Source: Escherichia phage vB_EcoM_Lutter
Reading direction: 5' to 3' (one strand)
Sequence record: NC_054924.1
DNA length: 64,000 nt
In this document: positions 1 to 64,000 of the stretch, one piece after another
How the letters are laid out: each line of letters opens with the position of its first letter
How positions within the stretch are numbered: the stretch's first letter is position 1
The notes under the pieces: model-generated
What the model was told of the DNA's origin: nothing
What the model saw: only the letters and a program-made list of their open reading frames with translations
The model's database searches: none
Translations under genes and position numbers: made by a program

Positions 1-247
1 CTGTAGTATGTTTGCGCATTAGTTCAATCCATTTATTACTTACTTCACGATCGATAGCTTCATAATACGCATGACGAGCAGGTGCAGATTTAATTTTGTT
101 CTGAATAACTTCCATTGCGTTATCAGAAAGAGACAAAACCCATGCTCGACGAATTTTATTTTGGTTTTGTGGATTTGATTCAGAACGCACGTGTTTTGGC
201 TGAATATCTTTTACATCAACGTTATAATTCACAGTAATTTTAGTCAT
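1..247 (-). CDS. hypothetical protein, N-terminal 82 codons only (gene runs past window start); position matches T4 rpbA
   Basis: Minus-strand ATG at 247 reads [19 protein letters not shown]... open to position 1; synteny next to gene 46. Confidence 0.4.
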
Positions 248-256
248 AATACACCT

Positions 257-445
257 TTAGTCATAATAATCAGTAACAGTCCAAGCTTCATTTCTATTGG
301 ACATTATTTTTGTATATTCTGCTTTAAATGCATTCCTAAGCATAGATTCAGTAACTATATGCTCTTCATTAGAAAAATTATTTCTCAGAATATATCGTTT
401 TATTTCAGGAATAGTTAATAGATGCTGTCCAGTTGAATATTCCAT
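257..445 (-). CDS. hypothetical small protein (62 aa)
   Basis: ORF in early minus-strand block between the rpbA-like gene and gene 46. Confidence 0.4.
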   Translation of the reverse strand: MEYSTGQHLLTIPEIKRYILRNNFSNEEHIVTESMLRNAFKAEYTKIMSNRNEAWTVTDYYD

Positions 446-500
446 GTTTTTCCTCCATAGAGATTATACTCTAATAAATTAAAGCATAATCTCTTATAAA

Positions 501-2183
501 TTAAACCATTACAGTAAATCGACCAACTTTCTTCATTTGAAGATGCTGACCATATTCTTGCGGGTCATGGTCTTTATGCGAAATTATAAAAACATTAGTG
601 TTTTTCATTGAATTTATAATATTAGCTACACCTTTAATACCTTCGGCATCAAATGACCCATCAAACACTTCATCGAGTATTAATGTACTAATACTAACAC
701 CAGATACAATAGAAGCAATATCACGCCAAGTAAATAAAAGAGCAATATCAATTCTTGCTTTTTCACCTTCACTAAATGAAGCATAACTAAAATCTTCGCG
801 ACCACGGGATTTAATTGTCTCATTAAATTCTTCATCTAATGTAAACACATAATCCGCTTCCATTATTTTAAGATAATGGTTAATCTGCTTATTAAATAAT
901 GGAATGTACTTTTTAATAATAGCACCTTTAATACCAGAATCTTTGAGCATATCAGTCAAAATTCCTCGGTGGTATTTTTCCATTACTAAATTAGTTTTTG
1001 TCTTAACAATTTTATCAAGTTCTTCTTGAAGCAGTGCTATTTCATCAGCATGGTCAATAAACTCAGAAGATGCTTTTTCTATAGCCGCTTTAACTTTTTT
1101 AGCTTTATCTACTGCTGCGATCAGAGATTGCTTTTTATTGCGAATATCATTTGCCAACGACTGCTGAGTTTTAATATTATCTCGGTATTCATCAACAAGA
1201 ACTTTTAAATTATCACGATGTGTTGAAAGCTGTTCAAACGAATGCGTGCATTCAGAAACTTTATCTTTAATTTTAGAAACAACTTTATCACCGGAACTCA
1301 ATTGTGACAAACAGGTTGGACATAATCCACCTTCGTGATACATATTAATGACTTTATTATATGAGTCAATTTTTGATTTAATTAAAACTGCTTCTTGACC
1401 GATTTTATTAAATGCATCAGTCGGGTCTTCATCTAAAACAATATTAACTAATCTTTCATTAGCTTCTTCTATTTCCGATTTTAGCGTTCTAGCTTCTTTT
1501 GCCAAATCATCATACATATTTTGCAGACGAATAAGGTTTTCACCAGTTAATTTTTTCTGGCGTTCAACGTTATCATTATATATTTTAATTTGTTGGATAA
1601 TACTATCTTTTTTAACATCAAGCACTTGGTTTTGTGAATTTAATTCACGTATTAGTGCTTTATTAAGCTTATCCATTTCAGCTAATGTTCCTACCTCGAG
1701 CAGGTCTTCCACAAGCTTTCTTCGCGCAGGGGTCGACAAACCCATGAAAGGGGTATACCCTGCTGTACCAAGGACAACAATCTGCTTGAAACTGGCATAT
1801 GACATTCCGATAAGCTGTTCAAATTCTGCTTGGAAATCTTTACTGCTGGCAGATTCATTAAGACGTGTACCGTTAACGGTGATTTCGAAAACGTTCGGTT
1901 TTTGTCCTCTTTTGATATAGTACTTTTTCTCATCATATTCCATCCACAGTTCAACTAAAAGTTCTTTCTTATTTGTGCTGTTTATTAATTGACCTTTCTT
2001 TACATCACGAAATGGCTTGCCAAAAAGCCCAAATGTGATGGCTTCTAGCATAGTAGACTTACCACCGCCATTTCGTCCAGTAATAAGAGTTTTTTGAACC
2101 TTATCTAATTGAATGTCAACTCCATTTTGACCAACTGACATTATATTTTTATATTTTACTCTATTAAGTTTAAATGATTTCAT
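501..2183 (-). CDS. 46: recombination endonuclease subunit gp46 (Rad50/SbcC-like ATPase)
   Basis: 560 aa; Walker A GRNGGGKST, long coiled coil with CPTC zinc hook, C-terminal LILDEVFDGSFD; same length as T4 gp46. Confidence 0.92.
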   Translation of the reverse strand: MKSFKLNRVKYKNIMSVGQNGVDIQLDKVQKTLITGRNGGGKSTMLEAITFGLFGKPFRDVKKGQLINSTNKKELLVELWMEYDEKKYYIKRGQKPNVFEITVNGTRLNESASSKDFQAEFEQLIGMSYASFKQIVVLGTAGYTPFMGLSTPARRKLVEDLLEVGTLAEMDKLNKALIRELNSQNQVLDVKKDSIIQQIKIYNDNVERQKKLTGENLIRLQNMYDDLAKEARTLKSEIEEANERLVNIVLDEDPTDAFNKIGQEAVLIKSKIDSYNKVINMYHEGGLCPTCLSQLSSGDKVVSKIKDKVSECTHSFEQLSTHRDNLKVLVDEYRDNIKTQQSLANDIRNKKQSLIAAVDKAKKVKAAIEKASSEFIDHADEIALLQEELDKIVKTKTNLVMEKYHRGILTDMLKDSGIKGAIIKKYIPLFNKQINHYLKIMEADYVFTLDEEFNETIKSRGREDFSYASFSEGEKARIDIALLFTWRDIASIVSGVSISTLILDEVFDGSFDAEGIKGVANIINSMKNTNVFIISHKDHDPQEYGQHLQMKKVGRFTVMV

Positions 2184-2198
2184 TTTGTATCCAATTGT

Positions 2199-3053
2199 TC
2201 ACAATGAAGAAAATTCTTTAACTAAAGCCTGTAATGAAGCCTCTATTGGATATCCGTTCTTAACTAACATTTTCCTAAACATCACATGTTTAGGACGATT
2301 ATATGATATCCACAATTCATACAATTTATCTTTATTATCCCAATGATAGCCTTTTCGTCGAGATGCTATATGAGCTTTTCTAATCTCCGGATTTTTCCAA
2401 CTAGCAGCTACTGAATTTGATATAGCTATTTTATATTCAGGTTTTGATAAAGCAGCACGAACAGCCTTTTGGTGTTTAATTTTATTTTCTTCGTTATTAA
2501 ACCATTCCCTTGAAGCCATTGAAATTTTTTGTTTTGTTTTAAAACTATTTAATCTTTCTTTGTTATCTTTCCTATTTTTTGCTACTGAAAAATATTTTAA
2601 TGCCCTTTCTCTAGCAGCATTTCTATTTTGCGGATTTGAATAATATTGTTGAAGCCTTTTTGATATTGTGTCACTTACATCTTGTTTTATAAAACTATAT
2701 TCAGCAGCTATTAAATCAACTTCGGCTAAAGATAAATTTTTATATGTTTTTCCTGACATCATTCTATTTAAAGCATTTAGCATTTTTCCATTTTTACCTT
2801 TTGCTAATAAGAAATGTGCTTTAAAATGATTAAAATGACTTAAATTAACTAAATTCCATGTAGATTTTAAATATTCAGGAAATATTGATTTAGGAAGCAC
2901 GTGATGTGCTTCCGTTTTACCTGGAGTTTTAACAGTTGAATTCATAGAAATAAAATTAATGTAAGACTTGGCGTCTTCTTCACTCAACGCTAATTTTTCA
3001 ACTAATTCCTTTATTAAAAATTCATCATTAATGTCAAGTTTAAAATTCTTCAC
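2199..3053 (-). CDS. free-standing HNH homing endonuclease with NUMOD-like repeats (possible GTG start)
   Basis: 284 aa; HHVLPKS...NLVNLSHFNH HNH motif; repeated basic NPxxRxAxxxA-type modules; sits between genes 46 and 47. Confidence 0.65.
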   Translation of the reverse strand: MKNFKLDINDEFLIKELVEKLALSEEDAKSYINFISMNSTVKTPGKTEAHHVLPKSIFPEYLKSTWNLVNLSHFNHFKAHFLLAKGKNGKMLNALNRMMSGKTYKNLSLAEVDLIAAEYSFIKQDVSDTISKRLQQYYSNPQNRNAARERALKYFSVAKNRKDNKERLNSFKTKQKISMASREWFNNEENKIKHQKAVRAALSKPEYKIAISNSVAASWKNPEIRKAHIASRRKGYHWDNKDKLYELWISYNRPKHVMFRKMLVKNGYPIEASLQALVKEFSSL

Positions 3054-3258
3054 AAAAGATTCCTTTTAATGTATCTTTTAGACCATTCTATCATATCATC
3101 ATAATCTAAAAAGTATTCATCAAATTCAGCCATGCAAACAACACCTTGTGCTGTTTTTGATGTAATATAAATTATTCCAACATATCTAGAATCTTCTTCG
3201 GTATAATCAATGTTTGCTATGAATTCATCATTAATGTCAAATGTCGAAAACTTCACAG
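3018..3258. repeat. direct repeat pair bracketing a ~200-bp small-ORF cassette next to the HNH gene
   Basis: aattcatcattaatgtcaa exact at 3019-3037 and 3222-3240, plus shared cttcac; both copies hold a TGA/GTG stop-start junction. Confidence 0.6.
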
Positions 3259-3313
3259 TATGCATCCTTAATACAAGATACGGCCATATCTCGCAATGAT
3301 TTAGGTGTGTCAT
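3050..3313 (-). CDS. hypothetical small protein; start uncertain (possibly internal Met, MHTVKFSTFDINDEF)
   Basis: ORF overlaps the 3237-3500 ORF in another frame; N-terminus duplicated at the HNH gene start. Confidence 0.3.
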   Translation of the reverse strand: MTHLNHCEIWPYLVLRMHTVKFSTFDINDEFIANIDYTEEDSRYVGIIYITSKTAQGVVCMAEFDEYFLDYDDMIEWSKRYIKRNLL

Positions 3314-3500
3314 TATCTAAAATGTTGAAGTTAAAAGATACAGCCCAATCTGTACAGACCGTAACTTTTTTAATACAATTATCTTCAACCTCTAGCGGTT
3401 CAAACCAATATTCAATAATTTCTTTATGCCCAATATCATCTTTTACTTCACATTCAAAATGCTGACTCATCATAACATTTTTAAATTCATCAAAAGTCAT
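3237..3500 (-). CDS. hypothetical acidic small protein (87 aa)
   Basis: ORF immediately downstream of gene 47 on minus strand. Confidence 0.45.
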   Translation of the reverse strand: MTFDEFKNVMMSQHFECEVKDDIGHKEIIEYWFEPLEVEDNCIKKVTVCTDWAVSFNFNILDNDTPKSLRDMAVSCIKDAYCEVFDI

Positions 3501-4516
3501 TGTGTTGCCTCTACATATAACTGATTTGCATATTGAATAAGTGCTTCACGGTCAGAATCAGTGATGTCTGGAATTGCATTAATGTATTCTTCCATCAACG
3601 TCTGAAGAGATTGAACTTCAACTTCTTCACTGTCATCTGACTCGACAGAGTTATCAATCTTTGACACAACTCGTAATGAATGCACAACTTTTTCTAGTTC
3701 AGATTCGAACTTCGTCAGATTTTTGTCTACTTCAGTTACTATAACACGTACTGATAGATTTGTAAAATCTTTATAGTCAATTTTTCCTTTAAATGGATAA
3801 TGAATTCTACGATGCCAGGTAGTATTGTTTGGAATAAATTCCATTCGTTCTGTTTCTGTATCAAACATCCAGAACCCACGAGGGTCATTCTCGTCACCTG
3901 CAGTTAGTGTCCATGGTGTCCCAATATATCTGACGTTTGCAGCCTCAGAGATAGTATGGAAGTGACCAGACCACACCTCTTTATAAGTCTTAAGGAAATC
4001 AGGTTCAAGACCGTGAGATTTCATTCCTTTATAAAAATAAAATCCATTCAGTTCCCAGTGACCAACACAAAAAGAAGCAGATGAAGTTTTGATGTGCTCA
4101 AGAATTTCACCAGTATTTTCTTCGCACATCCAAGGAATTAAATCAATTAAACATCCGTCAAAATCGACTGTAGTAGGCTTATCATATACTTTAACATTAG
4201 GATATTTAGCCAAAAGCTCAGTAGAAGCATTTGGATGCATTACATTTTTGTAGTGGAGATCGTGATTTCCTACAATAGTATGTAATGTGATTCCAGCGTC
4301 ATCAAGCATTTGAACTATTTCACGGGCAAACTCCATAGTTTTATGTGTGATTGCTTTTCGCACATCAAAAATATCACCATATTGAATCCATACAGTAATT
4401 CCATTTTTCTTAGAATATTCTATCGCTTGCTTAATTCCATCAATTTGAATACCGCGAATCCACTCATCATCAGCTTTAACGCCTAAATGCCAATCACCCA
4501 AGTTTAGTATTTTCAT
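3497..4516 (-). CDS. 47: recombination endonuclease subunit gp47 (Mre11/SbcD-like phosphoesterase)
   Basis: 339 aa; calcineurin-like motifs LGDWHLG, GDIFD, GNHD, GHWE, SGHFH; T4 gp47 length. Confidence 0.92.
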   Translation of the reverse strand: MKILNLGDWHLGVKADDEWIRGIQIDGIKQAIEYSKKNGITVWIQYGDIFDVRKAITHKTMEFAREIVQMLDDAGITLHTIVGNHDLHYKNVMHPNASTELLAKYPNVKVYDKPTTVDFDGCLIDLIPWMCEENTGEILEHIKTSSASFCVGHWELNGFYFYKGMKSHGLEPDFLKTYKEVWSGHFHTISEAANVRYIGTPWTLTAGDENDPRGFWMFDTETERMEFIPNNTTWHRRIHYPFKGKIDYKDFTNLSVRVIVTEVDKNLTKFESELEKVVHSLRVVSKIDNSVESDDSEEVEVQSLQTLMEEYINAIPDITDSDREALIQYANQLYVEATQ

Positions 4517-5117
4517 GGTGTCTTTTCCATCCTAATTTAGCTGCTTTTGAAACCAGTTCTTTAATTTTTCCTTTTGTCCATTCAGGACCAGGAGGTTCAT
4601 GACATAACAATTGCTTAACTCCGTTATTATACCATTTTTTACCTTTATTATGTGATGAAGCTTTAAATTTATTTGACCTTCCTTTTACATAACCTTCTGG
4701 AATATAAGGCAAAAAGGCAGATTTTCCTGTTAATGGATCATGTGAATGTATATTTCCTTTACAATTATGAGAACCATATAATGGATGATTTTGTCCTTTA
4801 TTATCTCTTCCAAATGAACCTTTTGGAGCAGCATATGACATATTAAAGAATAATGGATTTTTAACTGCATCATGCAATCGTTGATAATATAACTCGCATT
4901 TAATAGCTTCTTCACGTGTATCAAATTCAGCTAAAATGCATGAATCAAATAAGTGAGGATTATCTAAAAGCTCTTTATTATAAATTTTCTTATACTTTTT
5001 AGATAAAACTGAACCATGATATCCAGCTAAATGCCTATCTAAAGACGTAGATCCAATATAAAAAGGAGGAAGTTTATCTCCACTATATATTGTTAAATAA
5101 GTTATATATTTTTTCAT
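4494..5117 (-). CDS. free-standing GIY-YIG homing endonuclease (seg-like)
   Basis: 207 aa; N-terminal YITYLTIYSG...FYIGST (GIY-YIG), C-terminal Gly/Lys/His-rich NUMOD-like region; overlaps end of gene 47. Confidence 0.65.
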   Translation of the reverse strand: MKKYITYLTIYSGDKLPPFYIGSTSLDRHLAGYHGSVLSKKYKKIYNKELLDNPHLFDSCILAEFDTREEAIKCELYYQRLHDAVKNPLFFNMSYAAPKGSFGRDNKGQNHPLYGSHNCKGNIHSHDPLTGKSAFLPYIPEGYVKGRSNKFKASSHNKGKKWYNNGVKQLLCHEPPGPEWTKGKIKELVSKAAKLGWKRHHENTKLG

Positions 5118-5277
5118 ATATCAAGAACCGTCATTGAAATGCAAAATAAAATTAATGAAATAAATCCATCTGGAGTGCTAAAGAACCCAATCCAACATGC
5201 TCTAGTGAACAAATAAAACGCTAGAAAAAGTATCACATATCCAAGAAATATCATTATATCAAACTCCGTATAAAGCT

Positions 5278-5296
5278 AAAGGGCCGAAGCCCTTTA
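5278..5296 (-). terminator. CUUCGG tetraloop hairpin (terminator-like) at a-gt 3' end
   Basis: AAAGGGC-UUCG-GCCCUUU on minus-strand RNA, overlapping a-gt stop. Confidence 0.45.
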
Positions 5297-6496
5297 TTTT
5301 GTAATAATGTCAAACTGTTCTTTAAAGCAGAAGCTTGAATCTTGATGCTGATACAAAAATTCATAAGCTTTTTCGCGTTCACGGTCATAAAGAGCTCGGT
5401 CAGATGACAGTTCTTTAATACGCTCAAATGTTGATTCCATGTCATTTTCATCAAACCAAACGATACCGCTATCATGAGAAATTAACGGAGTATTATCAAC
5501 ACGGAATTTTAAATTTTCACCAGTAGATTTCCAAAATACTGGAATTGTTCCGCATGCACCAAGCTCGAGATGAGTGTATTCTAAAGAACGTTGTAGATAT
5601 TTTTTATCTAATTTACTCAGCTGATAACCAAATCCGGATTTACTCATACGTTCAAGCATTTCGCTATTTACATAACGGTCGAGAATTTGCGTTGACAAAT
5701 TAGGAGCAATTTTAATTTGGTCTACTTGATGAAGACGATAATACTCGTATGGAATTCCTTTTTCTTTAATAGGAATGAACGCTGGAGAACGTTCCAGACC
5801 TTCCATAATAGTACTCAATCCCGCAGGTTTAAGATGTTTTTCATGAAAATCAAACATCTGATAAAAGCCTTTCCATGTAGTAGTACGACCAATCCAACGG
5901 TTGATATTCATGTTAATTTCAGAAACATCTTTCCAGTAGGTTGATCGAACCTTCGCAATATCCATAGGAGGCTGAAAGTTATATACGGTCGGTGCTTCTT
6001 CAATATCATCAAACAGAGAAACTGTTTCTGGATACCATTCTTTCATCAGAACTTTATTAAAATCGCCATTATCAGAATGGCTAAAAATAACATCAGCTCG
6101 ACGAACAGTTTCTTCTAATCCCAAATTTCGGCGCAAAGAAAGAGAAGAATGGTCATGTTGATAAACTACAACACGAACCGAAGGTTTAATGTTATCAATA
6201 ATTTTTTTATAGTTATTAATAGTGTCTTCTTCGACTGAAGTAGCAGGAACTGAATTGATAATTAGAATATCACAATCATTTACCAGCTTAAGTGTTTTAT
6301 CGTATTCTTTTGCCAATAAAACCGGAATTGAAAATGACTTATAATCATGCGCGCAATTACGAGTAAATGATTTATCTTTAGCATAAACCAAAGTTACTTC
6401 ATGACCATTTTTAATAAACCAATCACGTTGCTCAAGAGAAAATTTAGTTACGCCACAACCTTCAAGACCTCGAGCCATAAAAATGCATACTTTCAT
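5294..6496 (-). CDS. a-gt: DNA alpha-glucosyltransferase
   Basis: 400 aa, same length and position as T4 a-gt; glycosyltransferase-like. Confidence 0.8.
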   Translation of the reverse strand: MKVCIFMARGLEGCGVTKFSLEQRDWFIKNGHEVTLVYAKDKSFTRNCAHDYKSFSIPVLLAKEYDKTLKLVNDCDILIINSVPATSVEEDTINNYKKIIDNIKPSVRVVVYQHDHSSLSLRRNLGLEETVRRADVIFSHSDNGDFNKVLMKEWYPETVSLFDDIEEAPTVYNFQPPMDIAKVRSTYWKDVSEINMNINRWIGRTTTWKGFYQMFDFHEKHLKPAGLSTIMEGLERSPAFIPIKEKGIPYEYYRLHQVDQIKIAPNLSTQILDRYVNSEMLERMSKSGFGYQLSKLDKKYLQRSLEYTHLELGACGTIPVFWKSTGENLKFRVDNTPLISHDSGIVWFDENDMESTFERIKELSSDRALYDREREKAYEFLYQHQDSSFCFKEQFDIITK

Positions 6497-6547
6497 TTAA
6501 TATCCTCATTGTTTTGGTTTATTTTACCAAAAATTTATAAAGCAATA

Positions 6548-6566
6548 TAGGAGCCGAAGCTCCTAT
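6548..6566 (-). terminator. CUUCGG tetraloop hairpin
   Basis: UAGGAGC-UUCG-GCUCCUA followed by U-rich run. Confidence 0.45.
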
Positions 6567-6736
6567 CCACATAATACACCATACAGAGGCTCATTAGAGC
6601 TTCTAAATTTTATACGCTTATATGTTATAGTTCCTTCTGCTTTAGCTTTATCATGAGACTCTTTAAAGCGTCTCATCATTTCTACTTTAGAGGAACGAAT
6701 TTTATTATAATCTATTTCAGAAGTCTGGGTGTTCAT
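6563..6736 (-). CDS. candidate small ORF (57 aa) below the track length cutoff
   Basis: Hand-translated MNTQTSEIDYNKIRSSKVEMMRRFKESHDKAKAEGTITYKRIKFRSSNEPLYGVLCG; fills an otherwise noncoding gap. Confidence 0.3.
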   Translation of the reverse strand: MNTQTSEIDYNKIRSSKVEMMRRFKESHDKAKAEGTITYKRIKFRSSNEPLYGVLCG

Positions 6737-6739
6737 CTT

Positions 6740-6946
6740 TCACAGTTGCCACCATTTTTTGACTTGATAGGAATCAACCCACACTTTCATATTAGGGTCT
6801 GCTCTTACAATAGGAGGATTAACTTCTTTAATTGAACTATCGTGGTACTCTTTTTCAGAAATTTTCACGCAAAGATGACCATTCAAAGATTCAGTAAATC
6901 CTGCATTAATTTTAAGACGCTTGAATTTTACGTGTGTAAGCATCAA
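6740..6946 (-). CDS. hypothetical protein (68 aa)
   Basis: ORF in early block between 55 and a-gt. Confidence 0.4.
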   Translation of the reverse strand: MMLTHVKFKRLKINAGFTESLNGHLCVKISEKEYHDSSIKEVNPPIVRADPNMKVWVDSYQVKKWWQL

Positions 6947-7229
6947 TCATATCCTCAATTTGCGATCTAGTAGTCTTCCAAAGAATACTGATGAGTTCAT
7001 CGTTATATGGCTGTTTTAGAATATCCCGACTTTTCTTGATAGCATATTCGTATTGAGCAAAATTATTGTTTTCAGCTGCGATCTGAGCGTGCTTATAAAG
7101 ACGATTCAGTTCGCGTTTGTTTTTAGACAATAACTTATTTGCTTTTCTTTCTGCTTCAAGACGGTTCTTTTCTTCAATAGAAGAAATAAGCTTTTCCACT
7201 TCATCATTAATTTCGGGTTTATCAGTCAT
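6912..7229 (-). CDS. hypothetical coiled-coil protein (105 aa)
   Basis: ORF in early block. Confidence 0.5.
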   Translation of the reverse strand: MTDKPEINDEVEKLISSIEEKNRLEAERKANKLLSKNKRELNRLYKHAQIAAENNNFAQYEYAIKKSRDILKQPYNDELISILWKTTRSQIEDMIDAYTRKIQAS

Positions 7230-7230
7230 A

Positions 7231-7449
7231 TTATTTCTCTAATATAAAATAAAAATCATCATCTGTTAAATGATACCGATAGTTTAATTCTACACCATTA
7301 GATTTAAAAGCGGTATCATACGGATTTTCTGGATCAATATCAATGTCAAGAGCTAAAACTTCCCTGAGATACATTTTAAGTAAATAGGGAATAGCTTCAA
7401 CTTCAGGTATTTCTTCCAAGAATCCGGAGAGGTTAATCGTTAGCCTCAT
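7231..7449 (-). CDS. hypothetical protein (72 aa)
   Basis: ORF, start overlaps gp55 stop. Confidence 0.45.
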
Positions 7450-7996
7450 ATAAAAAATCCAAACTAGGAGAATCGTCTACAACACTTTTCTTTTCAGCCC
7501 CTGGTGTTCTATAGGTTGATTCTTCGTAATGCGTCATTTTATCGTAGATGTCTTGAATAAAAGTTTCATCTACTAACGCAACCATATCGTCGTCACGACT
7601 GTCATAGACATTGTGAACGAAGTAACTATATTTCTTTGCAACTTCCTTACGTTCTTTTTTAATACGTTGGACGAATGCATTAAAACAAGCTTGAGTTATA
7701 TACGCATGTGGGTTTTTATATTTCGTTTCATCAAAATTGTGAAGCCCCTTAATAGAAGCTTCTATACCATCTGCAATCATTTCTTGTTTCCAAGACTGGG
7801 TGTATCCTGAAAAGTTGAAACGTTTAGATAAGCCTTCTGCAATAAGCATAATGGCTAATCCGATAGTATCATTCTGACGAACTACTTTATTTGGGTCTTT
7901 ATTATTTGCTAATTCTGTTTTCCAATCAATAATAGCTTGTAAAAGCTCTTTATTGTTTACGTAATTATATTTAGGCTTAGTTTCTGACATTTTCAC
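7433..7996 (-). CDS. 55: late-transcription sigma factor gp55
   Basis: 187 aa; [25 protein letters not shown]...; size and synteny of T4 gp55. Confidence 0.9.
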
Positions 7997-8068
7997 CTCT
8001 TAGCTCAATTCATAGATCTATTATATCATAATATTTGAAGATCTATCTTAAAGCACAGAGGATATCAG

Positions 8069-8338
8069 TTATCTAAGTAAGCAGTATGCTTGGAACACTT
8101 TCTCCATCATCTTTTTAAATTCATGAATATCTATATAATGACTAGTTAAATCAGCATGATATAAAAAGTCTAAAAACTTTTTATGGGTATTAGAATATTT
8201 ACTTCCAGTTAATTCAGAAACATGGCTTTCCCAATATCCAACACCAGTTTTATTTGGGAAAAATGAAATTTTCATGTATTGGTCAACATAGAAAATACCA
8301 AAATTTTCAATAGCAATAGAAATATTAATTAATTTCAT
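8069..8338 (-). CDS. hypothetical protein (89 aa)
   Basis: ORF. Confidence 0.45.
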   Translation of the reverse strand: MKLINISIAIENFGIFYVDQYMKISFFPNKTGVGYWESHVSELTGSKYSNTHKKFLDFLYHADLTSHYIDIHEFKKMMEKVFQAYCLLR

Positions 8339-8550
8339 ACATTCATCAACTTAGCCGCTTCAAGAGCTGCATCTAGTGAATCAAATTGGTCAACATATTC
8401 AATCAATTCGCCGTAATTGGCATATAACCACCATTGGCTAAATTCATACTCAAGGATGAATCCATTTCCTTCAATTTGAGTTAAACCAATGCCATTTGTA
8501 TTTACTTCATATCCGGCAAGACGCAAATCGTTAATAAGAGCTTCGTTCAT
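8335..8550 (-). CDS. hypothetical protein (71 aa)
   Basis: ORF, start/stop overlap with neighbours. Confidence 0.45.
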   Translation of the reverse strand: MNEALINDLRLAGYEVNTNGIGLTQIEGNGFILEYEFSQWWLYANYGELIEYVDQFDSLDAALEAAKLMNV

Positions 8551-8552
8551 AA

Positions 8553-8879
8553 TTATACCTTAGTAATTTTCAGGTCTGCAAATTTTTTCTTGCGTTGATT
8601 TTTCATGCGACGAATAGTTTTATCGGAAATTTCATGCTTTTGATAAGCTTTAGATTCTACACCAAAAGCTTTAACATCAAATTCTGACAAGATATATTGA
8701 ACCAACAATTCACGGACAGTATTGCGTCCAATCTTCTGATCATTCTGTTTCATCATCTGATGAAGCTCTTTTTCCCATTTATCCAAAATTTGAGGAGTTA
8801 CAATATCGCCTTTTTCTAGCAAAGAAACTACTTTATCGTATGCGTAAGAATTAATGACGTTTTTAATTTGAATAGTCAT
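8553..8879 (-). CDS. hypothetical protein (108 aa)
   Basis: ORF. Confidence 0.5.
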   Translation of the reverse strand: MTIQIKNVINSYAYDKVVSLLEKGDIVTPQILDKWEKELHQMMKQNDQKIGRNTVRELLVQYILSEFDVKAFGVESKAYQKHEISDKTIRRMKNQRKKKFADLKITKV

Positions 8880-8917
8880 ACATTATCCTCAATTACGTTA
8901 AAATTTTATTATCCAAA

Positions 8918-8933
8918 AAGGGCCGAAGCCCTT
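8918..8933 (-). terminator. CUUCGG tetraloop hairpin terminator
   Basis: AAGGGC-UUCG-GCCCUU followed by UUUGGAUAAUAAAAUUUU. Confidence 0.5.
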
Positions 8934-9132
8934 AGCTAAACTGTTTGGCACCCTTCCAGCCTTCGTACATCATTGCAGCTGATATTAATATTGCTCCTGC
9001 GCATTTTGAATATTTGTGATTCCAAAACCAGTTCAGAAAAACTTCGTCATCAATACCCTGGGCTATCATATTTTCAAAGAACTGGCGACGAGCTTCAGCA
9101 ATTCGTTGCGATAATTTAGATTCAGGATTCAT
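8932..9132 (-). CDS. hypothetical protein (66 aa)
   Basis: ORF; stop overlaps a CUUCGG hairpin. Confidence 0.45.
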   Translation of the reverse strand: MNPESKLSQRIAEARRQFFENMIAQGIDDEVFLNWFWNHKYSKCAGAILISAAMMYEGWKGAKQFS

Positions 9133-9348
9133 TTAAATTTTCCAATTACCATTTTCATCAATAAATTTAATCCAGTCATTTACTGACCACTTGGTCGTAT
9201 CGCCTTTTGGAGCAACATTTAAAGTATATAATCCCTGTTTAAAAAGCATGCGTTTGATATTCATATTTTCCTCAGCTGTAACGATAGCACTCGTTTGATT
9301 TACGCTTAGCAACTCGTTGAGAAGTATTGTAATCAAAATCATCGTCAA
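9133..9348 (-). CDS. hypothetical protein (71 aa)
   Basis: ORF. Confidence 0.45.
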   Translation of the reverse strand: MTMILITILLNELLSVNQTSAIVTAEENMNIKRMLFKQGLYTLNVAPKGDTTKWSVNDWIKFIDENGNWKI

Positions 9349-9565
9349 TGTAAACTGATTTTTTCAACTTTCTTACTTCACCACGTAATTGACGATTTAA
9401 CTCATCTTTAACTTCTGAATCAATGCCTTTCATTCTACGCCATTTATCTGAGCGAAAAATGTTTTCAACCATATCTTTATGACTTACACCATCAGGAGCT
9501 TTACGCTTTCCGAAATAGTCATAATCACGTACTTTTAAATCTTTACGACGATACGTTTTACCCAT
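9272..9565 (-). CDS. hypothetical basic protein; start trimmed to ATG MGKTYRR
   Basis: ORF; ATG overlaps stop of upstream small ORF (CATGGGTAA junction). Confidence 0.4.
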   Translation of the reverse strand: MGKTYRRKDLKVRDYDYFGKRKAPDGVSHKDMVENIFRSDKWRRMKGIDSEVKDELNRQLRGEVRKLKKSVYIDDDFDYNTSQRVAKRKSNECYRYS

Positions 9566-9734
9566 GGAGTTTAATTTCCTTAGCAACTGAACTAAATACA
9601 GCACGATCGCAAATCATCTGTTTATTCCATTTAAGTACAGTATAATGAACATCTAGATCATCTACTGCTGTAACAATAACAATATGTCCGTTAACACGAT
9701 AATACTGATCCTTTTTAATCTCTTTATCAACCAT
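9558..9734 (-). CDS. candidate small ORF (58 aa) below the track cutoff
   Basis: MVDKEIKKDQYYRVNGH...; GAGGA ribosome-binding site; directly downstream of early promoter 9765-9793. Confidence 0.35.
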   Translation of the reverse strand: MVDKEIKKDQYYRVNGHIVIVTAVDDLDVHYTVLKWNKQMICDRAVFSSVAKEIKLHG

Positions 9735-9764
9735 ATCAAATCCTCAAAGGCAATTCATATGTTA

Positions 9765-9793
9765 ATAATACCACAGTTTGAACTTCTTGTAAA
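9765..9793 (-). promoter_or_regulatory. T4-type early (sigma-70) promoter
   Basis: Minus strand TTTACA-17 bp-TGG-TATTAT with A/T-rich upstream TTTCACAAAG. Confidence 0.6.
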
Positions 9794-9873
9794 CAACTTT
9801 GTGAAATTATTTTAGGGAACGATAAGAAGGGAACGATAGCTTAGAATGGTAATATACAGAATGCGAGAAAGAA

Positions 9874-9889
9874 AGGCCCAGAGGGCCCG
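9874..9889 (-). terminator. intrinsic terminator after nrdH
   Basis: GGCCC-UCU-GGGCC stem then UUUCUUUCU. Confidence 0.55.
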
Positions 9890-9891
9890 TC

Positions 9892-10200
9892 TTAGTCTTC
9901 TATGATATCTCTATCATATCCAAGTGAAATGAGAGTTTCTTTGAAGTGTTTAATGTTCTTTTGTCTAGAATCATTGATGAAAATGACTGGATAACGAATG
10001 TTAAGAGATGTGAATCCAGCGCGTTTAGCAAGAGATACAATCAGTGGACGATCATACTCAATCTTACCATTATTTGTAAGAACTTTATAGAAAGTAAAAG
10101 GAGCATTGAGCTCCTTTAGAAGTTTTGTAACTGATTGACATCCAGGACAACGACCTACTTCATCTGGAATTCCATAGACTTCAATCTTGTTTTGTTTCAC
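9892..10200 (-). CDS. nrdH: glutaredoxin-like protein NrdH
   Basis: 102 aa; CPGC redox motif; adjacent to nrdG/nrdD. Confidence 0.8.
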   Translation of the reverse strand: MKQNKIEVYGIPDEVGRCPGCQSVTKLLKELNAPFTFYKVLTNNGKIEYDRPLIVSLAKRAGFTSLNIRYPVIFINDSRQKNIKHFKETLISLGYDRDIIED

Positions 10201-10202
10201 AA

Positions 10203-10415
10203 CTATTCCTTACTAAGAGCAGCATTCAGCTTGTTAGTAATTTTATCCAGACGCTCATTGAACTCACTAGAAGATAGTCCTTTTTCTGGAGAAATCAAAC
10301 TAATCACGAAAAATATAGCAATAAAAGGAATAAGGAAAATAGCTCCAACTGCCATAAACAGAAAGAATGTTACAGTTGTAAGAAAATCAGCTAAACCTTT
10401 ACGAAATTTATACAT
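10203..10415 (-). CDS. small membrane protein (70 aa)
   Basis: Hydrophobic core TVTFFLFMAVGAIFLIPFIAIFFVISLI. Confidence 0.45.
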   Translation of the reverse strand: MYKFRKGLADFLTTVTFFLFMAVGAIFLIPFIAIFFVISLISPEKGLSSSEFNERLDKITNKLNAALSKE

Positions 10416-10530
10416 ATTTTACCCTTAATTGATTAACCAAGCATTGATAAGCACTAAACTATATTGGGAATAAAATTCTGGACCAAAATGAAAAATCATA
10501 TCATTTATAGTATCCATAATGTAATTCAAT

Positions 10531-11001
10531 TTAATCATGTTTCCACACCCCATCGGTATTTGACCAAAGCCGCTGATTATCTGATCCTCGCCACAGCTTT
10601 TTAGTCGGAAGATTTTTCTCATACTTCCCATCAATAATAACATCAACATATTTAAGCATTTCTAGCTGTTTAACATCTTCAAACTTATATCCTGTCCACA
10701 ACCAAATGCTTTTATTGGGATAAAGATTTTTTACTGTTTGAACAATGCAATGAATAACATCTCGGTTATCAGGATAGAGAGGGTCACCTCCAGTTATAGT
10801 CAATCCTTCTATATAATCATTATTCAAACATTCAATTAATTGCTCTAGTGTTTCACCAGTGAATGGAACGCCATTTCTAGCGTTCCATGTTGATTTATTA
10901 TAACACCCTTCACATTTATGCAAACAACCTGTAACGAAAAGAACGACCCTGCATCCAGGGCCATTCACAAAATCGCAAGGATAAAATCTATCATAATTCA
11001 T
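10531..11001 (-). CDS. nrdG: anaerobic ribonucleotide reductase activating protein (radical SAM)
   Basis: 156 aa; CxxxCxxC-type cluster GCLHKCEGCYN; 4-nt overlap with nrdD. Confidence 0.9.
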   Translation of the reverse strand: MNYDRFYPCDFVNGPGCRVVLFVTGCLHKCEGCYNKSTWNARNGVPFTGETLEQLIECLNNDYIEGLTITGGDPLYPDNRDVIHCIVQTVKNLYPNKSIWLWTGYKFEDVKQLEMLKYVDVIIDGKYEKNLPTKKLWRGSDNQRLWSNTDGVWKHD

Positions 11002-12815
11002 TGGTGTTTAACCCTATGCATGATTTCTTTATTTTTGCCGAGATTAAATCCACGTTCGTTCGGATTTCCCAAATAACCACAAGTTCTTCTTATTGTGTTC
11101 ATCTTTTTAGGATCAGTTTCTCCACAAATAGAACAAACAAACCCGTTTTCAGTAGGAGTCATTTCATGGGTACTTCCGCATGTAAAACACTTATCTACTG
11201 GCATATTAACACCAAAATAATCTAAATGCTGTGCAGCATAATCCCACACGGCCTCAAGACCTTTTAGGTTATTTTTCATATCAGGAAGTTCAACATAAGA
11301 AATGTGACCACCTGTCGCAATGAAATGATATGGCGCTTCACGAGAAATCTTTTCAAACGGAGTAATATTTTCTTCTACTGAAACATGGAAACTATTAGTG
11401 TACCAGCCTTTATCAGTAACATCCTTTACACTTCCATATTTCTCAGTATCAAGTTTACAGAAGCGATAGCACAGGTTTTCAGCAGGAGTAGAATACAAGC
11501 TAAAAGCAAAACCAGTTCTTTCAGTCCACTGCTTAAGACGAGCATTCATTTTAGTTAAAATTTCTCGTCCAATATCACGACCGACAAGAATATTCAATTC
11601 GTGAATACCAATGTATCCTAGGGACACTGAACTTCTACCGTTTTTAAATAACTCAATTATGTCGTCATCAGGTTTAAGACGAACCCCGAATGCACCTTCT
11701 TGGTAAAGAATAGGAGCAACAGTAGCTTTAACTCCTTTTAAGGAACTAATTCTACACATCAAAGCTTCAAAACATAAATCCATTCGTTCATTAAATAGCT
11801 CAACAAATTTCTGTTCATTGAATTGTGTTCCAATATAAGAATCTAACGCGATGCGAGGAAGATTCAGTGTTACAACACCAAGATTATTACGTCCATCAAG
11901 AATTTCATTACCAGTCGAATCTTTCCATACGCTCAAGAAACTACGGCAACCCATTGGAGAAACAGGAACAGATGAACCGGTGATAGCTTTATTGTTCTTA
12001 GCTGAAATAATATCAGGATACATTCTTTTGCTTGCACACTCTAGAGCAAGCTGCTTAATATCATAGTTCGGATCGTCTTTGTAAAGATTAACGCCTTCTT
12101 CGACGAACATAACAAGCTTAGGAAAAATAGGAGTTATCCCATCACGACCGAGACCTTTAATGCGGTTTTTAAGAATTGCCTTCTGAATCATTCGTTCAGT
12201 CCAGTCAGTTCCCGTACCAAATGTAATTGTTACAAAAGGAGTCTGTCCGTTTGAACTAAAGAGAGTATTTACTTCATATTCATAAGCTTGGAATGCATCG
12301 TATACGTCTTTTTCTGTTTTAGATTGAGCATAATTCAACGCATCAGCGATTTGCCATTTTTCTGCATCCTCAATATGTTTTGCATAGGTGCGTTTAACAT
12401 AAGGAGAAAGTACTTTATCTACATTCGCAAAAGTCGTTCCGCCATATTGGTGAGAAGCAACCTGTGCAGTAATTTGTGCCATAATTGCAGTAGCAACGCC
12501 AATTGATTTAGGAGTTTCAATCTGTGCATTACCTAGCTTAAATCCATTCTCAAGCATCCCCTTTAAATCTACTAAACAACAATTAGTAAAGGGCAATGAT
12601 ATACTGTAATCTAAATCATGAAAATGAATTAATCCAACATTATGGGCATTTACAATATGACTTGGAAGAATACGACAAGCGATATGTTTAGAAACAATAC
12701 CGGCCATTAAATCTCTTTTTGTTGGAAAGACACGAGAATCTTTGTTGGCGTTTTCGGTATTTAATTCTTTATCTTTATTTGAAATAAAATTTAAAACATC
12801 TTTCTCTAAAGACAT
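10998..12815 (-). CDS. nrdD: anaerobic ribonucleoside-triphosphate reductase; uninterrupted (no intron)
   Basis: 605 aa continuous ORF; C-terminal CxxC zinc site and glycyl-radical region. Confidence 0.93.
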   Translation of the reverse strand: MSLEKDVLNFISNKDKELNTENANKDSRVFPTKRDLMAGIVSKHIACRILPSHIVNAHNVGLIHFHDLDYSISLPFTNCCLVDLKGMLENGFKLGNAQIETPKSIGVATAIMAQITAQVASHQYGGTTFANVDKVLSPYVKRTYAKHIEDAEKWQIADALNYAQSKTEKDVYDAFQAYEYEVNTLFSSNGQTPFVTITFGTGTDWTERMIQKAILKNRIKGLGRDGITPIFPKLVMFVEEGVNLYKDDPNYDIKQLALECASKRMYPDIISAKNNKAITGSSVPVSPMGCRSFLSVWKDSTGNEILDGRNNLGVVTLNLPRIALDSYIGTQFNEQKFVELFNERMDLCFEALMCRISSLKGVKATVAPILYQEGAFGVRLKPDDDIIELFKNGRSSVSLGYIGIHELNILVGRDIGREILTKMNARLKQWTERTGFAFSLYSTPAENLCYRFCKLDTEKYGSVKDVTDKGWYTNSFHVSVEENITPFEKISREAPYHFIATGGHISYVELPDMKNNLKGLEAVWDYAAQHLDYFGVNMPVDKCFTCGSTHEMTPTENGFVCSICGETDPKKMNTIRRTCGYLGNPNERGFNLGKNKEIMHRVKHQ

Positions 12816-13627
12816 AATTCTAATTTATCCTTTTGAAATTCTTCGTCTAAATATGGGTTCCAACCCATTTTAAACCTTTTGATGAAATTATCAATTCTAA
12901 ATTTCGGTAAGTTTAAATCCGCAAAAATAGATGATTTACTTTTAAAATCTGGACCTAAATAATCATATAAAATTTCTGCGTATTTTAACCATAATATACA
13001 AGTACCAGATTTAATTGCGTTCGGATGTTTCCAAGGTTTTACACCATACATCGGATTTCCACTTCCTTTATGCCTGATAGAAGATGAAATTCCAATTTTA
13101 ATTTTAGCTTCCTTTGTATGCGAAAATCCACGATGCGGATTTTCTTTCCAGTATTTTTTAGAAGCTTCTGATATTTTCTTTCTGGCTAAATTAGTATGAT
13201 GCTTTCCATAAAATCCATGATTTTTGCCTTTATTACGATTTCTTTTAATCATGGTTATTGATTGCTTTTCTCTAGTTTCTTTAGAAGGAGAAACACCGTA
13301 CGTTGTAAATTGACCATCAGCATATGCTAAATTAAAATACTCTTTATTCCATACATCTTTTTCTATATTCTTTTGAAATTCAGCTTCAATGCTAGTTATT
13401 TGTTCATCTCCGACTAATTGAAAATATAATATTTCAACTTTCGGCGTTTCTTTCAATAAGGCTTTTTGAAATTCGGAAGATGACGAAGACGAATAATAAA
13501 ATTTACCATTTTTATCAATAATATTCGTTCCATCAAAAGTGCAATTGGTTTTACTTCCAATGTAATAATATGGTGGGGTTTTAGCATTAATTCTATTAAT
13601 AAATGATAGTTTATATACTACGTTCAT
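12806..13627 (-). CDS. free-standing GIY-YIG homing endonuclease
   Basis: 273 aa; VVYKLSF...YYYIGSK then NUMOD-like repeats (NRNKGKNHGFYGKHH, GSGNPMYG); wedged between 49 and nrdD. Confidence 0.6.
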   Translation of the reverse strand: MNVVYKLSFINRINAKTPPYYYIGSKTNCTFDGTNIIDKNGKFYYSSSSSSEFQKALLKETPKVEILYFQLVGDEQITSIEAEFQKNIEKDVWNKEYFNLAYADGQFTTYGVSPSKETREKQSITMIKRNRNKGKNHGFYGKHHTNLARKKISEASKKYWKENPHRGFSHTKEAKIKIGISSSIRHKGSGNPMYGVKPWKHPNAIKSGTCILWLKYAEILYDYLGPDFKSKSSIFADLNLPKFRIDNFIKRFKMGWNPYLDEEFQKDKLELCL

Positions 13628-14097
13628 TTTAAACTCTTTCTAAGCTGCTTCTTAAATGAAGCTATTAACTGTGTTTTGGTGTCAGATTCATTATATTCAA
13701 ATCCTCTTTGAAGCATCTCGGCCATCATTTCCTCTTTTCCTAAACGAGAAAATTCCTTTGATTTATCTCCAACAAAGTTAGGGTGAATATTATTTTGGGT
13801 GTAATCGGATTTTAAATAAGTAAGTAAATTTTCTAACCATTCAAGATAATCAACACCTTGTCCCTTTAAGCCAGAACGATTAAATTTATGTTTCATTTGA
13901 CCTTCTGCGGCATTGCAGAGATTACAAAGCAATCCACGTACCTTTCCTGCTTTTGGTCCATTTAATTCATGGTCATGGTCGAGGTGATTAGCTTGAACAT
14001 CAGGATTTAGTTCTCGTTGGCAAATTAAGCATTTACCGTTTTGTGCATCATAAAATTTCTGTTTTTCTTCTTTATATAATTTGCCAGTCAATAACAT
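13624..14097 (-). CDS. 49: endonuclease VII (Holliday junction resolvase)
   Basis: 157 aa; zinc motif CLICQ...HLDHDHE...CNLCN; T4 gp49 length. Confidence 0.9.
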   Translation of the reverse strand: MLLTGKLYKEEKQKFYDAQNGKCLICQRELNPDVQANHLDHDHELNGPKAGKVRGLLCNLCNAAEGQMKHKFNRSGLKGQGVDYLEWLENLLTYLKSDYTQNNIHPNFVGDKSKEFSRLGKEEMMAEMLQRGFEYNESDTKTQLIASFKKQLRKSLK

Positions 14098-14138
14098 AAT
14101 AAACCCTTACCTTAAATAGATAAGGGTATTTATTATTT

Positions 14139-14642
14139 TCAAGTATTGTAAAACATTTGATTCAATCGCTTATATTGCCGAATCTTTTGGTCAGAAAAAG
14201 AAATTTGGGTTTCAAGCCATTCAATATATTCTGCCGCAGCTTGCATCAGGTTACCTTCATAGCCATCGTTATTTTCTTGTGCAGCTAATTTAGCTAATGC
14301 GTATGAAATACGTTCACCTTGAAAATCGGCTTTAGGCTTCTGAACAACTTGATTAGTTCGCTCTACAACTTCTTCAATTTCGCCATTTTCTACTGATTCA
14401 GTATTCCACAAGCACCAATACGTAATTGGCTTATCATAGATGTTAATAATCTTTCCGTCGGAAAGTTCAATTTCAATAATTCCAGTATCAGGCTCTATAT
14501 CATCTTCACATTCTTTTGCAAGTTCACGAACTTTAAAGACAGTACCTGCACTAAGTTCCGGCCAGTAATTACACAGCCCTGTATCAGCACGATTAATTCT
14601 AAACCACTTATCTACTGTAATCATGTCCCATCTCCATATCAA
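14139..14642 (-). CDS. hypothetical acidic protein (167 aa)
   Basis: ORF between 49 and nrdC. Confidence 0.5.
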   Translation of the reverse strand: MIWRWDMITVDKWFRINRADTGLCNYWPELSAGTVFKVRELAKECEDDIEPDTGIIEIELSDGKIINIYDKPITYWCLWNTESVENGEIEEVVERTNQVVQKPKADFQGERISYALAKLAAQENNDGYEGNLMQAAAEYIEWLETQISFSDQKIRQYKRLNQMFYNT

Positions 14643-14746
14643 TTAAGTCATTTATCGTTGGTTCATTATATACTGTTTCTTCATCAGTGTAAACCGGTTC
14701 TTCCGGCTCTGGCTCTACAGTTTCCCATCTAACCGCCCACCAAGGT

Positions 14747-14956
14747 TTAACCCCGAAGCTTATTAAGTTCTTCATAATCAATCCAGGATTCTAGTCCTGA
14801 TGGCAAATCAGATTCAATTTCCCAAAGAAGCTCTTCAATTTTCTGAAGACGATCTAGTTCTTCGGCTGGAATAGTAACCATTGACGGAGTTCTTGATACA
14901 CTAATATCGTAAATCATATTTACCCCAGTTTGACCATACAATCGCCATATTTCCAT
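14747..14956 (-). CDS. hypothetical protein (69 aa)
   Basis: ORF. Confidence 0.4.
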   Translation of the reverse strand: MEIWRLYGQTGVNMIYDISVSRTPSMVTIPAEELDRLQKIEELLWEIESDLPSGLESWIDYEELNKLRG

Positions 14957-15135
14957 TTAGAAATAGACTTTTCACCGTTAGAATAATAAACTTCGAGTTT
15001 AGCACGGTTATTTTTAATTTGAATAACTTTGGCTGTCATCAAAGTTCCATACCCGTAATAAACTGCAACCTCATCACCTACATATACCGCGCTTCCGCGG
15101 TAGTCATGGATATAATCAGTTCCTTCGAGAATCAT
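14920..15135 (-). CDS. hypothetical protein (71 aa)
   Basis: ORF. Confidence 0.4.
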   Translation of the reverse strand: MILEGTDYIHDYRGSAVYVGDEVAVYYGYGTLMTAKVIQIKNNRAKLEVYYSNGEKSISKWKYGDCMVKLG

Positions 15136-15395
15136 TTAAAGTATTCCCGCAATTTGTCAAATCCACCAATATAACTTCCATCAGGAGCAAATACCTGGGG
15201 CATTGTCAAGCCGATTTGAGTATCACGACCTAGTTTAGTCAGAAGCTCAGCGATTTTCTCATCATCAAAAACACCTTTTTCCGGCATAATGTTGATAAAT
15301 TCAAACGGTTGTTTCTTCACTGTCAAAAGACGTTTTGCATTATCGCAATACACACATTTGTGGATGTTGCTATCATAACCATATACTTTAAACAT
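15132..15395 (-). CDS. nrdC: phage thioredoxin/glutaredoxin
   Basis: 87 aa; VYCDNA redox motif; T4 NrdC length. Confidence 0.85.
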   Translation of the reverse strand: MFKVYGYDSNIHKCVYCDNAKRLLTVKKQPFEFINIMPEKGVFDDEKIAELLTKLGRDTQIGLTMPQVFAPDGSYIGGFDKLREYFK

Positions 15396-15396
15396 A

Positions 15397-15639
15397 TTAT
15401 TCCTTAATTCCTAGTACTTGTTTAAAAGTCTCGTCGTAATCAAGACTTTGGCCCGTTTGTTCTTTATGTTTGTATATAATATCACTTACTTCTGATAGCA
15501 TATTTTTATATGAACGAGTTAAAGCAGATTTAAGCACGCTGTATCTATCAGGAAATTTACCGTGTTCATTATAATAAGCTATTGCTAATTCACGGACTGC
15601 CTTTTCAGCAGTCTCCATATATTCTTTACGCTTGGTCAT
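15397..15639 (-). CDS. hypothetical protein (80 aa)
   Basis: ORF. Confidence 0.5.
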
Positions 15640-15641
15640 TT

Positions 15642-16031
15642 TTAATCCAAAATATTATTAGGCATTGGTTGAACACTCGCAAGTTCTTTAAAGAACTCAG
15701 TAGAGTCAGGTAATTTAACCATTTCCGGAGCATGCTTACTAAATTTATGTTTGCAATGACGGCATTTATATTCAAGTTCCGGTTTACGCCAGTTAATCAA
15801 TTGAACTTGTTCAGTACCGCATTCAGGACAATTAGGAACGTTTTTAGAAGCCCTTTCGCGACGTTTAACCATAACCATAATAGCATCCCAGGCTGGAGGT
15901 TTAAAATCTAAATCATCACAACCATGAATCTTTCCGCGCATTTCCAGATCGTCTTCTTCACCAGCCATAATAATTTTAATTAGACTGGAATTACTTGAAG
16001 CTGCAATATCTTCTAATAGACGCTTTTTCAT
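15642..16031 (-). CDS. zinc-ribbon protein (129 aa)
   Basis: CPECG...CRHCKH four-cysteine motif. Confidence 0.5.
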
Positions 16032-16957
16032 TTCAATACCTCAATAGCATTACGTAAACCATTTGCTTTTGCATTAAGAGCTTTTAACAATTTAGTGTGT
16101 TCGGCAATCTGAGCTTCAACTTCAACTAGTCGAGATTTGAGGTATTCACGTTCTTCGCTCAAGTTATCAATCTTTTCTACTTTAGGCTCTTTTACAACTG
16201 TCTTATATGTATTAGGGTTCTTCAGTTTAATTAAAATGCGTGAACTGTATAACATTGAACCATTATCTTCGGTTTCGTCATACATTTCTACTACGTCCAT
16301 GATTTTTAACATCATGCGGAGTTTATAAGATAACGAACGAATAGTTTTGTTGTGCTTATTAATTTCTCTAGAGTTCATGGTGCCGAGATTACGTGAGTAA
16401 TAATAAGGAACCTGGATATTAATTAATACTGATGAACCACCTGGCTTGTGTGTTACTTCATCAGCAATAACCCAATCCTTAACATGAACTGTATTTGTAC
16501 GGTCATCGCCCGCGGTAAATAGTTTGCGAGCATGCTTAAAAAGCATATTCACTTGGTCATTGAATTGACAAGCAAATTTATCAGCAAATTTAGTTTCAGG
16601 AATGGTAGATAACCAATCAGCCAAATGGGTCTTTTTAACATCGTTAACAATAGTAAATTCAACCAAATCAGTTATAGATGTCTCAGATTTAATAAAGCTC
16701 GGCTTCATAAAGTTTTTAATGTTATCGCGAGCTACAGTAGAAGATAACATACGAGAACGTTTAAACCATTGAAGCAAATTGCCCAACGAATGAGAATAAG
16801 CGTTTTGAGTATCTTTACAGATATGATTTTCCTGGCCAACATATTGAAGGAAATCACGAAGAATATTATTGATTACTGCTCTGTGTCCGATCTGATAATT
16901 ACGGTGTTTAGTAATAAGACTGTCAAAATAATCAATATAATGTTTACGAGTTTTCAT
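16028..16957 (-). CDS. hypothetical protein with C-terminal coiled coil (array member 1)
   Basis: 309 aa; C-terminal heptad-rich helix. Confidence 0.55.
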   Translation of the reverse strand: MKTRKHYIDYFDSLITKHRNYQIGHRAVINNILRDFLQYVGQENHICKDTQNAYSHSLGNLLQWFKRSRMLSSTVARDNIKNFMKPSFIKSETSITDLVEFTIVNDVKKTHLADWLSTIPETKFADKFACQFNDQVNMLFKHARKLFTAGDDRTNTVHVKDWVIADEVTHKPGGSSVLINIQVPYYYSRNLGTMNSREINKHNKTIRSLSYKLRMMLKIMDVVEMYDETEDNGSMLYSSRILIKLKNPNTYKTVVKEPKVEKIDNLSEEREYLKSRLVEVEAQIAEHTKLLKALNAKANGLRNAIEVLK

Positions 16958-17009
16958 GTTCTTCTCACTTGGTTAATGATTTATACTCCGAGCCATCCTT
17001 GGCTTTAAA

Positions 17010-18011
17010 TTACTTAATTAACTGTAAAGCTTGTTCCAGACGATCAAGACGATTAACAGATTCTTCCCAAATCCTTTTAGCCTGCTCATATTCTTTCTGC
17101 GCTTTATTAGAAATTTCTAGAACTTCTTTATAAGCTTTTTCTAGTGCAATAACTTCTGGACGAATTTCTACCGGTTCAGGTGAATCGTCAAGACATTCCA
17201 TTAGTTCCTCAAGGGTAGTTTCTTCTTTAGGAGTATTCACAATTTCATCACATTTTTGTTGGTAAATTTCTTTATCAGTAGGTGAATAAGCACATTTCAC
17301 TTCACGAAGACTAATTACAATTTTATATCCTTCCCAACCGCATATATTCTTAAAAGGATAAGTATGAATATTTTCTACTGTTTCCATACAAAGTAATGCG
17401 GTCTCTAATTGACGAGTTATAGTGCTAGCAATTGAGAAAAATTTATTAATATTCTTTTGGTTAGTTTCTGGTGTAAAAAATCCATAATTCACAAAAATAG
17501 ATACTTTATTTTTATCAAGTTCATATTCTTTTACGATAATCATATCAGAAGCCAAAGGATGAATTTGACGATAATCGCCATAACATAATTTAGAAGCTGA
17601 TTTTAGAATCTGTCCTTTGAAAAGTCTGAAATTACTAATCCAACGACGAGTAAAAATATTCTCAGGGTCTTCTTTATTATTAAGATGATAAGAATTAACA
17701 TCACCGAACCAATTATATCCTACTACATCTTTAGTTCGTTTAATTTCTTTCCCAAAATTACCAAGAATATCCCGATTAACCAAATATGAAAGAAGACGAG
17801 ACTCTTTAAAGGTTTTCTTGATAACATCTTTATCTACACGACTAGAAATTTTACGAATTTCATGAATAAATTTAGTAGAAGAAACAATACTTGCATCAAC
17901 ACTATTGAGCCATTGATTGATAATAGAAAGAACGATATTTTGACCAAACATCGGTATAGCTTTATCATCAATAACGCTATTGAATGATTTGATATATTCG
18001 TTACGAGTCAT
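17010..18011 (-). CDS. hypothetical protein with C-terminal coiled coil (array member 2); start trimmed to MTRNEY
   Basis: Track ORF extended over the upstream promoter; GAGGAG ribosome-binding site before ATG at 18011. Confidence 0.55.
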   Translation of the reverse strand: MTRNEYIKSFNSVIDDKAIPMFGQNIVLSIINQWLNSVDASIVSSTKFIHEIRKISSRVDKDVIKKTFKESRLLSYLVNRDILGNFGKEIKRTKDVVGYNWFGDVNSYHLNNKEDPENIFTRRWISNFRLFKGQILKSASKLCYGDYRQIHPLASDMIIVKEYELDKNKVSIFVNYGFFTPETNQKNINKFFSIASTITRQLETALLCMETVENIHTYPFKNICGWEGYKIVISLREVKCAYSPTDKEIYQQKCDEIVNTPKEETTLEELMECLDDSPEPVEIRPEVIALEKAYKEVLEISNKAQKEYEQAKRIWEESVNRLDRLEQALQLIK

Positions 18012-18039
18012 ATTAATCTCCTCAGTAGAAAGTAAGAGC

Positions 18040-18068
18040 ATTATACCACATCCTTGTGGCAAAGTAAA
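18040..18068 (-). promoter_or_regulatory. early promoter
   Basis: TTTACT-17-TGG-TATAAT upstream of coiled-coil gene 2. Confidence 0.6.
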
Positions 18069-19094
18069 CTAGTTCAGTGCATTTAGTGCATTGTTCAGTT
18101 TAGAACGTTGCTTTGTCAGATTTTGAACCCTTGACTGAGCTTGTTTTAACACCTTTTCAGCTTCTAGCACTTCATTAGTTGCTTTAACGAGTTCATCATC
18201 TACTGCCTTAAGAGACTTCTCAATCGCATCCGCGTGCCATTTTTCAACAGGTTTAAGACTCGGATTTTCAACAGGAAGAAAATTCACTTTATTGAATTTC
18301 CATGCATCTTTATTACCTGAACTATACATCCAAAATTTAGGATCGTTTGATAAGTAATTGGATAAATTTAAATTTAAGTTATCTTGTACTTCCTGCTTTT
18401 TCTCTTGCGGGACTTCGTCCTTTCTCAAAAATTCATATTTAAATGAAACGATCATATCAAGTTCATATGATGTTGTATCTAACTTAAATCGTTCAAAACG
18501 AGGTAAAATCTTAGATTGAACAGCAGCAACAACATCCATATACTTAAATGCTTCTGTCAACTGTGATTTAAGGCATTCACAAATTGAAAGAGAATTTTTT
18601 GTATTAGGTTTAAAGCTAATTCGTGCAGTTCTATTATTTTCTTTTAACGGTCTTACTTCCATCTGAAGAGTATAACCATCAAATTTCAGGTTCTTTAAGT
18701 TAATATCAGAACCTTTTAATCGACTAGCAGTAGACAAAATTTGCTTTAATTGTTTACGGAATAGAGCAATAAATCTCCATTCAAGACGATAATGATTTGG
18801 ATTGAAAAATCCAGATGATAAATCAACCTTACTTTGACCAACGCCTTGAACAAATAGAGGATTTTTATAATCAATAGTTTTACAGAAATCGGTGAGCTGC
18901 TCACGAGCAGTCATTTGTGTAATATACCCAGCTTTACTAAAATGACGTAACCATTCACTGCTATTCATATACTTAAAGTGAATATCACGATTAACTTTAT
19001 CAGGGTCTAAATTATTTTGGCACAAAAATGTCATAACATCACGAGTATAGCTGGCATTACGAACCATATCTTCAATTTGAGAACGAGTTTTCAT
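18069..19094 (-). CDS. hypothetical protein with C-terminal coiled coil (array member 3)
   Basis: 341 aa. Confidence 0.55.
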   Translation of the reverse strand: MKTRSQIEDMVRNASYTRDVMTFLCQNNLDPDKVNRDIHFKYMNSSEWLRHFSKAGYITQMTAREQLTDFCKTIDYKNPLFVQGVGQSKVDLSSGFFNPNHYRLEWRFIALFRKQLKQILSTASRLKGSDINLKNLKFDGYTLQMEVRPLKENNRTARISFKPNTKNSLSICECLKSQLTEAFKYMDVVAAVQSKILPRFERFKLDTTSYELDMIVSFKYEFLRKDEVPQEKKQEVQDNLNLNLSNYLSNDPKFWMYSSGNKDAWKFNKVNFLPVENPSLKPVEKWHADAIEKSLKAVDDELVKATNEVLEAEKVLKQAQSRVQNLTKQRSKLNNALNALN

Positions 19095-19102
19095 GGTGTT
19101 CC

Positions 19103-20005
19103 TTAAGATTTAAGTAAATCAACAATTTTAATTAATTTTTCACGCTCAGATTTAGCTTTACTACTCAATCCAGATAGTCTGAAAATTTCATCGTCATACT
19201 GTTGAATAGAAATATTCAGCTCTTCAATTTGCTTATTAAAATAATCAATTTGCTCAGAATGTTTTTCATTACTGCGAACTGGTACAGGTTTTGTAGGCAA
19301 TTTAGTTAAACTGGATTCATCCGGGCGATAAATTAAAATACAACTTGAACCAATCGGGCATTTAGCACCAGACACATATTCTAATGTTCCGGCTTCTTTT
19401 AAAACTTCAAAAGCTAAACAGAGATGATGCCCCATATTAACATAATCTGTAGAGCGAGCTCTGACGTAATAATCATCGCCGCGAATACTAAATTTAAAGC
19501 ATTTAAGGTCTTCTGTATTATTGGTCTTAAAAATCATTTGTTTATCTAGACCTTTAGCTAATCGAGCGCCTAATGCTAATAATCGTCGTTGATTTTCCCA
19601 CAAATCTGCGATCATTTGGTCAAATGATAATTTCGGCATTAGTCGACCGTAAAGATCATAGCCTTTATTATAATTGCGAAGAATTTCACTTGCATTAATA
19701 CGAGACAATGCTCCAATTTTATTAAGGGCTTTCATAATGCGATTAGATAAACCCATTCCAGACCCGTTTGTTCGCTGCAAATGTTTTTCTAATCCAAATC
19801 CAATATCAACTTTAAATTTATCTAAAATTTCAGCATGAACATCTCTGTCAATAACATTCAAATCCAAAGTTGGGTTAAATCTATGAAAAAATTTATCTGG
19901 CTCTCCACGACGAAGTACAGTCCATTCATTTAATTTTTTATTAGCTAAAGATTTAATTACTGCATTGACATTATTAATTACTACTGACATATTTTCCTCA
20001 CTCAA
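19103..20005 (-). CDS. hypothetical protein with C-terminal coiled coil (array member 4)
   Basis: 300 aa. Confidence 0.55.
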   Translation of the reverse strand: MSEENMSVVINNVNAVIKSLANKKLNEWTVLRRGEPDKFFHRFNPTLDLNVIDRDVHAEILDKFKVDIGFGLEKHLQRTNGSGMGLSNRIMKALNKIGALSRINASEILRNYNKGYDLYGRLMPKLSFDQMIADLWENQRRLLALGARLAKGLDKQMIFKTNNTEDLKCFKFSIRGDDYYVRARSTDYVNMGHHLCLAFEVLKEAGTLEYVSGAKCPIGSSCILIYRPDESSLTKLPTKPVPVRSNEKHSEQIDYFNKQIEELNISIQQYDDEIFRLSGLSSKAKSEREKLIKIVDLLKS

Positions 20006-20412
20006 TTTTCAATTTTAATTTTACTAAATACGCAGAATATGATGGAAAAGACTATATAAGCACCACACACAGATTGAACTAATACCATTCCAAAGAACCA
20101 AACAATATTATCAAACAATGTCTGTTTTACGTCGAAAGGACGTAAACTTACAGTAATATTATCACCTTTTTCTATTGAAGAATACATCTCTGGGGAAATA
20201 TATTCGCTAAATCTATAACCGTCTTTGAGTTCATATACGGCAATAAACGATAAACTAGACCCTTTTCCTTGTGTTCCTGTAATGGTATTAACTACAGTAA
20301 CATCATAATCTTTATAATGCATATAATCATTAATTGCGTAATAACCATATGCAACTACTACACATAAACAACATATCAATAAATTCAATCTTTTAATTAT
20401 CAACTGTTTCAT
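20002..20412 (-). CDS. membrane protein (136 aa)
   Basis: N- and C-terminal hydrophobic segments. Confidence 0.5.
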   Translation of the reverse strand: MKQLIIKRLNLLICCLCVVVAYGYYAINDYMHYKDYDVTVVNTITGTQGKGSSLSFIAVYELKDGYRFSEYISPEMYSSIEKGDNITVSLRPFDVKQTLFDNIVWFFGMVLVQSVCGAYIVFSIIFCVFSKIKIEN

Positions 20413-20467
20413 AATAATCTCAATTAAAAGGGCTTAGAACCATTATACCATCCTTGGTATAAAGCGG

Positions 20468-20995
20468 TTATGCGAGTACCGTCTTTAACCGTTCTTCAAA
20501 CTTCCGAAGAGTATTCTGGCGTTCAGCTCTTTGCTTTTTGTAAGTTTCAATACGCTCTGAAATGAGAGTGTATCGTTCATTTACTGATTCTTTCATAAAA
20601 TCAGGAATTTCACGAGAAGATTTAATCTCGTCAAATTTATCAATAACAGCTTGCTCTTCAGCAATTAAGTTATCATACATCAAAATATCTTTCTTGATGA
20701 ACTCAATATCTTCTTGAGTTACACGAGATAATTTAGATGCTTTATCCTTTTTGTACTGTTCATTAGTATCACGAGACCAGTGTAATGTACGATTTTTATT
20801 CGTATTTTTGTAAATTTCTACAATACCGATCTCATCAATAATAACGATCCAATTCCAACGAGATTTGTAAATTTGCCCTCCATCAACCGTGATTTCACCT
20901 CCGATTGAGATGTCATTAAAGAACTTGCTTTGTGCTTCAGATTTAAATTTACCATCATTGTAGTTTACCAAGTTGAAAATATCTTTAGCATTCAT
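20468..20995 (-). CDS. hypothetical protein; start trimmed to MNAKDIF
   Basis: Track ORF reads through the promoter motif; GGAGG ribosome-binding site before ATG at 20995. Confidence 0.5.
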   Translation of the reverse strand: MNAKDIFNLVNYNDGKFKSEAQSKFFNDISIGGEITVDGGQIYKSRWNWIVIIDEIGIVEIYKNTNKNRTLHWSRDTNEQYKKDKASKLSRVTQEDIEFIKKDILMYDNLIAEEQAVIDKFDEIKSSREIPDFMKESVNERYTLISERIETYKKQRAERQNTLRKFEERLKTVLA

Positions 20996-21023
20996 TTTCT
21001 GTTCCTCCGTAGTTGATAGTTGT

Positions 21024-21052
21024 ATAGTACCACAGAGGAACGGTCTTGTAAA
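21024..21052 (-). promoter_or_regulatory. early promoter
   Basis: TTTACA-17-TGG-TACTAT, then conserved ACAACTATCAAC. Confidence 0.6.
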
Positions 21053-21055
21053 CAA

Positions 21056-21370
21056 CTAAAAGAAACTTCTTTCACAATTTTTTCCACTGAACCACGCGCT
21101 CACTGCTTTCTTAGTCTCAGGAGCAGTGTTATCCATAAACCATTCAAAGGCAGCCTTTTTATGATTCTGGAGAGCTTCTCGGGCTTTAATCTGCTCACGG
21201 TCTATTAACACTAACATATGAGCCTTTCTTGTCACCAAGGGCTTCTTATGATTCTTGGAGTATTCCCAGTCATTTGTCCAACGCATTGTCGTTGCGAACT
21301 GATGAACCGCGTCTTTAATTTTAGTTTCGTAAATTTCACGAGCCTTTGAGTATAACATCACTACCTCCAT
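21056..21370 (-). CDS. hypothetical protein (104 aa)
   Basis: ORF. Confidence 0.5.
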   Translation of the reverse strand: MEVVMLYSKAREIYETKIKDAVHQFATTMRWTNDWEYSKNHKKPLVTRKAHMLVLIDREQIKAREALQNHKKAAFEWFMDNTAPETKKAVSAWFSGKNCERSFF

Positions 21371-21459
21371 TTACCAGTTTAATTCTAATCATCTTTTTGA
21401 TGGCAGTCCATATAATCTATTTCTGAACTGCCTTTTTGTCATAGAAGTCCTCTTATGAA

Positions 21460-22428
21460 TTATTTCAGAAGAGTAACCTCAGCGATTTCTTGCCAACCGT
21501 TTTTGTCGGTCATAATAAAGTCAGCAAGATAAAGTGCAGTACGCAGTGAAACATTGCGTAAACGGTTAACATTGACTTTCATCCATGATAATGCTTTATA
21601 AGTTTCTTCATCAGAAAGACCGCGCTTTTGCATCATGTCGGTTGAAAGAATAACATCTTCAACCCTGACCATAATTTCTTCATTAGTGTGAACACCCAAA
21701 TCTAAATAAACTGAGCGGGACACTAACGCTTGTAAGTGTGGGGCAAGTTTAGTACCACGGTCTAATTCGCGGTCAATGTCAACGTTTGTGATAAAAACAA
21801 TCGTTCCTTTAAATTCAAACTCACGCTCAATGTCTTTTTCTTCTAAGTAAGAAGATGCAGTGCTCCAGCAGACTTTACGGGTCTCTCCGGTGTCCAGAGC
21901 GGCTTTTAGAAGATTAAGAATGTCCATATCAGAGAAAACATCCACATCATCAATCAAAAGGACAGAATTCTCTTCACGATTATTCCAGAGCTGTTCATAA
22001 AGACCAATACCAGAGATTTTACCGTTAATGCTTTTATATTCAATGTATCCATTATCATTTGCTTTATTCAAAGCTTTATCTAAAGAATACGTTTTACCAA
22101 TACCCGCCGCACCAGAGATAATTAATGAACGAATGTTTCCGTTAATAATACCATTCGTCATCATTCCCATAACATTAAATCTTTTATTAATGCGGGTTTT
22201 CATATCTTCATATGATTCTTTAACTTCTTCAACTTTTACACCATCATATGAAATGTCTGATTTGTAAACCCAAACACCGCGACGTTTACCGTCAATTTCA
22301 ACAAAAACTTTACCATCTCCTTGTGCATCTACCGGAGCATTATCTGGGAACCATTCGCCTAAGAGCTCAAAAGTTCCAGAGATTTCTTTACCGAAGTAGA
22401 TACCCTTATTGATAGTTACAGTTTTCAT
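21460..22428 (-). CDS. P-loop ATPase (AAA-like); start trimmed to MKTVTINKG
   Basis: Walker A GAAGIGKTYS, Walker B VLLIDDVD. Confidence 0.6.
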   Translation of the reverse strand: MKTVTINKGIYFGKEISGTFELLGEWFPDNAPVDAQGDGKVFVEIDGKRRGVWVYKSDISYDGVKVEEVKESYEDMKTRINKRFNVMGMMTNGIINGNIRSLIISGAAGIGKTYSLDKALNKANDNGYIEYKSINGKISGIGLYEQLWNNREENSVLLIDDVDVFSDMDILNLLKAALDTGETRKVCWSTASSYLEEKDIEREFEFKGTIVFITNVDIDRELDRGTKLAPHLQALVSRSVYLDLGVHTNEEIMVRVEDVILSTDMMQKRGLSDEETYKALSWMKVNVNRLRNVSLRTALYLADFIMTDKNGWQEIAEVTLLK

Positions 22429-22462
22429 TTTATTCTCCAAATCCGTATCAGTTGATAGTTGT

Positions 22463-22491
22463 ATAGTACCACAAAGCTCTATGCTTGTAAA
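22463..22491 (-). promoter_or_regulatory. early promoter
   Basis: TTTACA-17-TGG-TACTAT; follows a terminator hairpin. Confidence 0.6.
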
Positions 22492-22511
22492 CAATTTTGT
22501 GAAAAAATTTT

Positions 22512-22529
22512 AAAATAAAAAGGGAGCCC
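22512..22529 (-). terminator. intrinsic terminator (CUUCGG loop)
   Basis: GGGAGCC-UUCG-GGCUCCC then UUUUUAUUUUA; followed by an early promoter. Confidence 0.6.
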
Positions 22530-22541
22530 GAAGGCTCCCTA

Positions 22542-23555
22542 TCATTTATAATAACTTCGATGGTTTTCAAGATAGACCTTCTCAAGGAAGTCATCCCAGA
22601 AACTCATGTCTACTTTTTGCTGCATACCGTTCTTAGAAGCTTCAGTAGATGCTGCTTCTACTTGATCGACCACATCTTCCAAAAACTCTTGAACTGTTTT
22701 AAATGGGTGTTTACCCAACTTCACGTCGAGAATAAATGGAGCATCTTGGAGTGGATAAACCAAGTCACCAGTTTTGTAAATTTCCAATAGTTGGAGTCCA
22801 CCACGGCAGGCATGGCTCAGAGCTTTCCAGTCAATGCCTTCATTGGCTTCGGCCTTACGAGCGCGTTCACCGTATTCAGCATCTAATTTGTTCAGTGACT
22901 GCTTAAGCTCAATAAGAGAAAGCGTTGTCTGATATTTACGACCCAACACAGTGTAGAACATTTGTGGGCCTGTTTTCTCATGATTATGGAACACCCATTC
23001 ACAGAATTCGTTTTCTGGAAGACGATGCTTAATATCTTCAACTTTAGTACGACGCTGCTTAATAGAACCATCTTCTTGGTAATCAATCCATTGCTCAGGG
23101 ATTTGATTAACTACTTTCAATACATCACGTAATGCAGCCAAACGAGAACCCTTGACGCCATATTTAGAAGCTTGCTTACGGACATATCCTAAATAGGATT
23201 TCATGTTAGTCGTATAAAAACGAGAACGGTTGTCTTGAATAAACTTCCACACATCAGGCAAATCAGATTTAACCACTAGTTCAGGTGGAGTGTGAAGCAT
23301 ATCCAATGCTACAGTTTCACCATCTGCTGCTAATTTAAAGAAATATTTAAGACTGTATAGTTCATGGTCAATATCATCTTTAGTGTTTTTAGATGATGTA
23401 TTGTTGGTATTTTTACTCATATGCTCTTTAACATTTCCGATAAGAATATCACGAGCAGGAGGAACAAAGATTTCTTTAAAATCTACATCAGATTCTGGGG
23501 TAGAAGTTCCATAAAGATGACTACCAAAATAGCTTTTCATTACTGTTTTCATCAT
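22542..23555 (-). CDS. nucleotidyltransferase-fold protein
   Basis: 337 aa; N-terminal FGSHLYGTSTPESDVDF fits the GS...DxD nucleotidyltransferase signature. Confidence 0.5.
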   Translation of the reverse strand: MMKTVMKSYFGSHLYGTSTPESDVDFKEIFVPPARDILIGNVKEHMSKNTNNTSSKNTKDDIDHELYSLKYFFKLAADGETVALDMLHTPPELVVKSDLPDVWKFIQDNRSRFYTTNMKSYLGYVRKQASKYGVKGSRLAALRDVLKVVNQIPEQWIDYQEDGSIKQRRTKVEDIKHRLPENEFCEWVFHNHEKTGPQMFYTVLGRKYQTTLSLIELKQSLNKLDAEYGERARKAEANEGIDWKALSHACRGGLQLLEIYKTGDLVYPLQDAPFILDVKLGKHPFKTVQEFLEDVVDQVEAASTEASKNGMQQKVDMSFWDDFLEKVYLENHRSYYK

Positions 23556-24013
23556 TCAGCCTTATATTCAATAACAGGACATACTTTAGCTTTACGAGCC
23601 TTTAAAAATTCGACGATAATCGATTTCTTAGGTTGAATAGGAGGTAAACCTTTATACGCCCTATCAATATTTTCTACGTGTAAAGCATAATCCTTTTTCC
23701 ATTTATAATCTTTATATTTTTCACGCAGTTGTGCAGGAATAACAAATGAACCGATAATAAGTAAAACAAGCAAAATGGCAAGTATAAATGCTGATGGAAT
23801 AAGAGTCCATAAACTACCAAAAATAAGCCAACGTTGTAGGCTTTCTGCACAAATAATTGTTAACCCTACGAGTATAGCACACCCAAAAATAGAAACGAAA
23901 AATGTAGGAATGGCAATAGACCAAAAATATGCGCACAGTGTCTTAGGTCGTTTCCATTCGTCGTTAAACATTTTGAATAATTTATAATGCCAAGAGTTTT
24001 CATTAATAATCAT
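23552..24013 (-). CDS. membrane protein (153 aa)
   Basis: Several hydrophobic helices. Confidence 0.5.
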   Translation of the reverse strand: MIINENSWHYKLFKMFNDEWKRPKTLCAYFWSIAIPTFFVSIFGCAILVGLTIICAESLQRWLIFGSLWTLIPSAFILAILLVLLIIGSFVIPAQLREKYKDYKWKKDYALHVENIDRAYKGLPPIQPKKSIIVEFLKARKAKVCPVIEYKAE

Positions 24014-24015
24014 AA

Positions 24016-24537
24016 TTATCCTTTCATTGAAGGTGTAACAGTTGTTAAATACTTAATCATAGCTTCAGCTTCTGATTTTGATAATGAAATTTCTCCATTG
24101 TTTTGACGAATAGAAATAAAATCCGGATGACGGTCACCACCAGCTTTTAAAACACACATATAAGTATCAGTTTCATCTTCAATATTTGAAATGATTGAAG
24201 CAGTTCCACATGAATGTGGTTTTTGATAAATCAATGCAGCTTTTCTTCCGCCATTTGACTGTTCATAAACTTTTAACACATCAAACAAATCGCTTCTTTT
24301 ATCAATAGCTAAGATGTTGTTTTCATCTTCAATATTAAATCCTTCGGATACTTCATAAAGTGTCACCCATAAATCACCAATATCAATAACAGCGTTCACT
24401 TTTCCATGACTTTCAAGAGCATTACAAATTTTCTTAATTTCATCATAACTCATTTTAATAATATCATCTCCTTGAATAAGGAAGATGTCATTTTTAAATT
24501 CAACACGAATTAAACCACTTCCACTTGAAATAAACAT
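24016..24537 (-). CDS. hypothetical protein, paralog of 24544-25101
   Basis: 173 aa; shared C-terminal motif ...KYLTTVTPSM. Confidence 0.5.
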   Translation of the reverse strand: MFISSGSGLIRVEFKNDIFLIQGDDIIKMSYDEIKKICNALESHGKVNAVIDIGDLWVTLYEVSEGFNIEDENNILAIDKRSDLFDVLKVYEQSNGGRKAALIYQKPHSCGTASIISNIEDETDTYMCVLKAGGDRHPDFISIRQNNGEISLSKSEAEAMIKYLTTVTPSMKG

Positions 24538-24543
24538 ATTTCC

Positions 24544-25101
24544 TCACTTTGAAATCATAGTTGGAATAACAGAATCAAGATAAGTCTTTAGTGCAATAGC
24601 TTCGTCTTTGTTTAATGTAATGATATGTGATCGAAAATCGTCAATTTGACGAATAGATACTACATCTCCCTCTTCATAGCATTTTGACACATTTAAAATA
24701 GTTTCATCATTATGATTACAGGAGTTAGTAATAATAGCATTACATTTTTTAAACCATTTTAAATTATGTTTTCTTTTAGTAGAATCATAAAAATATTTAA
24801 TGTTAGTTATAAAATTATCCCAATTATTAATTGATAAGCACATTGACTCGCTTTTAATATTAAATCCTGGGCATGAAGAATAAAAATGAATTTTATGCTC
24901 ATCATTAATGCTTACAATTTTATCAGTGTAAGCATATTCAATTTGGGTTAAACGAACAATTTCGCTAGGCGTAAAATATAACATGTCATCTTCTTGCGTC
25001 AAACGATACATGTTATTTACTTTTTCTATAGCCAATTCACCAAAAAGTGGACTAACTTCTAATACTAATCGTTTCATATTGATTCTCTTCGACTCGCTCA
25101 C
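24544..25101 (-). CDS. hypothetical protein, paralog of 24016-24537 (start probably ATG at 25077)
   Basis: 185 aa; C-terminal ...KTYLDSVIPTM. Confidence 0.5.
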   Translation of the reverse strand: MSESKRINMKRLVLEVSPLFGELAIEKVNNMYRLTQEDDMLYFTPSEIVRLTQIEYAYTDKIVSINDEHKIHFYSSCPGFNIKSESMCLSINNWDNFITNIKYFYDSTKRKHNLKWFKKCNAIITNSCNHNDETILNVSKCYEEGDVVSIRQIDDFRSHIITLNKDEAIALKTYLDSVIPTMISK

Positions 25102-25236
25102 AATTACATACTCCTTTGAATAATATCAATAATGTTGTTCACCAAATTATAAGTAAACATTGGGTAATTATATTGAATCATCACATACACAACAAACAAA
25201 ACTTTCATTCTCTTCTCCTTGGCAGTTGACAAGATT

Positions 25237-25265
25237 ACTATACCATAACCTTGCCAACTTGTAAA
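25237..25265 (-). promoter_or_regulatory. early promoter
   Basis: TTTACA-17-TGG-TATAGT. Confidence 0.5.
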
Positions 25266-25431
25266 CCATTAAATGACGTTTTCAATAAAATTCTGAAGCT
25301 TTGTGTGAGCATCAACCATGATTTTCATTTCTTCCTTTGCGAAAGCTGTACCTCTTTCCCGAGCAGAATACTCATAGTCAGAAACTGCATTAGCATATTC
25401 TTCAATTAGCTTCATTAAAAACATCTGCTTT

Positions 25432-25626
25432 TCAGTTTTCATTATTCCACCTAATCATTTCAAGATATTGAACTAACTTAGCTTTAGATTTGTCCAAATC
25501 CTTTTTAGCTGCTTCTATACCATCGTATGAATATCCTTCACAATGCTCAACTGCTAATTGGTATGAATCTATTTCAATATCATGCGCTAATTTAATGATT
25601 TTTTCAAACTGTTCGCGTGTTAGCAT
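25432..25626 (-). CDS. hypothetical protein (64 aa)
   Basis: ORF. Confidence 0.45.
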   Translation of the reverse strand: MLTREQFEKIIKLAHDIEIDSYQLAVEHCEGYSYDGIEAAKKDLDKSKAKLVQYLEMIRWNNEN

Positions 25627-25628
25627 AA

Positions 25629-25847
25629 TTAAACTCTCGTATTATGATCGATAATTTCATCAAGAAACATATCTAACGCTTCTAAAGCATTATCAACTTT
25701 AGCTTCAAATTCTTCAATACTTGATAAGGCAAAGTTAATGCGTTCCTCATCTGCTTTACGAATTAAAGCTACCAATTCCTTAATTTTATCCGCTTGTTCG
25801 ATACTAATCATTATTCCACCACATATGAAAGAGAGAATATTGCACAC
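25629..25847 (-). CDS. hypothetical protein (72 aa)
   Basis: ORF. Confidence 0.45.
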
Positions 25848-25999
25848 GCCATGTGAGTTGCAACTTCATCACACATATTATAACGTTTCTTAAGAAGTTC
25901 TACAAGTTCTTCACTAGTAACTTCATCCATGTCGACGAAAAAATCACCATTAATGATGACGTAGATATTTCCTTCTTGATTGAGTGCTTCAATTTTCAT
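25811..25999 (-). CDS. hypothetical protein; start trimmed to MKIEALNQ
   Basis: Track ORF extended through promoter motif. Confidence 0.45.
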
Positions 26000-26027
26000 G
26001 ATGTTCTCCTCTTTATCCGATAGTTGT

Positions 26028-26056
26028 ATAGTACCACAGCTCAAACGGAAAGTAAA
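26028..26056 (-). promoter_or_regulatory. early promoter
   Basis: TTTACT-17-TGG-TACTAT; follows hairpin 26074-26089. Confidence 0.6.
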
Positions 26057-26073
26057 CCGGTAAAATGAAAAAA

Positions 26074-26089
26074 GTCTCCCGAAGGAGAC
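26074..26089 (-). terminator. intrinsic terminator (CUUCGG loop) after rI.-1
   Basis: GUCUCC-UUCG-GGAGAC then UUUUUU; followed by an early promoter. Confidence 0.6.
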
Positions 26090-26094
26090 TAATG

Positions 26095-26481
26095 TTATTC
26101 GAGGGAAAGAAGATACTTACTCTGGTAAAACATTCCAGTAATATCATCTATCGTGCTTTGGATGGCTGGAGGCATTTCTTTATAAATGCTGTTAGATTGG
26201 TCTAGTATGCGATCAATCATTTTAATTGTGTCGGTAGGAAGTTTACTGGCATCTGGAATTGAAGGTGTGTATTTTCTACCAGAATACCCCAAATATTGCT
26301 CACCAAATTTATCAATCAAATCTGGCAACTCGGAAAAAATAAAATCGTATGCTTTGTGTCTAGCATAACTTTTAGTTTCAAAATGTGCAGAATGAAAATA
26401 AGCTTGTGCAGCCATTAATAAACCTAAGTATTCATCTGCCTTTGAAGGTTTTCCACTTTGTGAAAAGTCGCTGAATTTCAT
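26095..26481 (-). CDS. hypothetical protein (rI.-1 position)
   Basis: 128 aa; immediately upstream of rI. Confidence 0.5.
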
Positions 26482-26771
26482 TCAGTCTCCAATTTAATGT
26501 TCATAATTCTAGCGTATGATTGTGCCATCTCCGCGCCTCGTTCTATACATTCAAAATCAGAAGAGCACGGGTCATTTTTATAGGTCGTTCTCATAAAACT
26601 ATAGAATTGTTCAGACGATTCTACGCTTTTATTTTCAAAAAGCATATAAACGTGCCTAATACCAGATTCCATAAATTTATCAAAATGAGGATCGACATTC
26701 GCTTCAATCGGTGGAGATAAAGCAAACGCTAATCCTAGCATGGCAAATAGTGCCGTTGCTTTTAAGGCCAT
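26478..26771 (-). CDS. rI: lysis inhibition regulator RI (periplasmic antiholin)
   Basis: 97 aa; N-terminal signal-anchor MALKATALFAMLGLAFALSPPIEA; T4 RI length and position. Confidence 0.75.
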   Translation of the reverse strand: MALKATALFAMLGLAFALSPPIEANVDPHFDKFMESGIRHVYMLFENKSVESSEQFYSFMRTTYKNDPCSSDFECIERGAEMAQSYARIMNIKLETE

Positions 26772-26783
26772 AAAGGCCTCCTA

Positions 26784-26996
26784 TCATTTTTGTCCTGTAT
26801 TTACTTTATGCCGATGCACGGCCTTAACTTTATCAAGGTATTTTTCAAAATTTCGCAATCTAGTATAGTCTGCCGGAGATTGGTTGAGTGATACTTCTCG
26901 ACGCAAAGCTGAAATGATATTTCCAACTTCCCTACGAATTTCATCTAATTGAAGAACGGTAAGATTGCGAAGTTGCTTTTCAGTTAATTGTAGCAT
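26784..26996 (-). CDS. hypothetical protein (rI.1 position)
   Basis: 70 aa. Confidence 0.5.
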
Positions 26997-27022
26997 ATAT
27001 ACCCCTTTAGTTAGATAAACCT

Positions 27023-27030
27023 ATTTATAA
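27023..27030 (-). promoter_or_regulatory. candidate T4 late promoter (TATAAATA)
   Basis: Exact TATAAATA on minus strand about 30 nt upstream of the rI.1/rI start. Confidence 0.4.
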
Positions 27031-27038
27031 CTTTTGCA

Positions 27039-27620
27039 CTAACCGAGCTTTTTAGTTAATTCATTCCAATGTTTTCTACACAAAGAAACATAAATTTCAT
27101 CACCAATACAGATTTGATTACCTTCTTTAACTGGTGTTCCATCTTCCATTAATCGAGCTGTCATAATAGCTTTTTTACCACAATGACAAACTGCCTTTAG
27201 TTCAATAAGTTTATCTGCAATCGCCAAAAGTTCTTTAGAACCTTCAAATAATTTTCCAGCGAAATCAGTCCTTAGTCCATAAGCCATAACAGGAACATTA
27301 TATGTATCAACAATTCGGCTTAATTGATGCACTTGTTCAGTTTTTAAAAACTGAGCTTCATCTACAAATACACAATGAATATCTTTTTGTGCTTCAGCCC
27401 ATTTATAGAACTCAAAAATATCCATATCATCCGTAATAATATTCGCTTCCTGTTTAATTCCAATGCGAGAAACGACTTCACAGACAGAATCGCGAGTATC
27501 AATAGCAGGCTTAAGAACTAATACACTCATTCCACGTTCTTTATAATTATGCGCAGCAGTCAAAAGAGAAGCAGATTTTCCAGCATTCATTGCTGCATAA
27601 GTAAAAATTAAACTCGCCAT
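27039..27620 (-). CDS. tk: thymidine kinase
   Basis: 193 aa; P-loop NAGKSASL, C-terminal CxxC...C zinc motif. Confidence 0.9.
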   Translation of the reverse strand: MASLIFTYAAMNAGKSASLLTAAHNYKERGMSVLVLKPAIDTRDSVCEVVSRIGIKQEANIITDDMDIFEFYKWAEAQKDIHCVFVDEAQFLKTEQVHQLSRIVDTYNVPVMAYGLRTDFAGKLFEGSKELLAIADKLIELKAVCHCGKKAIMTARLMEDGTPVKEGNQICIGDEIYVSLCRKHWNELTKKLG

Positions 27621-27629
27621 ATCACCTTC

Positions 27630-27815
27630 TTAAAGCGTATTCACATAAGCTATTAATTCATTTTCTTTCTTATCAAACCGATCAGCAAATTCTTCCTGCT
27701 GTTCAGGAGATAGCGGGCCGTATTCATCATAAAAGGTGTTTGCTTCTGTATGCTCATCTAGAAGTTCATGGATAAGCTCAAACAATTTATCTTTTTGTTC
27801 TTTGCTTAGGCTCAC
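27630..27815 (-). CDS. hypothetical acidic protein (61 aa)
   Basis: ORF. Confidence 0.45.
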   Translation of the reverse strand: MSLSKEQKDKLFELIHELLDEHTEANTFYDEYGPLSPEQQEEFADRFDKKENELIAYVNTL

Positions 27816-27984
27816 AGTATGTCAATCCCCAAAAGTTTTAAAATGACTCGTTTCTGATTCATAACTGCTACGATTGAATGACCGTTGGGGTCTTTTTGAC
27901 CTGATCCAATTATAAATCCTTTTTGCGCAGAAAGTTTAATCAAAACATCAAGTTCACGTAATAATTGATATTTTAAATCATCAT

Positions 27985-28212
27985 TCATTTTGGTTTACCT
28001 TCTTTAACGAAATCAGGATAAGGATAAAATCCTGAATAAAATCCTTCACCTTTATGATTGATGCATCCTTTATTAGAACAATAGCACCAATAATCGAAAT
28101 CACAAGTCATTTCATCGTTGCATAAAGCAAAAACAACCGGCCACTTACACTTTTCGCAGTGGGCATTTTTAAGAATACTAGTTTGGCTCATAACCATGTA
28201 ACCTTTAAGCAA
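27985..28212 (-). CDS. cysteine-rich small protein (75 aa)
   Basis: Multiple Cys/His pairs (CEKCKW...CNDEMTCDFDYWCYC...CINH). Confidence 0.45.
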   Translation of the reverse strand: MLKGYMVMSQTSILKNAHCEKCKWPVVFALCNDEMTCDFDYWCYCSNKGCINHKGEGFYSGFYPYPDFVKEGKPK

Positions 28213-28415
28213 TATTCTTCTACATGTTGTTTACGACCTTTCTTATCAATAAAGGTATATTCAACGAATGTTCCAATGTAGTCTTTATCTACATCATGTG
28301 GACTATTAATTGGACATTTAGTACGGCAAATGCGTTCCCATTGACGAATAATTACTGCCTTATTCTTTGGGTCATACGGATGTGGATAATGTATATTCAT
28401 AATAACGGTTCCCAA
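28188..28415 (-). CDS. hypothetical protein (75 aa)
   Basis: ORF. Confidence 0.45.
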   Translation of the reverse strand: MGTVIMNIHYPHPYDPKNKAVIIRQWERICRTKCPINSPHDVDKDYIGTFVEYTFIDKKGRKQHVEEYCLKVTWL

Positions 28416-28864
28416 TCAACAATCACAATTTCTAATTTAGAGGAATATGTATCTAAAATCCCCTCAATAATATCCCAGTTCCCTTTACCTATGCCTGCAC
28501 CAATCCTAGGCATATAGATTGTAGGTTTAATCAGTTTATTTTCACCAAACTCATTTAATTCTAACATACAATTCATTAAAGCGGAATACTCAAAATTTGG
28601 CCCCGGTTGAAATTGAGTATAAAGATTGAAGCAGTAAGCTTTATGAGTCCTAAAGTATTTTTCATAGACTGAGTAAGAACCGAGTTTAGTTACATCGCCC
28701 CATTCTGTCTGTAATTTATCAGCTTCCAAAATTTTAGGGAAAGCTTTAGTTAATTGACCTGCGACTCCAGCTTTCATCGTGTGAAAACAGTTACACCCAT
28801 GCGCAATAATATTACCTTCAAGAAAGAGGGCGACAATATCGCCCTTGATATATTTTACAATCAT
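28397..28864 (-). CDS. macro-domain-like protein
   Basis: 155 aa; HGCNCFHTMKAGVAGQL and PRIGAGIGKG resemble macro-domain ADP-ribose-binding loops. Confidence 0.5.
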   Translation of the reverse strand: MIVKYIKGDIVALFLEGNIIAHGCNCFHTMKAGVAGQLTKAFPKILEADKLQTEWGDVTKLGSYSVYEKYFRTHKAYCFNLYTQFQPGPNFEYSALMNCMLELNEFGENKLIKPTIYMPRIGAGIGKGNWDIIEGILDTYSSKLEIVIVDWEPLL

Positions 28865-29208
28865 CTAGTACTCAATCCTCGATTATAAGAATCTACCAAA
28901 CGGTCAACCATTGAATGACAAGCGGCTTTATCTTTCTCCTCCGCAACTGAACATTCTAAGGTATTCCACTTTTTAGCATATCGTTTTAACAATGTATCAT
29001 TTTTGTATCTGCTTGATTTATCTCTTTCTCCGTCTTTATATGCATATATTAATTTCTGCGCAAATTCAGCTTGGCATGCTTTATTTTTCCCGCAATAATC
29101 CGCTGCAGTACGGTTTACATACTCTCTAATTTCAGTATATGATGTATCTGCTAACGCAGAAGCAGAAAATGAAATTAATCCTATACATAAAACCAAAATT
29201 TTAGTCAT
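28861..29208 (-). CDS. small secreted protein (positional candidate for vs)
   Basis: 115 aa; N-terminal signal peptide MTKILVLCIGLISFSASALA. Confidence 0.45.
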   Translation of the reverse strand: MTKILVLCIGLISFSASALADTSYTEIREYVNRTAADYCGKNKACQAEFAQKLIYAYKDGERDKSSRYKNDTLLKRYAKKWNTLECSVAEEKDKAACHSMVDRLVDSYNRGLSTR

Positions 29209-29746
29209 TTACTATTTCCAAAAGTTTATTATTTTTAAGGTAATTAGCCTTTTCTAGGACTTCAGAAGCATATTTAGAACCAGCTTTAACATTCCATCCC
29301 GAATTATAAGAGGATATTGCTTTTCTTATATCGCCCTTATGTATATTTAACCAATAAGAAAGTTCAATGTACGCCCAGGAAGCTGAATTGGATCGTTTAT
29401 TCAACATTCTTTTTATTTCAGCATCGGTCATATTATAACCAAGTTCCTTAACTCTCGCTCGCATAGTAGGCAAATAATTTTGGAACATTCCGTAGGCGTG
29501 ATGCTTTGGTTTAGATTTTAAATTAACTCCGCCAGAGCTTTCTTGCCATAAAATGGCTGCCATTATATGACCTAATCCGCTCTTGTGGATATTTTTGTGT
29601 GTTTTATATTTTCCATCCTTAGAAAATTGTTCCCCGAATTGATACGCGTAACGCATGTTATCGAGTTGGACATTACTGAAAGTATGCTCGGAGCTATGCG
29701 CCATCATTGAAATGGCCAATAGACCAGCGAGTAGTGCTTTTCTCAT
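29201..29746 (-). CDS. periplasmic lytic transglycosylase-like protein (SLT domain)
   Basis: 181 aa; signal peptide; motifs AILWQESSG, AYGMFQ, SSYNSGWN. Confidence 0.65.
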   Translation of the reverse strand: MRKALLAGLLAISMMAHSSEHTFSNVQLDNMRYAYQFGEQFSKDGKYKTHKNIHKSGLGHIMAAILWQESSGGVNLKSKPKHHAYGMFQNYLPTMRARVKELGYNMTDAEIKRMLNKRSNSASWAYIELSYWLNIHKGDIRKAISSYNSGWNVKAGSKYASEVLEKANYLKNNKLLEIVND

Positions 29747-29753
29747 GCTTACC

Positions 29754-30215
29754 TCATTGAGTTTTAATTACTGCTTTAGAAGCCTTTCCTGGTAAACGAC
29801 GACTGTTGATAATTGCCATCCTGCATTGAAGTGACGGGTTTTTGAACTTCTCATTAGGCTTACAAACTGTAAATCCAAGCCAAAGATTTCCATCTGTGAT
29901 TTCTAAACGTCCAGGACGATATTCAACCCCATCAATAAAATCCTCATCAATGTCAGGACGCGGAGGCATACTCAGGAATTCATTAACTTCTAAAACATGG
30001 TCTTTTATTTTATGGAATAATTCAAAAACATATGTCTCATCAATCTCCCGTTGAATTGCACGATCAAGAAGATGCTGAGAATATTTTAGATGAAACGATG
30101 AGACCCCTGCTGCTTTTGATGCCTCACGAATCTCATTGTTAATTTGACGAAACTCCGACTCAAAGTGACGACGAAGCTTATTTCGACGGATAAAAACTTC
30201 TGTATTGATAGTCAT
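29754..30215 (-). CDS. regB: site-specific endoribonuclease RegB
   Basis: 153 aa; MTINTEVFIRRNKLRR...; size and position of T4 RegB. Confidence 0.7.
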   Translation of the reverse strand: MTINTEVFIRRNKLRRHFESEFRQINNEIREASKAAGVSSFHLKYSQHLLDRAIQREIDETYVFELFHKIKDHVLEVNEFLSMPPRPDIDEDFIDGVEYRPGRLEITDGNLWLGFTVCKPNEKFKNPSLQCRMAIINSRRLPGKASKAVIKTQ

Positions 30216-30242
30216 GTTATTCTCCTCTTAACTGATAGAAAA

Positions 30243-30271
30243 ATTATACCACAGTCAAGAGGAAAAGTAAA
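30243..30271 (-). promoter_or_regulatory. early promoter upstream of regB
   Basis: TTTACT-17-TGG-TATAAT. Confidence 0.65.
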
Positions 30272-30274
30272 CAG

Positions 30275-30553
30275 TTATTCTTTAAATCTAATCAATTTAT
30301 TCATAGACTTTGAAACTTCTGCACGAACCTCATGTAGATTTTTGAGCTGTTCAAGACGCTGCTCATAGTAAGCAATTTCATCTTCTTCGAGACAGTCCTG
30401 TGAATCTTCTTTAAGATAACGTGCATAGTCCTGGAAAGCTTTACGGACTACTTCCTGGAAGTCATCAAGACTTTGAATTTTCTTAGGAGCAACAGATACA
30501 CGACGAGGGGCAGTATAATACTCATAACCAAACCCTGCGCTTAATTGAGCCAT
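30275..30553 (-). CDS. hypothetical protein; start trimmed to MAQLSAG
   Basis: TAATG stop/start overlap with upstream gene. Confidence 0.45.
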
Positions 30554-30819
30554 TAGTATTTTTCCTCTGGTTGGAACACAGCACGGCAAGCCCACATACT
30601 GGCTTCTTTGAGTTTCGTTTTAGCAATAGTTAACTGATCGAGGCTTTCGGCGTAATTCTTCGCGAGTTCATCATCTTCACAGCTATCAAATGCTTCCCAG
30701 AATTCATCATATAAAGCATCAAAGATAAGCCCTAAACGAACTTCAGCATCTTTGATAGCATTCACTTTACTGATTTTATCGTCAGTATGTGGTTTATAAC
30801 CTTTAATGTCTTCAATCAT
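30553..30819 (-). CDS. hypothetical small helical protein (positional candidate for vs.4/Acb2-type)
   Basis: 88 aa; position two genes upstream of regB. Confidence 0.35.
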
Positions 30820-31033
30820 ATTTTACTTCCTCACCTGTTCCCAAATCATATTCAACTAAACGAATAGGTTCATGAATGCCATATCCTTGAACAGAAATTT
30901 CTGTCGTAGGATAAATTCCATTAATATCACCCATGTTCCATACTTCGTTAAATTGCTGTTCGCCTGAATTACTAAACCACTCGGCGAAAGCATTTAGCAC
31001 ATCTTCAGAACCTTCAATAATTATCTTTGCCAT
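30812..31033 (-). CDS. hypothetical protein (73 aa)
   Basis: ORF. Confidence 0.45.
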   Translation of the reverse strand: MAKIIIEGSEDVLNAFAEWFSNSGEQQFNEVWNMGDINGIYPTTEISVQGYGIHEPIRLVEYDLGTGEEVKYD

Positions 31034-31395
31034 TACAAACTCTCGGTGAAGGTACGAGCGATAACGTCGCGCTGCTGTTCCGGAGTCAGAGAGTTAAAGC
31101 GAACTGCATAACCGGATACACGGATGGTCAGCTGCGGATATTTTTCCGGATGCTTAACTGCATCTTCCAGAGTTTCACGACGCAGAACGTTAACGTTCAG
31201 GTGTTGACCACCTTCAATTTTAACTGTAGGCTGTTGCTCAATTTCAATTTCACGGGCATGCAAACCATAGAAAATTTCTGGGTCTACAAAAGAGTCCTCT
31301 TTAAAGGTTTTAGAGACAATAATTCGTGCTTGAATACCATCTTCAAAATAAATAGTACCTTTATGTGTGCCTTCAAGAATTTGATATGCTTTCAT
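31033..31395 (-). CDS. autonomous glycyl radical cofactor-like protein (GrcA/YfiD-like C-terminus)
   Basis: 120 aa; C-terminal [27 protein letters not shown] glycyl-radical fingerprint; N-terminus unrelated. Confidence 0.7.
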
Positions 31396-31402
31396 ATAAA
31401 CC

Positions 31403-31732
31403 TCAATTAGAAAATAAATTTATCCAAGATTGTTCTTTAATTAAAAATGGCTCAGAATCATATGCCATTAAACTCTGTGTGATTAGTCCTTTAAAAGGCC
31501 CATCAATAAATTCCATGGTAAAATATGGAATTTTATTCATTAGCCGTGCATTAGGAGCAGTACACAAAACTCTGCATCCTTTGAATACGCCTTTTTGTAA
31601 TTTGTATTGCTTAGGATAAAATTCGCTCAAGACGTTGTTATTTGCCAAAATTTCAAAATGATTCACCAATTTATTTTTAATAGTTTTTGGCGAAAAATAA
31701 AGATATTCGAAAAGCTGAGTGTCTGTCATCAT
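31403..31732 (-). CDS. hypothetical protein (109 aa)
   Basis: ORF. Confidence 0.45.
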
Positions 31733-31865
31733 TGCATTCCGATTACGAAAAACTGTGGACGAGTAATACCATCAATGCAACATTTAATATTACAGCAGCA
31801 GTGTACAGTGTCAATATGGACACTATAAATCTTATCCATATCAGGAGATTTGACAGGCTCATCAA

Positions 31866-32315
31866 TTATATACAAAATTCGCGAAAGCGATAAACCTCTG
31901 AACTTGCTTCCTTTATTACCAATAAACTGCGCACAGAATCAGTAAATAAACGAAAACGTATATCATCATTAGAATAACGCGAAAATTCCTTTTTAATGTT
32001 ATTTGCAGAAATTTTAGCGTAAGCTGAAGTATTAGAAAGAACAATAACTGTTCCGCCATCATACAACCAATTAGCAGCAAAGTTAGTCACAGCAATTGAT
32101 TTACCAGATTGACGTCCACCATCTAGTCGAAGTGTGCAATACTGTTTGAGTAAGTCTTCAAATGGTGGGATATAATCGTTTTTACAAATTTCTTCTACTC
32201 TAGCATCAGAATGGTGTGTAAAAGCATTCATCAGGGATAGATAAGGACCAGTTAAAAATGTTCTCATTTTGTTATCTCTAAATTTGGGCCATTCCGTGGC
32301 GCGTGAATTGTCCAT
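31866..32315 (-). CDS. hypothetical protein with P-loop-like motif
   Basis: 149 aa; GGRQSGKS. Confidence 0.45.
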   Translation of the reverse strand: MDNSRATEWPKFRDNKMRTFLTGPYLSLMNAFTHHSDARVEEICKNDYIPPFEDLLKQYCTLRLDGGRQSGKSIAVTNFAANWLYDGGTVIVLSNTSAYAKISANNIKKEFSRYSNDDIRFRLFTDSVRSLLVIKEASSEVYRFREFCI

Positions 32316-32444
32316 TTCTGTATTTACCCATTACCGCACTTGGGATCGACCTTATTACAGGTTGGCGGGAATCCCTCACAGAATCATGAGGTCCAGCTTG
32401 TTCCCATGTTATTTGAATATAAATAGTCCTAAGTATAGGCCTTA

Positions 32445-33023
32445 TTAATTACCACGGGCTGCATTAGCAACGGCATAAGCGTACTGAACATTAGCGTCCT
32501 TAAACGTACCTTTAGAGGTATCTATTTCTGCCTTAAAGCCGCCTTTAGCCATAACATCGGCAAATTCTTTACGGAAAGCCATTGCATCAAGACCTTTCCA
32601 TGATGATTTGTGCTTAGCGAATTCAAGACCAGCGTAGTTGACAGCCTTAGCTAATTTATTATCAATGACCCATTTACCGGCTTTAGGCACAAACTTCGGG
32701 CCTTTTTGTTTAGAGAACAGTTTTAAATTCCAGCGACGAAGATCACTGTCGGCTTTAACAAAAGCTGCGTCTAAGTTACTAGCAACAACATCTTCAATAT
32801 GAGCAAATTTAAGTCCGTCAACTTCAATATTTAAATCGGTACGCCAGCGAAGTCCTTCCCAAGCGAAAGCTTTAAAGTCAGAAGCCTTTGTAGCTAAGTA
32901 TCGTTCAATAGGAGCTGTTTTAGGGTCAAAGCCGTTTCCCGATCGATAGGTCCACTCATCTTTATTAATGCCTTTGGCCTTTTCCACAGAAGCTTCAGCG
33001 ATAAATTCTTTATACGTTTTCAT
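32445..33023 (-). CDS. head internal protein with capsid targeting sequence
   Basis: 192 aa; N-terminus MKTYKEFIAEA. Confidence 0.7.
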   Translation of the reverse strand: MKTYKEFIAEASVEKAKGINKDEWTYRSGNGFDPKTAPIERYLATKASDFKAFAWEGLRWRTDLNIEVDGLKFAHIEDVVASNLDAAFVKADSDLRRWNLKLFSKQKGPKFVPKAGKWVIDNKLAKAVNYAGLEFAKHKSSWKGLDAMAFRKEFADVMAKGGFKAEIDTSKGTFKDANVQYAYAVANAARGN

Positions 33024-33053
33024 TTTTGTTTCCTTGTTTGTTTTGATAGAGTA

Positions 33054-33082
33054 ATTATACCATATTAATACTTAAGCGTAAA
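33054..33082 (-). promoter_or_regulatory. sigma-70-type promoter upstream of internal protein gene
   Basis: TTTACG-17-TGG-TATAAT. Confidence 0.5.
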
Positions 33083-33086
33083 CCGT

Positions 33087-33348
33087 TTAAGCTTCACCGC
33101 CAGAAATAATTCCGAAGTTGTTAAAATCGTATCCAATATCGTCAACATCTACTTTAGGACTTGTAGCAACATAAGCAATTTCACTGCGTTTTGCATAGGT
33201 GTTGATTTCTTTACCATCACCACCTAAGAAAAAAATACCCATTACGTTTTAATGAGCCAAAATCTTCGGCATCACCAACGAAAGCTTTAACTTTAAATTT
33301 GGGGCCTTTGGCATCTGCTTCAGCGATAAATTCTTGATACATTTTCAT
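33087..33348 (-). pseudogene. frameshifted internal-protein gene
   Basis: MKMYQEFIAEADAKGPKF... halts after an A7/T7 run at 33229-33235; one fewer base gives an ~86-aa ORF to the TAA at 33087. Confidence 0.5.
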
Positions 33349-33354
33349 TTTTCC

Positions 33355-33768
33355 TTAGTAAATTGATTTACCATAGTATTTGTACCAAGTCGGACGTTGA
33401 GCAATTTTTTCATCTAAGCGTGCTTGACTTATCGCAATGGACGCTTCGGACGGGACATAATTATTACGAAATTCGGCAGGGATGTCGGAAATATCCTGGA
33501 CTGTCGTGTCCTTGATTTTGAAACCACGTTTCAAGCATTCGGCGATTAGCTCGATTTGTCGTAAACGTAAAAATTCAAGTTTGTCGTAAAAGAATGTTAC
33601 GTGACCTGTGCCTAAGATAAATGTTGGAGAGATTTTAAAATCCTTTACACGTTTACCGTTTTGAACATGTTTACGGACTGCACCAAATACGCGTGGTAAT
33701 TCACGATACTCAGCCATAAGATGTTGGTCGGTCAGTTCAGAAACAAGTGTTAAATTGATACGAGTCAT
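33355..33768 (-). CDS. denV: endonuclease V (pyrimidine dimer DNA glycosylase)
   Basis: 137 aa from [12 protein letters not shown]...; T4 DenV size. Confidence 0.88.
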
Positions 33769-33795
33769 AATTTCCTCCAAGTAGTTGATGAATGT

Positions 33796-33824
33796 ATAGT
33801 ATCAAAACCCTTGGAGGAAGTAAA
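33796..33824 (-). promoter_or_regulatory. early promoter upstream of denV
   Basis: TTTACT-17-TACTAT; spacer holds the arm complementary to the denV ribosome-binding site. Confidence 0.6.
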
Positions 33825-33827
33825 CAA

Positions 33828-35068
<1,241 letters not shown>

Positions 35069-35087
<19 letters not shown>

Positions 35088-35557
35088 TCAGTGATAAAGC
35101 TATTTAAATTTTGAGCATATTTCTTTTCATCATAAATCTTTTGCTGTCTGCGTAAACGCCATGGCATTTCAATGAACGTGTACCATATCCCAGATAATAT
35201 TGCTGCTGTAAAAATATTAACAAGTATGGTTAAAATAATCCAATCTCCCGTTCTGTCTACTGGACTTTCTCCAAAGAAGCAAAATACAAATGATGTCACA
35301 GGAAAACTAATAATATACCACAGAATCATAATCTTATCTGTGAACCAATCAGTGTTCGTTAATTTAGCGCGACCATTATGAATACACACGAATTTATCAT
35401 CTGTTGCAGTAGATGGCTTAACTGGTTGATATCCCATTCTAAACTCCCTAATCAGCAAATTTTTCATATCTTCGGAACAGCCATTCCAGTCAACTCTATC
35501 AACTGAAATGCCATCATCCCCATCATCTAAATCATACCAGCGAGTTTTTAAAATCAT
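35069..35557 (-). CDS. membrane protein, tandem paralog 1
   Basis: 162 aa; TM helices; C-terminal ...FITECRKLK. Confidence 0.5.
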
Positions 35558-35928
35558 TTGATTTTCCTACAATCATTCACGAATTCTTTCATTGATTCAT
35601 TTTCAATATAAGACATGTAGTTATTATATTCTTTTAATTGTATTTTGTAATCCTTTTTTCTTTGCCAATTTATTTTAAAATTATCATAATGAAAATATAA
35701 AATAATACCAAAGAATGAAAATAATGAAATCGCTATAGTATAATGAAGTTCACTCCAAACTTCTATTATATCTACTATACCGCTGACATTACTGCGGATG
35801 TTTAAAATAATACAGTCAATCATTAATCCAATAAGACTACCCGCAAGAGCTGCAGCCAACGCCACAGCAAAAATTAAAAATGACTCAGAAAACGAATATT
35901 TGACTTTATTTAGTTTTGGCTTTTGCAT
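35554..35928 (-). CDS. membrane protein, tandem paralog 2
   Basis: 124 aa; C-terminal ...FVNDCRKIK. Confidence 0.5.
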   Translation of the reverse strand: MQKPKLNKVKYSFSESFLIFAVALAAALAGSLIGLMIDCIILNIRSNVSGIVDIIEVWSELHYTIAISLFSFFGIILYFHYDNFKINWQRKKDYKIQLKEYNNYMSYIENESMKEFVNDCRKIK

Positions 35929-36323
35929 CGTGATTCCTTAACAAATTTCATAATTTCATCAAATTCATACGCGGCAAGTTTAAGCTGATGTTCCTTTTTA
36001 ATCTTTTTACACTGTGCTTTCCAATCACGTACACGTTTACGATAATGTCTTCCTTGATACCAATATCCTATCCAATTTACAGGTACTAATAAAAGTGGAA
36101 CTATTAATGGAAGAATTAGCATTAACACAAGTATTTCGCCAGAATCAATATCAGTCATAACATCTAAAACACCTCCAATAATCAATAGAATTACAAATGA
36201 TATGAGTATAACAGGACCTATTAACACATCAGTAGAAATTATCTGGCGCTTTAATTCATACTTTAAGGGTTTACTTGGAAGATACATTGATGGCTTTGAC
36301 ATATTCTCTACATTCCTTAACAA
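35910..36323 (-). CDS. membrane protein, tandem paralog 3
   Basis: 137 aa; C-terminal ...FVKESRCKSQN. Confidence 0.5.
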   Translation of the reverse strand: MLRNVENMSKPSMYLPSKPLKYELKRQIISTDVLIGPVILISFVILLIIGGVLDVMTDIDSGEILVLMLILPLIVPLLLVPVNWIGYWYQGRHYRKRVRDWKAQCKKIKKEHQLKLAAYEFDEIMKFVKESRCKSQN

Positions 36324-36879
36324 ATTTTTCTAATAATAAATCGCTTTCAAAATTAGGATTTTCCACGAATTTATCAAAAAGATCATCAACGATAGTTAAG
36401 ATATTCTTTTTATTAAGAATACGCTTATTTTCATATTTTGTTTCAGAGTCAACTATAAGAGTAAAGAAATATTTCTTTCCCTGAAATTTTACCGTAGTAT
36501 CAATATAGAACAAATTTGACTTTTGTAAATTACGTTTAAACCATGCGTCACTTAAACTATAAACGCCAAGATAATCATAATCGTCGTTTAAATAACAAAC
36601 TGTCCATTCAGGAGAAATGAAATCAGTAAATTCAACATCAAAATCACATGTCAATGAATGAATCGATTCAATACTTTTAATAAGTATTCCAGGACGTATT
36701 AAAGACTTTTTACCTCTGGAAAATCTTCCAGAAAGACTTTCATTAGTTTCATATGAAGAACCCCAATAATAATTACGCCCTTCTGCCATACGTTTAAGAG
36801 CATTTAGTAATTGATCTGGAACATCAACCTGTCTTTGGAACTCTTCAAACATTGAATTGAAATCACTTTGCATTTTCAT
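36271..36879 (-). CDS. hypothetical protein (start possibly downstream Met)
   Basis: 202 aa ORF. Confidence 0.5.
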   Translation of the reverse strand: MKMQSDFNSMFEEFQRQVDVPDQLLNALKRMAEGRNYYWGSSYETNESLSGRFSRGKKSLIRPGILIKSIESIHSLTCDFDVEFTDFISPEWTVCYLNDDYDYLGVYSLSDAWFKRNLQKSNLFYIDTTVKFQGKKYFFTLIVDSETKYENKRILNKKNILTIVDDLFDKFVENPNFESDLLLEKFVKECREYVKAINVSSK

Positions 36880-36898
36880 TCCTACTTACTCCAAGTAA

Positions 36899-36916
36899 TA
36901 GGGGCCGAAGCCCCTT
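36899..36916 (-). terminator. CUUCGG tetraloop hairpin
   Basis: AGGGGC-UUCG-GCCCCU; weak U tract. Confidence 0.4.
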
Positions 36917-36920
36917 ATCA

Positions 36921-37514
36921 TTATTTCAGAGAATTAATATATTCCTGAACATCGGCAGAGGTAGTTTCAACCCCAGAAATATTACCATTAAAGGTTTCAA
37001 CTCGAGCAAGGGTATCTTCAATATCAACCTTAGTCAGTGCTGCAATTTCAACTACATCATCTGCAGTACTAATTCCAAGGGCATTTGCTGCGCGAGTTTC
37101 ACGGATATATTCCAATTTAACTGCAAGTTCTTGGCGAGCATCATCCAATTCAACTACTTTCTTAGCGATTTCAATTCGCATTTCAGCATAACCATCAGCT
37201 TTAGTAGTCAACTGCTCAGCTGTTCGACGATATAGTAAACCGAGTTTAGCATGCATTGTTACATCTTGACCTTCGGAAAGAAGCTTGCGAATTTCACGCT
37301 CTTTTGATTCGGCTTGCTTATTCTTTTCGACAATAAGTTCACGAATACGCTTTTCTTCATTAATAGATTTAACGGAAGCAGTTTTTAGATCTTTAATCTT
37401 ATCAAGTAGTTTTGCTGCCGCAGCAGTATACTGTTCTTCAACAGATAGATTTTTAGCCATAGCAGAACCAAGTTTAGTGCGAATAAACTCAACAATTTTC
37501 TTCAGTGTGTTCAT
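36921..37514 (-). CDS. coiled-coil protein, possibly PspA/IM30-like
   Basis: 197 aa; long heptad-rich helices; composition resembles PspA family, unverified. Confidence 0.4.
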
Positions 37515-37570
37515 AGTATTTCCTTAGGTTGGTATAATTAGATAATATCACGTTTTAATAGATTGTAAAC

Positions 37571-37906
37571 TTATTCTTCGTCTAGCTCGTCGATAAAGGC
37601 GTCGATGGCCTCGACAACAGCATCATTGATAGCCAATAAAATAAAATCATCGTCAGTACCTTTAGAAGATTCTAAAGCATTGATATATGCTTGATTGGCG
37701 AGTTCCCAAGCCTTTTTAAAATAAGGAGCTTCATCATCGGGGCCAACGAAACGTACGCCTTCAAAGATACGGTTAGCATAATCCAATACCCACTGTACAG
37801 GCATGTTTTGAGAACGTTCGTTAAACTCTTTAAATTCCTTAGATTCAAAAAGCTCTTCAGGATAATCATTTCTATTACAAAAAGCTTTACTAAAGTTACG
37901 TTTCAT
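37571..37906 (-). CDS. hypothetical acidic protein (111 aa)
   Basis: ORF. Confidence 0.5.
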   Translation of the reverse strand: MKRNFSKAFCNRNDYPEELFESKEFKEFNERSQNMPVQWVLDYANRIFEGVRFVGPDDEAPYFKKAWELANQAYINALESSKGTDDDFILLAINDAVVEAIDAFIDELDEE

Positions 37907-37948
37907 AATGTTTTCCTTGTGATGATAAGTCTATAGTAACGCCTTCAT

Positions 37949-38112
37949 ACTTAGATGTAAACTATTTCAACATCACCTTTTGCTGCTTTATAACCTTCAG
38001 CCCAAGATACAACCGAGTTTTTATCTGAAGATTCAAATTCTGGCATTGGGCTTTCGCCAATGTTCACGCAGTATGTTTCTTCATTTTCGTCGAACCAAAT
38101 AATTAAAGTAGT
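37949..38112 (-). CDS. candidate small ORF (54 aa) below track cutoff
   Basis: MTTLIIWFDENEETYCVNIGESP...; preceded by promoter-like motif near 38150-38180. Confidence 0.3.
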
Positions 38113-38183
38113 CATTTATTTCTCCGTTTCTGTATTTGTTTTGATAAGTCTATAATAACACCGTCCTTGGTGTTTGTACACAA

Positions 38184-38459
38184 TTATTTCATATTATTGA
38201 AATATTCTTCTGCGATTTCGTCGTTATCATGGTAAACTTTAGAAGACAGTTTAACATAACCTTCTGCCGTGAACATATTAATCACAACCTTTACAGTATA
38301 CCACTGACCATCTTCATTACCCATTACTGCGTAAGTTTCAAACATCGGATGATCAGGACCGATAACTTTAATATCATTCACTGTACGACCAAAATCTTCT
38401 GAAACACATTTCATAAAGAAGTTGAACAGTTCGCCGTAATTATCCATTTTATTCTCCAA
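38184..38459 (-). CDS. hypothetical protein (91 aa)
   Basis: ORF downstream of early promoter 38491-38519. Confidence 0.5.
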   Translation of the reverse strand: MENKMDNYGELFNFFMKCVSEDFGRTVNDIKVIGPDHPMFETYAVMGNEDGQWYTVKVVINMFTAEGYVKLSSKVYHDNDEIAEEYFNNMK

Positions 38460-38490
38460 GTTGTTTTCTGTATCAGTAGTTGATAGTTGT

Positions 38491-38519
38491 ATAGTACCAT
38501 GGAAGAACAGGGATGTAAA
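38491..38519 (-). promoter_or_regulatory. early promoter
   Basis: TTTACA-17-TGG-TACTAT. Confidence 0.6.
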
Positions 38520-38551
38520 CAGTTTTGTGAAAAAATTTTTTAAAAAGTTTT

Positions 38552-38575
38552 GGGGAATTCTGGGGCAGGGAGGGG
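38552..38575 (+). other. G-quadruplex-type motif in an intergenic spacer
   Basis: GGGGAATTCTGGGGCAGGGAGGGG: four G-runs with loops of 6, 2 and 1 nt. Confidence 0.35.
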
Positions 38576-38658
38576 CAATTAAAGGATAGGATAATATATT
38601 ATAACGGGTAGAAACTAAATGATGTCTGGAGAGGCCCAGAAAGGCCTAGATGCCAAAA

Positions 38659-38682
38659 AGCCCCAATCTTTCGGTCGGGGCT
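38659..38682 (-). terminator. intrinsic terminator after internal-protein-like gene
   Basis: GCCCCGACC-GAAA-GAUUGGGGC then UUUUU, 8 nt after the stop. Confidence 0.6.
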
Positions 38683-38689
38683 AAGAATG

Positions 38690-39163
38690 TTATTTGATTT
38701 GTTTAGCAGACCAAATGCGGTCTTTGATAATTTTTTGGATGTCTTCAACATACTCAAGAGAGTGAACATGTGGATTATCTTTGAAACTATGAGCTCGCGC
38801 AAGTTTCTGGCCTTCAGTTTTGATTACTAAAAGCTCTTTAAGGATAGCTTCATATTTGGAGATAATTCCTTTAACAATATTTTTCTCTTGTGCGACTTTA
38901 GGATCTGCTTTAGGAGCAGGTTTACCCGAAGCCTTTGCAAAAGCAGCGCCAGTAGCAACTAAACTTTTCCAGGCCATACTAACTGCATTTCCCGTAAATC
39001 CTTCCGCTTTCATGTCGCGTGCGAACTGGAATCGCGATTCATCAGAAGCATCTTTATAGGAATATTTACCCGCTGCAATGGCTGCTTTTGCGACAGCTTG
39101 AATTTCGGTGCTAGATGCTTCATTTAACACCGCTTCATTTAAAAATTGAGTATATGATTTCAT
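38690..39163 (-). CDS. internal-protein-like protein with capsid targeting sequence
   Basis: 157 aa; MKSYTQFLNEA; own late promoter, flanked by terminator hairpins. Confidence 0.6.
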   Translation of the reverse strand: MKSYTQFLNEAVLNEASSTEIQAVAKAAIAAGKYSYKDASDESRFQFARDMKAEGFTGNAVSMAWKSLVATGAAFAKASGKPAPKADPKVAQEKNIVKGIISKYEAILKELLVIKTEGQKLARAHSFKDNPHVHSLEYVEDIQKIIKDRIWSAKQIK

Positions 39164-39199
39164 CTTATTTCCTGTTTTAATTTGTAGATTTAATATACT

Positions 39200-39207
39200 T
39201 ATTTATA
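39200..39207 (-). promoter_or_regulatory. late promoter for internal-protein-like gene
   Basis: TATAAATA on minus strand 36 nt upstream of ATG at 39163, just after terminator hairpin. Confidence 0.55.
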
Positions 39208-39213
39208 CTAAAA

Positions 39214-39237
39214 AGCCCCAACCTTTCGGCTGGGGCT
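39214..39237 (-). terminator. intrinsic terminator at end of tRNA/small-RNA region
   Basis: GCCCCAGCC-GAAA-GGUUGGGGC then UUUUU. Confidence 0.6.
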
Positions 39238-39283
39238 AAGCCTTGCGGCAACCTTGTCGGGGTTCCACCTGCTAAGGCAAGTG

Positions 39284-39548
39284 TTTGTACGAAACGCCGG
39301 GATTCGAACCCGGTTATTAAGCAGTTGACGCTACTCAATATTTTTAAAAGGCCATATCTCGACCATATCCGAACGTTCCGTCAAAAACGCTACTCGGCTT
39401 ACGGCAAAGATATTTCCTCGAATCGATAATTCTGTGCGCCGTTTCTGCTGTGATGTAAGGGGATATTAACAAATCGTAAAGATTTATTAAGACCAGTCCT
39501 TACTCAGGGAACATCAGTCCGACGTCTTGCCGGTAGCGACCCGGCTTC
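39284..39548 (-). ncRNA. candidate structured small RNA(s), tRNA-like 3' module (possible species 1/2 RNA equivalents)
   Basis: Noncoding; canonical T-arm CCGGG-UUCGAAU-CCCGG at 39296-39314 with 7-bp acceptor-like pairing, but no canonical anticodon arm; further stems upstream. Confidence 0.35.
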
Positions 39549-39893
39549 TTATTTTGGCATATCATCAATTTGCTCTCGACGCCGACGCCATAGATTAATC
39601 GCTTCATTGGCACATTCTGCGTTTGGTATATGACGGCAGCAATATAATGATTCGCGTTTCTGGAACCGATGTTGCAACGGAATTTCGTTTAAAAGGTCTT
39701 TACGGTCAAAGTATTCAAAACTAGTTAACCCGGAACGGTTTTTAAGAAACTTCCAATATCCGAATTCATTTTGAAAATAGACATAATCAGCATGCTGATA
39801 CAGCGAATTAATTAACCTATCGGAAATAACAGTGTCATTGTGATTAAAATAGAATGTTAAATCATGAACTACTAAATAAACATTACCTTTCAT
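39549..39893 (-). CDS. hypothetical protein (114 aa) within tRNA region
   Basis: ORF. Confidence 0.4.
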   Translation of the reverse strand: MKGNVYLVVHDLTFYFNHNDTVISDRLINSLYQHADYVYFQNEFGYWKFLKNRSGLTSFEYFDRKDLLNEIPLQHRFQKRESLYCCRHIPNAECANEAINLWRRRREQIDDMPK

Positions 39894-39909
39894 ATTTTCC
39901 TCACTTAAT

Positions 39910-39985
39910 TGGTCGAGGCAGTAGGGATCGAACCTACGACCTAGGACTTAGAAGGTCCTTGCTCTTCCTTCTGAGCTATGCCTCG
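39910..39985 (-). tRNA. tRNA-Arg (anticodon UCU), CCA encoded
   Basis: Hand-folded cloverleaf: acceptor CGAGGCA/UGCCUCG, anticodon loop CUUCUAA, T-loop GGUUCGAUCC. Confidence 0.8.
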
Positions 39986-39989
39986 GATT

Positions 39990-40064
39990 TGGCGGACGTG
40001 ATAGGATTCGAACCTATAACCAATCGCTTAACAGGCGATCGCTCTGCCATTGAGCTACACATCC
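39990..40064 (-). tRNA. tRNA-Asn (anticodon GUU), CCA encoded
   Basis: Acceptor GGAUGUG/CACGUCC, anticodon loop CUGUUAA, T-loop GGUUCGAAUCC. Confidence 0.8.
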
Positions 40065-40068
40065 AAAT

Positions 40069-40155
40069 TGGTGGGGAGTGATGGAGTCGAACCACCCGAG
40101 TCGCAATGACAATGGATTTACAGTCCACACCGCTACCTCTACGGGATAACTCCCC
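40069..40155 (-). tRNA. tRNA-Tyr (anticodon GUA), long variable arm
   Basis: Acceptor GGGGAGU/ACUCCCC, anticodon loop CUGUAAA, 87 nt with extra arm, CCA encoded. Confidence 0.75.
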
Positions 40156-40168
40156 TTAATTCTTAATT

Positions 40169-40243
40169 TGGTGGCCCTGGGTGGAATTGAACCACCATCT
40201 GGCGATTATGAGTCGCTTGCTTGAACCTTCCAGCTACAGGGCC
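40169..40243 (-). tRNA. tRNA with CAU anticodon (Ile2-like; Met not excluded)
   Basis: Acceptor GGCCCUG/CAGGGCC; anticodon stem-loop AGCGACUCAUAAUCGCC resembles lysidine-type tRNA-Ile. Confidence 0.75.
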
Positions 40244-40251
40244 AAATTTTC

Positions 40252-40737
40252 TTATTTTATGTAGTATTTATTTAAAAACTTTCTAGCTTGAGTATGGCTA
40301 ACATTTATAGCGTTTGCATAATTTTTAATAAAACCTCGTTCATCCATATTAAAATTTTCTAATATTTTTAATCGTCTAGTTATCTCATCTTGGCTTAAGG
40401 TACTTGCATTATTTTTAGAAATTTTTTCTAAAGACTGCACTGAGTGTTTTCGACCATTAAAATTAAAATTTTTAGATTTTGGAGGAAATCTATCATTTAG
40501 TCTCGCATCTTTTGTATTTTGATTATTAGTTGCGCAATATATGTTATTTAATGAGTATGGTCCTTTATCACCAAAACGACACATACAGTATTCATGACCC
40601 TTTCTTCCACGCTTATCATAATTTCCCGTTGATTTCCACCAATTCAACCACTCATCAAAAGTTAAATTCCATTCAATGTTTCTACGTATAGCAGAATTCC
40701 GCTGAGAAATATATTTTGCATAATCTTCTTTCATCAC
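40252..40737 (-). CDS. HNH homing endonuclease inserted within the tRNA cluster
   Basis: 161 aa; GHEYCMCRFGDKGPYSLNNIYCATNNQN HNH-type motif. Confidence 0.55.
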   Translation of the reverse strand: MMKEDYAKYISQRNSAIRRNIEWNLTFDEWLNWWKSTGNYDKRGRKGHEYCMCRFGDKGPYSLNNIYCATNNQNTKDARLNDRFPPKSKNFNFNGRKHSVQSLEKISKNNASTLSQDEITRRLKILENFNMDERGFIKNYANAINVSHTQARKFLNKYYIK

Positions 40738-40781
40738 AAATTTCTCTACTTATTACATACACTAAGCTAAATCAGCAAAAC

Positions 40782-40871
40782 TGGCGGAGGCGATAGGATT
40801 TGAACCTATGAGTCGCCGGAGCGACTGCCGGTTTTCAAGACCGGTGCATTAAACCACTCTGCCACGCCTCC
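40782..40871 (-). tRNA. tRNA-Ser (anticodon UGA), long variable arm
   Basis: Acceptor GGAGGCG/CGCCUCC, anticodon loop CUUGAAA, CCA encoded. Confidence 0.8.
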
Positions 40872-40873
40872 AG

Positions 40874-40947
40874 TCTCCGCGGCAGGATTTGAACCTGCGA
40901 CATTCTGCTCCCAAAGCAGACGCTCTACCAAACTGAGCTACACGGAG
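40874..40947 (-). tRNA. tRNA-Pro (anticodon UGG)
   Basis: Acceptor CUCCGUG/CGCGGAG, anticodon loop UUUGGGA, T-loop GGUUCAAAUCC; no encoded CCA. Confidence 0.8.
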
Positions 40948-40957
40948 TAAATTAAAT

Positions 40958-41031
<74 letters not shown>

Positions 41032-41036
41032 AAATT

Positions 41037-41123
41037 TGGTGCGAGAAGTGGGACTCGAACCCACAAGGAAATCATTCCGCAGCATTTTAAGTGCTGTGCC
41101 TTTACCAATTTGACCATTCTCGC
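41037..41123 (-). tRNA. tRNA-Leu (anticodon UAA), long variable arm
   Basis: Acceptor GCGAGAA/UUCUCGC, anticodon loop CUUAAAA, CCA encoded. Confidence 0.85.
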
Positions 41124-41129
41124 GCTATA

Positions 41130-41762
41130 TTATTTATTACGTGAAAAAGACTGTTCTATCAATTCTGGACACTTTCGTTCTATCCATTTTCTAGCTTTTT
41201 GTGGGCTTATACCTATTATTTTAGCAGCTTTACTAACCCATCCAAATTTAGAATAATCGATTTTAACTAATTCTTCGTAAATTTCATCAGTTAAAATCTT
41301 TTCATTAATATTTACCAGTAAATGATATAATTTATTATCATTAGCAATTTTAATGAATCTTTTATAGTTTCCGCCTTTACTTAAACCTAATGAAGTAATT
41401 GCAGATGATATAGTAGCCGAATTTAATAGTGCGTTTAAAATTTCTTCATCACTAACATTATAACGCTTTTTATTATTTTTAATATTTTTACCAGCAAAAG
41501 TATCAGTTTGCGAATGGCAGTTTGGACATAATAATCTTAAATTTGATTTAAGATGATTTTTGTTATTTCCATCAATATGGTCTAATTGCAGAACAATATG
41601 CTTATTTTGCCATTTTGAAATTTTACAAATTGCACACTCATATGGAAAAATATTTTCTTTTATTATTTTGTCTTTCAGCTTTCCTGTACTAAAATTTGGA
41701 TGTTTTCCTTCAAAAATTTCAGCTAATTTAGTATCCATAATATGATTCCCAATTATTAACAA
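41130..41762 (-). CDS. HNH homing endonuclease at head of tRNA cluster
   Basis: 210 aa; CAIC...LQLDHIDGNNKNH...LLCPNCH HNH/zinc motif. Confidence 0.65.
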   Translation of the reverse strand: MLIIGNHIMDTKLAEIFEGKHPNFSTGKLKDKIIKENIFPYECAICKISKWQNKHIVLQLDHIDGNNKNHLKSNLRLLCPNCHSQTDTFAGKNIKNNKKRYNVSDEEILNALLNSATISSAITSLGLSKGGNYKRFIKIANDNKLYHLLVNINEKILTDEIYEELVKIDYSKFGWVSKAAKIIGISPQKARKWIERKCPELIEQSFSRNK

Positions 41763-41848
41763 AGGCTCTCAAACAAGAACCCTTGATGATAGAGGGTATT
41801 AATCAGTGCGGTATGAGTTAATAATAACAAATAATTCTTAAAGCATAT

Positions 41849-42142
41849 TTACCATTTATGATAATACATATTTACGATGCATTCAAGACCCAAAGGATTC
41901 TTGAAAATATCATATTCAAGAGGACCTTTTTCTGTTTCAATAAAGAAATCAAAATTTACTGTATTAAATTTACGGTCTTCCTTTACTAATTTAACTTGTG
42001 AAGATGAACGGTCAATGTAAACCTTTTCAACTTCAAAATATGTTAAAATGCCATAATCATCAATCAAGGCTTTAGCCGCGTCTTGATCATATTTATATCC
42101 ATTTTCAATGGACGATACTTTCGCATAAAGAATCATTATCAA
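41849..42142 (-). CDS. hypothetical protein (97 aa)
   Basis: ORF. Confidence 0.5.
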   Translation of the reverse strand: MIMILYAKVSSIENGYKYDQDAAKALIDDYGILTYFEVEKVYIDRSSSQVKLVKEDRKFNTVNFDFFIETEKGPLEYDIFKNPLGLECIVNMYYHKW

Positions 42143-42531
42143 CCTTCATCAACAATAGTATGCGTATTGGCATTTACAATTTGCCACCAATCAAAGCGAT
42201 TAGAACCATAATCTGGTTTGTTTTCATTTTCTTTGATAATGTCACGGAGTTCATCTTCAGTGGCGGCTTTCGCGATTAAATCAGCATATCCACCACGAGG
42301 ATAATAATTATCACCTGCAAAAAGTAAAAAGTTTGGTTTAATGTTATTGAACTCTTCAAGAGTAATAACTGTTCCTGATGGTAGTTGAACAATCTCTACA
42401 TATTTATATCCCAATTTTTGAGCAGCATCTACTGCTTCAAGCAAAGTATCATGAGCCCATCCAATTTGACAACCTGGCTTTTCAGATGGATTAGCCTGAT
42501 AATCCGCATACACTTTATACATTCTATTCAC
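42139..42531 (-). CDS. hypothetical protein (130 aa)
   Basis: ORF. Confidence 0.5.
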   Translation of the reverse strand: MNRMYKVYADYQANPSEKPGCQIGWAHDTLLEAVDAAQKLGYKYVEIVQLPSGTVITLEEFNNIKPNFLLFAGDNYYPRGGYADLIAKAATEDELRDIIKENENKPDYGSNRFDWWQIVNANTHTIVDEG

Positions 42532-42709
42532 CTTTAGAAATTTTATCCATAACGATAGCGATTAAACCAATTAAAAATGCTACTACAAGTGAAAAAACGT
42601 TTTCTGCTGTAGTCAATAATCCGCATATAAATCCAACAAACATTGAAAAACTAAAAGCAGAAGCAGAAATTGCAATAGCAACATTTCGAATTAATTCACA
42701 ACGTTTCAT
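42524..42709 (-). CDS. small membrane protein (61 aa)
   Basis: Two hydrophobic helices; downstream of early promoter 42738-42766. Confidence 0.45.
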   Translation of the reverse strand: MKRCELIRNVAIAISASAFSFSMFVGFICGLLTTAENVFSLVVAFLIGLIAIVMDKISKGE

Positions 42710-42737
42710 TTTATTCTCCTCAGTAGTTGATAGGGTA

Positions 42738-42766
42738 ATAGTATCACAACTAAAACCCTATGTAAA
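42738..42766 (-). promoter_or_regulatory. early promoter
   Basis: TTTACA-17-TACTAT flanked by inverted repeat ATAGGGT/ACCCTAT. Confidence 0.6.
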
Positions 42767-42779
42767 CAACTTTGTGAAA

Positions 42780-43037
42780 TTATTTTAAATCTTCTAATCG
42801 TTTCTTCATCTTAGAACCATTTTTAGCAATTTCTCCTGCATCGGAGCATAACGCTAAAAGTGCTTTAACTTTAGTTTGGTCTCCTTTAAAAGACGAAGGA
42901 TCGACCGCAGCAGCAAGTTCTTTAATACGAGAGAAAAGACGCTCAGCTTCAGCTAAAGCCATTCCAAGCTTTACTTCCATACCGTGAGAAGATTCAGTAA
43001 TAGTAGTTTTTGTAGCAAACTCTTTGAAAGTTTTCAT
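42780..43037 (-). CDS. internal protein (ipI position) with capsid targeting sequence
   Basis: 85 aa; MKTFKEFATK; shares EIAKNGSxMKxRLE with 33828-34124. Confidence 0.6.
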   Translation of the reverse strand: MKTFKEFATKTTITESSHGMEVKLGMALAEAERLFSRIKELAAAVDPSSFKGDQTKVKALLALCSDAGEIAKNGSKMKKRLEDLK

Positions 43038-43066
43038 TTTATTTTCCTAATTAATTTTGATGAGGT

Positions 43067-43095
43067 AATAGTATCACTACCTCATCAGCGTGTAA
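43067..43095 (-). promoter_or_regulatory. early promoter upstream of ipI-like gene
   Basis: TTTACA-17-TACTAT flanked by inverted repeat GATGAGGTA/TACCTCATC. Confidence 0.6.
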
Positions 43096-43109
43096 ACAAC
43101 TTTGTGAAA

Positions 43110-43806
<697 letters not shown>

Positions 43807-43807
<1 letters not shown>

Positions 43808-44520
43808 TATAGTACCTTTAGTGTATTTTTAATTTTAGAAAAAAGTTCTTCAAGAGAACCATCGTTTGTAATTACTAAATCGCCATTACGAATTGGCAAT
43901 CCAGCTTCTGTAATATGAGTATCATTGGATTTTTGACCAGGACGAACTACATGAATTACTGTAGCACCCATCGCCCTAGCCGCATCCATTTCATGATCTT
44001 GACGAGTATCAGGAACGATATAATAATCATAACCTGAGTTAAATTTATCAAGATAATCTAAAGCAAATAATTTTACCCAATACATGCGGTCGAAGTTATT
44101 AACAATCAAATCCGTACCTAGGGCTTGCATCAGACGACGGACTGACCATTGATCTTCAATATTATTTATAACGTCAGCAATCTTGTTAAATGCTACGAAA
44201 TTAACTGCGTCATCAAAAACAAACACACCTTTAATTGGGCTTTTACTATTAAGATAGCAAAATGCTTGTTCCATAATCGTAATTACTTCTAATTTAGTCA
44301 GATTTAAATTAGTTTCACGATCATAGTCAATTCCTTCAAACTCTTTACGAGTTAAACAAGGATAGTCAGTGTTTGCTGCAAATACACCCCATGCATAAGC
44401 CAATGCATCCTTAATAGGACCAGCAAGTTGATATTTAACTGCAGAATAATTATTCATAATAAAATCTGCAGTAGTATCTTTTCCACTACGCTTTACACCA
44501 CTTAAAAAGATTAGTTTCAT
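43807..44520 (-). CDS. 1: deoxynucleoside monophosphate kinase gp1
   Basis: 237 aa; P-loop GVKRSGKDT. Confidence 0.85.
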
Positions 44521-44569
44521 ATGTTTCTCCTCAAATTTAGTTAAGATTATAACACATGAAACTGAAGCA

Positions 44570-45100
44570 TTAAACTTCTGCTATAATTTTTCCATCTTTT
44601 TCTACTTGAAAATACGTATAAGGAATCGTTGCTGTGCATACTAAGGCTGGGTCTGAATCTTCTGTGTAGCTAAATTCTACTTCAGACAGGTCAGAAACCC
44701 AGGGCTTATAAAAATTTATTGACATCACGATTTCAGTTTTACTATTATCTAAAATGTAAAGCGTAATGTATTCAGGACCTGTTTTTTGGGCAGTATTTTC
44801 GCCTGTAAGATAGTTACTAGTTCCTAGCATCCATTCATACATTCCTATCCATGACTTAAGCTCTTCATCAACTATAAATCTCACGATGAGTGGGTCGTAC
44901 TCAAATGTAACACCTGGACGTTGTGCTCGGCCTAGTCCAAACGGCCCAGTCACGGTATCAGTAACAGGTATCCTAATTCCCGGAATAGGAACTGACTGAG
45001 CATTTAAAGTAAAAGCAGATGTAGTATTACTATGCGGTATTGATACTACAAAGTTAGTTGTATTTGCTTGGTTAAAAATTTGTTGTAGTGCTTGCGACAT
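44570..45100 (-). CDS. 3: tail completion / sheath stabiliser gp3; start trimmed to MSQALQQ
   Basis: 176 aa from ATG at 45100; T4 gp3 length. Confidence 0.8.
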   Translation of the reverse strand: MSQALQQIFNQANTTNFVVSIPHSNTTSAFTLNAQSVPIPGIRIPVTDTVTGPFGLGRAQRPGVTFEYDPLIVRFIVDEELKSWIGMYEWMLGTSNYLTGENTAQKTGPEYITLYILDNSKTEIVMSINFYKPWVSDLSEVEFSYTEDSDPALVCTATIPYTYFQVEKDGKIIAEV

Positions 45101-45206
45101 ATATTCCTCATAATGCTTCATAAATGTTGGTGGTATAATGGGTCTAAGTCCCTTCCATTCAATTCCAATTAGAACAAACAATAGAAAAGAATGGAAGATA
45201 ATAGAA

Positions 45207-46031
45207 TTAGATATTTGACCAGACTTTGTTTGCAGAGAAACGTTTTCCTTTTGAAACGAACTGCTGAAGTGGCATTAATACAACGTTCGCCCAGTCTTTC
45301 GGGGCGATTTCAACAAGGCTACCCATAATATTACCGGGTATATATGCCTTAATCATTTGGTCTGCACCCCTAAATCCTTTCACTTGACTCCAATCAATTT
45401 TTAATTTCGTTTTATTAGTAATAGTAGGTGTATTCGAATATTGCTTTAAAAGCTCTTCTAGAAATTGCTGACGAGCTTTAGGTGGAATATAGTGCAAGTT
45501 TAATCCGTACATTAAATTATGCTTACCTAAACCAAGGTAAATTATCAAAGGAAATTTATCCCAGTAAGGAAGAGTTTCCTTATGTTTAGCATCATAAGCA
45601 AAAGCATATATTCGTCCCGGCTGCGGGCGAACAACTTTATGTCCTTTTACTTGCTTAATAGTTTCAGCAAACCACTTTCTGGTTTTATTATTAATTGCTG
45701 CACCTTCATTACGAATTTTATCACGCAATGTTTGCCTGAATGAATTTATCATAAGCAGTTGTCTTTCTTGCTTATTGAGTTTATTCATTGGTTTTGATTC
45801 AAGCTTTTGAATCTTTTCAGCCGTTTTAATTCCTGAAGCATATTTTGACATTGCCGAAGTAAACGTAGAGTATTTGATTCCTCTTTCTTCAGCAAATTGC
45901 TTTCCTGTCATTCCTTTTGCTTTGGCCTTTTTATATTCAAGACCTATCTGAATCCATTTCTTTTCGTTTAATGATTGCTTAACCTTTGGAACTTGGGGAG
46001 TGCTTTCATTAATTATTTGAAAAATAGCCAT
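45207..46031 (-). CDS. 2: DNA end protector gp2
   Basis: 274 aa; T4 gp2 length and position. Confidence 0.85.
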
Positions 46032-46483
46032 TATGCCCCCTTAAAGCCAAGAGCTCGTAATCCATCTTCTGTTAGAATTCTAAATTTTATTCCACGCTTT
46101 TCAGCTAAAGATTGTGCTGCTTTCCATTTGTCGGTATTAACGGAATATGTATAAATTTCATTCATAAATCTTTTCTTCGCTGCAGTTGTTAGATGTGCTG
46201 GTTTAACTGGTGGTTGTGTTTCTTTTTTAGGTTTTATTTCAATAAAAAATTCTTGTCCAGAAGAATCTTTCATCCAAATATCCATGAAGTATCTACGTTT
46301 TTTCCCTTCGGCATTACAAAAATAAGGAATTACTGCTGTTTCACTACCCCATGCAATAATTTCTGGATTTTTATCTAACCATTCAAAAAAGAATTTTTCC
46401 CAATTTGATCTATACGTAATTTTTTTAGGGTCACCTCTATATTTTGATATATTTTTAGGAACCCATTTTCCAGAATATGCCAT
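46031..46483 (-). CDS. 4: head completion protein gp4
   Basis: 150 aa; last minus-strand gene before strand switch. Confidence 0.85.
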
Positions 46484-46494
46484 TGGATTCTCCT

Positions 46495-46502
46495 TATAAA
46501 TA
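46495..46502 (+). promoter_or_regulatory. late promoter for gene 53 operon
   Basis: TATAAATA on plus strand 28 nt upstream of gp53 ATG. Confidence 0.6.
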
Positions 46503-46509
46503 GATAATA

Positions 46510-46517
46510 TATTTATA
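46510..46517 (-). promoter_or_regulatory. late promoter for gene 4/2/3 direction
   Basis: TATAAATA on minus strand upstream of gp4 start at 46483; divergent from the gp53 promoter. Confidence 0.55.
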
Positions 46518-46530
46518 AACAGGAGGGCCC

Positions 46531-47121
46531 ATGCTCTTTACATTTTTTGATCCGATTGAATATGCGGCCAAAACGGTGAATAAAAACGCGCCGACTATTC
46601 CTATGACAGATATTTTTAGAAACTATAAAGACTATTTCAAACGTGCTCTTGCGGGATACCGCTTACGTACTTATTATATTAAAGGTTCACCACGCCCGGA
46701 AGAATTAGCAAATGCTATATATGGAAATCCACAGCTGTATTGGGTTTTATTGATGTGTAATGATAATTATGACCCGTATTATGGATGGATTACTTCACAA
46801 GAAGCTGCTTATCAAGCATCTATACAAAAATACAAAAACGTAGGTGGAGACCAAATAGTATATCATGTGAATGAGAATGGTGAAAAATTTTATAATTTAA
46901 TATCATACGATGATAATCCATATGTTTGGTATGATAAAGGCGATAAAGCTAGAAAATATCCTCAATATGAAGGAGCACTTGCTGCGGTCGATACGTATGA
47001 AGCGGCTGTTCTTGAAAATGAAAAACTTCGTCAAATAAAAATAATAGCAAAATCAGACATTAATTCATTTATGAACGACCTTATACGTATAATGGAGAAA
47101 TCTTATGGAAATGATAAGTAA
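46531..47121 (+). CDS. 53: baseplate wedge protein gp53
   Basis: 196 aa; first gene of plus-strand late operon. Confidence 0.88.
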   Translation: MLFTFFDPIEYAAKTVNKNAPTIPMTDIFRNYKDYFKRALAGYRLRTYYIKGSPRPEELANAIYGNPQLYWVLLMCNDNYDPYYGWITSQEAAYQASIQKYKNVGGDQIVYHVNENGEKFYNLISYDDNPYVWYDKGDKARKYPQYEGALAAVDTYEAAVLENEKLRQIKIIAKSDINSFMNDLIRIMEKSYGNDK

Positions 47122-48832
47122 TAACCTTAATTGGTTTGTTGGTGTTGTTGAAGATAGAATGGACCCATTAAAATTAGGTCGTGTTCGTGTTCGTGTGGTT
47201 GGTCTACATCCACCTCAAAGAGCACAAGGTGATGTAATGGGTATTCCAACTGAAAAATTACCATGGATGTCAGTTATTCAACCTATAACTTCTGCAGCGA
47301 TGTCAGGAATTGGAGGTTCCGTTACTGGACCAGTAGAAGGAACTAGAGTTTATGGTCATTTTTTAGACAAATGGAAAACTAACGGAATTGTCCTTGGCAC
47401 GTATGGTGGAATAGTTCGCGAAAAACCGAATAGACTTGAAGGATTTTCTGACCCAACTGGACAGTATCCTAGACGTTTAGGAAATGATACGAACGTATTA
47501 AACCAAGGCGGAGAAGTAGGATATGATTCGTCTTCTAACATTATCCAAGATAATAACTTAGACACCGCAATAAATCCCGATGATAGACCACTATCAGAGA
47601 TTCCGACCGATGATAATCCAAATATGTCAATGGCTGACATGCTTCGCCGTGATGAAGGATTAAGACTAAAAGTTTATTGGGATACCGAAGGATATCCTAC
47701 AATTGGTATTGGTCATCTTATCATGAAGCAGCCAGTTCGTGATATGGCTCAAATTAATAAAGTTTTATCGAAACAAGTTGGTCGTGAAATTACTGGAAAC
47801 CCAGGTTCTATTACAATGGAAGAAGCGACGACTTTATTTGAGCGTGATTTGGCTGATATGCAACGTGACATTAAATCACATTCTAAAGTAGGACCAGTCT
47901 GGCAAGCTGTCAACCGTTCTCGTCAAATGGCATTAGAAAATATGGCATTTCAGATGGGTGTTGGCGGTGTAGCTAAATTTAACACAATGTTAACTGCTAT
48001 GTTAGCCGGAGATTGGGAAAAAGCATATAAAGCCGGTCGTGATTCATTGTGGTATCAACAAACAAAAGGCCGTGCATCCCGTGTTACCATGATTATTCTT
48101 ACGGGGAATTTGGAATCATATGGTGTTGAAGTGAAAACTCCAGCTAGGTCTTTATCGGCAATGGCTGCGACTGTAGCTAAATCTTCTGACCCTGCTGACC
48201 CTCCTATTCCAAATGACTCGAGAATTTTATTCAAAGAACCAGTTTCTTCATATAAAGGCGAATATCCTTATGTGCATACAATGGAAACTGAAAGTGGACA
48301 TATTCAGGAATTTGATGATACCCCTGGGCAAGAACGATATAGATTAGTTCATCCAACTGGAACTTATGAAGAAGTATCACCATCAGGAAGAAGAACAAGA
48401 AAAACTGTTGATAATTTGTATGATATAACCAACGCTGATGGTAATTTTTTGGTAGCCGGCGATAAAAAGACTAACGTCGGTGGATCAGAAATTTATTACA
48501 ACATGGATAATCGTCTTCACCAAATAGATGGAAGCAATACAATATTTGTCCGTGGCGATGAAACTAAGACAGTTGAAGGTAATGGAACTATCCTAGTCAA
48601 AGGTAATGTTACTATTGTAGTTGAAGGTAATGCTGACATTACAGTTAAAGGGGATGCTACCACTTTAGTTGAAGGAAATCAAACTAACACAGTAAATGGA
48701 AACCTTTCTTGGAAAGTTGCCGGGACAGTTGATTGGGACGTTGGTGGTGATTGGACAGAAAAAATGGCATCTATGAGTTCTATTTCATCTGGTCAATACA
48801 CAATTGATGGATCGAGGATTGACATTGGCTAA
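47105..48832 (+). CDS. 5: baseplate hub / tail lysozyme gp5
   Basis: 575 aa; lysozyme domain MLRRDEGLRLKVYWDTEGYPTIGIGHL; C-terminal VxGxxxxx beta-helix repeats. Confidence 0.95.
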   Translation: MEMISNNLNWFVGVVEDRMDPLKLGRVRVRVVGLHPPQRAQGDVMGIPTEKLPWMSVIQPITSAAMSGIGGSVTGPVEGTRVYGHFLDKWKTNGIVLGTYGGIVREKPNRLEGFSDPTGQYPRRLGNDTNVLNQGGEVGYDSSSNIIQDNNLDTAINPDDRPLSEIPTDDNPNMSMADMLRRDEGLRLKVYWDTEGYPTIGIGHLIMKQPVRDMAQINKVLSKQVGREITGNPGSITMEEATTLFERDLADMQRDIKSHSKVGPVWQAVNRSRQMALENMAFQMGVGGVAKFNTMLTAMLAGDWEKAYKAGRDSLWYQQTKGRASRVTMIILTGNLESYGVEVKTPARSLSAMAATVAKSSDPADPPIPNDSRILFKEPVSSYKGEYPYVHTMETESGHIQEFDDTPGQERYRLVHPTGTYEEVSPSGRRTRKTVDNLYDITNADGNFLVAGDKKTNVGGSEIYYNMDNRLHQIDGSNTIFVRGDETKTVEGNGTILVKGNVTIVVEGNADITVKGDATTLVEGNQTNTVNGNLSWKVAGTVDWDVGGDWTEKMASMSSISSGQYTIDGSRIDIG

Positions 48833-48842
48833 TATACTTCCA

Positions 48843-49361
48843 ATGAGCGCTGATTTAGGAGAATCCATGGAAGGTTCTTCTATCGACGTCACCTTTACCG
48901 CTCAATTAGAAACAGGTGAAACGTTAGTATCTATAAATATAACTAGTTACGAAGAAACTCCTGGGGTTTTAGTAGAAGAAAATCGCTTATACGGAACATA
49001 TGAATCTGTGTTTGGATTTGGAAATGACGCGTTGAAATATCGTTTAGGCGATGAATTTAAAACTGCTGCTTCATGGGAAGAACTTCCTACTGATTCTGAC
49101 ACTCAGTTGTATTTGTGGAAAGCTCCTCAGAATCTCCAGAAGACATTCACTTACGAAGTAACATTAATATATGACTACCAAGAACAAAGTGAATCTGGAG
49201 GTTCTGGCAGTAATTCTAGGTCATCTTCTGATACTACTGAACCAACGGATCCTCCTGCTCCAATAAGAAAAACTCTCGTTAAAAATTATACTAAAACTAT
49301 AGTTGGAAATTGGAGTCGTTGGGCTAATAAATTGAGAAGCTATGTGTATGAGAGGCCATAA
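48843..49361 (+). CDS. 5.1: gp5.1-like hypothetical protein (start set to first ATG after gp5 stop)
   Basis: Track ORF begins with TTG inside gp5. Confidence 0.6.
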
Positions 49362-49655
49362 ATGTCAGGATTAAGTTATGATAAGTGTGTCACTGCTGGC
49401 CATGAAGCGTGGCCTCCAACAGTTGTGAATGCTACACAAAGTAAAGTATTCACTGGAGGAATTGCTGTTCTCGTAGCAGGTGATCCAATTACAGAACATA
49501 CAGAAATTAAAAAGCCATATGAAACACATGGCGGAGTGACACAACCCAGAACTTCTAAGGTATATGTCACTGGAAAGAAAGCTGTTCAAATGGCTGATCC
49601 AATATCATGCGGTGATACTGTGGCTCAGGCATCATCTAAAGTATTCATTAAATAG
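49362..49655 (+). CDS. 5.4: PAAR-repeat spike tip protein gp5.4
   Basis: 97 aa; Cys/His-containing small protein after gp5. Confidence 0.8.
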
Positions 49656-49663
49656 GATTTAAA

Positions 49664-51646
49664 ATGGCAAATACCCCTGTAAATTATCAATTAACAAGAA
49701 CAGCAAATGCTATTCCCGAGATATTCGTCGGGGGTACGTTTGCTGAAATAAAACAAAACCTCATTGAATGGCTTAATGGTCAAAATGAATTTTTGGATTA
49801 TGATTTTGAAGGCTCAAGATTAAACGTTCTGTGTGACCTTTTGGCTTATAATACGCTGTACATTCAACAGTTTGGTAATGCTGCTGTGTATGAAAGCTTT
49901 ATGCGTACTGCTAACTTACGAAGTTCAGTTGTTCAAGCTGCACAAGATAACGGATATTTACCTACTTCAAAATCCGCTGCGCAGACCGAAATTATGTTAA
50001 CATGCACCGACGCATTGAATAGGAATTACATTACTATTCCTCGCGGAACTCGCTTTTTAGCATATGCAAAAGATACTTCTGTTAATCCATATAACTTCGT
50101 TTCTACCGAAGACGTTATTGCTATTCGTGATAAAAATAACCAATATTTTCCACGTTTAAAATTGGCTCAGGGACGTATAGTAAGAACTGAAATCATTTAT
50201 GATAAATTAACACCTATTATCATTTATGATAAAAATATTGATAGAAACCAGGTTAAATTATATGTTGATGGAGCGGAATGGATTAACTGGACGAGAAAGT
50301 CAATGGTTCATGCTGGTTCAACATCAACGATTTACTATATGCGTGAAACTATTGATGGAAACACTGAATTCTATTTTGGCGAAGGTGAAATTTCTGTTAA
50401 TGCTTCTGAAGGAGCTTTGACCGCTAATTATATCGGAGGTCTTAAACCTACCCAGAACTCTACGATTGTTATTGAGTACATCAGTACTAACGGTGCAGAT
50501 GCGAATGGTGCAGTCGGATTTTCATATGCAGATACATTAACAAATATAACTGTCATCAATATTAATGAAAATCCAAACGACGACCCAGATTTTGTCGGAG
50601 CAGATGGCGGCGGTGATCCAGAAGATATTGAACGTATTCGCGAATTGGGTACTATTAAACGCGAAACCCAGCAACGTTGCGTAACTGCGACTGATTATGA
50701 TACATTCGTTTCAGAGAGATTTGGTTCTATTATTCAAACTGTTCAGACTTTCACTGATTCTACTAAACCTGGGTATGCATTTATTGCTGCTAAACCTAAA
50801 TCAGGATTGTATTTAACTACTGTGCAACGTGAAGATATTAAAAATTATCTCAAAGACTATAATTTAGCTCCTATTACGCCATCAATTATTTCTCCTAATT
50901 ATCTTTTTATTAAGACTAATTTAAAAGTCACATATGCTTTAAATAAGCTGCAAGAATCCGAACAGTGGCTCGAAGGTCAAATAATTGATAAAATTGATCG
51001 TTATTATACCGAAGATGTAGAAATTTTCAACTCGTCTTTTGCCAAGTCTAAGATGTTGACATATGTAGATGATGCAGATCATTCTATCATTGGTTCATCA
51101 GCGACAATTCAAATTGTTCGTGAAGTACAAAACTTCTATAAAACGCCTGAAGCAGGTATTAAATACAATAATCAAATAAAAGATCGTTCTATGGAATCTA
51201 ATACGTTTTCATTTAATTCTGGACGAAAGGTTGTAAATCCTGATACTGGTTTAGAAGAAGATGTATTATATGACGTTCGTATAGTATCAACAGACCGAGA
51301 TTCTAAAGGAATTGGTAAAGTTATTATTGGTCCATTTGCTTCTGGCGATGTTACAGAAAATGAAAACATCCAGCCGTATACAGGCAACGATTTTAACAAA
51401 TTAGCAAATTCTGATGGACGCGACAAATACTATGTTATCGGTGAAATAAATTATCCAGCTGACATGATTTATTGGAATATCGCTAAAATTAATTTAACAT
51501 CTGAAAAATTTGAAGTTCAGACTATTGAATTATATTCTGACCCAACCGATGATGTTATCTTTACTCGCGATGGTTCACTGATTGTATTTGAAAATGACTT
51601 ACGTCCACAATACTTAACTATCGATTTGGAGCCTATATCACAATGA
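49664..51646 (+). CDS. 6: baseplate wedge protein gp6
   Basis: 660 aa; T4 gp6 length. Confidence 0.9.
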   Translation: MANTPVNYQLTRTANAIPEIFVGGTFAEIKQNLIEWLNGQNEFLDYDFEGSRLNVLCDLLAYNTLYIQQFGNAAVYESFMRTANLRSSVVQAAQDNGYLPTSKSAAQTEIMLTCTDALNRNYITIPRGTRFLAYAKDTSVNPYNFVSTEDVIAIRDKNNQYFPRLKLAQGRIVRTEIIYDKLTPIIIYDKNIDRNQVKLYVDGAEWINWTRKSMVHAGSTSTIYYMRETIDGNTEFYFGEGEISVNASEGALTANYIGGLKPTQNSTIVIEYISTNGADANGAVGFSYADTLTNITVININENPNDDPDFVGADGGGDPEDIERIRELGTIKRETQQRCVTATDYDTFVSERFGSIIQTVQTFTDSTKPGYAFIAAKPKSGLYLTTVQREDIKNYLKDYNLAPITPSIISPNYLFIKTNLKVTYALNKLQESEQWLEGQIIDKIDRYYTEDVEIFNSSFAKSKMLTYVDDADHSIIGSSATIQIVREVQNFYKTPEAGIKYNNQIKDRSMESNTFSFNSGRKVVNPDTGLEEDVLYDVRIVSTDRDSKGIGKVIIGPFASGDVTENENIQPYTGNDFNKLANSDGRDKYYVIGEINYPADMIYWNIAKINLTSEKFEVQTIELYSDPTDDVIFTRDGSLIVFENDLRPQYLTIDLEPISQ

Positions 51647-54600
51647 CAGTAAAAGCACCTTCAGTCACTAGTCTCAGAATTTCCAAGTTATCCGCAAATC
51701 AGGTGCAAGTACGCTGGGATGACGTTGGTGCTAATTTCTACTATTTTGTAGAAATCGCTGAGACAAAAACAAACTCGGGGGAAAATCTCCCGAGTAATCA
51801 ATACAGATGGATTAACTTAGGATATACTGCAAATAACAGCTTCTTTTTTGATGATGCTGATCCATTAACAACATACATTATTAGAGTAGCTACGGCGGCG
51901 CAAGATTTTGAGCAGTCTGATTGGATTTATACCGAAGAGTTTGAAACTTTTGCTACAAATGCTTATACATTTCAAAACATGATTGAAATGCAATTAGCTA
52001 ATAAATTCATTCAGGAAAAATTTACTCTTAATAATTCTGATTATGTTAATTTTAATAATGACACTATAATGGCTGCATTGATGAATGAATCATTTCAATT
52101 CAGCCCATCGTATGTTGATGTTTCATCAATAAGTAATTTTATTATTGGTGAAAATGAGTATCATGAAATACAAGGTTCTATTCAGCAAGTATGTAAGGAT
52201 ATTAACCGAGTTTATTTGATGGAATCAGAAGGAATTCTATATCTTTTTGAGCGCTATCAACCCGTAGTTAAAGTATCTAATGATAAAGGACAAACCTGGA
52301 AAGCTGTAAAGCTCTTCAATGACCGCGTAGGATATCCTTTATCTAAGACTGTATATTACCAATCTGCGAACACAACATACGTTCTAGGATACGACAAGAT
52401 TTTCTACGGCCGTAAATCAACTGATGTTAGATGGTCAGCTGATGATGTCAGATTTAGTTCGCAGGATATAACATTTGCTAAACTTGGTGACCAATTACAT
52501 CTAGGATTTGATGTAGAAATTTTTGCCACTTACGCGACTTTGCCAGCGAATGTATACCGCATTGCAGAAGCTATTACTTGCACTGATGATTACATTTACG
52601 TTGTCGCCAGAGACAAAGTTAGATACATAAAAACGAGTAATGCACCTATAGATTCTGATCCATTATCTCCAACATATTCGGAAAGACTTTTTGAACCTGA
52701 TACCATGACTATAACTGGAAATCCTAAAGCAGTATGTTATAAAATGGATTCTATCGGTGATAAAGTTTTTGCTCTTATTATTGGTGAAGTTGAAACATTA
52801 AATGCCAATCCGAGAACATCAAAAATAATTGATTCCGCTGATAAAGGAATATATGTTTTAAATCATGACGAAAAAACATGGAAAAGAGTTTTTGGTAATA
52901 CCGAAGAAGAAAGAAGACGTATTCAACCCGGATATGCGAATATGTCAACTGACGGTAAATTAGTTTCTCTGTCTTCGAGTAATTTTAAATTTTTAAGCGA
53001 TAATGTTGTTAATGACCCTGAAACTGCAGCAAAATATCAGTTAATTGGTGCCGTCAAATATGAATTTCCTCGTGAATGGCTAGCTGATAAGCACTATCAT
53101 ATGATGGCATTTATAGCGGATGAAAAATCTGATTGGGAGACTTTTACTCCTCAACCAATGAAATACTACGCAGAACCGTTCTTTAACTGGTCTAAAAAAT
53201 CTAACACACGCTGTTGGATAAACAACTCTGATAGAGCTGTAGTAGTTTATGCTGATTTAAAATACACCAAAGTTATAGAAAATATTCCGGAAACATCACC
53301 AGATAGATTAGTTCATGAATACTGGGATGATGGTGATTGCACTATAGTAATGCCAAATGTTAAATTCACTGGATTTAAAAAATACGCATCAGGAATGCTT
53401 TTCTACAAATCTTCTGGCGAAATAATTTCTTATTATGATTTTAACTATCGTGTGAGAGATACAGTAGAAATTATTTGGAAACCAACTGAAGTATTTTTAA
53501 AAGCATTTTTACAAAACCAAGAGCGTGAAACTCCTTGGTCGCCTGAAGAAGAGCGTGGATTGGCTGATCCTGATTTAAGACCATTGATTGGCACAATGAT
53601 GCCTGATTCTTATTTGTTACAGGATTCGAATTTTGAGGCATTTTGCGAAGCATATATTCAGTATCTTTCTGATGGATATGGAACTCAGTATAACAATTTA
53701 CGAAATTTAATTCGTAACAAATATCCACGAGAAGAGCATGCATGGGAATATTTGTGGTCAGAGATATATAAAAGAAACATTTATTTAAATGCTGACAAAC
53801 GCGATGCTGTTGCAAGATTTTTCGAATCACGCAGCTATGATTTTTATTCTACTAAAGGAATTGAAGCATCATACAAATTTCTTTTTAAAGTTCTTTATAA
53901 TGAAGAGGTTGAAATTGAAATTGAATCTGGGGCTGGTACTGAATATGATATAATTGTTCAATCTGATTCTTTGACTGAAGACTTAGTAGGACAAACGATT
54001 TATACAGCTACAGGAAGATGTAATGTTACTTATATAGAAAGAAGTTATTCTAATGGTAAATTGCAATGGACCGTGACTATACATAATCTTTTGGGGCGTT
54101 TAATAGCAGGGCAAGAAGTTAAAGCAGAAAGACTTCCTAGTTTTGAAGGCGAAATTATTCGTGGGGTTAAAGGAAAGGATTTGCTTCAAAATAATATAGA
54201 CTATATTAATAGAAGTCGATCATATTATGTAATGAAAATTAAATCCAATTTACCTTCTTCTCGTTGGAAATCTGACGTTATTCGTTTTGTTCATCCAGTG
54301 GGATTTGGATTTATAGCAATTACCCTTTTAACGATGTTTATTAATGTTGGTTTAACTCTTAAACACACAGAGACTATAATTAATAAATACAAAAACTATA
54401 AATGGGATTCTGGATTGCCTACTGAATATGCTGATAGAGTAGCTAAATTGACTCCAACTGGTGAAATTGAGCATGATTCGGTAACAGGTGAAGCAATTTA
54501 TGAGCCTGGCCCAATGGCTGGTGTAGAATATCCTCTTCCTGATGACTATAATGCTGAAAATAATAATTCAATATTTCAAGGTCAATTGCCGTCTGAACGA

Positions 54601-54741
54601 CGTAAATTAATGAGTCCTTTATTTGATGCATCTGGAACAACATTTGCGCAATTTAGAGATTTAGTTAATAAACGTCTAAAAGATAATATAGGAAATCCAA
54701 GAGACCCTGAAAATCCAACACAGGTTAAAATAGATGAATGA
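51643..54741 (+). CDS. 7: baseplate wedge protein gp7
   Basis: 1032 aa; T4 gp7 length; ATGA overlap with gp6. Confidence 0.9.
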   Translation: MTVKAPSVTSLRISKLSANQVQVRWDDVGANFYYFVEIAETKTNSGENLPSNQYRWINLGYTANNSFFFDDADPLTTYIIRVATAAQDFEQSDWIYTEEFETFATNAYTFQNMIEMQLANKFIQEKFTLNNSDYVNFNNDTIMAALMNESFQFSPSYVDVSSISNFIIGENEYHEIQGSIQQVCKDINRVYLMESEGILYLFERYQPVVKVSNDKGQTWKAVKLFNDRVGYPLSKTVYYQSANTTYVLGYDKIFYGRKSTDVRWSADDVRFSSQDITFAKLGDQLHLGFDVEIFATYATLPANVYRIAEAITCTDDYIYVVARDKVRYIKTSNAPIDSDPLSPTYSERLFEPDTMTITGNPKAVCYKMDSIGDKVFALIIGEVETLNANPRTSKIIDSADKGIYVLNHDEKTWKRVFGNTEEERRRIQPGYANMSTDGKLVSLSSSNFKFLSDNVVNDPETAAKYQLIGAVKYEFPREWLADKHYHMMAFIADEKSDWETFTPQPMKYYAEPFFNWSKKSNTRCWINNSDRAVVVYADLKYTKVIENIPETSPDRLVHEYWDDGDCTIVMPNVKFTGFKKYASGMLFYKSSGEIISYYDFNYRVRDTVEIIWKPTEVFLKAFLQNQERETPWSPEEERGLADPDLRPLIGTMMPDSYLLQDSNFEAFCEAYIQYLSDGYGTQYNNLRNLIRNKYPREEHAWEYLWSEIYKRNIYLNADKRDAVARFFESRSYDFYSTKGIEASYKFLFKVLYNEEVEIEIESGAGTEYDIIVQSDSLTEDLVGQTIYTATGRCNVTYIERSYSNGKLQWTVTIHNLLGRLIAGQEVKAERLPSFEGEIIRGVKGKDLLQNNIDYINRSRSYYVMKIKSNLPSSRWKSDVIRFVHPVGFGFIAITLLTMFINVGLTLKHTETIINKYKNYKWDSGLPTEYADRVAKLTPTGEIEHDSVTGEAIYEPGPMAGVEYPLPDDYNAENNNSIFQGQLPSERRKLMSPLFDASGTTFAQFRDLVNKRLKDNIGNPRDPENPTQVKIDE

Positions 54742-55738
54742 TTCAAGTGTTATCTATCGTGCGATAGTTACTTCAAAATTTAGAACAGAAAAAATGTTGA
54801 ATTTTTATAATTCAATTGGAAGTGGTCCGGATAAAAACACTATCTTTATCACATTTGGAAGATCAGAACCGTGGTCATCAAATGAAAATGAGGTGGGCTT
54901 TGCCCCACCTTATCCAACTGATTCTGTATTAGGCGTAACTGACATGTGGACGCATATGATGGGAACCGTAAAGGTTCTTCCATCTATGCTTGATGCAGTT
55001 ATTCCTCGCAGAGATTGGGGAGATACTAGATATCCGGATCCATACACATTTAGAATTAACGATATTGTAGTGTGTAACTCAGCTCCTTACAACGCTACTG
55101 AATCAGGCGCAGGCTGGTTAGTATATCGTTGTTTAGATGTTCCTGATACCGGAATGTGTTCAATCGCATCTTTAACTGATAAGGATGAATGCCTTAAGTT
55201 AGGTGGAAAATGGACTCCTTCTGCTAGGTCAATGACTCCTCCTGAAGGTCGAGGAGATGCTGAAGGAACAATTGAACCTGGGGACGGGTATGTGTGGGAA
55301 TATCTATTTGAGATTCCGCCTGATGTATCTATAAATAGATGCACGAATGAATATATCGTGGTTCCTTGGCCTGAGGAATTAAAAGAAGACCCGACTAGAT
55401 GGGGGTATGAAGATAATCTCACTTGGCAGCAAGATGATTTTGGATTAATTTACCGTGTTAAGGCAAATACTATCCGTTTTAAAGCATATTTAGATTCAGT
55501 TTATTTTCCTGAAGCTGCATTGCCAGGAAATAAAGGATTTAGACAAATATCAATAATCACGAATCCTCTTGAAGCTAAAGCTCATCCAAATGACCCAAAC
55601 GTTAAAGCTGAAAAGGATTATTATGATCCGGAAGATTTAATGAGGCATTCGGGCGAAATGATTTATATGGAAAATAGGCCACCTATTATTATGGCAATGG
55701 ATCAGACAGAAGAAATCAATATTCTGTTTACATTTTAA
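54734..55738 (+). CDS. 8: baseplate wedge protein gp8
   Basis: 334 aa. Confidence 0.9.
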   Translation: MNDSSVIYRAIVTSKFRTEKMLNFYNSIGSGPDKNTIFITFGRSEPWSSNENEVGFAPPYPTDSVLGVTDMWTHMMGTVKVLPSMLDAVIPRRDWGDTRYPDPYTFRINDIVVCNSAPYNATESGAGWLVYRCLDVPDTGMCSIASLTDKDECLKLGGKWTPSARSMTPPEGRGDAEGTIEPGDGYVWEYLFEIPPDVSINRCTNEYIVVPWPEELKEDPTRWGYEDNLTWQQDDFGLIYRVKANTIRFKAYLDSVYFPEAALPGNKGFRQISIITNPLEAKAHPNDPNVKAEKDYYDPEDLMRHSGEMIYMENRPPIIMAMDQTEEINILFTF

Positions 55739-55743
55739 CTTAA

Positions 55744-55770
55744 GGGAGCCCATGGGCTCCCTTTTTCTTT
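55744..55770 (+). terminator. intrinsic terminator after gene 8
   Basis: GGGAGCC-CAUG-GGCUCCC then UUUUUCUUU on plus strand. Confidence 0.65.
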
Positions 55771-55777
55771 ATAAATA
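55770..55777 (+). promoter_or_regulatory. late promoter for gene 9
   Basis: TATAAATA on plus strand 24 nt upstream of gp9 ATG. Confidence 0.6.
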
Positions 55778-55801
55778 CTATAAACTCATAAGGAAACCGC
55801 T

Positions 55802-56668
55802 ATGTTCATTCAAGAACCAAAGAAATTGATTGATACCGGCGAAATTGGTAACGCTTCTACTGGTGATATCTTATTCGACGGTGGTAATAAAATTAATAGT
55901 GATTTTAACGCAATTTATAATGCGTTTGGCGATCAACGTAAAATGGCAGTAGCAAATGGCACTGGAGCAGATGGTCAAATTATCCATGCTACTGGATATT
56001 ATCAAAAACACTCTATTACAGAGTACGCAACTCCAGTGAAAGTCGGCACTAGACATGATATTGATACCTCTACTGTAGGTGTTAAAGTTATCATTGAAAG
56101 AGGCGAACTCGGCGACTGCGTTGAATTTATTAACTCAAATGGATCAATATCAGTTACTAATCCTTTGACAATTCAAGCTATTGATTCAATTAAAGGTGTT
56201 TCGGGTAATTTAGTAGTAACTAGCCCATATAGTAAAGTTACTTTACGCTGCATTTCATCTGATAATTCTACGTCGGTTTGGAATTATTCTATTGAAAGCA
56301 TGTTTGGACAAAAGGAATCACCAGCTGAAGGTACATGGAATATTTCTACATCCGGATCAGTTGATATTCCACTATTTCATCGCACTGAATACAATATGGC
56401 TAAATTGCTAGTTACATGCCAATCGGTAGATGGAAGAAAAATTAAAACAGCAGAAATAAATATTCTTGTGGATACTGTTAATTCAGAGGTCATTTCTTCT
56501 GAATATGCTGTCATGCGAGTTGGGAATGAAACCGAAGAAGACGAAATCGCTAATATTGCATTTAGTATTAAAGAAAATTACGTAACGGCGACTATAAGTT
56601 CTTCAACTGTCGGTATGAGAGCAGCAGTTAAAGTTATCGCTACGCAGAAAATCGGGGTGGCTCAATAA
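55802..56668 (+). CDS. 9: baseplate wedge / long tail fiber connector gp9
   Basis: 288 aa; preceded by terminator and TATAAATA. Confidence 0.9.
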   Translation: MFIQEPKKLIDTGEIGNASTGDILFDGGNKINSDFNAIYNAFGDQRKMAVANGTGADGQIIHATGYYQKHSITEYATPVKVGTRHDIDTSTVGVKVIIERGELGDCVEFINSNGSISVTNPLTIQAIDSIKGVSGNLVVTSPYSKVTLRCISSDNSTSVWNYSIESMFGQKESPAEGTWNISTSGSVDIPLFHRTEYNMAKLLVTCQSVDGRKIKTAEINILVDTVNSEVISSEYAVMRVGNETEEDEIANIAFSIKENYVTATISSSTVGMRAAVKVIATQKIGVAQ

Positions 56669-58476
56669 TGAAACAAAATATTAATATCGGTAATGTTGTA
56701 GATGATGGTACCGGTGACTACCTGCGTAAAGGTGGTATAAAAATAAATGAAAACTTTGATGAGCTTTATTATGAACTCGGTGATGGTGATGTTCCATATT
56801 CAGCCGGTGCCTGGAAAACTTATAATGCTTCATCAGGACAAACATTAACAGCAGAATGGGGAAAATCATACGCTATTAATACATCTTCTGGAAGAGTGAC
56901 TATAAATCTTCCAAAGGGCACAGTTAATGATTACAACAAGGTAATTAGAGCTAGAGACGTATTTGCTACATGGAACGTCAACCCAGTTACACTAGTAGCT
57001 GCTTCCGGAGATACGATTAAAGGGTCTGCAGTACCAGTTGAAATTAATGTTCAATTCAGCGATTTAGAACTAGTGTATTGTGCCCCAGGACGTTGGGAAT
57101 ATGTCAAAAATAAACAAATTGACAAAATTACCAGTTCAGACATTAGTAATGTAGCTCGTAAAGAATTTTTAGTCGAAGTCCAAGGACAAACAGACTTTTT
57201 AGATGTTTTCCGTGGAACCAGTTATAATGTAAATAACATCAGAGTAAAACATCGTGGTAACGAATTGTATTACGGCGATGTGTTTAGCGAAAACAGTGAT
57301 TTTGGCTCTCCGGGCGAAAATGAAGGAGAACTAGTTCCTCTTGATGGATTTAATATTCGATTAAGACAGCCTTGTAATATTGGTGACACTGTTCAAATTG
57401 AAACATTTATGGATGGTGTATCGCAGTGGAGAAGTTCATATACAAGACGTCAAATTAGATTGTTAGATTCAAAATTAACGTCAAAAACTTCTTTAGAAGG
57501 AAGCATTTACGTTACTGATTTATCAACAATGAAATCAATTCCATTTTCTGCTTTTGGATTAATTCCAGGAGAACCTATTAATCCTAACTCTCTTGAGGTT
57601 CGTTTTAATGGAATTTTGCAGGAATTAGCTGGCACAGTTGGAATGCCATTATTTCATTGTGTTGGTGCCGATTCAGACGATGAAGTAGAATGCTCTGTTT
57701 TAGGTGGAACTTGGGAACAATCTCATACCGATTATTCAGTTGAAACTGATGAAAACGGCATACCGGAAATTTTACATTTCGATAGAGTATTTGAGCATGG
57801 TGACATTATCAATATCACCTGGTTTAATAATGATTTGGGTACATTATTAACGAAAGATGAGATTATTGATGAAACTGATAATCTCTATGTATCGCAAGGG
57901 CCGGGAGTAGATATTTCTGGTGATGTAAATTTAACAGACTTCGATAAAATTGGTTGGCCAAATGTAGAAGCAGTTCAATCTTATCAACGCGAATTTAATG
58001 CTGTTTCAAATATCTTTGATACGATTTATCCTATTGGAACTATATATGAAAACGCTGTTAATCCAAACAACCCTGTTACATATATGGGATTCGGCTCATG
58101 GAAATTATTTGGGCAAGGAAAAGTTTTAGTTGGATGGAATGAAGATATTTCGGACCCTAACTTTGCTTTAAATAACAATGATTTAGATTCGGGTGGAAAT
58201 CCTTCACATACTGCAGGTGGAACAGGTGGTTCTACTTCTGTTACATTGGAAAATGCTAATCTTCCTGCAACTGAAACAGATGAAGAAGTTCTAATAGTTG
58301 ATGAAAATGGATCAGTCATTGTTGGTGGGTGTCAATACGATCCAGATGAATCCGGTCCAATCTACACTAAATACCGCGAAGCTAAAGCATCTACTAACTC
58401 TACTCACACTCCGCCAACATCAATAACTAACATTCAACCATATATTACAGTTTATCGTTGGATAAGGATTGCATAA
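56668..58476 (+). CDS. 10: baseplate wedge / short tail fiber attachment gp10
   Basis: 602 aa. Confidence 0.9.
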
Positions 58477-59135
58477 TGAGTTTACTTAATAATAAAGCGG
58501 GAGTTATTTCCCGCTTAGCCGATTTTCTTGGTTTTAGACCTAAAGCTGGTAATATAGATGTAATGAATCGTCAATCAGTTGGGTCAGTGACAATTTCTCA
58601 ATTAGCGAAAGGTTTTTATGAACCAAACGTAGAATCAGCTATTAATGATGTTCATAATTTTTCTATAAAAGACATTGGTACAATTATTACTAATAAAACT
58701 GGTGTTTCTCCTGAGGGTGTTTCTCAAACTGATTATTGGGCATTTTCTGGAACTGTAACAGACGATTCTCTTCCTCCGGGTTCTCCTGTTACGGTATTAG
58801 TATTTGGTCTTCCAGTTTCAGCAACAACTGGAATGACGGCAATTGAGTTTGTTGCAAAAGTTCGTGTTGCCCTTCAAGAAGCTATTGCGTCATTTACTGC
58901 TATCAACTCATATAAAGACCATCCAACAGATGGTAGTAAATTAGAAGTTACTTATTTAGATAATCAAAAACATGTATTAAGCACATATTCTACATATGGA
59001 ATAACTATTTCACAGGAAATTATTTCTGAGTCTAAACCTGGCTACGGTACATGGAATTTATTAGGCGCACAAACTGTAACTTTAGATAATCAGCAGACTC
59101 CTACAGTACTTTATCATTTTGAGAGAACAGCATGA
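58476..59135 (+). CDS. 11: baseplate wedge / short tail fiber connector gp11
   Basis: 219 aa from ATG at 58476 (TAATG overlap with gp10). Confidence 0.88.
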
Positions 59136-60715
59136 GTAATAATACATATCAACACGTTTCTAATGAATCTCGTTATGTAAAATTTGATCCAACTGGTACA
59201 AATTTTCCGGAAGAGATTACTGATGTTCAGGCTGCTATAGCAGCCATTTCTCCTGCTGGCGTAAATGGAGTTCCTGATGCATCGTCAACAACAAAGGGAA
59301 TTTTATTTCTTGCCACTGAACAGGAAGTTATAGATGGAACTAATAATACCAAAGCAGTTACACCGGCAACGTTGGCAACAAGATTATCATATCCAAATGC
59401 TACCGAAGAAGTTTATGGACTTACACGTTATTCAACAGACGATGAAGCTGTAGCTGGTGTTAATAATGAATCATCTATAACTCCGGCTAAATTTACTACA
59501 GCAATTAATCACATTTTTGATACACGAATTTCTTCTGAAAGTTCACTTGGCGTTATTAAGTTATCATCTCTACCGCAAGCATTAGCTGGTGCAGATGATA
59601 CTACTGCAATGACTCCATTAAAAACGCAGCAGTTAGCTATTAAATTAATTGCGCAAATTGCTCCTTCTGAAACTACAGCTACAGAGTCTGACCAGGGTGT
59701 TGTTCAATTAGCAACAGTAGCACAGGTTCGTCAGGGAACTTTGAGAGAAGGCTATGCAATTTCTCCTTATACGCTAATGAATTCTACTGCTACTGAAGAA
59801 TATAAAGGCGTAATTAAATTAGGAACACAATCAGAAGTTAACTCGAATAATGCTTCTGTTGCTGTTACTGGTGCAACTCTTAATGGTCGTGGTTCTACAA
59901 CGTCAATGAGAGGCGTAGTTAAATTAACTACAACTGCCGGCTCACAGAGTGGAGGTGATGCTTCATCAGCACTAGCTTGGAATGCTGACGTTATCCATCA
60001 AAGAGGCGGTCAAACTATTAATGGAACACTCCGCATTAATAACACGCTTACAATAGCTTCAGGTGGAGCAAATATTACCGGAACAGTTAACATGACCGGT
60101 GGTTATATTCAAGGTAAGCGTGTCGTAACACAAAATGAAATTGATAGAACTATTCCTGTCGGAGCTATTATGATGTGGGCCGCTGATAGTCTTCCTAGTG
60201 ATGCTTGGCGTTTTTGCCACGGTGGAACTGTTTCAGCATCAGATTGTCCATTATATGCTTCTAGAATTGGAACAAGATACGGCGGAAGTTCATCAAATCC
60301 TGGATTACCTGATATGCGTGGTCTTTTTGTTCGCGGCTCTGGTCGTGGCTCTCACTTAACAAATCCAAATGTTAATGGTAATGACCAGTTTGGTAAGCCT
60401 AGATTAGGTGTAGGTTGTACTGGTGGATATGTTGGTGAAGTACAGAAACAACAGATGTCTTATCATAAACATGCTGGCGGATTTGGTGAGCATGATGATT
60501 CTGGGGCATTCGGTAATACCCGTAGATCAAATTTTGTTGGTACACGTAAAGGACTTGACTGGGATAACCGTTCATACTTCACCAATGATGGATATGAAAT
60601 TGACCCGGCATCGCAGCGAAATTCCAAATATACGTTAAATCGCCCTGAATTAATTGGAAATGAAACACGTCCATGGAACATTTCTTTAAACTACATAATT
60701 AAGGTAAAAGAATGA
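59132..60715 (+). CDS. 12: short tail fiber gp12
   Basis: 527 aa; Ser/Thr/Ala-rich fibrous repeats. Confidence 0.9.
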
Positions 60716-62175
60716 CAGATATTGTACTGAATGACTTACCATTCGTTGACGGCCCTCCTGCAGAGGGCCAGAGCCGCATTTCCTGGATTAAAAACGGCGA
60801 AGAAATATTAGGAGCTGACACACAATATGGAAGTGAAGGCTCAATGAATAGGCCCACAGTTTCTGTATTAAGAAATGTTGAAGTTCTCGATAAAAACATC
60901 GGAATACTTAAAACATCTTTAGAAACCGCAAATAGTGATATTAAAACAATTCAGGGCATCTTAGATGTATCTGGTGATATAGAAGCTTTAGCACAAATAA
61001 GTATCAATAAAAAGGATATTTCTGACCTCAAAACGCTAACCAGTGAACATACAGAAATATTAAATGGAACTAATAGTACAGTTGACAACATTCTTGCTGA
61101 TATTGGTCCATTTAACTCCGAGGCCAACTCTGTATACAGAACGATCAGAAATGATTTATTGTGGATAAAGCGTGAACTTGGACAATACACAGGTCAAGAT
61201 ATTAATGGTCTTCCTGTTGTAGGAAATCCTAGCACAGGAATGAAGCATCGCATCATTAATAATACTGATGTCATCACTTCACAGGGAATACGTTTAAGCG
61301 AATTAGAAACAAAATTCATTGAATCTGATGTAGGTTCTTTAACTATTGAAGTTGGTAATCTTCGCGAAGAGCTTGGACCGAAACCACCGTCATTTTCACA
61401 AAACATCTACAGTCGTTTAAATGAAATTGACACTAAACAGACAACATTCGAATCTGACATTAGTGCTATTAAGACCTCAATAGGATATCCAGGAAATAAT
61501 TCGATTATCACGAGTGTTAATACAAACACTGATAATATTGCATCTATTAATTTAGAGCTAAATCAAAGTGGAGGTATTAAACAGCGTTTAACAGTTATTG
61601 AAACTTCCATTGGTTCAGATGATATTCCTTCGAGTATTAAAGGTCAAATCAAAGATAATACAACTTCAATCGAATCTCTGAATGGAATCGTCGGTGAAAA
61701 CACTTCATCCGGTTTAAGAGCGAATGTTTCGTGGTTAAACCAAATTGTTGGAACTGATTCTAGCGGTGGACAACCTTCTCCTCCTGGGTCTCTTTTAAAC
61801 CGAGTTTCTACAATTGAAACTTCTGTTTCAGGTTTGAATAACGATGTTCAGAACCTACAAGTAGAGATTGGTAATAACAGCACAGGAATTAAAGGGCAAG
61901 TTGTAGCGTTAAATACTTTAGTAAATGGAACTAATCCAAACGGTTCAACTGTTGAAGAGCGCGGATTAACCAATTCAATAAAAGCTAACGAAACCAACAT
62001 TGCATCAGTTACACAAGAAGTGAATACAGCCAAAGGTAGTATATCTTCTCTGCAAGGTGATGTTCAAGCTCTACAAGAAGCAGGTTATATTCCTGAAGCT
62101 CCAAAAGATGGTCAAGCTTACGTTCGTAAAGACGGCGAATGGGTATTACTTTCTACCTTTTTATCACCAGCATAA
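60712..62175 (+). CDS. wac: fibritin (whiskers)
   Basis: 487 aa; segmented coiled coil; C-terminal foldon-like [27 protein letters not shown]. Confidence 0.92.
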
Positions 62176-62178
62176 CAT

Positions 62179-62206
62179 GGGGCCGCAAGGCCCCAAAGGA
62201 TTTTTA
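62179..62206 (+). terminator. hairpin after wac (possible attenuator/terminator)
   Basis: GGGGCC-GCAA-GGCCCC then AAAGGAUUUUU. Confidence 0.45.
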
Positions 62207-62207
62207 A

Positions 62208-63909
<1,702 letters not shown>

Positions 63910-63950
63910 TAAATATTATAAACTAATTAAAGCCCAGATTAGGAGAAATC

Positions 63951-64000
63951 ATGTTTGGTTATTTTTATAATTCGTCTTTTAGACGATATGCTACCTTGAT
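63951..64000 (+). CDS. 15: tail sheath stabiliser/terminator gp15, first 16 codons only
   Basis: ATG at 63951 reads MFGYFYNSSFRRYATL to window end. Confidence 0.7.
   Translation, partial: MFGYFYNSSFRRYATL

Follow-up and report, generated by a model that had tools for sequence, protein, structure and literature searches.

A 19-bp direct repeat at the gene 46 start of a T-even phage is probably a recombination scar on the leader of a predicted homing-endonuclease gene

Main finding

We looked at a 19-bp exact direct repeat beside gene 46 in a 64-kb stretch of phage DNA (64,000 nucleotides, hereafter the window). From the sequence comparisons described below, this repeat is probably a scar left by recombination in the leader of a predicted homing-endonuclease gene (HEG), free-standing and of a Mob-like HNH type. 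Our analysis suggests that the 17 nt of the repeat that lie inside the endonuclease cassette are the relic of a fusion to the start of gene 46.1, followed by a single unequal exchange involving the start regions of 46.1 and 46, which resemble each other. Such a history would account for an oddity of the classic phages, namely that the recombination-nuclease operon of genes 46-47 includes an HNH gene in T2 and T6 but not in T4. It would also give a base-level view of how a selfish endonuclease gene joins an operon without damaging it, by borrowing a start codon and its overlap and returning a recoded start.

The repeat and its locus

The window is a Tequatrovirus sequence of the T2/T6/RB51 type; its best match is Shigella phage SHFML-26 (99.1%), and T2, T6, RB51 and PP01 are close. 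Genes 47, 46.2 and 46.1, an ORF of 284 aa with an HNH motif (the HNH ORF) and gene 46 are all on the minus strand (Table 1), and the flanks of the HNH locus are otherwise collinear with T4.

Table 1. Features of the gene 47-46 interval and neighbouring positions, numbered along the window
Feature	Position	Strand	Remarks
GIY-YIG HEG	5117..4494	-	Second HEG in the window, at gene 47
Gene 47	4516..3497	-	
Gene 46.2	3500..3237	-	87 aa; Pfam T4_Y03C family
Gene 46.1	3256..3050	-	DUF5487; 68 aa from GTG
Repeat copy 2	3222..3240	-	Native gene 46.1 codons 6-12 (F DINDEF)
HNH ORF	3053..2199	-	284 aa; Mob-like HNH homing endonuclease (predicted)
Original gene 46 start, now HNH codons 1-6	3036..3053	-	GTG and codons 2-6, T4-identical
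Repeat copy 1	3019..3037	-	At the 5' edge of the insert
Cassette	2166..3035	-	870 bp; absent from T4-type phages; after codon 6 of gene 46
Spacer, HNH stop to new gene 46 ATG	2184..2198	-	15 nt; weak SD-like GGA
Replacement gene 46 start	2166..2183	-	ATGAAATCATTTAAACTT, MKSFKL; cassette-borne
Gene 46	2183..501	-	Rad50/SbcC-like recombination nuclease subunit; intact
Two linked gene 46 substitutions	2120..2121	-	GGAGTT vs T4 GGGATT

Read on the plus strand, AATTCATCATTAATGTCAA has exactly two matches in the window, and no third was found in the 64 kb even when up to two mismatches were permitted. Dinucleotide-preserving shuffles gave a mean of 0.02 matches and none of 100 attained two, which confirms the exact repeat reported by the first-pass annotation. 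A short repeat in an AT-rich window might be put down to coincidence, but the expectation stays at 0.02 with two mismatches allowed, the two copies have their reading frame and their distance from a start codon in common, and the second copy goes strictly with the cassette, as described below; chance is hardly credible. In a repeat search the pair widened to 45 nt of 78% identity (3010-3054 and 3213-3257) with a spacing of 203. On the minus strand, copy 1 reads ..KNFKL DINDEF.. in the HNH ORF, which has a GTG start, and copy 2 reads ..KFSTF DINDEF.. in gene 46.1. DINDEF makes up residues 7-12 of both the HNH protein and gp46.1, and both copies sit 18 nt past a GTG preceded by AAGGA.

What had been described as a 71-aa ORF lying between the copies is in fact gene 46.1, which itself contains copy 2. 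The T4 annotation starts 46.1 at the GTG at 3256, giving 68 aa, and the alternative 71-aa reading from the ATG at 3265 leaves no spacing to the SD. The DUF5487 profile (PF17589) matched the small ORF with an E value of 2.3e-49, profile positions 1-66 falling on residues 4-69, and this full-length match to gp46.1 takes in the N-terminus encoded by copy 2. It had also been claimed that each copy overlaps the stop codon of the preceding gene. This holds for copy 2, which contains the 46.2 TGA (3239-3237), and fails for copy 1, since there the 46.1 stop (3052-3050) is 13 nt further upstream than the 19-mer and falls within the weaker flanking similarity. Further shared flanking bases are indeed present, as had been stated. 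However, T4, although it lacks an HNH gene, shows the same upstream similarity (AAGGA, N7-8, GTGAAG) at the two junctions, and this similarity is therefore outside any duplication: by this comparison, the AAGGA..TGTGAAG flanks are an older likeness of the gene 46.1 and gene 46 starts.

Anatomy of the HNH cassette

In T4, the junction reads AAAAGGAATCTTTTGTGAAGAATTTTAAACTT up to the insertion point and AATAGAGTAAAA beyond it, the GTG start of gene 46 (recorded as such in GenBank M10160) being overlapped by the 46.1 stop TGA. The window has a T4-like left half, continues with GACATTAATGATGAATTTTTAATAAAGG, the HNH sequence, TCATTGTGA, ACAATTGGATACAAA and ATGAAATCATTTAAACTT, and then rejoins T4 at AATAGAGTAAAA. 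Closer to the boundary, T4 reads CTTTTGTGAAGAATTTTAAACTT followed by AATAGAG, and the window reads the same left half, then GACATTAATGATGAATT and the HNH gene, then ATGAAATCATTTAAACTT followed by AATAGAG. Since TTTAAACTT is found at both ends, the cassette boundary may be shifted by up to 9 bp. The junction between the 46.1 stop and the HNH start, CTTTTGTGAAGAATTTTAAACTT, is base for base that between 46.1 and 46 in T4, and the HNH GTG overlaps the 46.1 TGA (GTGA).

The true flanking duplication consists of gene 46 codons 1-6, present as GTGAAGAATTTTAAACTT (3053-3036) and as ATGAAATCATTTAAACTT (2183-2166) with 13 of 18 positions matching, among them the exact 9-bp TTTAAACTT (3044-3036 and 2174-2166). 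The gene 46 product begins with MKSFKL in the window and with MKNFKL in its original form. The HNH ORF inherits the SD of gene 46 together with its stop-start overlap with 46.1, and the 3' end of the cassette supplies an SD-like GGA, an ATG and recoded gene 46 codons 1-6, by which gp46 stays intact.

The 19-bp repeat straddles the upstream edge of this insert. In copy 1, the TT at 3037-3036 is the final two bases of the original gene 46 codon 6, and the insert then opens at 3035-3019 with 17 nt (GACATTAATGATGAATT) that serve as HNH codons 7-12 and are identical to codons 7-12 of 46.1. Hence 17 of the 19 nt are within the 870-bp insert, at its 5' extremity, and the leader of the HNH gene is a mosaic, with gene 46 codons 1-6 followed by 46.1 codons 7-12 and then by the HNH body. 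A target-site duplication was considered for the 19-bp repeat and rejected: copy 2 sits 203 bp upstream in 46.1 and is also there in HNH-less T4.

The first-pass annotation had read the repeat as the footprint of a cassette insertion or duplication that copied a translational-coupling junction. Taken as an explanation, a block duplication would have carried the 46.2/46.1 stop-start junction to the front of the HNH gene, and the 45 nt of 78% similarity around the 19-mer, with both copies 18 nt after a GTG that follows AAGGA, can be cited for it. Against this, T4, which lacks the HNH gene, has at its 46.1/46 junction the very sequence found at the HNH start, through GTGAAGAATTTTAAACTT, the AAGGA..TGTGAAG similarity already exists in T4, and the bases of copy 1 between GTGAAG and the 19-mer are of the gene 46 type (AATTTTAAAC), not of the 46.1 type (TTTTCGACAT). 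We consider this explanation quite improbable. The claim of a copied coupling junction falls with it, the junction at the HNH start being the original T4 one and the addition amounting to 17 nt of 46.1 codons 7-12. The insertion footprint itself survives in part: the second copy goes with the cassette (7 of 7 genomes with it, 0 of 10 without) and almost all of it is inside the insert, although it is no copied junction.

The window holds two independent examples of this leader-capture design, the HNH cassette at gene 46 and the GIY-YIG gene, which is arranged in the same way at the start of gene 47.

Distribution and variation among phages

The whole HNH segment was present in 70 of the 517 phage records matching positions 2000-3600, and these are of the Tequatrovirus type. 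In the remaining records, T4 included, the query spans 731 bp instead of 1601 bp, that is, 870 bp are missing. Seven sequences with the HNH gene (HNH+: the window, T2, T6, SHFML-26, RB51, G2133 and N2) were compared with ten without it (HNH-: T4, AR1, ime09, JK23 and six IMG/VR contigs). Both copies of the 19-mer were found in the HNH+ group and the 46.1 copy only in the HNH- group, the second copy being carried by 7/7 and 0/10, respectively. HNH-less phages with both copies, which the first-pass annotation had named as the observation that would speak against its reading, are thus absent from the ten genomes.

The 46.1 copy was found in all 17 Tequatrovirus sequences, the window among them, and is exact in 13; N2, ime09, VR14 and VR15 have one synonymous change each. 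Among the third-position changes, all synonymous, are GAT in the HNH copy of T2 and N2 and AAC in the 46.1 copy of N2 and ime09. In RB51 the 46.1 copy has TTT, and the repeat is 20 bp long there. The two copies drift independently at synonymous positions, and therefore we see neither homogenisation between them nor selection acting on the nucleotides themselves.

This bears on whether the 19-mer could be a selected cis-acting element present in duplicate, such as a promoter, an endonuclease or operator site, or a control of initiation at the RNA level. The 19-mer does contain TTGACA, the sequence of a -35 element, both copies are placed just inside start regions, and I-TevI is described in a review of T4 mobile elements as binding an operator that resembles its own homing site (PMC2988022). 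However, natural isolates differ from one another at synonymous third positions of each copy, with DINDEF preserved, and the 46.1 copy is unchanged in HNH-less phages. Moreover, neither repeat site was among the promoters predicted by a sigma-70-type scan of 1900-4700, which gave 16 sites against 13.4 +/- 3.2 in shuffles, and RNA folds at the repeat junctions were no better than those of shuffles (z -0.19 and -1.11). A selected element is very improbable. More generally, RNA structure gave no signal at the four junctions analysed (z -0.19, +0.36, -0.23 and -1.11), and a promoter or terminator reading was discarded, with no scan site at the repeats and a count not above that of shuffles.

In the seven HNH+ phages, nucleotide diversity was 0.0095 for the cassette and 0.0257 for the upstream flank. 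Over the 5' 300 bp of gene 46 it was 0.012 in HNH+ (n=7) against 0.035 in HNH- (n=10). The substitutions at 2120-2121 are linked to the cassette, being fixed in 7/7 HNH+ and absent from 10/10 HNH- sequences. In this small sample (7 HNH+, 10 HNH-), the low cassette diversity and the linked markers fit a recent spread with co-conversion. The HNH gene is frameshifted in three of the seven copies (T2, RB51 and G2133), which fits the usual decay of HEGs.

Identity of the HNH ORF and its relatives

The HNH ORF is free-standing, lies between conserved genes and is variably present among close relatives. It was matched by PHROG phrog_655, 'homing endonuclease', with an E value of 2.4e-45, and by tblastn it is 30-36% identical to mobC and mobD regions (E 1e-11 to 1e-22). 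In an alignment with annotated MobC (PST), MobD (RB3) and two paralogs (alignment A2), H50, H51, N67, H76 and H80 are invariant, and the HH ... N ... H ... H catalytic motif of HNH enzymes is present in the window ORF. RefSeq labels the gene a homing endonuclease in T2, T6 and SHFML-26. Sequence searches of Pfam-A, NCBIfam and PDB gave zero matches to the protein. Literature searches brought up no account of either this HNH gene or the 19-bp repeat, and the portion of the T4 mobile-elements review that was available does not mention gene 46, 46.1 or RB51 (PMC2988022).

The closest paralogs, 44-45% identical by tblastn, were found in the 47-46 interval of two other genera. In Mosigvirus AV113 the order is 47-46.2-HNH-46, without 46.1, and the HNH protein is 45% identical to that of the window by tblastn (43% in alignment A2). 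The AV113 gene opens with ATGACGAAGACTGATTATGAAA, 22 nt that equal the Mosigvirus 46.1 start as found in HNH-less AV109; this start overlaps the end of 46.2, and the HNH gene is fused to the first 7 codons of 46.1. Its right boundary, at the TTTAAA of gene 46 codons 4-5, is at the same site as in the window. In Gelderlandvirus CF-SP2, a frameshifted HNH gene of the same family is located between 47 and 46, with an ATGA overlap directly after gene 47. Ahead of the conserved (I/L)xK..FPxWE there are about 6-9 residues in the paralogs against 12 in the window protein, and the leaders of the paralogs are derived from the locus. With leaders this short and locus-derived, the HNH family therefore habitually draws its first codons from the resident context. 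By the same comparison, the leader in the window combines two resident contexts, those of 46 and 46.1.

The repeat sequence is native to 46.1: it is there in T4, it falls in the DUF5487 N-terminus, and the Gaprivervirus and Mosigvirus homologues of 46.1 keep ..DDEF / ..HEF at the DINDEF position. The direction of transfer is therefore from 46.1 to the HNH leader. At the other end of the cassette, the first 15 nt of the new gene 46 start (ATGAAATCATTTAAA) are identical to the native start of gene 46 in Mosigvirus AV109, and the spacer GGATACAAAATG resembles the 3' end of AV109 46.1, GAATACATATG. These likenesses hint that the cassette was once inside a 46.1 gene. A native ATGAAATCATTTAAACTTAA gene 46 start had zero matches in IMG/VR.

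No further HNH relatives, intermediates included, were found in IMG/VR and metagenome contigs. A set of 5.8 billion proteins returned only a 99% cluster, a truncated RB68 copy and a MobC-like protein, with no intermediate relative. Phage Ac3 was tried as an intermediate, its HNH DNA being 71% identical, and rejected, the differences being synonymous changes to E. coli-preferred codons and not natural divergence. A native start of the family beginning with 'DIN' was also rejected: the paralog that starts with MDIN, beside an NTP pyrophosphohydrolase gene, has its first codons within the 3' end of the upstream gene, and we provisionally treat the MDIN/DIN match as a coincidence.

Proposed history of the leader

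In the history that we favour, the HNH ORF would formerly have been fused to the start of 46.1, right behind 46.2, displacing the body of 46.1. AV113, which has the closest paralog, shows such a 46.1::HNH state today. The fusion point differs, however, lying after 46.1 codon 7 in Mosigvirus and after codon 12 in Tequatrovirus, and therefore the Mosigvirus case is an analogy and a separate event. One unequal, in-register exchange between the 46.1 and 46 start regions (AAGGA-N7/8-GTGAAG....TT) would then have followed, with the crossover inside the shared TT, 18 nt beyond each GTG. Its products would be the 19-bp direct repeat and an intact 46.1 in the upstream position. The crossover would have had no more than 2 nt of microhomology, and past the GTG the start regions agree at only 12 of 18 positions. 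The same topology would be reached in another order, by a tandem duplication of 46.1 and replacement of the second copy by the HNH gene.

Neither of the two proposed intermediates was found. A synthetic query was built for the junction expected from the 203-bp deletion (46.2-46.1'::HNH-46), with which an intact single-piece junction would rank above two-piece matches. The best 12 of 69 full-cover matches all consisted of two pieces, with a span of 361 bp. IMG/VR, scanned for the exact pattern of this junction, gave nothing. Tandem copies of 46.1 were not found in the collection either (tblastn, 711 places in 711 records).

That no Tequatrovirus fusion intermediate turned up is in favour of a patch, in which the HNH cassette entered at gene 46 codon 6 with another leader and 46.1, at a distance of 203 bp, was the source of the 17 nt, either through template switching in break repair at the time of insertion or through a short ectopic gene conversion afterwards. 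Both routes would produce an identical sequence. The homology is indeed very short (17-19 nt) and placed exactly at the edge of the insert, the donor is adjacent, and break repair in T4 is given as recombination-dependent replication in the review (PMC2988022). Nevertheless, so short a tract would need two template switches or pre-existing similarity, the Mosigvirus sister HNH gene shows that real fusions to the 46.1 start exist, and the in-register distance of 18 nt from both GTGs follows naturally from an aligned pairing of start regions. We consider a patch unlikely, and retain the fusion followed by unequal exchange.

As to function, the repeat itself would have the sole role of encoding six leader residues. 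Judging from the layout and from what the review says of similar genes (PMC2988022), ribosomes ending 46.1 at the UGA would reinitiate on the HNH gene at the overlapping GUG, and translation of gp46 would then rely on the new AUG. The scar would give the history of the element and indicates where to search for the target of the predicted enzyme, likely at or near the gene 46 start.

A broader idea, which we put forward tentatively and hold to be somewhat doubtful, is that the leaders of free-standing HEGs in T-even phages may be readable records of residence, the element inserting a few codons into a resident gene, seizing its start codon and coupling context, and carrying a recoded 5' end. 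If this were true, the mosaic HNH leader would document a hop or unequal exchange between adjacent start junctions, and the 19-bp repeat would leave 46.1 open to precise deletion, so that the locus could switch reversibly from the Tequatrovirus to the Mosigvirus arrangement.

Comparison with known systems

The feature is ordinary, one more mobile-gene insertion of a familiar type, and not a new kind of system. The closest known system is the T4 Mob family (MobA-E), with which the window ORF shares the HNH motif; its identity to MobC and MobD is given above. Like them, it is free-standing between conserved genes and shows presence/absence polymorphism among T-even phages. The start of mobE, between nrdA and nrdB, overlaps the upstream stop (UAAUGA) as the window HNH start does; the review reports that 5 of the 12 free-standing HEG ORFs of T4 overlap the upstream ORF, and states overlapping starts with probable coupling for mobE and others (PMC2988022). 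Unlike the Mob genes, the window HNH gene is at the 46.1/46 junction, on a resident start codon plus five codons, its cassette brings a recoded replacement start, and its leader has a fragment of a second neighbour.

In intronless homing by SegF and SegG, which leads to localized marker exclusion and co-converts flanking markers, the HEG likewise adjoins an essential replication or recombination gene, and the reduced diversity and two linked substitutions on the gene 46 side are the pattern that co-conversion would leave. SegF and SegG, however, are GIY-YIG endonucleases with mapped cleavage sites, whereas the cleavage site and the homing of the HNH enzyme are putative.

HEG insertions within coding sequences include Aeh1 mobE, which splits nrdA, and T4 mobA, between genes 39 and 60. 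A further one, mentioned in the review, is seg43(25) in gene 43 of Aeromonas phage 25 (PMC2988022). The HNH insert is also inside an ORF, 18 nt into gene 46, and sequence brought by the cassette preserves function; in contrast to those cases, gene 46 is unsplit and gives one polypeptide, just six codons being duplicated and recoded.

Finally, as with the target-site duplications of transposons, the HNH insert has a short direct repeat at its two ends, the exact 9-bp TTTAAACTT. Unlike a transposon, the insert has neither a transposase nor terminal inverted repeats, and its 9-bp repeat is part of an 18-nt recoded coding duplication.

A second homing-endonuclease gene at gene 47

The window holds a second homing-endonuclease gene, of the GIY-YIG/Seg-like type, whose design is the same as that of the HNH gene at gene 46: the endonuclease gene takes the start junction of the resident gene and carries a recoded replacement start for it. 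The ATGA junction formed by the 47.1 stop and the gene 47 start was found to be taken over by the GIY-YIG ORF, with ATGAAAA kept and divergence thereafter. At its other end, the last codons of the ORF contain gene 47 codons 1-6 in a synonymously recoded form (ATGAAAATACTAAACTTG versus ATGAAAATTTTAAATTTA in T4). The gene was found in 64 of the 505 records and occurs independently of the HNH gene, being present for example in fPS-90, which lacks the latter.

Coordinates of features in the window
Feature	Position	Strand
GIY-YIG/Seg-like homing-endonuclease ORF, 207 aa, between 47.1 and 47	4494-5117	-
Junctions of this ORF	5114-5120 and 4494-4516	-
Allelic stretch of gene 46 (codons 6-21, 45 bp)	2121-2166	
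Palindrome in the HNH gene	2893-2913	

State of the HNH gene copies

The HNH gene is a pseudogene in many phages; the copy in the window is intact. T2 carries a 2-nt deletion, RB51, in which the gene is unannotated, a 1-nt deletion, and G2133 a 7-nt insertion, and in CF-SP2 the ORF is split. Within the codons of the HNH catalytic motif (EAHHVLP) lies a perfect palindrome with a 9-bp stem (GGAAGCACGTGATGTGCTTCC), which the scan scored as terminator-like on the + (antisense) strand.

In phage Ac3 (OK040907.1, locus 840-1770), DNA identity to the window is only 71% across the HNH gene and the 5' portion of gene 46. Nearly all differences are synonymous and shifted toward codons preferred by E. 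coli (CTG, CGT, AAC, ATC), and the first of them falls on the HNH start codon itself (GTG to GTT). Frameshifts were also seen. This segment looks like codon-optimised synthetic DNA rather than a product of natural divergence; it may stem from engineering or from recombination with a plasmid, or be an artefact of assembly.

Alleles of gene 46

When the window was compared with six other loci (L021, L022, L010-L012 and L014), two sharply distinct alleles of the gene 46 stretch, which begins right at the cassette insertion site, were observed among Tequatroviruses lacking the HNH gene. Besides the T4-type allele there is a second one, which differs by 13 clustered changes and whose product, RVRYQNIMSVGGNP, is identical to the Mosigvirus protein. 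The T4-type allele, with the two linked substitutions added, is the one present in all phages that carry the HNH gene. A patch conferring target-site resistance and a mosaic import are two possible readings of the stretch.

In Mosigvirus, gene 46.1 is wholly replaced by a related HNH gene (AV113 versus AV109), and codons 1-3 of gene 46 are GTGAAAACA in the allele with the HNH gene versus ATGAAATCA in that without. In Tequatrovirus, the same codons are ATGAAATCA with the HNH gene versus GTGAAGAAT without, so that the ATGAAATCA start belongs to the HNH-less side in Mosigvirus and to the HNH-bearing side in Tequatrovirus.

Follow-up and report, generated by a model that had tools for sequence, protein, structure and literature searches.

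We consider it likely that positions 12594–13623 of the window (the whole 64,000-nucleotide stretch of Escherichia phage vB_EcoM_Lutter analysed here, NC_054924.1) form a mobile cassette that spreads by Seg-type ‘intronless homing’. The cassette is about 1.03 kb long and consists of a putative homing endonuclease gene, seg, and a foreign counterpart of nrdD codons 1–74. The 5′ region of nrdD is its predicted target. Elements of this kind are already well known; the representative in the window has so far been uncharacterised.

The gene order at the locus is pin, 49, seg, nrdD, nrdG. The nrdD gene is a single unbroken, intron-less ORF of 605 codons (10998–12815, minus strand; Pfam NRDD, E = 5.7e-171), as the initial annotation had stated. 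The seg gene is a free-standing, intact ORF of 273 aa (12806–13627, minus strand), which is flanked by 49 and nrdD, has the same orientation as these two genes and is variably present among close relatives. Its stop overlaps the start of nrdD by 10 nt. This overlap had been reported correctly, together with a position after the nrdD stop; both ORFs are on the minus strand, and the 273-aa gene is therefore directly upstream of nrdD. The ATG of seg lies within an ATGA (13624–13627, minus strand) that overlaps the stop of gene 49 (endonuclease VII; 13624–14097, minus strand), which was assigned by Pfam. At the far end of nrdD, comparison of the ORFs with T4 shows a 4-nt overlap with nrdG (10998–11001, minus strand) and an empty mobC/segH insertion site in the window phage. 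The 273-aa ORF is not a chance ORF, because the calculated probability of 273 stop-free codons at ~30% GC is roughly 1e-10, homologues exist and the sequence is under purifying selection.

Membership in PHROG ‘homing endonuclease’ families and homology to T4 SegG point to a GIY-YIG homing endonuclease gene of the SegG family. The N-terminal domain (aa 1–105; 13313–13627, minus strand), the putative nuclease, shows 40% identity to that of T4 SegG (E = 4e-27) and has the GIY-YIG alpha/beta fold. It contains VVY5, R12, Y22-I-G24-S-K26, E81 and N99. Residues Y5, Y22, G24, E81 and N99 are all invariant among 17 relatives (alignment A2), and E81 and N99 are invariant throughout alignment A1. The spacing between VVY5 and YIG is longer than the canonical 10–11 residues. 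YIG is not followed by an invariant arginine in this subfamily, where it is R12 and K26 that do not vary (17 relatives). T4 SegG, which is among the endonucleases listed as active (PMC2988022), has the same Y/R/YIGSK/E/N pattern without the canonical post-YIG arginine. The Pfam GIY-YIG profile PF01541 did not match the window protein even at E ≤ 10. T4 SegG is likewise unmatched, so the profile misses this subfamily. A PDB sequence search with the window protein gave no match for a GIY-YIG domain, and a TIGR01453 match (8e-5) was weak and below the TIGR01453 cut-off. The GIY-YIG label of the initial annotation is thus upheld by SegG homology and by the fold, but not by Pfam.

The nuclease-like domain is followed by a linker with NUMOD3 repeats (aa ~115–190; 13058–13285, minus strand), in which Pfam NUMOD3 matches aa 130–153 (E = 5.5e-8). 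A match to 1i3j, the DNA-binding domain of I-TevI, was obtained with the family profile (E = 0.004). In alignment A1 the linker is missing from T4 SegG and from P0004, an enzyme from the SegG position with which the window protein aligns end to end. P0004 and T4 SegG are 40% identical over their full length. The C-terminal region (aa ~195–273; 12809–13045, minus strand) had no Pfam match. Helices are predicted in it at pLDDT 70–90, and in alignment A1 its PWK..P...W...GWNPYLD.EF motifs are common to SegG-position enzymes. It is presumed to bind DNA. The SSSSSS run raised the suspicion that a conserved K/R had been lost, but this was rejected because the position is not invariant in the family alignments.

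The boundaries of the cassette were defined by base-level alignment of carriers and non-carriers. The left junction is the ATGA at the gene 49 stop and seg start. It is identical in all carriers aligned, and its ATG is the start of nrdD in genomes without seg. The foreign tract comprises nt 1–222 of nrdD (codons 1–74; 12594–12815, minus strand) and differs from non-carrier alleles at ~37% of nucleotides. Between 5 carriers and 8 non-carriers there are 75 fixed differences in nrdD, and 67 remain in a wider sample (15 carriers versus 8 non-carriers); all of them lie at or before nt 222. Gene 49 has zero fixed differences between carriers and non-carriers. From the PFTNCC codons (75–80; 12576–12593, minus strand) onwards, homology to non-carrier nrdD is restored, giving a uniform right boundary at nt 222–225. 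TNCC corresponds to residues 77–80 in the NrdD of the window and of T4 alike. Past nt 222, carriers immediately share the polymorphisms of their own genus, with no extended co-conversion gradient, and the rest of their nrdD finds its best matches in non-carriers. The tract is at least 95% identical only in 47 carriers and in OLB35. No donor lineage was found for it, the best non-carriers reaching ~75% (Slopekvirus) and ~71% (T2). A search for recombinants with part of the tract, from which the cut could be mapped, also found none, and two further records at 90–95% were trivial short matches. On the other side of seg, gene 49 was not co-transferred. The left switch points within its 3′ end vary, and seg adjoins two allele classes of gene 49 that are mutually only 81% identical. 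A single hitch-hiking gene 49 allele in all carriers, hinted at by 5 loci, was rejected with 15 loci.

There are 47 phage records with seg, compared with ~690 records in which nrdD is at least 90% identical. The copies are 97–99% identical and are found in two genera, Tequatrovirus and Mosigvirus. The exact junction is the same in every case, and the foreign nt 1–222 of nrdD are always linked to the gene. Such near-identity between genera indicates recent spread. They are under purifying selection (pN/pS 0.175, about 0.18), and 13 of the 15 copies sampled are intact. Scans of IMG/VR and metagenomes added nothing beyond known copies and others nearly identical to them. Decay and loss are also observed. 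The copy in Manna has a nonsense codon and that in Pu-Krd-SF3 a frameshift; in FL18, seg is truncated and nrdD is deleted. In OLB35, seg has been deleted, leaving a 7-codon scar and nrdD in frame. In L026, a contig of a distant phage, the order is gene 49, a 55-codon remnant of the resident nrdD, a seg homologue and a complete nrdD whose 5′ end is of the cassette type. The remnant stops at codon 55 and directly abuts the start of seg, a breakpoint supported by this single independent fossil.

The cassette has spread across genera, never lacks the foreign nrdD 5′ tract and has endpoints that vary towards gene 49, a population footprint that would fit preferential inheritance in mixed infections, accompanied by co-conversion of flanking markers. 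Exact-junction polymorphism, presence in two genera, one-sided linkage and decayed or deleted copies all argue, at the level of sequence, for the earlier suggestion that a free-standing endonuclease homes against its neighbouring gene. In a mixed infection, the enzyme would cut both strands in the nrdD 5′ part of a phage without the cassette. We predict a cut between about nt 165 and 280 of non-carrier nrdD, beside the PFTNCC codons. This putative cleavage zone, the equivalent of 12536–12651 (minus strand) in the window, is placed by the end of the L026 remnant and by the uniform right boundary. The double-strand break would then be resected and repaired with the cassette-bearing genome as template. 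On the left, the homology arm would be the final ~110 nt of gene 49, conserved in an alignment of 3′ ends, and on the right it would be conserved nrdD from codon 75 on. Repair would bring in both seg and the diverged nrdD 5′ end, in which the target is probably no longer present. We infer nuclease activity, cut position and immunity of the carrier allele from these comparisons. Such immunity is not guaranteed, since some free-standing endonucleases reportedly cut their own genome too (Sandegren et al. 2005).

Alternatively, the homing endonuclease might be active but have its cleavage site somewhere other than the nrdD 5′ region: in gene 49, further into nrdD or in nrdG. In that case the 222-nt tract would simply date from the first acquisition between lineages and be too diverged to recombine away. 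Divergence of ~37% would block homologous crossovers within the tract, so its linkage to seg is expected wherever the cut falls, and the right boundary coincides with the resumption of nucleotide homology. Free-standing endonucleases can also cut hundreds to thousands of bp away from their own gene (PMC2988022). However, gene 49, with its two allele classes and variable left switch points, did not travel with seg, no co-conversion gradient extends into nrdD beyond nt 222, and the L026 remnant ends within the nrdD 5′ end. We therefore regard a cut elsewhere as rather unlikely. There is still less to be said for the idea that seg is no longer a mobile nuclease and is kept for embedded nrdD expression signals (a ribosome-binding site, possibly a promoter), which we consider improbable. 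A likely nrdD ribosome-binding site was indeed recognised by sequence comparison: AAGGA (12828–12832, minus strand), ahead of the nrdD start, sits in the seg 3′ end (EFQKD codons) and is conserved in L026. A 10/12 sigma-70-like match is present at 12894–12867 (minus strand), and promoters embedded in endonuclease genes have been described as a retention mechanism (PMC2988022). Against this, promoter-like matches are not enriched relative to shuffled sequence, and OLB35 keeps nrdD in frame with seg deleted. Purifying selection acts along the whole seg ORF, the catalytic residues are invariant, and the near-identity in two genera indicates recent spread. The T4 late-promoter consensus TATAAATA does not occur in the region. 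RNA folds of the start regions, run without controls, were unremarkable.

The initial annotation rightly noted that T4 nrdD is interrupted by an intron (1033 nt, carrying I-TevII), and took the intron-less state in the window as a clue to homing. Our survey shows that this state is uninformative: the nrdD intron is present in only 25 records, versus ~690 records whose nrdD is closely related, and seg and the intron occur together in three phages (Manna, G8 and fPS-2). A functional tie, in which seg targets intron-less alleles or mobilises the intron in trans like mobE, is hardly tenable. Trans-homing of the nrdB intron by mobE, where the intron endonuclease is defunct, is documented (PMC2790892), and the three intron-bearing carriers would fit such a tie. 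However, ~96% of close relatives are intron-less, whether seg is present or not. The empty I-TevII intron site lies at nrdD nt 538/539 (12278/12277 in the window), 316 nt beyond the cassette boundary, and there are no carrier-specific differences around nt 538. The T4 nrdD intron also encodes its own endonuclease, I-TevII, which is listed as active (PMC2988022).

Within the homing proposal, the cassette could be a self-contained ‘endonuclease plus replacement target’ module. We put this forward tentatively and at somewhat less than even chances. The enzyme would recognise the conserved nrdD stretch at the PFTNCC active-site codons, and the diverged nrdD 5′ end that the cassette itself brings would remove the cleavage site. 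If so, the module could attack many genera, because the recognised nrdD sequence is highly conserved. The composite would confer immunity, and a pair of short conserved homology arms would suffice for its passage between genera. It could also insert within the nrdD of distant hosts, with a duplicated 5′ fragment left behind as in L026.

The T-even catalogue thereby gains an uncharacterised, putative SegG-family endonuclease at a new insertion site, 49/nrdD, and with it a narrowly bounded target prediction (nt ~165–280 of the nrdD of T4 or T2). Natural isolates show, at this one locus, the complete life cycle of such a free-standing gene: copies may be intact, mutated, truncated or deleted, a genus boundary has been crossed, and there is an insertion fossil. 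It also illustrates that such genes create sharp mosaic boundaries within an otherwise conserved metabolic gene. The understanding of how such elements work is unchanged. In the public records, the labels ‘SegG’ and ‘hypothetical protein’ are corrected. The true SegG-position relatives (T4 SegG and P0004) sit between gp59 and gp32, whereas the window gene is at 49/nrdD; it is therefore a paralogue of SegG and not an orthologue, and the ‘SegG’ label in the JK42 record is a misnomer.

The likeness to T4 SegG extends beyond the homologous N-terminal domain and its invariant pattern. Comparison via P0004 shows that the C-terminal regions, too, are of one type. Both are promoter-less cassettes directly upstream of the presumed target gene, and in both the expression signals of the downstream gene lie within the endonuclease ORF. 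They differ in location and target, T4 SegG lying between genes 32 and 59 and targeting gene 32, whereas the presumed target of the window seg is nrdD. The window protein has ~60 extra residues of NUMOD3 repeats, and the window cassette has the 222-nt foreign replacement of the 5′ end of the target gene.

I-TevII is likewise a GIY-YIG enzyme and shares nrdD as its host gene. It is, however, intron-encoded and acts at nrdD nt 538, whereas the window seg is free-standing at the nrdD 5′ end; the two occur independently and sometimes together. I-TevI, the structural prototype, is also intron-encoded, unlike the window gene, and is only 21% identical to the window domain. In the latter, an additional hairpin separates the YIG strand from helix 1, and an arginine equivalent to I-TevI R27 appears to be lacking. 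SegH (Sandegren et al. 2005, cited in PMC2988022) is encoded by a GIY-YIG gene that, in some relatives of T4, takes the place of mobC between nrdD and nrdG. It is another free-standing seg-type gene in the neighbourhood of the anaerobic ribonucleotide reductase. The window seg is set apart from it by location, the window nrdD/nrdG junction being a 4-nt overlap with nothing in between. A second endonuclease gene is present in FL18 at the mobC position, and its product is a different, canonical GIY-YIG protein.

The 273-aa ORF (12806-13627) lies between gene 49 (endonuclease VII; 13624-14097) and nrdD (10998-12815), with pin (14139-14642) and nrdG (10531-11001) on either side. All of these are on the minus strand, and pin, 49, nrdD and nrdG match Pfam PinA, endonuclease VII, NrdD and NrdG. 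The ORF starts in an ATGA shared with the gene 49 stop codon, and its own stop overlaps the nrdD start. The coordinates agree with the initial annotation on the 10-nt overlap and on nrdD as a single uninterrupted ORF of 605 codons. The endonuclease gene had been placed downstream of nrdD; it is upstream. In T4, gene 49 is joined directly to nrdD via the same ATGA. T4 nrdD does carry an intron, as had been stated (1033 nt, encoding I-TevII), whereas the window nrdD has none, and the HNH gene mobC, between nrdD and nrdG in T4, is absent from the window.

The only Pfam match in the protein is a NUMOD3 motif (aa 130-153). The GIY-YIG identity assigned earlier has no profile behind it: no Pfam GIY-YIG domain was found in the N-terminal 130 residues, even at E<=10, and PDB sequence searches found no nuclease domain. 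It does find support in aa 1-126, which are ~40% identical to T4 SegG (tblastn, E 4e-27). SegG is an active free-standing GIY-YIG homing endonuclease whose gene separates 32 from 59 and which targets gene 32 (Edgell review, PMC2988022). T4 SegG also has no Pfam match at E<=1, so the lack of a profile match characterises the subfamily. With 17 relatives as input, AlphaFold2 gave a confident model of aa 1-105 (pLDDT 89, pTM 0.83). Residues Y5, R12, Y22, G24, S25, K26, E81 and N99 are invariant across the family; the canonical post-YIG position has no invariant Arg, a pattern shared with T4 SegG. The homologue P0004, encoded between gp59 and gp32, shows 40% identity to T4 SegG along its entire length and aligns with the window protein from end to end. 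The similarity to SegG and this alignment identify the window protein as a SegG-family paralogue, which differs from SegG by ~60 additional residues of NUMOD3 repeats. Other relatives have the same nuclease domain with different tails and adjoin gp5, DNA polymerase or uvsX. One of these, P0003 (L027 5001-5822, ENA ERZ13617658 contig), lies between gp5 and a 5.1-like gene; its nuclease domain is 56% identical and its C-terminal half is unrelated. Domain shuffling has in this case redirected the nuclease to a different locus. A six-serine run, SSSSSS (aa 46-51, window 13475-13492), is kept in all close copies; relatives have G/S-S-S-K/R.

The endonuclease gene is present in 47 phage records from two genera, Tequatrovirus and Mosigvirus, at 97-99% identity and always between 49 and nrdD. 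It is thus variably present, since nrdD genes of at least 90% identity occur in ~690 records. Only 25 records contain the nrdD intron, and T4 with its laboratory variants makes up more than half of these. Absence of the intron is therefore the usual state and is uninformative on the endonuclease gene, although it had been taken as a clue to it; three carriers (Manna, G8 and fPS-2) have both the gene and the intron.

In relatives without the gene (non-carriers), homology to the window ends at the gene 49 stop and restarts inside nrdD. The left junction is exact to the base: the ATG of the ATGA is the nrdD start codon in non-carriers, and in carriers it is that of the endonuclease ORF. The length of nrdD is equal in both classes, with a sharp class difference at its 5' end. 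Between 5 carriers and 8 non-carriers, all 75 fixed differences fall within nrdD nt 1-222, where nucleotide divergence is ~37% and the amino acid is changed in 29 of 74 codons; past nt 222, divergence between classes equals that within them. In a larger set (15 carriers, 8 non-carriers) the last of 67 fixed differences is again at nt 222. From nt 223 (PFTNCC, codons 75-80), carrier polymorphisms are those of their own genus background. Gene 49 has no fixed differences between the classes. The cassette, that is, the endonuclease gene with foreign nrdD codons 1-74, adjoins either of two 49 alleles, T4-type and Mosigvirus-type, which share only 81% identity; in the conserved ~110 nt at the 3' end of gene 49, the switch points differ from carrier to carrier. 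Taken together, the junctions, the fixed differences in nt 1-222 and their absence from gene 49 define a mobile unit at window 12594-13623, made up of the endonuclease gene and a foreign nrdD 5' end; a short conserved homology arm lies on each side of the unit.

In a search of the entire phage collection, only the 47 carriers and OLB35 had the 222-nt tract at >=95% identity, and there were no partial tracts. No sequenced lineage is a close donor. The rest of the window nrdD matches non-carriers best (97.5%). The record giving this match, PV654520.1 (142 kb, "Pseudomonas phage vB_PSGBLB0006"), names Pseudomonas aeruginosa as host, which is odd for T4-like coliphage sequence; it may be mislabelled or contaminated.

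A 57%-identical homologue (P0002) is present in L026, a distant T4-like contig (Logan SRR27536177, 4714 bp) with ~68% nucleotide identity to the window. Gene 49 is followed there by a 55-codon ORF, a frameshifted homologue of the endonuclease gene and a complete nrdD (fossil region 2188-3180). The 55-codon ORF, which begins at the usual ATGA, is what remains of the 5' end of the resident nrdD. This arrangement is an insertion fossil, with the unit inserted inside nrdD at about codon 55. The 5' end of the complete nrdD has ELNTEN, PTKRD and GLIH.HDLDY in common with the window tract, where T4-type alleles have LLNEN, PTQRD and GIIHVHDIDY. In both lineages the conserved EFQKD codons at the 3' end of the endonuclease gene contain AAGGA, the likely ribosome-binding site of nrdD. 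These common features indicate that the endonuclease gene and the nrdD 5' end are an old unit travelling together.

Among the readings of the element, Seg-type intronless homing (PMC2988022) is the best supported. In genomes that lack the gene, the predicted enzyme would cut a site nearby, and repair from a carrier genome would copy in the endonuclease gene with flanking sequence. Three observations place the likely cut in non-carrier nrdD, from about nt 165 to nt 280: linkage that is obligatory on one side only, the breakpoint in L026 and a right boundary that is uniform. This zone adjoins the codons for the conserved TNCC stretch; Cys79 of T4 NrdD is presumably catalytic. The location is an inference, and a 37%-diverged tract would stay linked to the gene whatever the cut position. 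Nuclease activity of the window protein and immunity of the carrier nrdD allele are likewise predicted. The initial annotation's proposal of a free-standing endonuclease homing on the neighbouring gene thus fits the footprint of nrdD 5' linkage and the L026 breakpoint, not the intron-less allele from which it was argued.

No late-promoter consensus is present and sigma-70-like matches are not enriched over shuffles, so the gene appears to be a promoter-less cassette whose translation is coupled to that of gene 49 via the ATGA. Several T4 seg and mob genes are arranged likewise (PMC2988022). One such match (10/12, TTGATA-16-TAAAAT; 12867-12894, minus strand) falls within the 3' end of the endonuclease gene, ~50 nt before nrdD begins, and could act as an embedded promoter for nrdD.

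Of 15 copies sampled, 13 are intact; the other two are disrupted, by a stop at codon 20 in Manna and by a frameshift in Pu-Krd-SF3. The intact copies show 29 synonymous and 21 nonsynonymous changes (pN/pS ~0.18), none at invariant residues. OLB35 (L029, MH992122.1; 905-2722, minus strand) has lost the gene. Its NrdD starts with MNVVYKL, encoded by the first seven codons of the endonuclease gene, which continue in frame into a cassette-type nrdD 5' end. This natural deletion left behind a scar and a NrdD that is chimeric yet full-length. In FL18 (L030, PP400780.1; 2109-3600, minus strand), endonuclease codons 1-~200 are fused to the last ~20 codons of an almost entirely deleted nrdD, and the phage apparently has no anaerobic reductase large subunit. 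A second, canonical GIY-YIG/NUMOD3/I-TevI-type endonuclease gene (276 aa) lies at its mobC/segH position before nrdG.

The searchable literature yielded no account of an endonuclease gene at the 49/nrdD junction. In public records the gene is annotated as "homing endonuclease", "hypothetical protein" or "SegG"; the last label is wrong. The kind of element is well known, and this uncharacterised member adds, as far as that literature shows, a new insertion site. The nrdG-nrdD-49-pin stretch is a hotspot at which several independent elements have inserted. Additional insertions of ~210, 370, 790-830 or 1850 bp are found there in many carriers (for example Pu-Krd-SF1/2/5/6/7, TadeuszReichstein, fPS-2, F26, Lv5cm, AV121, OES_C-1/2, MLP2 and PD112), and the records describe some of them as second or third homing endonucleases.

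Follow-up and report, generated by a model that had tools for sequence, protein, structure and literature searches.

Four consecutive minus-strand genes of Escherichia phage vB_EcoM_Lutter (sequence record NC_054924.1, of which a stretch of 64,000 nucleotides, termed the window, was analyzed) correspond to nrdC.3, nrdC.4, nrdC.5 and nrdC.6 of phage T4 and are very diverged full-length tandem paralogs belonging to one superfamily. The genes themselves are already known and named in T4, and it is the family relationship that is new, with DUF7235, PF26897 and PF26899, held apart in databases, being joined here as one superfamily. The reading preferred for their function, given a probability of roughly 55%, is that this gene family, exclusive to T4-like phages (Straboviridae and relatives), encodes early, non-enzymatic inhibitors of host defenses and that every paralog is adapted to a target of its own. 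The genes and the promoter within the array are as follows.

16028..16957, minus strand: nrdC.3-type paralog, open reading frame of 309 amino acids matching phrog_1435 (E 2.7e-116, residues 2-309)
17010..18011, minus strand: nrdC.4 paralog, open reading frame of 333 amino acids matching phrog_1435 (E 6.1e-169, residues 1-333)
18040..18068, minus strand: T4-type early (sigma-70) promoter before nrdC.4, TTTACT-17 nt-TATAAT with an upstream TG, 10 of 12 matches
18069..19094, minus strand: nrdC.5 paralog, 341 amino acids, matching Pfam DUF7235 (PF23882) with E 4e-121
19103..19990, minus strand: nrdC.6 paralog, 295 amino acids from the ATG at 19990, matching phrog_2257 (E 9.3e-152, residues 6-300)

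The original prediction placed four minus-strand genes of similar size between 16028 and 20005, and both positions and sizes are borne out by the open reading frame calls. The longest open reading frame for nrdC.6 begins with a TTG at 20005; the ATG at 19990 is the likelier start, as it carries a GAGG Shine-Dalgarno sequence and agrees with the annotated NrdC.6 (296 amino acids). The ATG of nrdC.4 at 18011 is preceded by a strong GAGGAG Shine-Dalgarno sequence. The early promoter that had been proposed for one gene is of the T4 type and lies before nrdC.4, differing from the T4 promoter by a single base downstream of the -10 element and being otherwise identical; it is also conserved in phage LYE-01.

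The array region is 100% identical to that of Escherichia phages slur03 and slur14, the genome type is Tequatrovirus and the gene order is that of nrdC.3-nrdC.6 in T4. nrdC.5 covers residues 1-341 of its product in the match to PF23882 (404.5 bits against a Pfam gathering cut-off of 30) and shares 96% identity with T4 NrdC.5 at the equivalent position between nrdC.6 and nrdC.4. nrdC.4 is 98% identical to its T4 counterpart, and nrdC.4, nrdC.5 and nrdC.6 all fall within 96-98%, leaving little sign of diversification within Tequatrovirus. T4 NrdC.3 and NrdC.4 (phrog_1435, PF26897) and NrdC.6 (phrog_2257, PF26899) give full-length matches and are catalogued as hypothetical proteins; the precomputed Pfam assignments of homologs are PF26897 for nrdC.4 and PF26899 for nrdC.6.

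The relationship among the four proteins is largely invisible to direct sequence comparison. BLASTP links nrdC.3 with nrdC.4 (E 2e-8, residues 3-224 aligned with 2-213), and the other five of the six pairs are non-significant. Profile comparison with hhalign places nrdC.3 and nrdC.4 together with a probability of 98% (E 4e-13), and first-pass family profiles for the remaining pairs are borderline, with E values of 1e-3 to 0.08. With wider, independently aligned family profiles all three family comparisons become significant, the combined nrdC.3 and nrdC.4 profile matching nrdC.5 with E 3e-9 and nrdC.6 with E 3e-6, and nrdC.5 matching nrdC.6 with E 6e-8. Reversed sequences used as controls stay at E ≥ 0.18. 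The sequences that widened the profiles came from a search with the merged superfamily profile, which introduces a mild ascertainment bias into these values. Single bridging proteins match several of the family models at colinear positions. In the independent PHROG library the bridging protein P0234 matches phrog_26858 (1e-137), phrog_2351 (4e-11) and phrog_1435 (2e-9), and P0235 and P0246 both match phrog_26858, phrog_2257 and phrog_2351. The array members other than nrdC.5 are remote paralogs of T4 NrdC.5 at 15-25% identity. The same majority residue is found across all four families in only five columns, two of lysine and three of leucine, and apart from the two lysine columns no polar residue is conserved through all families in the alignment.

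These comparisons bear on a reading in which the four genes are unrelated and resemble each other merely in size and in a generic coiled-coil tail. The non-significant BLASTP pairs and the non-significant comparison of C-terminal regions alone are what such a reading would predict, but the globular parts are linked by profile-profile comparison, by bridging sequences, by the independent PHROG library and by the structure search described below, making it very improbable. The proposal of tandem paralogs is hence upheld, and the accompanying view of the N termini is altered. Each protein had been assigned a different N-terminal domain, whereas BLASTP, hhalign and the wider profiles (E 3e-9 to 3e-6) show homology through both the N-terminal part and the middle, and the N termini had been taken as the diversifying part, whereas the N-terminal part is one diverged domain and the most variable region is the middle. 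On the two points that had been named as counting against the prediction, a lack of homology among the C termini and assignment to unrelated known families, the C termini alone are statistically uninformative, whereas homology is evident for the proteins as wholes, and no member of the array falls into an unrelated characterized family. The paralogy suggests that DUF7235, PF26897 and PF26899 be placed in one Pfam clan.

All four proteins are predicted to have a common layout consisting of a helical N-terminal part, an α/β middle, a proline-containing linker and a terminal helix. Differences in conservation between segments are modest, with the C-terminal helix ranking near the top whether a family is compared internally or with the others. 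The AlphaFold model of nrdC.4, calculated from the merged superfamily alignment, has a pLDDT of 84 and a pTM of 0.68, and that of nrdC.5, calculated from its own alignment of 13 sequences, has a pLDDT of 43 with the terminal helix alone being confident; that the merged alignment yields a confident model counts in favor of paralogy. A Foldseek search of the nrdC.4 model against viral models (BFVD) returns 19 matches at E ≤ 1e-3, all to uncharacterized proteins of 155-374 amino acids, those with a named source coming exclusively from T4-like phages. These matches include JS10 nrdC.6 (E 3e-5, probability 1.00) and an nrdC.3-sized protein (E 4e-8), with TM-scores of 0.3-0.47 for a query model that was itself built from the merged alignment. 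The same model searched against the PDB gives no significant match.

The terminal helices are located as follows.

16031..16180, minus strand: nrdC.3 C-terminal heptad helix, about residues 260-309, carrying the terminal motif; heptad value reached in 10 of 2000 shuffles
17013..17159, minus strand: nrdC.4 C-terminal helix, residues 285-333, from the AlphaFold helix at 285-332 and the heptad test
18072..18251, minus strand: nrdC.5 C-terminal helix, residues 282-341, from the AlphaFold helix at 282-340 (pLDDT 79-91); 0 of 2000 shuffles
19106..19258, minus strand: nrdC.6 C-terminal helix, about residues 245-295; 0 of 2000 shuffles in the heptad test

The contrast in hydrophobicity between heptad positions a/d and the remainder over the last ~42 residues is reached by 0-10 of 2000 composition-preserving shuffles for each of the four proteins, and AlphaFold places one long helix at the terminus of both nrdC.4 and nrdC.5, in agreement with the heptad-rich C-terminal helix originally described for each protein. 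Heptad periodicity within a long uninterrupted helix is the hallmark by which a coiled coil is predicted here, the helix being taken from monomer models. The four tails have in common the pattern QR.KL..A[LI]..LK, which is descriptive only since profile comparison of the last 55 residues alone shows no significant match among the four proteins.

Searches of Pfam, NCBIfam, PADLOC and PDB sequences assign the four proteins to no enzyme family, in line with the earlier failure to recognize an enzymatic motif, and the superfamily profile finds only coiled-coil noise among PDB sequences (best E 0.02). A weak XerD/SAM-like match of nrdC.3 residues 30-86 in the PADLOC/NCBIfam search (E 1e-3, 18 bits where the cut-off is 279) was dismissed. 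The thioredoxin or glutaredoxin label found in many GenBank records was likewise discarded, there being no thioredoxin/glutaredoxin Pfam match among 63 family members and no CxxC in the four translations. The calculated pI values of 9.4, 6.5, 9.4 and 9.2 for nrdC.3 to nrdC.6, basic in three of the four, are not those of acidic DNA mimics of the Ocr/ArdA anti-restriction type. A full-text literature search found nothing on DUF7235, PF26897, PF26899 or "anti-Dsr1," and any of nrdC.3-nrdC.6 is named in just four papers.

One further possible structural resemblance is to tail terminators of the λ gpU-like fold, for which the scores lie in a gray zone and are without support from Foldseek on the PDB or from Pfam. 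In a reading built on this resemblance the proteins would be early decoys on a structural-protein fold, the middle of a coiled-coil oligomer, derived from a tail-terminator-like fold or mimicking it, occupying host sensors of phage structural folds. Each paralog would plug the TPR-type sensor of a different pattern-recognition defense (Dsr1, Avs-like) before the late structural proteins appear, and specificity would be readjusted by tandem duplication and by exchange of the middle domain in the manner of a cassette. Unlike tail terminators, the nrdC proteins are early, ~300 amino acids in length and predicted to carry additional helical parts and a coiled-coil tail, and the decoy reading is considered quite unlikely.

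The functional evidence centers on nrdC.5. A plasmid carrying T4 nrdC.5 complements a deletion phage and restores plating on cells with the defense sirtuin Dsr1, and loss of the gene matters specifically on the Dsr1 host (Srikant et al. 2022, eLife, PMC9391042). No T4 protein other than NrdC.5 is known to overcome Dsr1. The phenotype belongs to the T4 protein, of which the nrdC.5 described here is the ortholog, as judged from the 96% identity, the same position and the full-length DUF7235 match. Two neighboring genes are also directed against defense systems, with gp49.2 inhibiting OLD (PMC13096335) and nrdC.1 inhibiting Septu (bioRxiv 10.1101/2025.11.20.689424). Both map to this early accessory region and likewise encode small proteins in which no domain is recognizable, but they are much smaller than nrdC.3-nrdC.6 and unrelated to them in sequence. 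Taken together, the anti-OLD, anti-Septu and anti-Dsr1 activities indicate that the region behaves as an anti-defense island. DSAD1 of phage SPbeta is reported to bind DSR2 directly and to suppress the DSR2 NADase; the likeness is a possible functional analogy only, that of a phage protein blocking a defense sirtuin, the target being DSR2 and the source phage a different one.

Host takeover or counter-defense had been named as the typical role of such an array, and counter-defense gains support through the nrdC.5 ortholog, a phenotype being available for one of the four genes. The description of the array as an uncharacterized module fits only in part, as these are named T4 genes and one has a published anti-defense phenotype. 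Since a paralog defeats Dsr1, nrdC.3, nrdC.4 and nrdC.6 are good candidates for action against other host defenses, and an anti-defense role may be proposed for each. Genes that are annotated as hypothetical and often mislabeled as thioredoxin thereby become concrete candidate inhibitors of other defense systems.

A broader reading, judged unlikely although the most plausible of the alternatives, treats the proteins as general host-takeover or housekeeping modulators of the nucleoid, transcription, proteolysis or NAD metabolism, with the Dsr1 effect as a by-product. It is consistent with the pI of 9.2-9.4 in three of the four proteins, with the location of the genes within an early transcription unit, with the proximity of Pin, an inhibitor of the Lon protease, and with a mechanism for nrdC.5 that leaves room for an indirect effect on Dsr1. 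Against it, loss, fusion and frameshift are frequent among these dispensable genes, the loss of nrdC.5 is specific in its effect to the Dsr1 host and the adjoining genes are specific defense inhibitors, all of which favors dedicated inhibitors.

In a mechanism for such inhibitors, the most variable parts, the α/β middle and the N-terminal helices, would recognize the targets, a conserved pair of helical motifs may serve as scaffold and the heptad helix conserved at the C terminus would bring about oligomerization and thereby increase avidity. Inhibition would probably occur by direct binding to the defense protein, and in the case of Dsr1 the effect could be indirect. The variable α/β middle and the constant terminal helix are accordingly the parts to target in a functional dissection.

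A search of 1.84 billion representative proteins yields 28 clusters for the superfamily, which is confined to T4-like phages; P0241, a bacterial-type repeat protein of 597 amino acids found in the same search with E 1e-5 via three short repeat stretches, was judged spurious. In 50,697 phage records tblastn finds nrdC.3 in 652, nrdC.4 in 552, nrdC.5 in 580 and nrdC.6 in 740, and a search of viral contigs for related loci returned seven. The copy number varies from one to four, with three-gene arrays occurring and a single gene in Klebsiella phage F48, and natural rearrangements include a frameshifted nrdC.4, an nrdC.5::nrdC.3 chimera and a precise deletion of nrdC.4 in LYE-01. This variation bears on whether the four paralogs form one hetero-oligomer through their C-terminal helices with a single function. 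The genes are neighbors and co-transcribed, the terminal helix pattern is conserved between paralogs and the helix is among the best conserved segments, as such an assembly would call for, but members are lost independently over the range of copy numbers and nrdC.5 alone on a plasmid complements the deletion phage, so that a single complex appears improbable.

The array is accessory, with turnover of both copy number and alleles. The nrdC.3 of the window is a diverged allele with 60% identity overall to T4 NrdC.3. Its identity in successive bins of 30 amino acids is 90, 87, 63, 40, 57, 47, 50, 40, 40, 73 and 100%, the middle being 40-57% identical and the ends 73-100%. Natural one-, three- and four-gene arrays together with the nrdC.3 allele classes provide ready material for the mapping of specificity.

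The four consecutive minus-strand ORFs of the array correspond to NrdC.3, NrdC.4, NrdC.5 and NrdC.6, as identified from an annotated relative and from T4, and the ORF calls bear out their predicted positions.

16028-16957, minus strand, nrdC.3
17010-18011, minus strand, nrdC.4
18069-19094, minus strand, nrdC.5
19103-19990, minus strand, nrdC.6

The array is flanked by nrdC.2 and nrdC.7, with nrdC.8-nrdC.11 located upstream and nrdC, gp49.x, pin and endonuclease VII downstream. Across the 4.2 kb spanning it, Escherichia phages slur03, slur08 and slur14 show 100% identity, and many further Tequatrovirus genomes 96-99%. Identity to the T4 proteins is 96-98% for NrdC.4, NrdC.5 and NrdC.6, and only 60% for NrdC.3. 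The start of nrdC.6 is placed at ATG 19990 in preference to TTG 20005 because it has a GAGG ribosome-binding site and agrees with the deposited annotation. The promoter predicted in front of nrdC.4 (18068-18040; TTTACT, 17 nt, TG-n-TATAAT) is confirmed with 10/12 matches and is conserved in T4 and Escherichia phage LYE-01. The nrdC.4 start at ATG 18011 is preceded by GAGGAG and lies downstream of the -10 element of this promoter, an alternative ATG further upstream falling inside the element. The nrdC.2 homolog (15642-16031, minus strand) has 129 amino acids compared with 104 in T4, being 80% identical across the first 100 residues with a longer and different C terminus, and carries a zinc ribbon-like pair CPEC...CRHC. 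Together with the adjoining diverged nrdC.3, this difference marks a mosaic block.

The original prediction assigned a different N-terminal domain to each protein, which is refuted by profile comparison, bridging proteins and PHROGs, with a structure search pointing the same way; we conclude that NrdC.3-NrdC.6 are full-length paralogs. BLASTP aligns residues 3-224 of NrdC.3 with residues 2-213 of NrdC.4 (E 2e-8), hhalign gives this pair a probability of 98%, and both proteins match phrog_1435 along their own full length. The remaining pairs are borderline in hhalign with first-pass profiles. When the profiles are widened by adding clear members to each family, with the families aligned independently, hhalign gives E values of 3e-9 for the combined nrdC.3 and nrdC.4 profile versus nrdC.5, 3e-6 for the combined profile versus nrdC.6 and 6e-8 for nrdC.5 versus nrdC.6, compared with E >= 0.18 for reversed controls. 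The joint alignment of the four families is colinear, with a first shared motif F.[KR]S[RG].[LI]S....[AN]R[DE].L..F.K and a second, A[SR][RK]L..GD, followed by a P.PV linker and a terminal ...QR.KL..A[LI]..LK. Among the bridging proteins, P0234 (gp057 of Klebsiella phage F48) matches the nrdC.4, nrdC.5 and nrdC.3 models and is the sole family member detected in the surrounding 13 kb of F48, with the glutaredoxin gene four genes away, and P0235, P0239, P0243 and P0246 match the nrdC.6, nrdC.5 and nrdC.4 models colinearly in the globular part. In PHROGs, an independent library, the bridging proteins match phrog_26858 along with phrog_1435, phrog_2351 and phrog_2257, and NrdC.4 and NrdC.5 of the window each match phrog_26858 weakly. 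When 1.84 billion representative proteins were searched with the profile, only 28 clusters matched, and within the 64-kb window the superfamily model matches these four ORFs only. That all four genes belong to a single superfamily confined to T4-like phages is new here. Homologs in many deposited T4-like genomes are labeled thioredoxin, apparently a carry-over of the gene name nrdC.x; Pfam scans of 63 family members gave no match to thioredoxin or glutaredoxin, and the CxxC motif is absent from all four window proteins.

The AlphaFold model of NrdC.5 alone has a poor fold (pLDDT 43), and NrdC.4 modeled with the merged 63-sequence alignment reaches pLDDT 84 and pTM 0.68. The predicted NrdC.4 model is divided as follows (NrdC.4 residues).

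3-84, helical N-terminal part
88-110, three-stranded β-meander
119-148, helices bearing the second motif
158-235, β-β-α-β-β unit
246-259, short helix
about 260-284, low-confidence linker
285-332, terminal helix

A Foldseek search of BFVD with this model returns 19 matches, all uncharacterized proteins of 155-374 amino acids, including JS10 NrdC.6 and one NrdC.3-sized protein, and every named match is from a T4-like phage of Escherichia, Yersinia, Klebsiella, Enterobacter, Acinetobacter, Pectobacterium, Erwinia or Serratia. The predicted heptad C-terminal helix is upheld in each protein by a strong a/d hydrophobic periodicity (attained by only 0-10 of 2000 shuffles), the C-terminal stretch being poor in Pro and Gly in all four; in the AlphaFold predictions, NrdC.5 (282-340) and NrdC.4 each end in one long helix. 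Within families, conservation is among the highest in the helices of the first motif and in the terminal helix. The β-β-α-β-β unit and the first helices have the lowest conservation between families (12-13%) and are also the least conserved inside the NrdC.4 family. The contrast is sharp in the NrdC.3 allele, which is 73-100% identical to T4 at its ends and only 40-57% at residues about 90-270. This domain-level picture of the variable parts is also new. Only two Lys and three Leu columns have one majority residue common to the four families, and thus no catalytic residue stands out. Three of the four proteins are basic (pI 9.2-9.4).

In tblastn searches of 50,697 phage records nrdC.3 is found in 652, nrdC.4 in 552, nrdC.5 in 580 and nrdC.6 in 740, with essentially always one copy of each per genome. 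Natural copy-number variants of the array, described here for the first time, include three-gene arrays in some Tequatrovirus lineages. In one example (IMG/VR contigs L005 and L006, 4925-7948) the nrdC.3-like gene is 79% identical to that of the window and the nrdC.5-like and nrdC.6-like genes 26% and 32%, and the paralogs have therefore been exchanged or are diverging independently of one another. LYE-01 has lost nrdC.4 by an exact fusion (third gene, 4996-5922) in which nrdC.3, entered at residue 3, follows directly on the promoter, ribosome-binding site and ATG of nrdC.4, with ACTCGTAA from the M(K)TR start common to both genes at the junction. ATGAAAACTCGT recurs where nrdC.3 and nrdC.5 start (16946-16964 and 19083-19101), and the M(K)TR start common to the paralogs supplies microhomology for deletions of this kind. 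Further variants are a frameshifted nrdC.4 in one contig, a chimeric database protein nrdC.5(146-270)::nrdC.3(136-309), nrdC.6 of Shigella phage Sf25, in which about 83 internal amino acids are duplicated in tandem, and short proteins with the NrdC.5 or NrdC.6 tail alone on unrelated N termini, such as one of 173 amino acids with the NrdC.5 tail helix.

P0056, P0121, P0238 and P0232, database proteins among these variants
L003, 5916-6948, locus among these variants

The lack of a recognizable enzymatic motif holds up in searches of Pfam, NCBIfam, PADLOC and PDB sequences, where the four proteins match no enzyme or defense family. The module was put forward as uncharacterized, but these genes were known before, as was one of their functions. 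A T4 clone carrying compensatory deletions lost plating on ECOR17, deletion of dsr1 in the host restored it, and expression of T4 nrdC.5 restored plating on MG1655 with dsr1 (PMC9391042). The proposed counter-defense role is thus published for T4 nrdC.5 against the bacterial defense protein Dsr1 and is extended by inference to the other three genes, the family most likely consisting of stoichiometric inhibitors of host defenses. In the mechanism we infer for all four proteins, the variable middle would confer specificity and the terminal helix would mediate oligomerization. A 2026 preprint describes the Dsr1 sensor as a TPR domain recognizing major capsid proteins (PMC12803255). Among the neighbors, gp49.2 blocks OLD (PMC13096335) and nrdC.1 blocks Septu (bioRxiv 10.1101/2025.11.20.689424).

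Promoter-like sites TTTACA-17-TACTAT with TG, similar to the nrdC.4 promoter, are present just upstream of nrdC.8 and nrdC.10.

21052-21024, minus strand, promoter-like site of nrdC.8
22491-22463, minus strand, promoter-like site of nrdC.10

Both blocks contain a 27-nt repeat (21011-21037 and 22450-22476, 96% identical, 1439 nt apart), which yields look-alike N-terminal extensions (..LCGTIQLST..) in mechanical ORF calls. NrdC.8 (20468-20995) has a heptad-like terminal helix (observed value reached by 2 of 2000 shuffles) but does not resemble the four paralogs in profile comparison, and NrdC.10 (21460-22428) has a Walker A-like motif, GAAGIGKT. The T4 late promoter consensus is TATAAATA, and the nrdC.4-nrdC.3 spacer (16958-17009) contains the similar TATAAATC, adjoined by a short imperfect hairpin.

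Follow-up and report, generated by a model that had tools for sequence, protein, structure and literature searches.

Does it matter for the translation of a phage gene at which promoter its RNA began? The question is raised by the start of nrdC.8 in Escherichia phage vB_EcoM_Lutter (NC_054924.1), of which a stretch of 64,000 nucleotides (the window) was analysed. An earlier note had pointed out that gttcctc at 21001-21007, at the GGAGG site of the transcript, is complementary to gaggaac at 21035-21041 in the spacer of the gene's promoter. The complementarity is present. The minus strand reads GTTCCTC at 21041-21035 and GAGGAAC at 21007-21001, and the nrdC.8 promoter, with one partner in its spacer, and the Shine-Dalgarno (SD) sequence GGAGG, held by the other partner, are as described.

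The window belongs to a T4-type phage of the genus Tequatrovirus. Its best match is vB_EcoM_F1 (98.9%), and about 500 records match it at 95-99%. The local genes are oriented on the minus strand. The putatively gated start belongs to the ortholog of T4 nrdC.8 (20468-20995, 175 amino acids), a protein that matches phrog_2274 (unknown function) and has no sequence match in Pfam, NCBIfam or PDB. Its upstream neighbour is nrdC.9 (21056-21361, minus strand, DUF7203), from which read-through RNA would enter; the nrdC.9 stop codon, TAG at 21058-21056, lies just 5' of the nrdC.8 -35 box. Further upstream are nrdC.10 (21460-22428, minus strand) and nrdC.11. In many deposited genomes the orthologs of nrdC.6 to nrdC.10 are labelled 'thioredoxin'. 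The label has no Pfam or NCBIfam support for nrdC.8 or for nrdC.9 and seems to have been carried over from the name of the adjacent nrdC gene.

The nearest upstream source of potential read-through RNA is the early promoter of nrdC.10 (22463-22492, minus strand), which shares an identical 24-nt -10/leader block with the nrdC.8 promoter. A consensus scan finds no terminator-like site between the nrdC.10 promoter and nrdC.8; the sole one nearby, at 22540-22521, is upstream of the nrdC.10 promoter. The fPS-65 annotation places predicted early promoters at both corresponding positions, as well as a predicted middle promoter just 3' of nrdC.8. The latter matches a MotA-type middle promoter, GCTTTA-N12-TATAAT, at 20465-20442 (minus strand) between nrdC.8 and nrdC.7. 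With its own early promoter on the 5' side and the middle promoter of the next gene on the 3' side, nrdC.8 therefore forms a one-gene unit.

The nrdC.8 promoter was called from the consensus, from conservation across genera and from the fPS-65 annotation. Its -35 hexamer, GTTTAC (21053-21048, minus strand), follows the T4 early consensus (TTTACA at 21052-21047). The extended -10 element, TGgTACTAT (21032-21024), consists of the TG at 21032-21031 and TACTAT at 21029-21024, and is a hit of the consensus scan including the TG. In an alignment of Tequatro-, Mosig- and Dhakavirus sequences the -35 hexamer is invariant and TGnTAYTAT is conserved in three of three genera. The leader CTATCAACTAC is likewise invariant, while the spacer varies. 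Transcription is predicted to start at about A21017, placed by the usual distance of 7 nt.

The spacer and the ribosome-binding site form the two arms of a hairpin. In both the minimum free energy and the centroid structure of RNAfold, the 5' arm GUUCCUCUGUGGU (21041-21029, minus strand) pairs with the 3' arm ACUACGGAGGAAC (21013-21001), which contains the SD GGAGG at 21008-21004. The helix comprises 13 contiguous pairs, including one U·G and one G·U; the 7-bp pairing first noticed is thus real but understates its length. The loop of 15 nt (21028-21014) holds most of the -10 box, the predicted start and a portion of CTATCAAC, a conserved leader. Read along the coding strand, the order is GTTTAC (21053-21048), aagacc, GTTCCTCTGTGGT (21041-21029), the rest of the -10 box, acaactatca, ACTACGGAGGAAC (21013-21001), agaaa and the ATG at 20995-20993. 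The 5' arm and the -10 box share one base, 21029, the last of the arm and the first of the box; any start from the gene's own promoter therefore excludes this arm.

The predicted folding differs strongly between the two kinds of RNA. A read-through RNA of 76 nt folds with -20.8 kcal/mol (z = -3.66), and one of 200 shuffled sequences folds as well. The RNA that begins just 3' of the -10 box has 0 kcal/mol and no structure. To open the ribosome-binding site (from -14 to +5 relative to the AUG) takes 15.7 kcal/mol in the read-through RNA vs 2.1 in the short one, an extra predicted cost of 13.6 kcal/mol; at three control promoters the corresponding values are 0.7-5.4 and 0.3-4.2. The nrdC.10 promoter shows no SD-sequestering fold (z = +0.94). 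The sense strand folds more stably than the antisense strand both at nrdC.8 (-19.4 vs -14.9 kcal/mol) and at regB (-22.4 vs -12.5), as an RNA structure with G·U pairs should. The stem is not an intrinsic terminator: the consensus scan finds none, and the tail AGAAAAUG has one T in the 8 nt after the stem, vs seven for the terminator after nrdC.11. A search of Rfam with 20800-21300 gave no match at E <= 1.

We consider it likely, on the strength of these folding models, that the hairpin acts in cis and ties nrdC.8 translation to the promoter of origin. RNAs that begin at the early promoter of nrdC.10 or at a more distant upstream promoter presumably exist in some amount and would carry both arms. 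Once the 3' arm is transcribed, 21041-21029 would pair with 21013-21001 and bury the GGAGG, and 30S subunits would bind the read-through RNA poorly. RNAs from the gene's own promoter would begin in the loop at about 21017, without the 5' arm, and would be translated from an open leader of 22 nt. Synthesis of nrdC.8 would thus follow its own immediate-early promoter and be insulated from upstream transcription. Several points speak against this mechanism, among them the comparative record of nrdC.8 given below. The nearest upstream promoter is also early, making a temporal benefit less obvious than in the late-promoter cases described below, and CCUC-type spacers pair with almost any SD, so that some complementarity comes cheaply.

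The specificity of the pairing was assessed for 17 early-type promoters in the window that lie at most 65 nt from an SD and start codon. The interaction free energy was defined as G(up+down)-G(up)-G(down). Over all promoters, its mean is -7.13 kcal/mol for cognate and -4.84 for non-cognate combinations (permutation p = 6e-5). The nrdC.8 promoter, at -15.5 kcal/mol, ranks its own leader first among the 17, and shuffling of the spacer alone gives p = 0.002 for this energy. The pairing probability of the SD was rejected as a statistic. It saturates, with 0.471 for cognate and 0.468 for non-cognate combinations and 0.3-0.77 for shuffled upstream segments, and is uninformative because any CCUC spacer pairs with any GGAG. 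What carries the signal is how long and how stable the cognate helix is, not SD pairing as such.

Four promoters are outliers at -15 to -20 kcal/mol: nrdC.8, regB (start 30215), denV (33768) and gene 1 (44520). Each prefers its own leader above all others in its row, with p values of 0.002-0.004 in the spacer-only shuffle, and the read-through folds of regB, denV and gene 1 have z = -4.1 to -4.6. In the other early regions of T4 (1-50 kb and 142-169 kb), 20 further promoters yielded motB.2 (-20.0) and ndd.4 (-16.6; both p = 0.005). The design is thus found at about 6 of the 37 promoters surveyed in the window and T4; it is recurrent, not general to early promoters. A literal search for perfect repeats of at least 7 bp between spacer and ribosome-binding site, with shuffled controls, returns 3 of 34 promoters, vs 0.40 with shuffled spacers (P = 0.01) and 0.61 in non-cognate combinations, and the three are exactly nrdC.8, regB and denV, the cases originally named.

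The regB helix is the strongest of its type (-23.1 kcal/mol, z = -4.6). Bases 30266-30249 (minus strand), in the promoter spacer, pair with 30238-30220 over the SD, the site as a whole spanning 30220-30272. Here the helix may gate translation in addition to self-cleavage. At denV, a perfect 10-bp repeat, TTCCTCCAAG at 33819-33810 and CTTGGAGGAA at 33781-33772 (minus strand), connects the spacer to the SD (site 33772-33825). At gene 1, which encodes a dNMP kinase, 13 bp between 44563-44551 and 44525-44513 (minus strand, site 44513-44575) cover the AUG. A MotA box, TGCTT, precedes the TATAAT of the embedded promoter by 12 nt, so that this promoter looks like one of the middle class. The gene upstream is the late gene 3, and the helix would therefore block translation from late read-through RNA. 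AAUCUUUUU follows the helix, which might attenuate transcription as well.

Some of these promoter cassettes are paralogous. The T4 ndd.4 cassette (166749-166807 of T4) is a close copy of that of nrdC.8, and in JS10 the cassettes of regB (10016) and denV (12304) have nearly identical promoters and leaders. Spread of cassettes or gene conversion therefore ties these occurrences together; they are not independent inventions. Three stem positions differ between T4 ndd.4 and nrdC.8, and all three are C-G/U·G exchanges that keep the pairing. A related observation concerns the block TGTGGTACTATACAACTATCAACT, which in early promoters extends over the -10 box and the initial bases of the transcript and is present four times on the minus strand with 0-3 mismatches (21011-21034, 22450-22473, 26015-26038 and 38478-38501). 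Its leader motif YTATCAAC is conserved across three genera. The block may reflect homology of PeSL cassettes (see below) or a function of the initial transcribed sequence.

We also scanned all 104 gene starts in the window for helices between the upstream and the start region, taking -14 kcal/mol or lower as strong. Strong helices occur at 6 of 15 promoter-associated starts vs 2 of 89 others, and at a threshold of -12 the enrichment has an odds ratio of 11 (Fisher test, p = 0.001). The same scan recovers two positive controls, the known late-promoter hairpins of endonuclease VII (gene 49; 14097, minus strand, -15.3 kcal/mol) and lysozyme (gene e; 34594, minus strand, -12.6), both of which are present in this phage. 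The second start at or below -14 outside the promoter-associated set is that of gene 55 (-18.8), where the helix leaves the SD uncovered. An inverted repeat upstream of gene 55 (start 7990), ATAGATCT at 8046-8039 and AGATCTAT at 8019-8012 on the minus strand, encloses a TATAAT at 8025-8020.

A different arrangement is seen at two other early promoters, at about 43040-43097 and 42712-42767 (minus strand), where the spacer pairs with positions +1 to +10, not with the SD. One repeat, GATGAGGTA/TACCTCATC, precedes a gene for an internal head protein; the other is ATAGGGT/ACCCTAT. An inner hairpin of the RB69 nrdC.8 promoter is of the same type, and these pairings look like a second class of promoter-spanning hairpins.

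Comparison across genera gives a mixed picture for nrdC.8. By tblastn the gene is confined to Tequatro-, Mosig- and Dhakavirus, and the eight related loci in IMG/VR fall in the same three clades, so that deeper phylogenetic sampling of the site is not possible. The 13-bp core does not vary in the T4 clade and hence shows no covariation; two positions at the base of the stem vary in all four combinations, one of which extends the helix to 15 bp. Dhakavirus (dhabil, AnYang, PSD2002) has a different helix, in which the spacer sequence UCUCCAGUAG pairs with CUACUGGAGG over 11 bp (-19.4 kcal/mol, z = -2.9). JS10 carries one mismatch in this Dhakavirus-type helix (z = -0.8). In RB69 the SD is only weakly paired with CUUUUAGU, which belongs to the end of nrdC.9; this pairing stacks on the inner hairpin of spacer and -10 box. 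In the swap test, in which promoters and leaders of different clades are combined, the RB69 interaction is weak and non-specific (-8.6). The nrdC.8 helix is therefore not kept everywhere.

Comparison gives stronger evidence for regB, denV and gene 1. For regB, the T4 clade has the arms UUUUCCUCUUGACUG/CAGUUAAGAGGAGAA, RB69 has TTCTCCTCTAGTTG/CAACTAGAGGAGAA and JS10 has ATCTCCTGTAG/CTACAGGAGAT. At denV, TTCCTCCAAG/CTTGGAGGAA are replaced by TCTCCTGTAG/CTACAGGAGA in JS10. At gene 1, AGTTTCAT/ATGAAACT give way to AGCTCCAT/ATGGAGCT in RB69, where codon 2 changes from Lys to Glu and the promoter spacer changes to match. In the swap tests for the three genes, the promoter of each clade prefers its own leader; for regB, the diagonal values are -19.3, -16.4 and -11.1 vs -5.9 to -10.3 off the diagonal. 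The arms at regB, denV and gene 1 thus show compensatory evolution across genera. The swap test was used in place of column-wise covariation counts, which were dropped since MAFFT shifts the arms (2-3 orthologs, with indels between the arms).

Other readings of the helix have to be weighed against a translational gate. The one that survives best is a shield against the nuclease RegB, in which pairing of the GGAGG would protect long RNAs from cleavage and promoter-proximal RNAs would stay cleavable. T4 nrdC.8 is one of two 'moderately cleaved' sites among 68 intergenic GGAG/U motifs tested in vivo, and RegB requires the GGA to be unpaired (PMC1702504); moderate cleavage would be compatible with RNAs of which some are open and some paired. 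The SD of regB is itself a RegB cleavage site (PMC3014915), and this gene bears the strongest helix (-20 kcal/mol interaction). The nrdC.8 site GGAGGAACAGA, however, differs from GGAGRAYARAA at several positions, and this could by itself account for moderate cleavage. The denV SD resists RegB owing to its 3' context and becomes cleavable once this context is replaced, the gene 1 helix covers an AUG and not a GGAG, and the late-promoter analogues act after the RegB targets are gone. We regard the shield as an unlikely explanation, although it could plausibly act together with a translational gate, the two not being mutually exclusive.

Less probable still is that the helix is a by-product or tool of a PeSL cassette, its stem-loop attenuating or terminating upstream transcription or serving as a DNA recombination feature, with the overlap of the SD incidental. 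The cassette is indeed a repeated family: the 24-nt block occurs four times in the window, and T4 has the ndd.4 paralog. Moreover, stem-loops in RB49 and phi1 are often found between -35 and -10 or over part of the -10 box, and one of them is a strong terminator in a reporter (PMC2839356). At nrdC.8, however, no U-tract follows the 3' arm (one T in 8, vs seven in 8 after nrdC.11), and at nrdC.8, regB, denV and gene 1 alike the 3' arm is always the translation start region. The G·U pairs and the more stable sense fold point to RNA, not DNA. The nrdC.10 copy of the cassette, which already has an upstream terminator, is without the helix, and the published stem-loops of T4 and PST sit upstream of the promoter (PMC4122927).

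Translational coupling would mean that ribosomes finishing nrdC.9 open the helix, so that nrdC.8 is translated from long RNA only when nrdC.9 is. A ribosome with the nrdC.9 stop codon in its A site would reach only to about 21046. The window has 14 nt between the stop (TAG 21058-21056) and the 5' arm (from 21041), which puts the arm beyond this reach, and the same geometry holds for Dhakavirus. The idea also leaves the promoter in the loop unexplained. In RB69 the SD partner CUUUUAGU contains the nrdC.9 stop and must be melted by the terminating ribosome. Coupling is thus rejected on geometry for the T4 clade and possible in RB69; as an account of the helix it is highly improbable.

Chance complementarity of a pyrimidine-rich spacer and a purine-rich SD, without function, is largely refuted and has very little probability left: the SD pairing probability is equal for cognate and non-cognate pairs and high even with shuffled upstream segments, the excess in the literal 7-bp test is modest (P = 0.01) and RB69 lacks a specific helix, but the 13 bp reach well past the SD core, the spacer shuffle (p = 0.002) and permutation (p = 6e-5) disagree with chance, helices are enriched at promoter-embedded starts, and both arms change in compensation at regB, denV and gene 1, with a different helix in Dhakavirus nrdC.8.

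A hairpin that makes nrdC.8 translation depend on the promoter of origin remains the reading we prefer. The observation of the earlier note is confirmed, and its interpretation is partly supported. It had counted nrdC.8 as the third of three independent cases that make chance unlikely. Chance is indeed unlikely (p = 6e-5 in the permutation, P = 0.01 in the literal scan), but paralogy of the cassettes means that the cases are not fully independent. The proposed general mechanism, separating promoter-proximal from read-through expression, agrees with the computed opening costs (15.7 vs 2.1 kcal/mol), the enrichment at promoter-associated starts (6/15 vs 2/89) and the compensatory changes; its generality is limited to about 6 of 37 promoters, and for the effect on translation we infer it from folding.

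If the helix works in this way, the promoter spacer would be under dual selection, for DNA spacing and for RNA base-pairing. T4 would control some immediate-early genes, including RegB and DenV, by the origin of their transcripts and not by transcript abundance, RNA-seq would over-estimate the expression of these genes from long transcripts, and the distinction between immediate-early and read-through expression in T4 would gain a testable handle. Some PeSL cassettes would carry their own translational insulator besides a promoter, and such a cassette could be inserted in a new transcription unit without a change in its expression. A broader possibility, which we put forward tentatively, is that in roughly every sixth early or middle cassette of T-even phages the promoter spacer serves as a translational insulator, each spacer co-evolving with its own ribosome-binding site. 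Genes including that of RegB would then be translated only from their own promoters. Because RegB cuts only an unpaired GGAG, the proximal RNAs alone would be both translatable and destroyable. The result would be a sharp pulse of immediate-early expression, and some of the reported mismatches in timing between T4 mRNAs and proteins could be explained in this way.

Several known systems can be compared with this arrangement. The RegB targets of T4 early leaders (GGAGRAYARAA, PMC1702504) resemble nrdC.8 in that the GGAG of its 3' arm is moderately cleaved in vivo. The site GGAGGAACAGA matches the A-rich 3' part of the consensus only partly, and the helix differs in being a cis structure and not a nuclease recognition element.

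The likeness to PeSLs (PMC2839356, PMC4122927) is closer. These are cassettes of an early promoter with leader, SD and ATG, repeated in hyperplastic regions and accompanied by a stem-loop. The sequence pattern, TTTACW-N17-TAYWAT with SD and ATG in repeated copies, is found at nrdC.8 (TTTACA-N17-TACTAT), and the T4 ndd.4 region, which carries the paralog of the nrdC.8 cassette, is a PeSL example of Comeau et al. Arbiol et al. described stem-loops between -35 and -10 in PeSLs of RB49 and read them as terminators; translation is not discussed in this 2010 paper (PMC2839356). The stem-loops of PeSLs are terminators or attenuators that exclude the SD and, in T4 and PST, lie upstream of the promoter. 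The nrdC.8 stem, in contrast, spans spacer and SD and has no U-tract, and thus lacks the features of a PeSL terminator or attenuator.

The closest relatives are T4 e, soc, 49 and I-TevI. It is experimentally established that folding of their long RNAs conceals the translation start, whereas RNAs from a promoter inside the hairpin, without the 5' arm, are translated (PMC3014915). At nrdC.8 the helix likewise includes the SD (GGAGG, 21008-21004), the predicted promoter is inside the hairpin with its own transcripts lacking the 5' arm, and gene 49 and e of the window score in our scan in the same way. An early-promoter version is not described in PMC3014915, PMC2988021, PMC1702504, PMC2839356 or PMC4122927 (a mention in the 2003 T4 genome review of Miller et al. 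or the 1994 T4 book is possible), and the same five papers do not describe the co-evolution of spacer and ribosome-binding site or the occurrence at regB, denV, nrdC.8, motB.2 and ndd.4. The nrdC.8 promoter differs in being a sigma-70 early promoter, GTTTAC-N18-TACTAT, and not the late TATAAATA, the promoter embedded at gene 1 is of the MotA middle type, and at nrdC.8 the spacer of the promoter doubles as the 5' arm. Late-only expression is not what this arrangement predicts; the gene should be expressed from its own early promoter alone. The principle is thus already known in T4; here it would be combined with an early promoter, or at gene 1 a middle promoter, instead of a late one.

What the first reader, a model, noticed from the sequence alone, without database searches (positions are those of the whole stretch)
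28397..28864. Early-expressed macro-domain-like protein
The 155-aa protein has HGCNCFHTMKAGVAGQL and PRIGAGIGKG, resembling the two ADP-ribose-binding loops of macro domains. T-even phages ADP-ribosylate host proteins, and hosts use ADP-ribosylation in defence. A phage macro domain could erase or read such marks.
Basis: inference. Interest (0 to 1): 0.5.

Follow-up and report, generated by a model that had tools for sequence, protein, structure and literature searches.

The report
T4 tk.4/adfM macrodomain: already known

Summary
The 155-aa ORF at 28397..28864 (minus strand) and both quoted motifs are real. It is a true macrodomain. Pfam Macro scores above its gathering cut-off. A family profile hits solved macrodomains at E 2e-19 to 2e-12. 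The AlphaFold model (pLDDT 96) matches TARG1, Poa1p, DarG, BT1257 and SCO6735.

The window is a Tequatrovirus. The ORF is gene tk.4, 150/155 identical to T4 Tk.4, sitting between vs and tk.3. Its A1pp/macro domain has been noted since 2006 and is in RefSeq.

A 2025 preprint found tk.4 to be the single T4 gene needed against DarTG2 and named it adfM. Removal of ADP-ribose from DNA was proposed there, not shown.

My added detail concerns the catalytic lysine of DarG (K80) and TARG1 (K84). In this family it is an invariant glutamine (Q84), as in Streptomyces SCO6735. That enzyme cleaves thymidine-linked ADP-ribose from DNA and is dead as Q85A. So this is a stand-alone, Gln-type DNA de-ADP-ribosylase rather than a DarG copy.

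The window allele also carries a recombinant patch over loop 1 (G31K, S32A relative to T4).

Verdict: interpretation supported, already known, low interest.

The parts
28397..28864 (-). tk.4 / adfM coding sequence, 155 aa, a single macrodomain
   Evidence: ORF. It is 150/155 identical to T4 Tk.4, NP_049723. Pfam Macro scores above cut-off. PHROG 335 matches at E 2.5e-65. AF2 pLDDT is 96.1 with macrodomain fold hits.
28751..28801 (-). Loop 1 motif HGCNCFHTMKAGVAGQL (residues 22-38). It holds H22, N25 and invariant G33/A35, plus the allele-specific K31-A32.
   Evidence: Aligns to DarG N22..G30 and SCO6735 H24/N27/G35. Column composition: H22 88/93, N25 92/93, G33 93/93, position 31 G in 79/93 and K in 4/93.
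28613..28615 (-). Codon of Q84, invariant in the family, at the position of the catalytic Lys of DarG (K80) and TARG1 (K84) and of Gln85 of SCO6735
   Evidence: Q84 is Q in 93/93 sequences. Alignments: TARG1, DarG, BT1257, SCO6735. Q85A/E kills SCO6735 activity (PMC9411070).
28481..28510 (-). Loop 2 (phosphate-binding loop) motif PRIGAGIGKG, residues 119-128
   Evidence: P119 is invariant; I121, G122, G124 and G128 are at least 90% conserved. G124 aligns with SCO6735 G128 and DarG G119, whose Glu mutants lose activity.
28748..28826 (-). Mosaic (recombinant) patch relative to T4, covering codons 13-39 (strand beta-2 and loop 1)
   Evidence: 20 of the 24 nucleotide differences from T4 lie here, against 4 in the other 389 nt. 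No 79-nt window reached 20 in 200,000 permutations; the largest was 15. Across the gene, 15 codons differ synonymously and 5 non-synonymously; all 5 non-synonymous changes are in the patch. The best match in 50,697 phage records is 93.8%.
28861..28864 (-). ATGA overlap: vs stop codon and tk.4 start codon
   Evidence: Sequence read directly. It implies co-transcription and possible translational coupling.
28397..28400 (-). ATGA overlap: tk.4 stop codon and tk.3 start codon
   Evidence: Sequence read directly. The tk.3 protein is identical to that of T4.
30243..30271 (-). Candidate sigma-70-type promoter (TTTACT-17-TATAAT with an upstream TG) just before regB. It is the nearest plausible source of transcription through regB, vs.1, vs and tk.4.
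   Evidence: Consensus scan only. Such sites are not enriched in the region, so this is a weak inference.

Best explanation
The ORF is the orthologue of bacteriophage T4 gene tk.4, recently renamed adfM (anti-DarT factor, macrodomain). It encodes a stand-alone 155-aa macrodomain of the ALC1/TARG1-like class.

Shown in T4, by genetics: the gene lets the phage grow on hosts that carry the DarTG2 toxin-antitoxin defence. The toxin DarT2 ADP-ribosylates thymidines in single-stranded DNA and blocks replication.

Inferred mechanism: the protein binds the ADP-ribose moiety with its two glycine-rich loops (residues 22-38 and 119-128) and hydrolyses the thymidine-ribose bond, restoring unmodified DNA.

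Inferred from alignment: its active site is not the DarG/TARG1 lysine type. It has an invariant glutamine (Q84) together with H22, N25 and G124, the same set as in Streptomyces SCO6735. In that enzyme Gln85 is essential, and catalysis is proposed to go through an activated water.

The gene lacks DarG's C-terminal DarT-binding domain. It is co-transcribed with its neighbours in the regB-vs.1-vs-tk.4-tk.3 cluster.
For: Identity:
- The window is 99.6% identical over 3.3 kb to Tequatrovirus genomes with the same tk / tk.4 / vs / vs.1 / regB order.
- The protein is 150/155 identical to T4 Tk.4.

Fold:
- Pfam Macro above cut-off.
- Profile hits to solved macrodomains at 2e-19 to 2e-12.
- AF2 pLDDT 96.1.
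- Foldseek hits: TARG1 E 3.8e-10, Poa1p, DarG, BT1257, SCO6735.
- DarG models are the only hits in NCBIfam and PADLOC, covering the macrodomain part only.

Function:
- In T4, tk.4 was the single significant hit under DarTG2, and a clean knockout sensitises T4 to DarTG2.

Active site:
- Q84 is invariant in 93 homologues down to 33% identity.
- It aligns with DarG K80 (hhalign 98.3%), TARG1 K84 and SCO6735 Q85 (hhalign 98.7%, E 2e-16).
- SCO6735 cleaves dT-ADP-ribose on ssDNA, protects against DarT, and is inactive as Q85A or Q85E. Its N27S and G128E mutants are impaired (PMC9411070; confirmed with synthetic substrates in PMC12879935).
- The equivalents N25 and G124 are conserved at 90% or more.

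Precedent:
- An unrelated-lineage phage macrodomain, PhiKZ gp104, removes DarT2 ADP-ribose from DNA in vitro (PMC13309987).
Against: - No biochemical assay of any Tk.4-type protein was found. The preprint says only that enzymatic removal 'seems likely'.
- The catalytic lysine, whose mutation inactivates DarG, is absent.
- SCO6735's DNA-contacting lysines K34 and K89 are not conserved; they map to A32 and G88.
- The window allele has Lys at position 31, where 79 of 93 relatives, T4 included, have Gly. Function of this particular allele is therefore untested.
- The genetic evidence is a preprint and concerns T4, not this phage.
Confidence: 0.78

Rival explanations
1. Tk.4 neutralises DarT2 without catalysis. 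It could bind and block the toxin, or bind and shield ADP-ribosylated DNA, acting as a 'reader' or inhibitor rather than an eraser.
For: The DarG/TARG1 catalytic lysine is missing. Catalytically dead SCO6735 Q85A still inhibited DarT in vitro, more strongly than dead DarG or TARG1 (PMC9411070). Other phage anti-DarT factors (AdfA, AdfB) are thought to act by direct interaction (PMC11481870). The ALC1 macrodomain, which also carries Gln at this position in the printed alignment, is known as a binder; that last point is from my own knowledge.
Against: The residues needed for SCO6735 hydrolysis (N27, Q85, G128) are invariant or nearly so across the whole Tk.4 family, which spans many unrelated phage groups and hosts. 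That pattern fits an enzyme acting on a universal chemical mark better than a binder of one toxin. There is no DarT-binding C-terminal domain: the protein is 155 aa, while the DarG profiles are 329-338 positions.
Confidence: 0.1
2. Tk.4 mainly processes small ADP-ribose derivatives, acting as an ADP-ribose-1''-phosphate phosphatase or an O-acetyl-ADP-ribose deacetylase, as the database labels 'phosphatase', 'A1pp' and 'Poa1p-like' imply. Its role would lie in nucleotide/NAD or RNA-repair by-product metabolism, or in destroying ADP-ribose-derived immune signals.
For: RefSeq and PHROG label it 'phosphatase'. Yeast Poa1p is among the best sequence and fold hits and shares the H-x-C-N-C loop-1 pattern. 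The gene lies in a nucleotide-metabolism neighbourhood (tk), and distant relatives sit next to ribose-phosphate pyrophosphokinase. Iyer et al. argue that many phage Macro domains may prefer soluble ADP-ribose derivatives (PMC9503650).
Against: The labels are transferred from the domain name, not from assays. The only phenotype on record is DarTG2-specific. Poa1p has Ser, not Gln, at position 84. The Gln-type relative that has been assayed works on DNA and protein substrates. The two activities are not mutually exclusive.
Confidence: 0.07
3. Tk.4 reverses or tunes the phage's own ADP-ribosylation and RNAylation of host proteins by Alt, ModA and ModB, or reverses ADP-ribosylation of RNA by other defences such as CmdTAC.
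For: T-even phages do encode three ADP-ribosyltransferases (established knowledge). SCO6735 also removes Glu/Asp-linked protein ADP-ribose.
Against: Alt/Mod enzymes modify arginine, a linkage that TARG1-class macrodomains are not known to cleave (established knowledge; the arginine-specific macrodomain MavL is a different type, listed). CmdTAC defends robustly against wild-type T4, which carries tk.4 (PMC11618068), so Tk.4 does not neutralise it. No phenotype supports this rival.
Confidence: 0.04

Closest known systems
Bacteriophage T4 Tk.4 = AdfM (NP_049723; bioRxiv 10.1101/2025.11.20.689424)
   Same: Orthologue: 150/155 identical, the same length, the same position between vs and tk.3 with the same 4-base overlaps, and the same invariant residues.
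   Different: Five substitutions, all in residues 15-32 (L15A, N18K, I19N, K31G, A32S, written window to T4). They come from a recombinant patch. K31 replaces the usual loop-1 glycine.
Streptomyces coelicolor SCO6735 (PDB 5e3b) and Bacteroides BT1257 (PDB 2fg1/2afc): Gln-type ALC1-like macrodomains
   Same: Stand-alone macrodomains of about 150-180 aa. They have Gln at the DarG-K80 position and conserved His, Asn and loop-2 Gly (H24/N27/Q85/G128 map to H22/N25/Q84/G124). BT1257 is the best PDB sequence hit. SCO6735 removes thymidine-linked ADP-ribose from ssDNA and protects against DarT.
   Different: Only about 20% identity. SCO6735's K34 and K89 and its longer mobile loop after the Gln are not conserved. 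SCO6735 is a bacterial DNA-damage-inducible protein, not a phage counter-defence.
DarG (DarG2) antitoxin macrodomain (PDB 5m31, 5m3e, 5m3i)
   Same: The same fold and the same two loops. It is the functional counterpart, since both neutralise DarT2. DarG is the only family hit in NCBIfam and PADLOC.
   Different: DarG has catalytic Lys80 where Tk.4 has Gln84. DarG also carries a C-terminal DarT-binding domain and is encoded next to darT. Tk.4's score is 25 bits against the equivalog cut-off of 250.
PhiKZ gp104, also named AdfM (Cell Rep 2026, PMC13309987)
   Same: A phage-encoded stand-alone macrodomain that counters DarTG2. Biochemical removal of DarT2 ADP-ribose from DNA has been shown for it.
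   Different: Only remotely related: BLASTP E 0.012, hhalign 96.5%. It is DarG-like and Lys-type (FPTK, K78) and is imported into the phage nucleus. The two 'AdfM' proteins are therefore separate recruitments of different macrodomain subtypes.
Human TARG1/OARD1 and yeast Poa1p
   Same: The best structural matches (TM up to 0.81). TARG1 also cleaves thymidine-linked ADP-ribose on DNA.
   Different: The TARG1 catalytic dyad K84/D125 corresponds to Q84/G126 here. Poa1p has Ser at position 84.

Membership tests
Macro domain (Pfam PF01661) | Sequence score at or above Pfam's gathering threshold | tested here: met
   25 bits against a cut-off of 22, E 2e-5, covering profile positions 2-113 of 118. 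Many homologues carry precomputed PF01661 hits.
Macro domain (Pfam PF01661) | Three-layer alpha/beta/alpha macro fold | tested here: met
   AF2 model with pLDDT 96.1 and pTM 0.91. All 50 listed Foldseek PDB hits are macrodomains or designs built on a macrodomain scaffold, with TM 0.54-0.81.
Macro domain (Pfam PF01661) | Two glycine-rich ADP-ribose-binding loops (loop 1 with a conserved Asn and GxG; loop 2 as the phosphate-binding loop) | tested here: met
   N25, G33, G122, G124 and G128 are conserved at 90% or more and align to the DarG and SCO6735 loops. Actual ADP-ribose binding is not testable here.
T4 Tk.4 / AdfM orthologous group | High identity to T4 Tk.4 in the syntenic position between vs and tk.3 | tested here: met
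   97% identity, the same gene order, and PHROG 335 at E 2.5e-65.
T4 Tk.4 / AdfM orthologous group | Protects the phage against DarTG2 | not testable with these tools
   Shown for T4 by transposon screen and clean knockout. Not tested for this allele, which has K31-A32 in loop 1.
DarG antitoxin (NCBIfam NF048014 equivalog; PADLOC DarG) | Full-length match above the curated cut-off, including the C-terminal DarT-binding domain | tested here: not met
   25.2 bits against a cut-off of 250. Only profile positions 2-146 of 338 are matched. PADLOC DarG matches positions 3-145 of 329 at 28 bits. The protein ends at residue 155.
DarG antitoxin (NCBIfam NF048014 equivalog; PADLOC DarG) | Catalytic lysine (K80) in the FPTK motif | tested here: not met
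   It aligns to the invariant Gln84 in NLYTQ. K80A inactivates DarG.
DarG antitoxin (NCBIfam NF048014 equivalog; PADLOC DarG) | Encoded in an operon with darT | tested here: not met
   The neighbours are vs and tk.3, with no ART-like gene adjacent.
TARG1-type glycohydrolase | Catalytic Lys84/Asp125 dyad | tested here: not met
   K84 corresponds to Q84 and D125 to G126 (Ala or Gly across the family).
Gln-type ALC1-like macrodomain hydrolases (SCO6735/BT1257 type) | Gln at the position equivalent to SCO6735 Gln85, with conserved His24, Asn27 and Gly128 equivalents | tested here: met
   Q84 in 93/93, H22 in 88/93, N25 in 92/93, G124 in 92/93. hhalign to SCO6735 gives 98.7%, E 2e-16.
Gln-type ALC1-like macrodomain hydrolases (SCO6735/BT1257 type) | DNA-contacting lysines K34 and K89 of SCO6735 | tested here: not met
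   They align to A32 (Ser in T4) and G88. This allele has K31 and K127 nearby, but their role is unknown.
Gln-type ALC1-like macrodomain hydrolases (SCO6735/BT1257 type) | Hydrolysis of thymidine-linked ADP-ribose on ssDNA | not testable with these tools
   Shown for SCO6735. No assay of a Tk.4-type protein was found in the literature searched.
Poa1p-like ADP-ribose-1''-phosphate phosphatase | Sequence and fold similarity to Poa1p | tested here: inconclusive
   Poa1p is a good hit (E 1.5e-5 by sequence; Foldseek E 5e-9), and Poa1p's H23 aligns with Tk.4 H22. However, Poa1p has Ser at Tk.4 position 84, and phosphatase activity cannot be tested here.

The most novel reading that the evidence does not exclude
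T4-type AdfM may be a mechanistically distinct anti-DarT enzyme: Gln-type, water-activated, and recruited independently of the Lys-type PhiKZ AdfM and of DarG itself. Its loop 1 may be a recombination-shuffled specificity determinant. On that reading, the window's K31-A32 allele and T4's G31-S32 allele would differ in which ADP-ribosylated nucleic-acid substrates or DarT variants they counter.
Probability: 0.12. Interest if true: 0.45.

Novelty: already known. Interest (0 to 1): 0.15.

Why it matters
It matters little as a discovery. The gene, its macro domain and its anti-DarTG2 role in T4 are already on record.

It has modest value as a refinement, for two reasons:
- The literature treats T4 AdfM as a DarG homologue and gives it the same name as PhiKZ gp104. 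The alignments here show it lacks the DarG catalytic lysine and belongs with the SCO6735 Gln-type enzymes. That predicts which point mutants (Q84, N25, G124) should abolish counter-defence.
- Natural alleles differ precisely in the substrate-binding loop, which gives a ready-made pair for specificity experiments.

Tried and rejected
- Antisense ORFs over the locus (28224..28517 + and 28754..28888 +) have no Pfam match above threshold. The only hit, RnlA_toxin_N, scores 16 bits against a cut-off of 24 and is taken as chance.
- Rfam found no RNA family in 27000-30500 on either strand.
- The GC-rich hairpin at 28827..28845, flagged as terminator-like on both strands, was tested. The local fold z-score is -1.3, with 23 of 200 shuffles folding as well. 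It lies inside the coding sequence and is not a credible terminator.
- A promoter specific to tk.4 was sought and not found. Sigma-70-like sites are not enriched (20 found, 23.5 expected). MotA-box-like sites are enriched in the window as a whole (18 found, 5 expected), but none lies between about 26 and 41 kb. 'Early-expressed' therefore stays an assumption.
- 'It is a phage copy of DarG' was rejected on three defining features: score, catalytic lysine and C-terminal domain.
- 'It is the same protein family as PhiKZ AdfM' was rejected. The two are only remote homologues with different catalytic residues.
It was rerun without that row.
- I did not use the exhaustive representative-protein search or the metagenome/genome scans. 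The identification was already unambiguous.

Full report
**Observation.** The window holds one long ORF at 28397..28864 on the minus strand. It has an ATG start and encodes 155 aa (sequence). ORFs on the opposite strand over the same stretch have no credible family match. No Rfam family is present in 27000-30500.

**Is it a macrodomain?** Yes, on every test.
- Pfam Macro (PF01661) matches residues 22-132 at 25 bits, above the gathering cut-off of 22.
- The single sequence finds the solved macrodomains BT1257, Poa1p, SCO6735, TARG1 and DarG in the PDB.
- I collected 169 homologues and aligned 93 of them (A2). The profile hits BT1257 at 2.4e-19, TARG1 at 2.5e-16, SCO6735 at 4.4e-15, M. tuberculosis DarG at 2.3e-14 and Thermus DarG at 2.2e-12. 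Viral nsp3 macrodomains follow at about 1e-3.
- AlphaFold2 with this alignment gives mean pLDDT 96.1 and pTM 0.91.
- Foldseek against the PDB returns TARG1 (E 3.8e-10, TM 0.74/0.81), Poa1p, DarG, BT1257 and SCO6735, then the coronavirus and alphavirus macrodomains.
They align with DarG N22-G30 and 114-123, and with SCO6735 H24-G35 and G126-G132. The DarG paper describes the second loop as closing on ADP-ribose.

**What gene is it?** The surrounding 3.3 kb is 99.6% identical to Tequatrovirus genomes such as vB_Eco_BGP and slur03. In those records the ORF is labelled 'macro domain protein', 'phosphatase', 'Poa1p-like' or tk.4. In T4 RefSeq the syntenic gene is tk.4 (NP_049723, 'phosphatase; contains A1pp phosphatase motif'), lying between vs and tk.3. 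The window protein is 150/155 identical to it. The neighbours are confirmed as thymidine kinase, Vs, Vs.1 and RegB. The start codon overlaps the vs stop, and the stop overlaps the tk.3 start, each as ATGA.

The A1pp (macro) domain of tk.4 orthologues was reported in 2006 (PMC1524935). Relatives occur in 2,822 of 50,697 phage records, spread over Escherichia, Klebsiella, Salmonella, Pseudomonas, Vibrio, Acinetobacter and Aeromonas phages. This agrees with the survey finding Macro domains in 41% of myoviruses (PMC9503650).

**What does it do?** A November 2025 preprint (HIDEN-SEQ, 10.1101/2025.11.20.689424) screened a T4 transposon library on a host expressing DarTG2. It found tk.4 as the single significant hit, and a clean knockout became sensitive to DarTG2. 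The authors named the gene adfM and noted structural similarity to the M. tuberculosis DarG macrodomain. They wrote that enzymatic removal of ADP-ribose from DNA 'seems likely'. So the phenotype is shown, in T4. The chemistry is inferred.

Independently, a 2026 Cell Reports paper gave the name AdfM to PhiKZ gp104 and showed that it removes DarT2-placed ADP-ribose from an oligonucleotide (PMC13309987).

**How does it most likely work? The active site.** DarG's Lys80 is equivalent to TARG1's nucleophile Lys84, and K80A inactivates DarG (PMC5179494). I recovered the real DarG, TARG1 and SCO6735 sequences from PDB alignments and checked their numbering.
- In the Tk.4 family the aligned residue is Gln84, invariant in 93 of 93 sequences down to 33% identity.
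- NLYTQ aligns with DarG NFPTK (hhalign 98.3%), TARG1 YLITK, PhiKZ gp104 MFPTK and SCO6735 NMIGQ (hhalign 98.7%, E 2e-16).
- TARG1's Asp125 corresponds to Gly126.

SCO6735 is the informative precedent. It has neither TARG1 catalytic residue, yet it cleaves thymidine-linked ADP-ribose from ssDNA efficiently and protects cells from DarT. It loses all activity as Q85A or Q85E, and N27S and G128E mutants are impaired. The authors propose a water-activated mechanism (PMC9411070; activity confirmed on synthetic substrates in PMC12879935).

Tk.4 conserves the equivalents H22, N25, Q84 and G124. It does not conserve SCO6735's DNA-contacting K34 and K89, which map to A32 and G88. I therefore read Tk.4 as a stand-alone Gln-type DNA de-ADP-ribosylase. 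It works like DarG's macrodomain, but it is not a DarG:
- it scores 25 bits against the 250-bit equivalog cut-off;
- it matches only the N-terminal 145 positions of the PADLOC DarG model;
- it lacks the catalytic lysine and the C-terminal DarT-binding domain;
- it is not next to a darT gene.

It is also only a remote homologue of the PhiKZ protein that shares its name (BLASTP E 0.012).

**The allele in this window.** All five amino-acid differences from T4 lie in residues 15-32. At the DNA level, 20 of 24 differences fall in gene nucleotides 39-117 (window 28748..28826), against 4 in the other 389 nt. No 79-nt window reached 20 differences in 200,000 permutations. Across the gene, 15 codons differ synonymously and 5 non-synonymously, with all 5 non-synonymous changes inside the patch. 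This looks like a recombination tract from a diverged allele, not point selection.

The patch matches no phage record better than 93.8%. Residues 1-30 equal those of a 59%-identical allele (P0005). K31-A32 is shared with a common Tequatrovirus cluster (P0001, 122 member sequences). Position 31 is Gly in 79 of 93 relatives and Lys in 4. It aligns with DarG G28 and lies next to the position of DarG K29 and SCO6735 K34. Whether this changes activity is unknown. A T4 laboratory subline also differs at residue 36 in the same loop (PMC8573959).

**'Early-expressed'.** This could not be confirmed.
- Sigma-70-like sites are not enriched (20 found, 23.5 expected).
- The best candidate upstream on the correct strand is TTTACT-17-TATAAT, with an extended TG, at 30271..30243, just before regB.
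- MotA-box-like patterns are enriched in the window (18 found, 5 expected), but none lies near the gene.
- The terminator-like hairpin inside codons 7-13 is not significant, with z = -1.3.
- Early or middle transcription of this cluster in T4 is textbook knowledge, but I did not verify it here.

**Rivals.**
- A non-catalytic inhibitor or reader is possible. Dead SCO6735 still inhibits DarT, and other anti-DarT factors act by binding. Against this, the invariant hydrolytic residues across very diverse phages argue for an enzyme.
- A small-molecule phosphatase or deacetylase role rests on labels transferred from the domain name, not on assays.
- Reversal of the phage's own Alt/Mod marks has no support. 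CmdTAC still defends against wild-type T4, so Tk.4 does not neutralise that system.

**Verdict.** The object is already annotated and already published, so interest is low. The added value is twofold. T4-type AdfM is Gln-type (SCO6735-like), not DarG-like. And this phage carries a recombinant loop-1 allele.

Noticed in passing
window 27630..28197 (minus strand): The interval between tk and tk.3 differs from T4. The window has a tk.2-like ORF (27630..27815) and no tk.1. It also has two small ORFs absent from T4: 27812..27988 (58 aa, PHROG 3452) and 27985..28197 (70 aa, cysteine-rich with CxxC, PHROG 2306). Both are of unknown function.
   Followed up: partly
window 28748..28826: A sharply bounded mosaic patch inside tk.4 holds 20 of the 24 nucleotide differences from T4. 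The best database match is only 93.8%. It covers the substrate-binding loop 1 and replaces the usual Gly31 with Lys.
   Followed up: yes
window 28827..28845: A perfect 8-bp GC-rich hairpin (AGGGCGA-TAT-TGTCGCCCT region) lies inside tk.4 codons 7-13, immediately 5' of the mosaic patch, and is identical in T4. It is flagged as terminator-like on both strands, but the local fold is not significant, with z = -1.3.
   Followed up: partly
whole window, mostly minus strand (e.g. 461..486, 13690..13715, 44544..44569): The T4 middle-promoter (MotA box) pattern TGCTTNA-N11-13-TANNNT occurs 18 times against 5.0 expected; no shuffle of 100 reached 18. Fourteen of the matches are on the minus strand, and none lies between about 26 and 41 kb.
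   Followed up: no
literature; T4 Tk.4 versus PhiKZ gp104: The name AdfM is used for two different proteins: T4 Tk.4 (Gln-type, preprint 2025) and PhiKZ gp104 (Lys-type, Cell Rep 2026). They are only remote homologues, with BLASTP E 0.012.
   Followed up: yes
phage records H48/H49 (Vibrio phages Skimmer and Thalassa): Distant Tk.4 relatives (about 33% identity) lie next to a ribose-phosphate pyrophosphokinase gene. This hints at a link to NAD/nucleotide-salvage modules in other phages.
   Followed up: no
T4 tk.4 codon 36 (literature): T4 laboratory sublines differ by Ser36Gly in Tk.4, again in the loop-1 region (PMC8573959).
   Followed up: no
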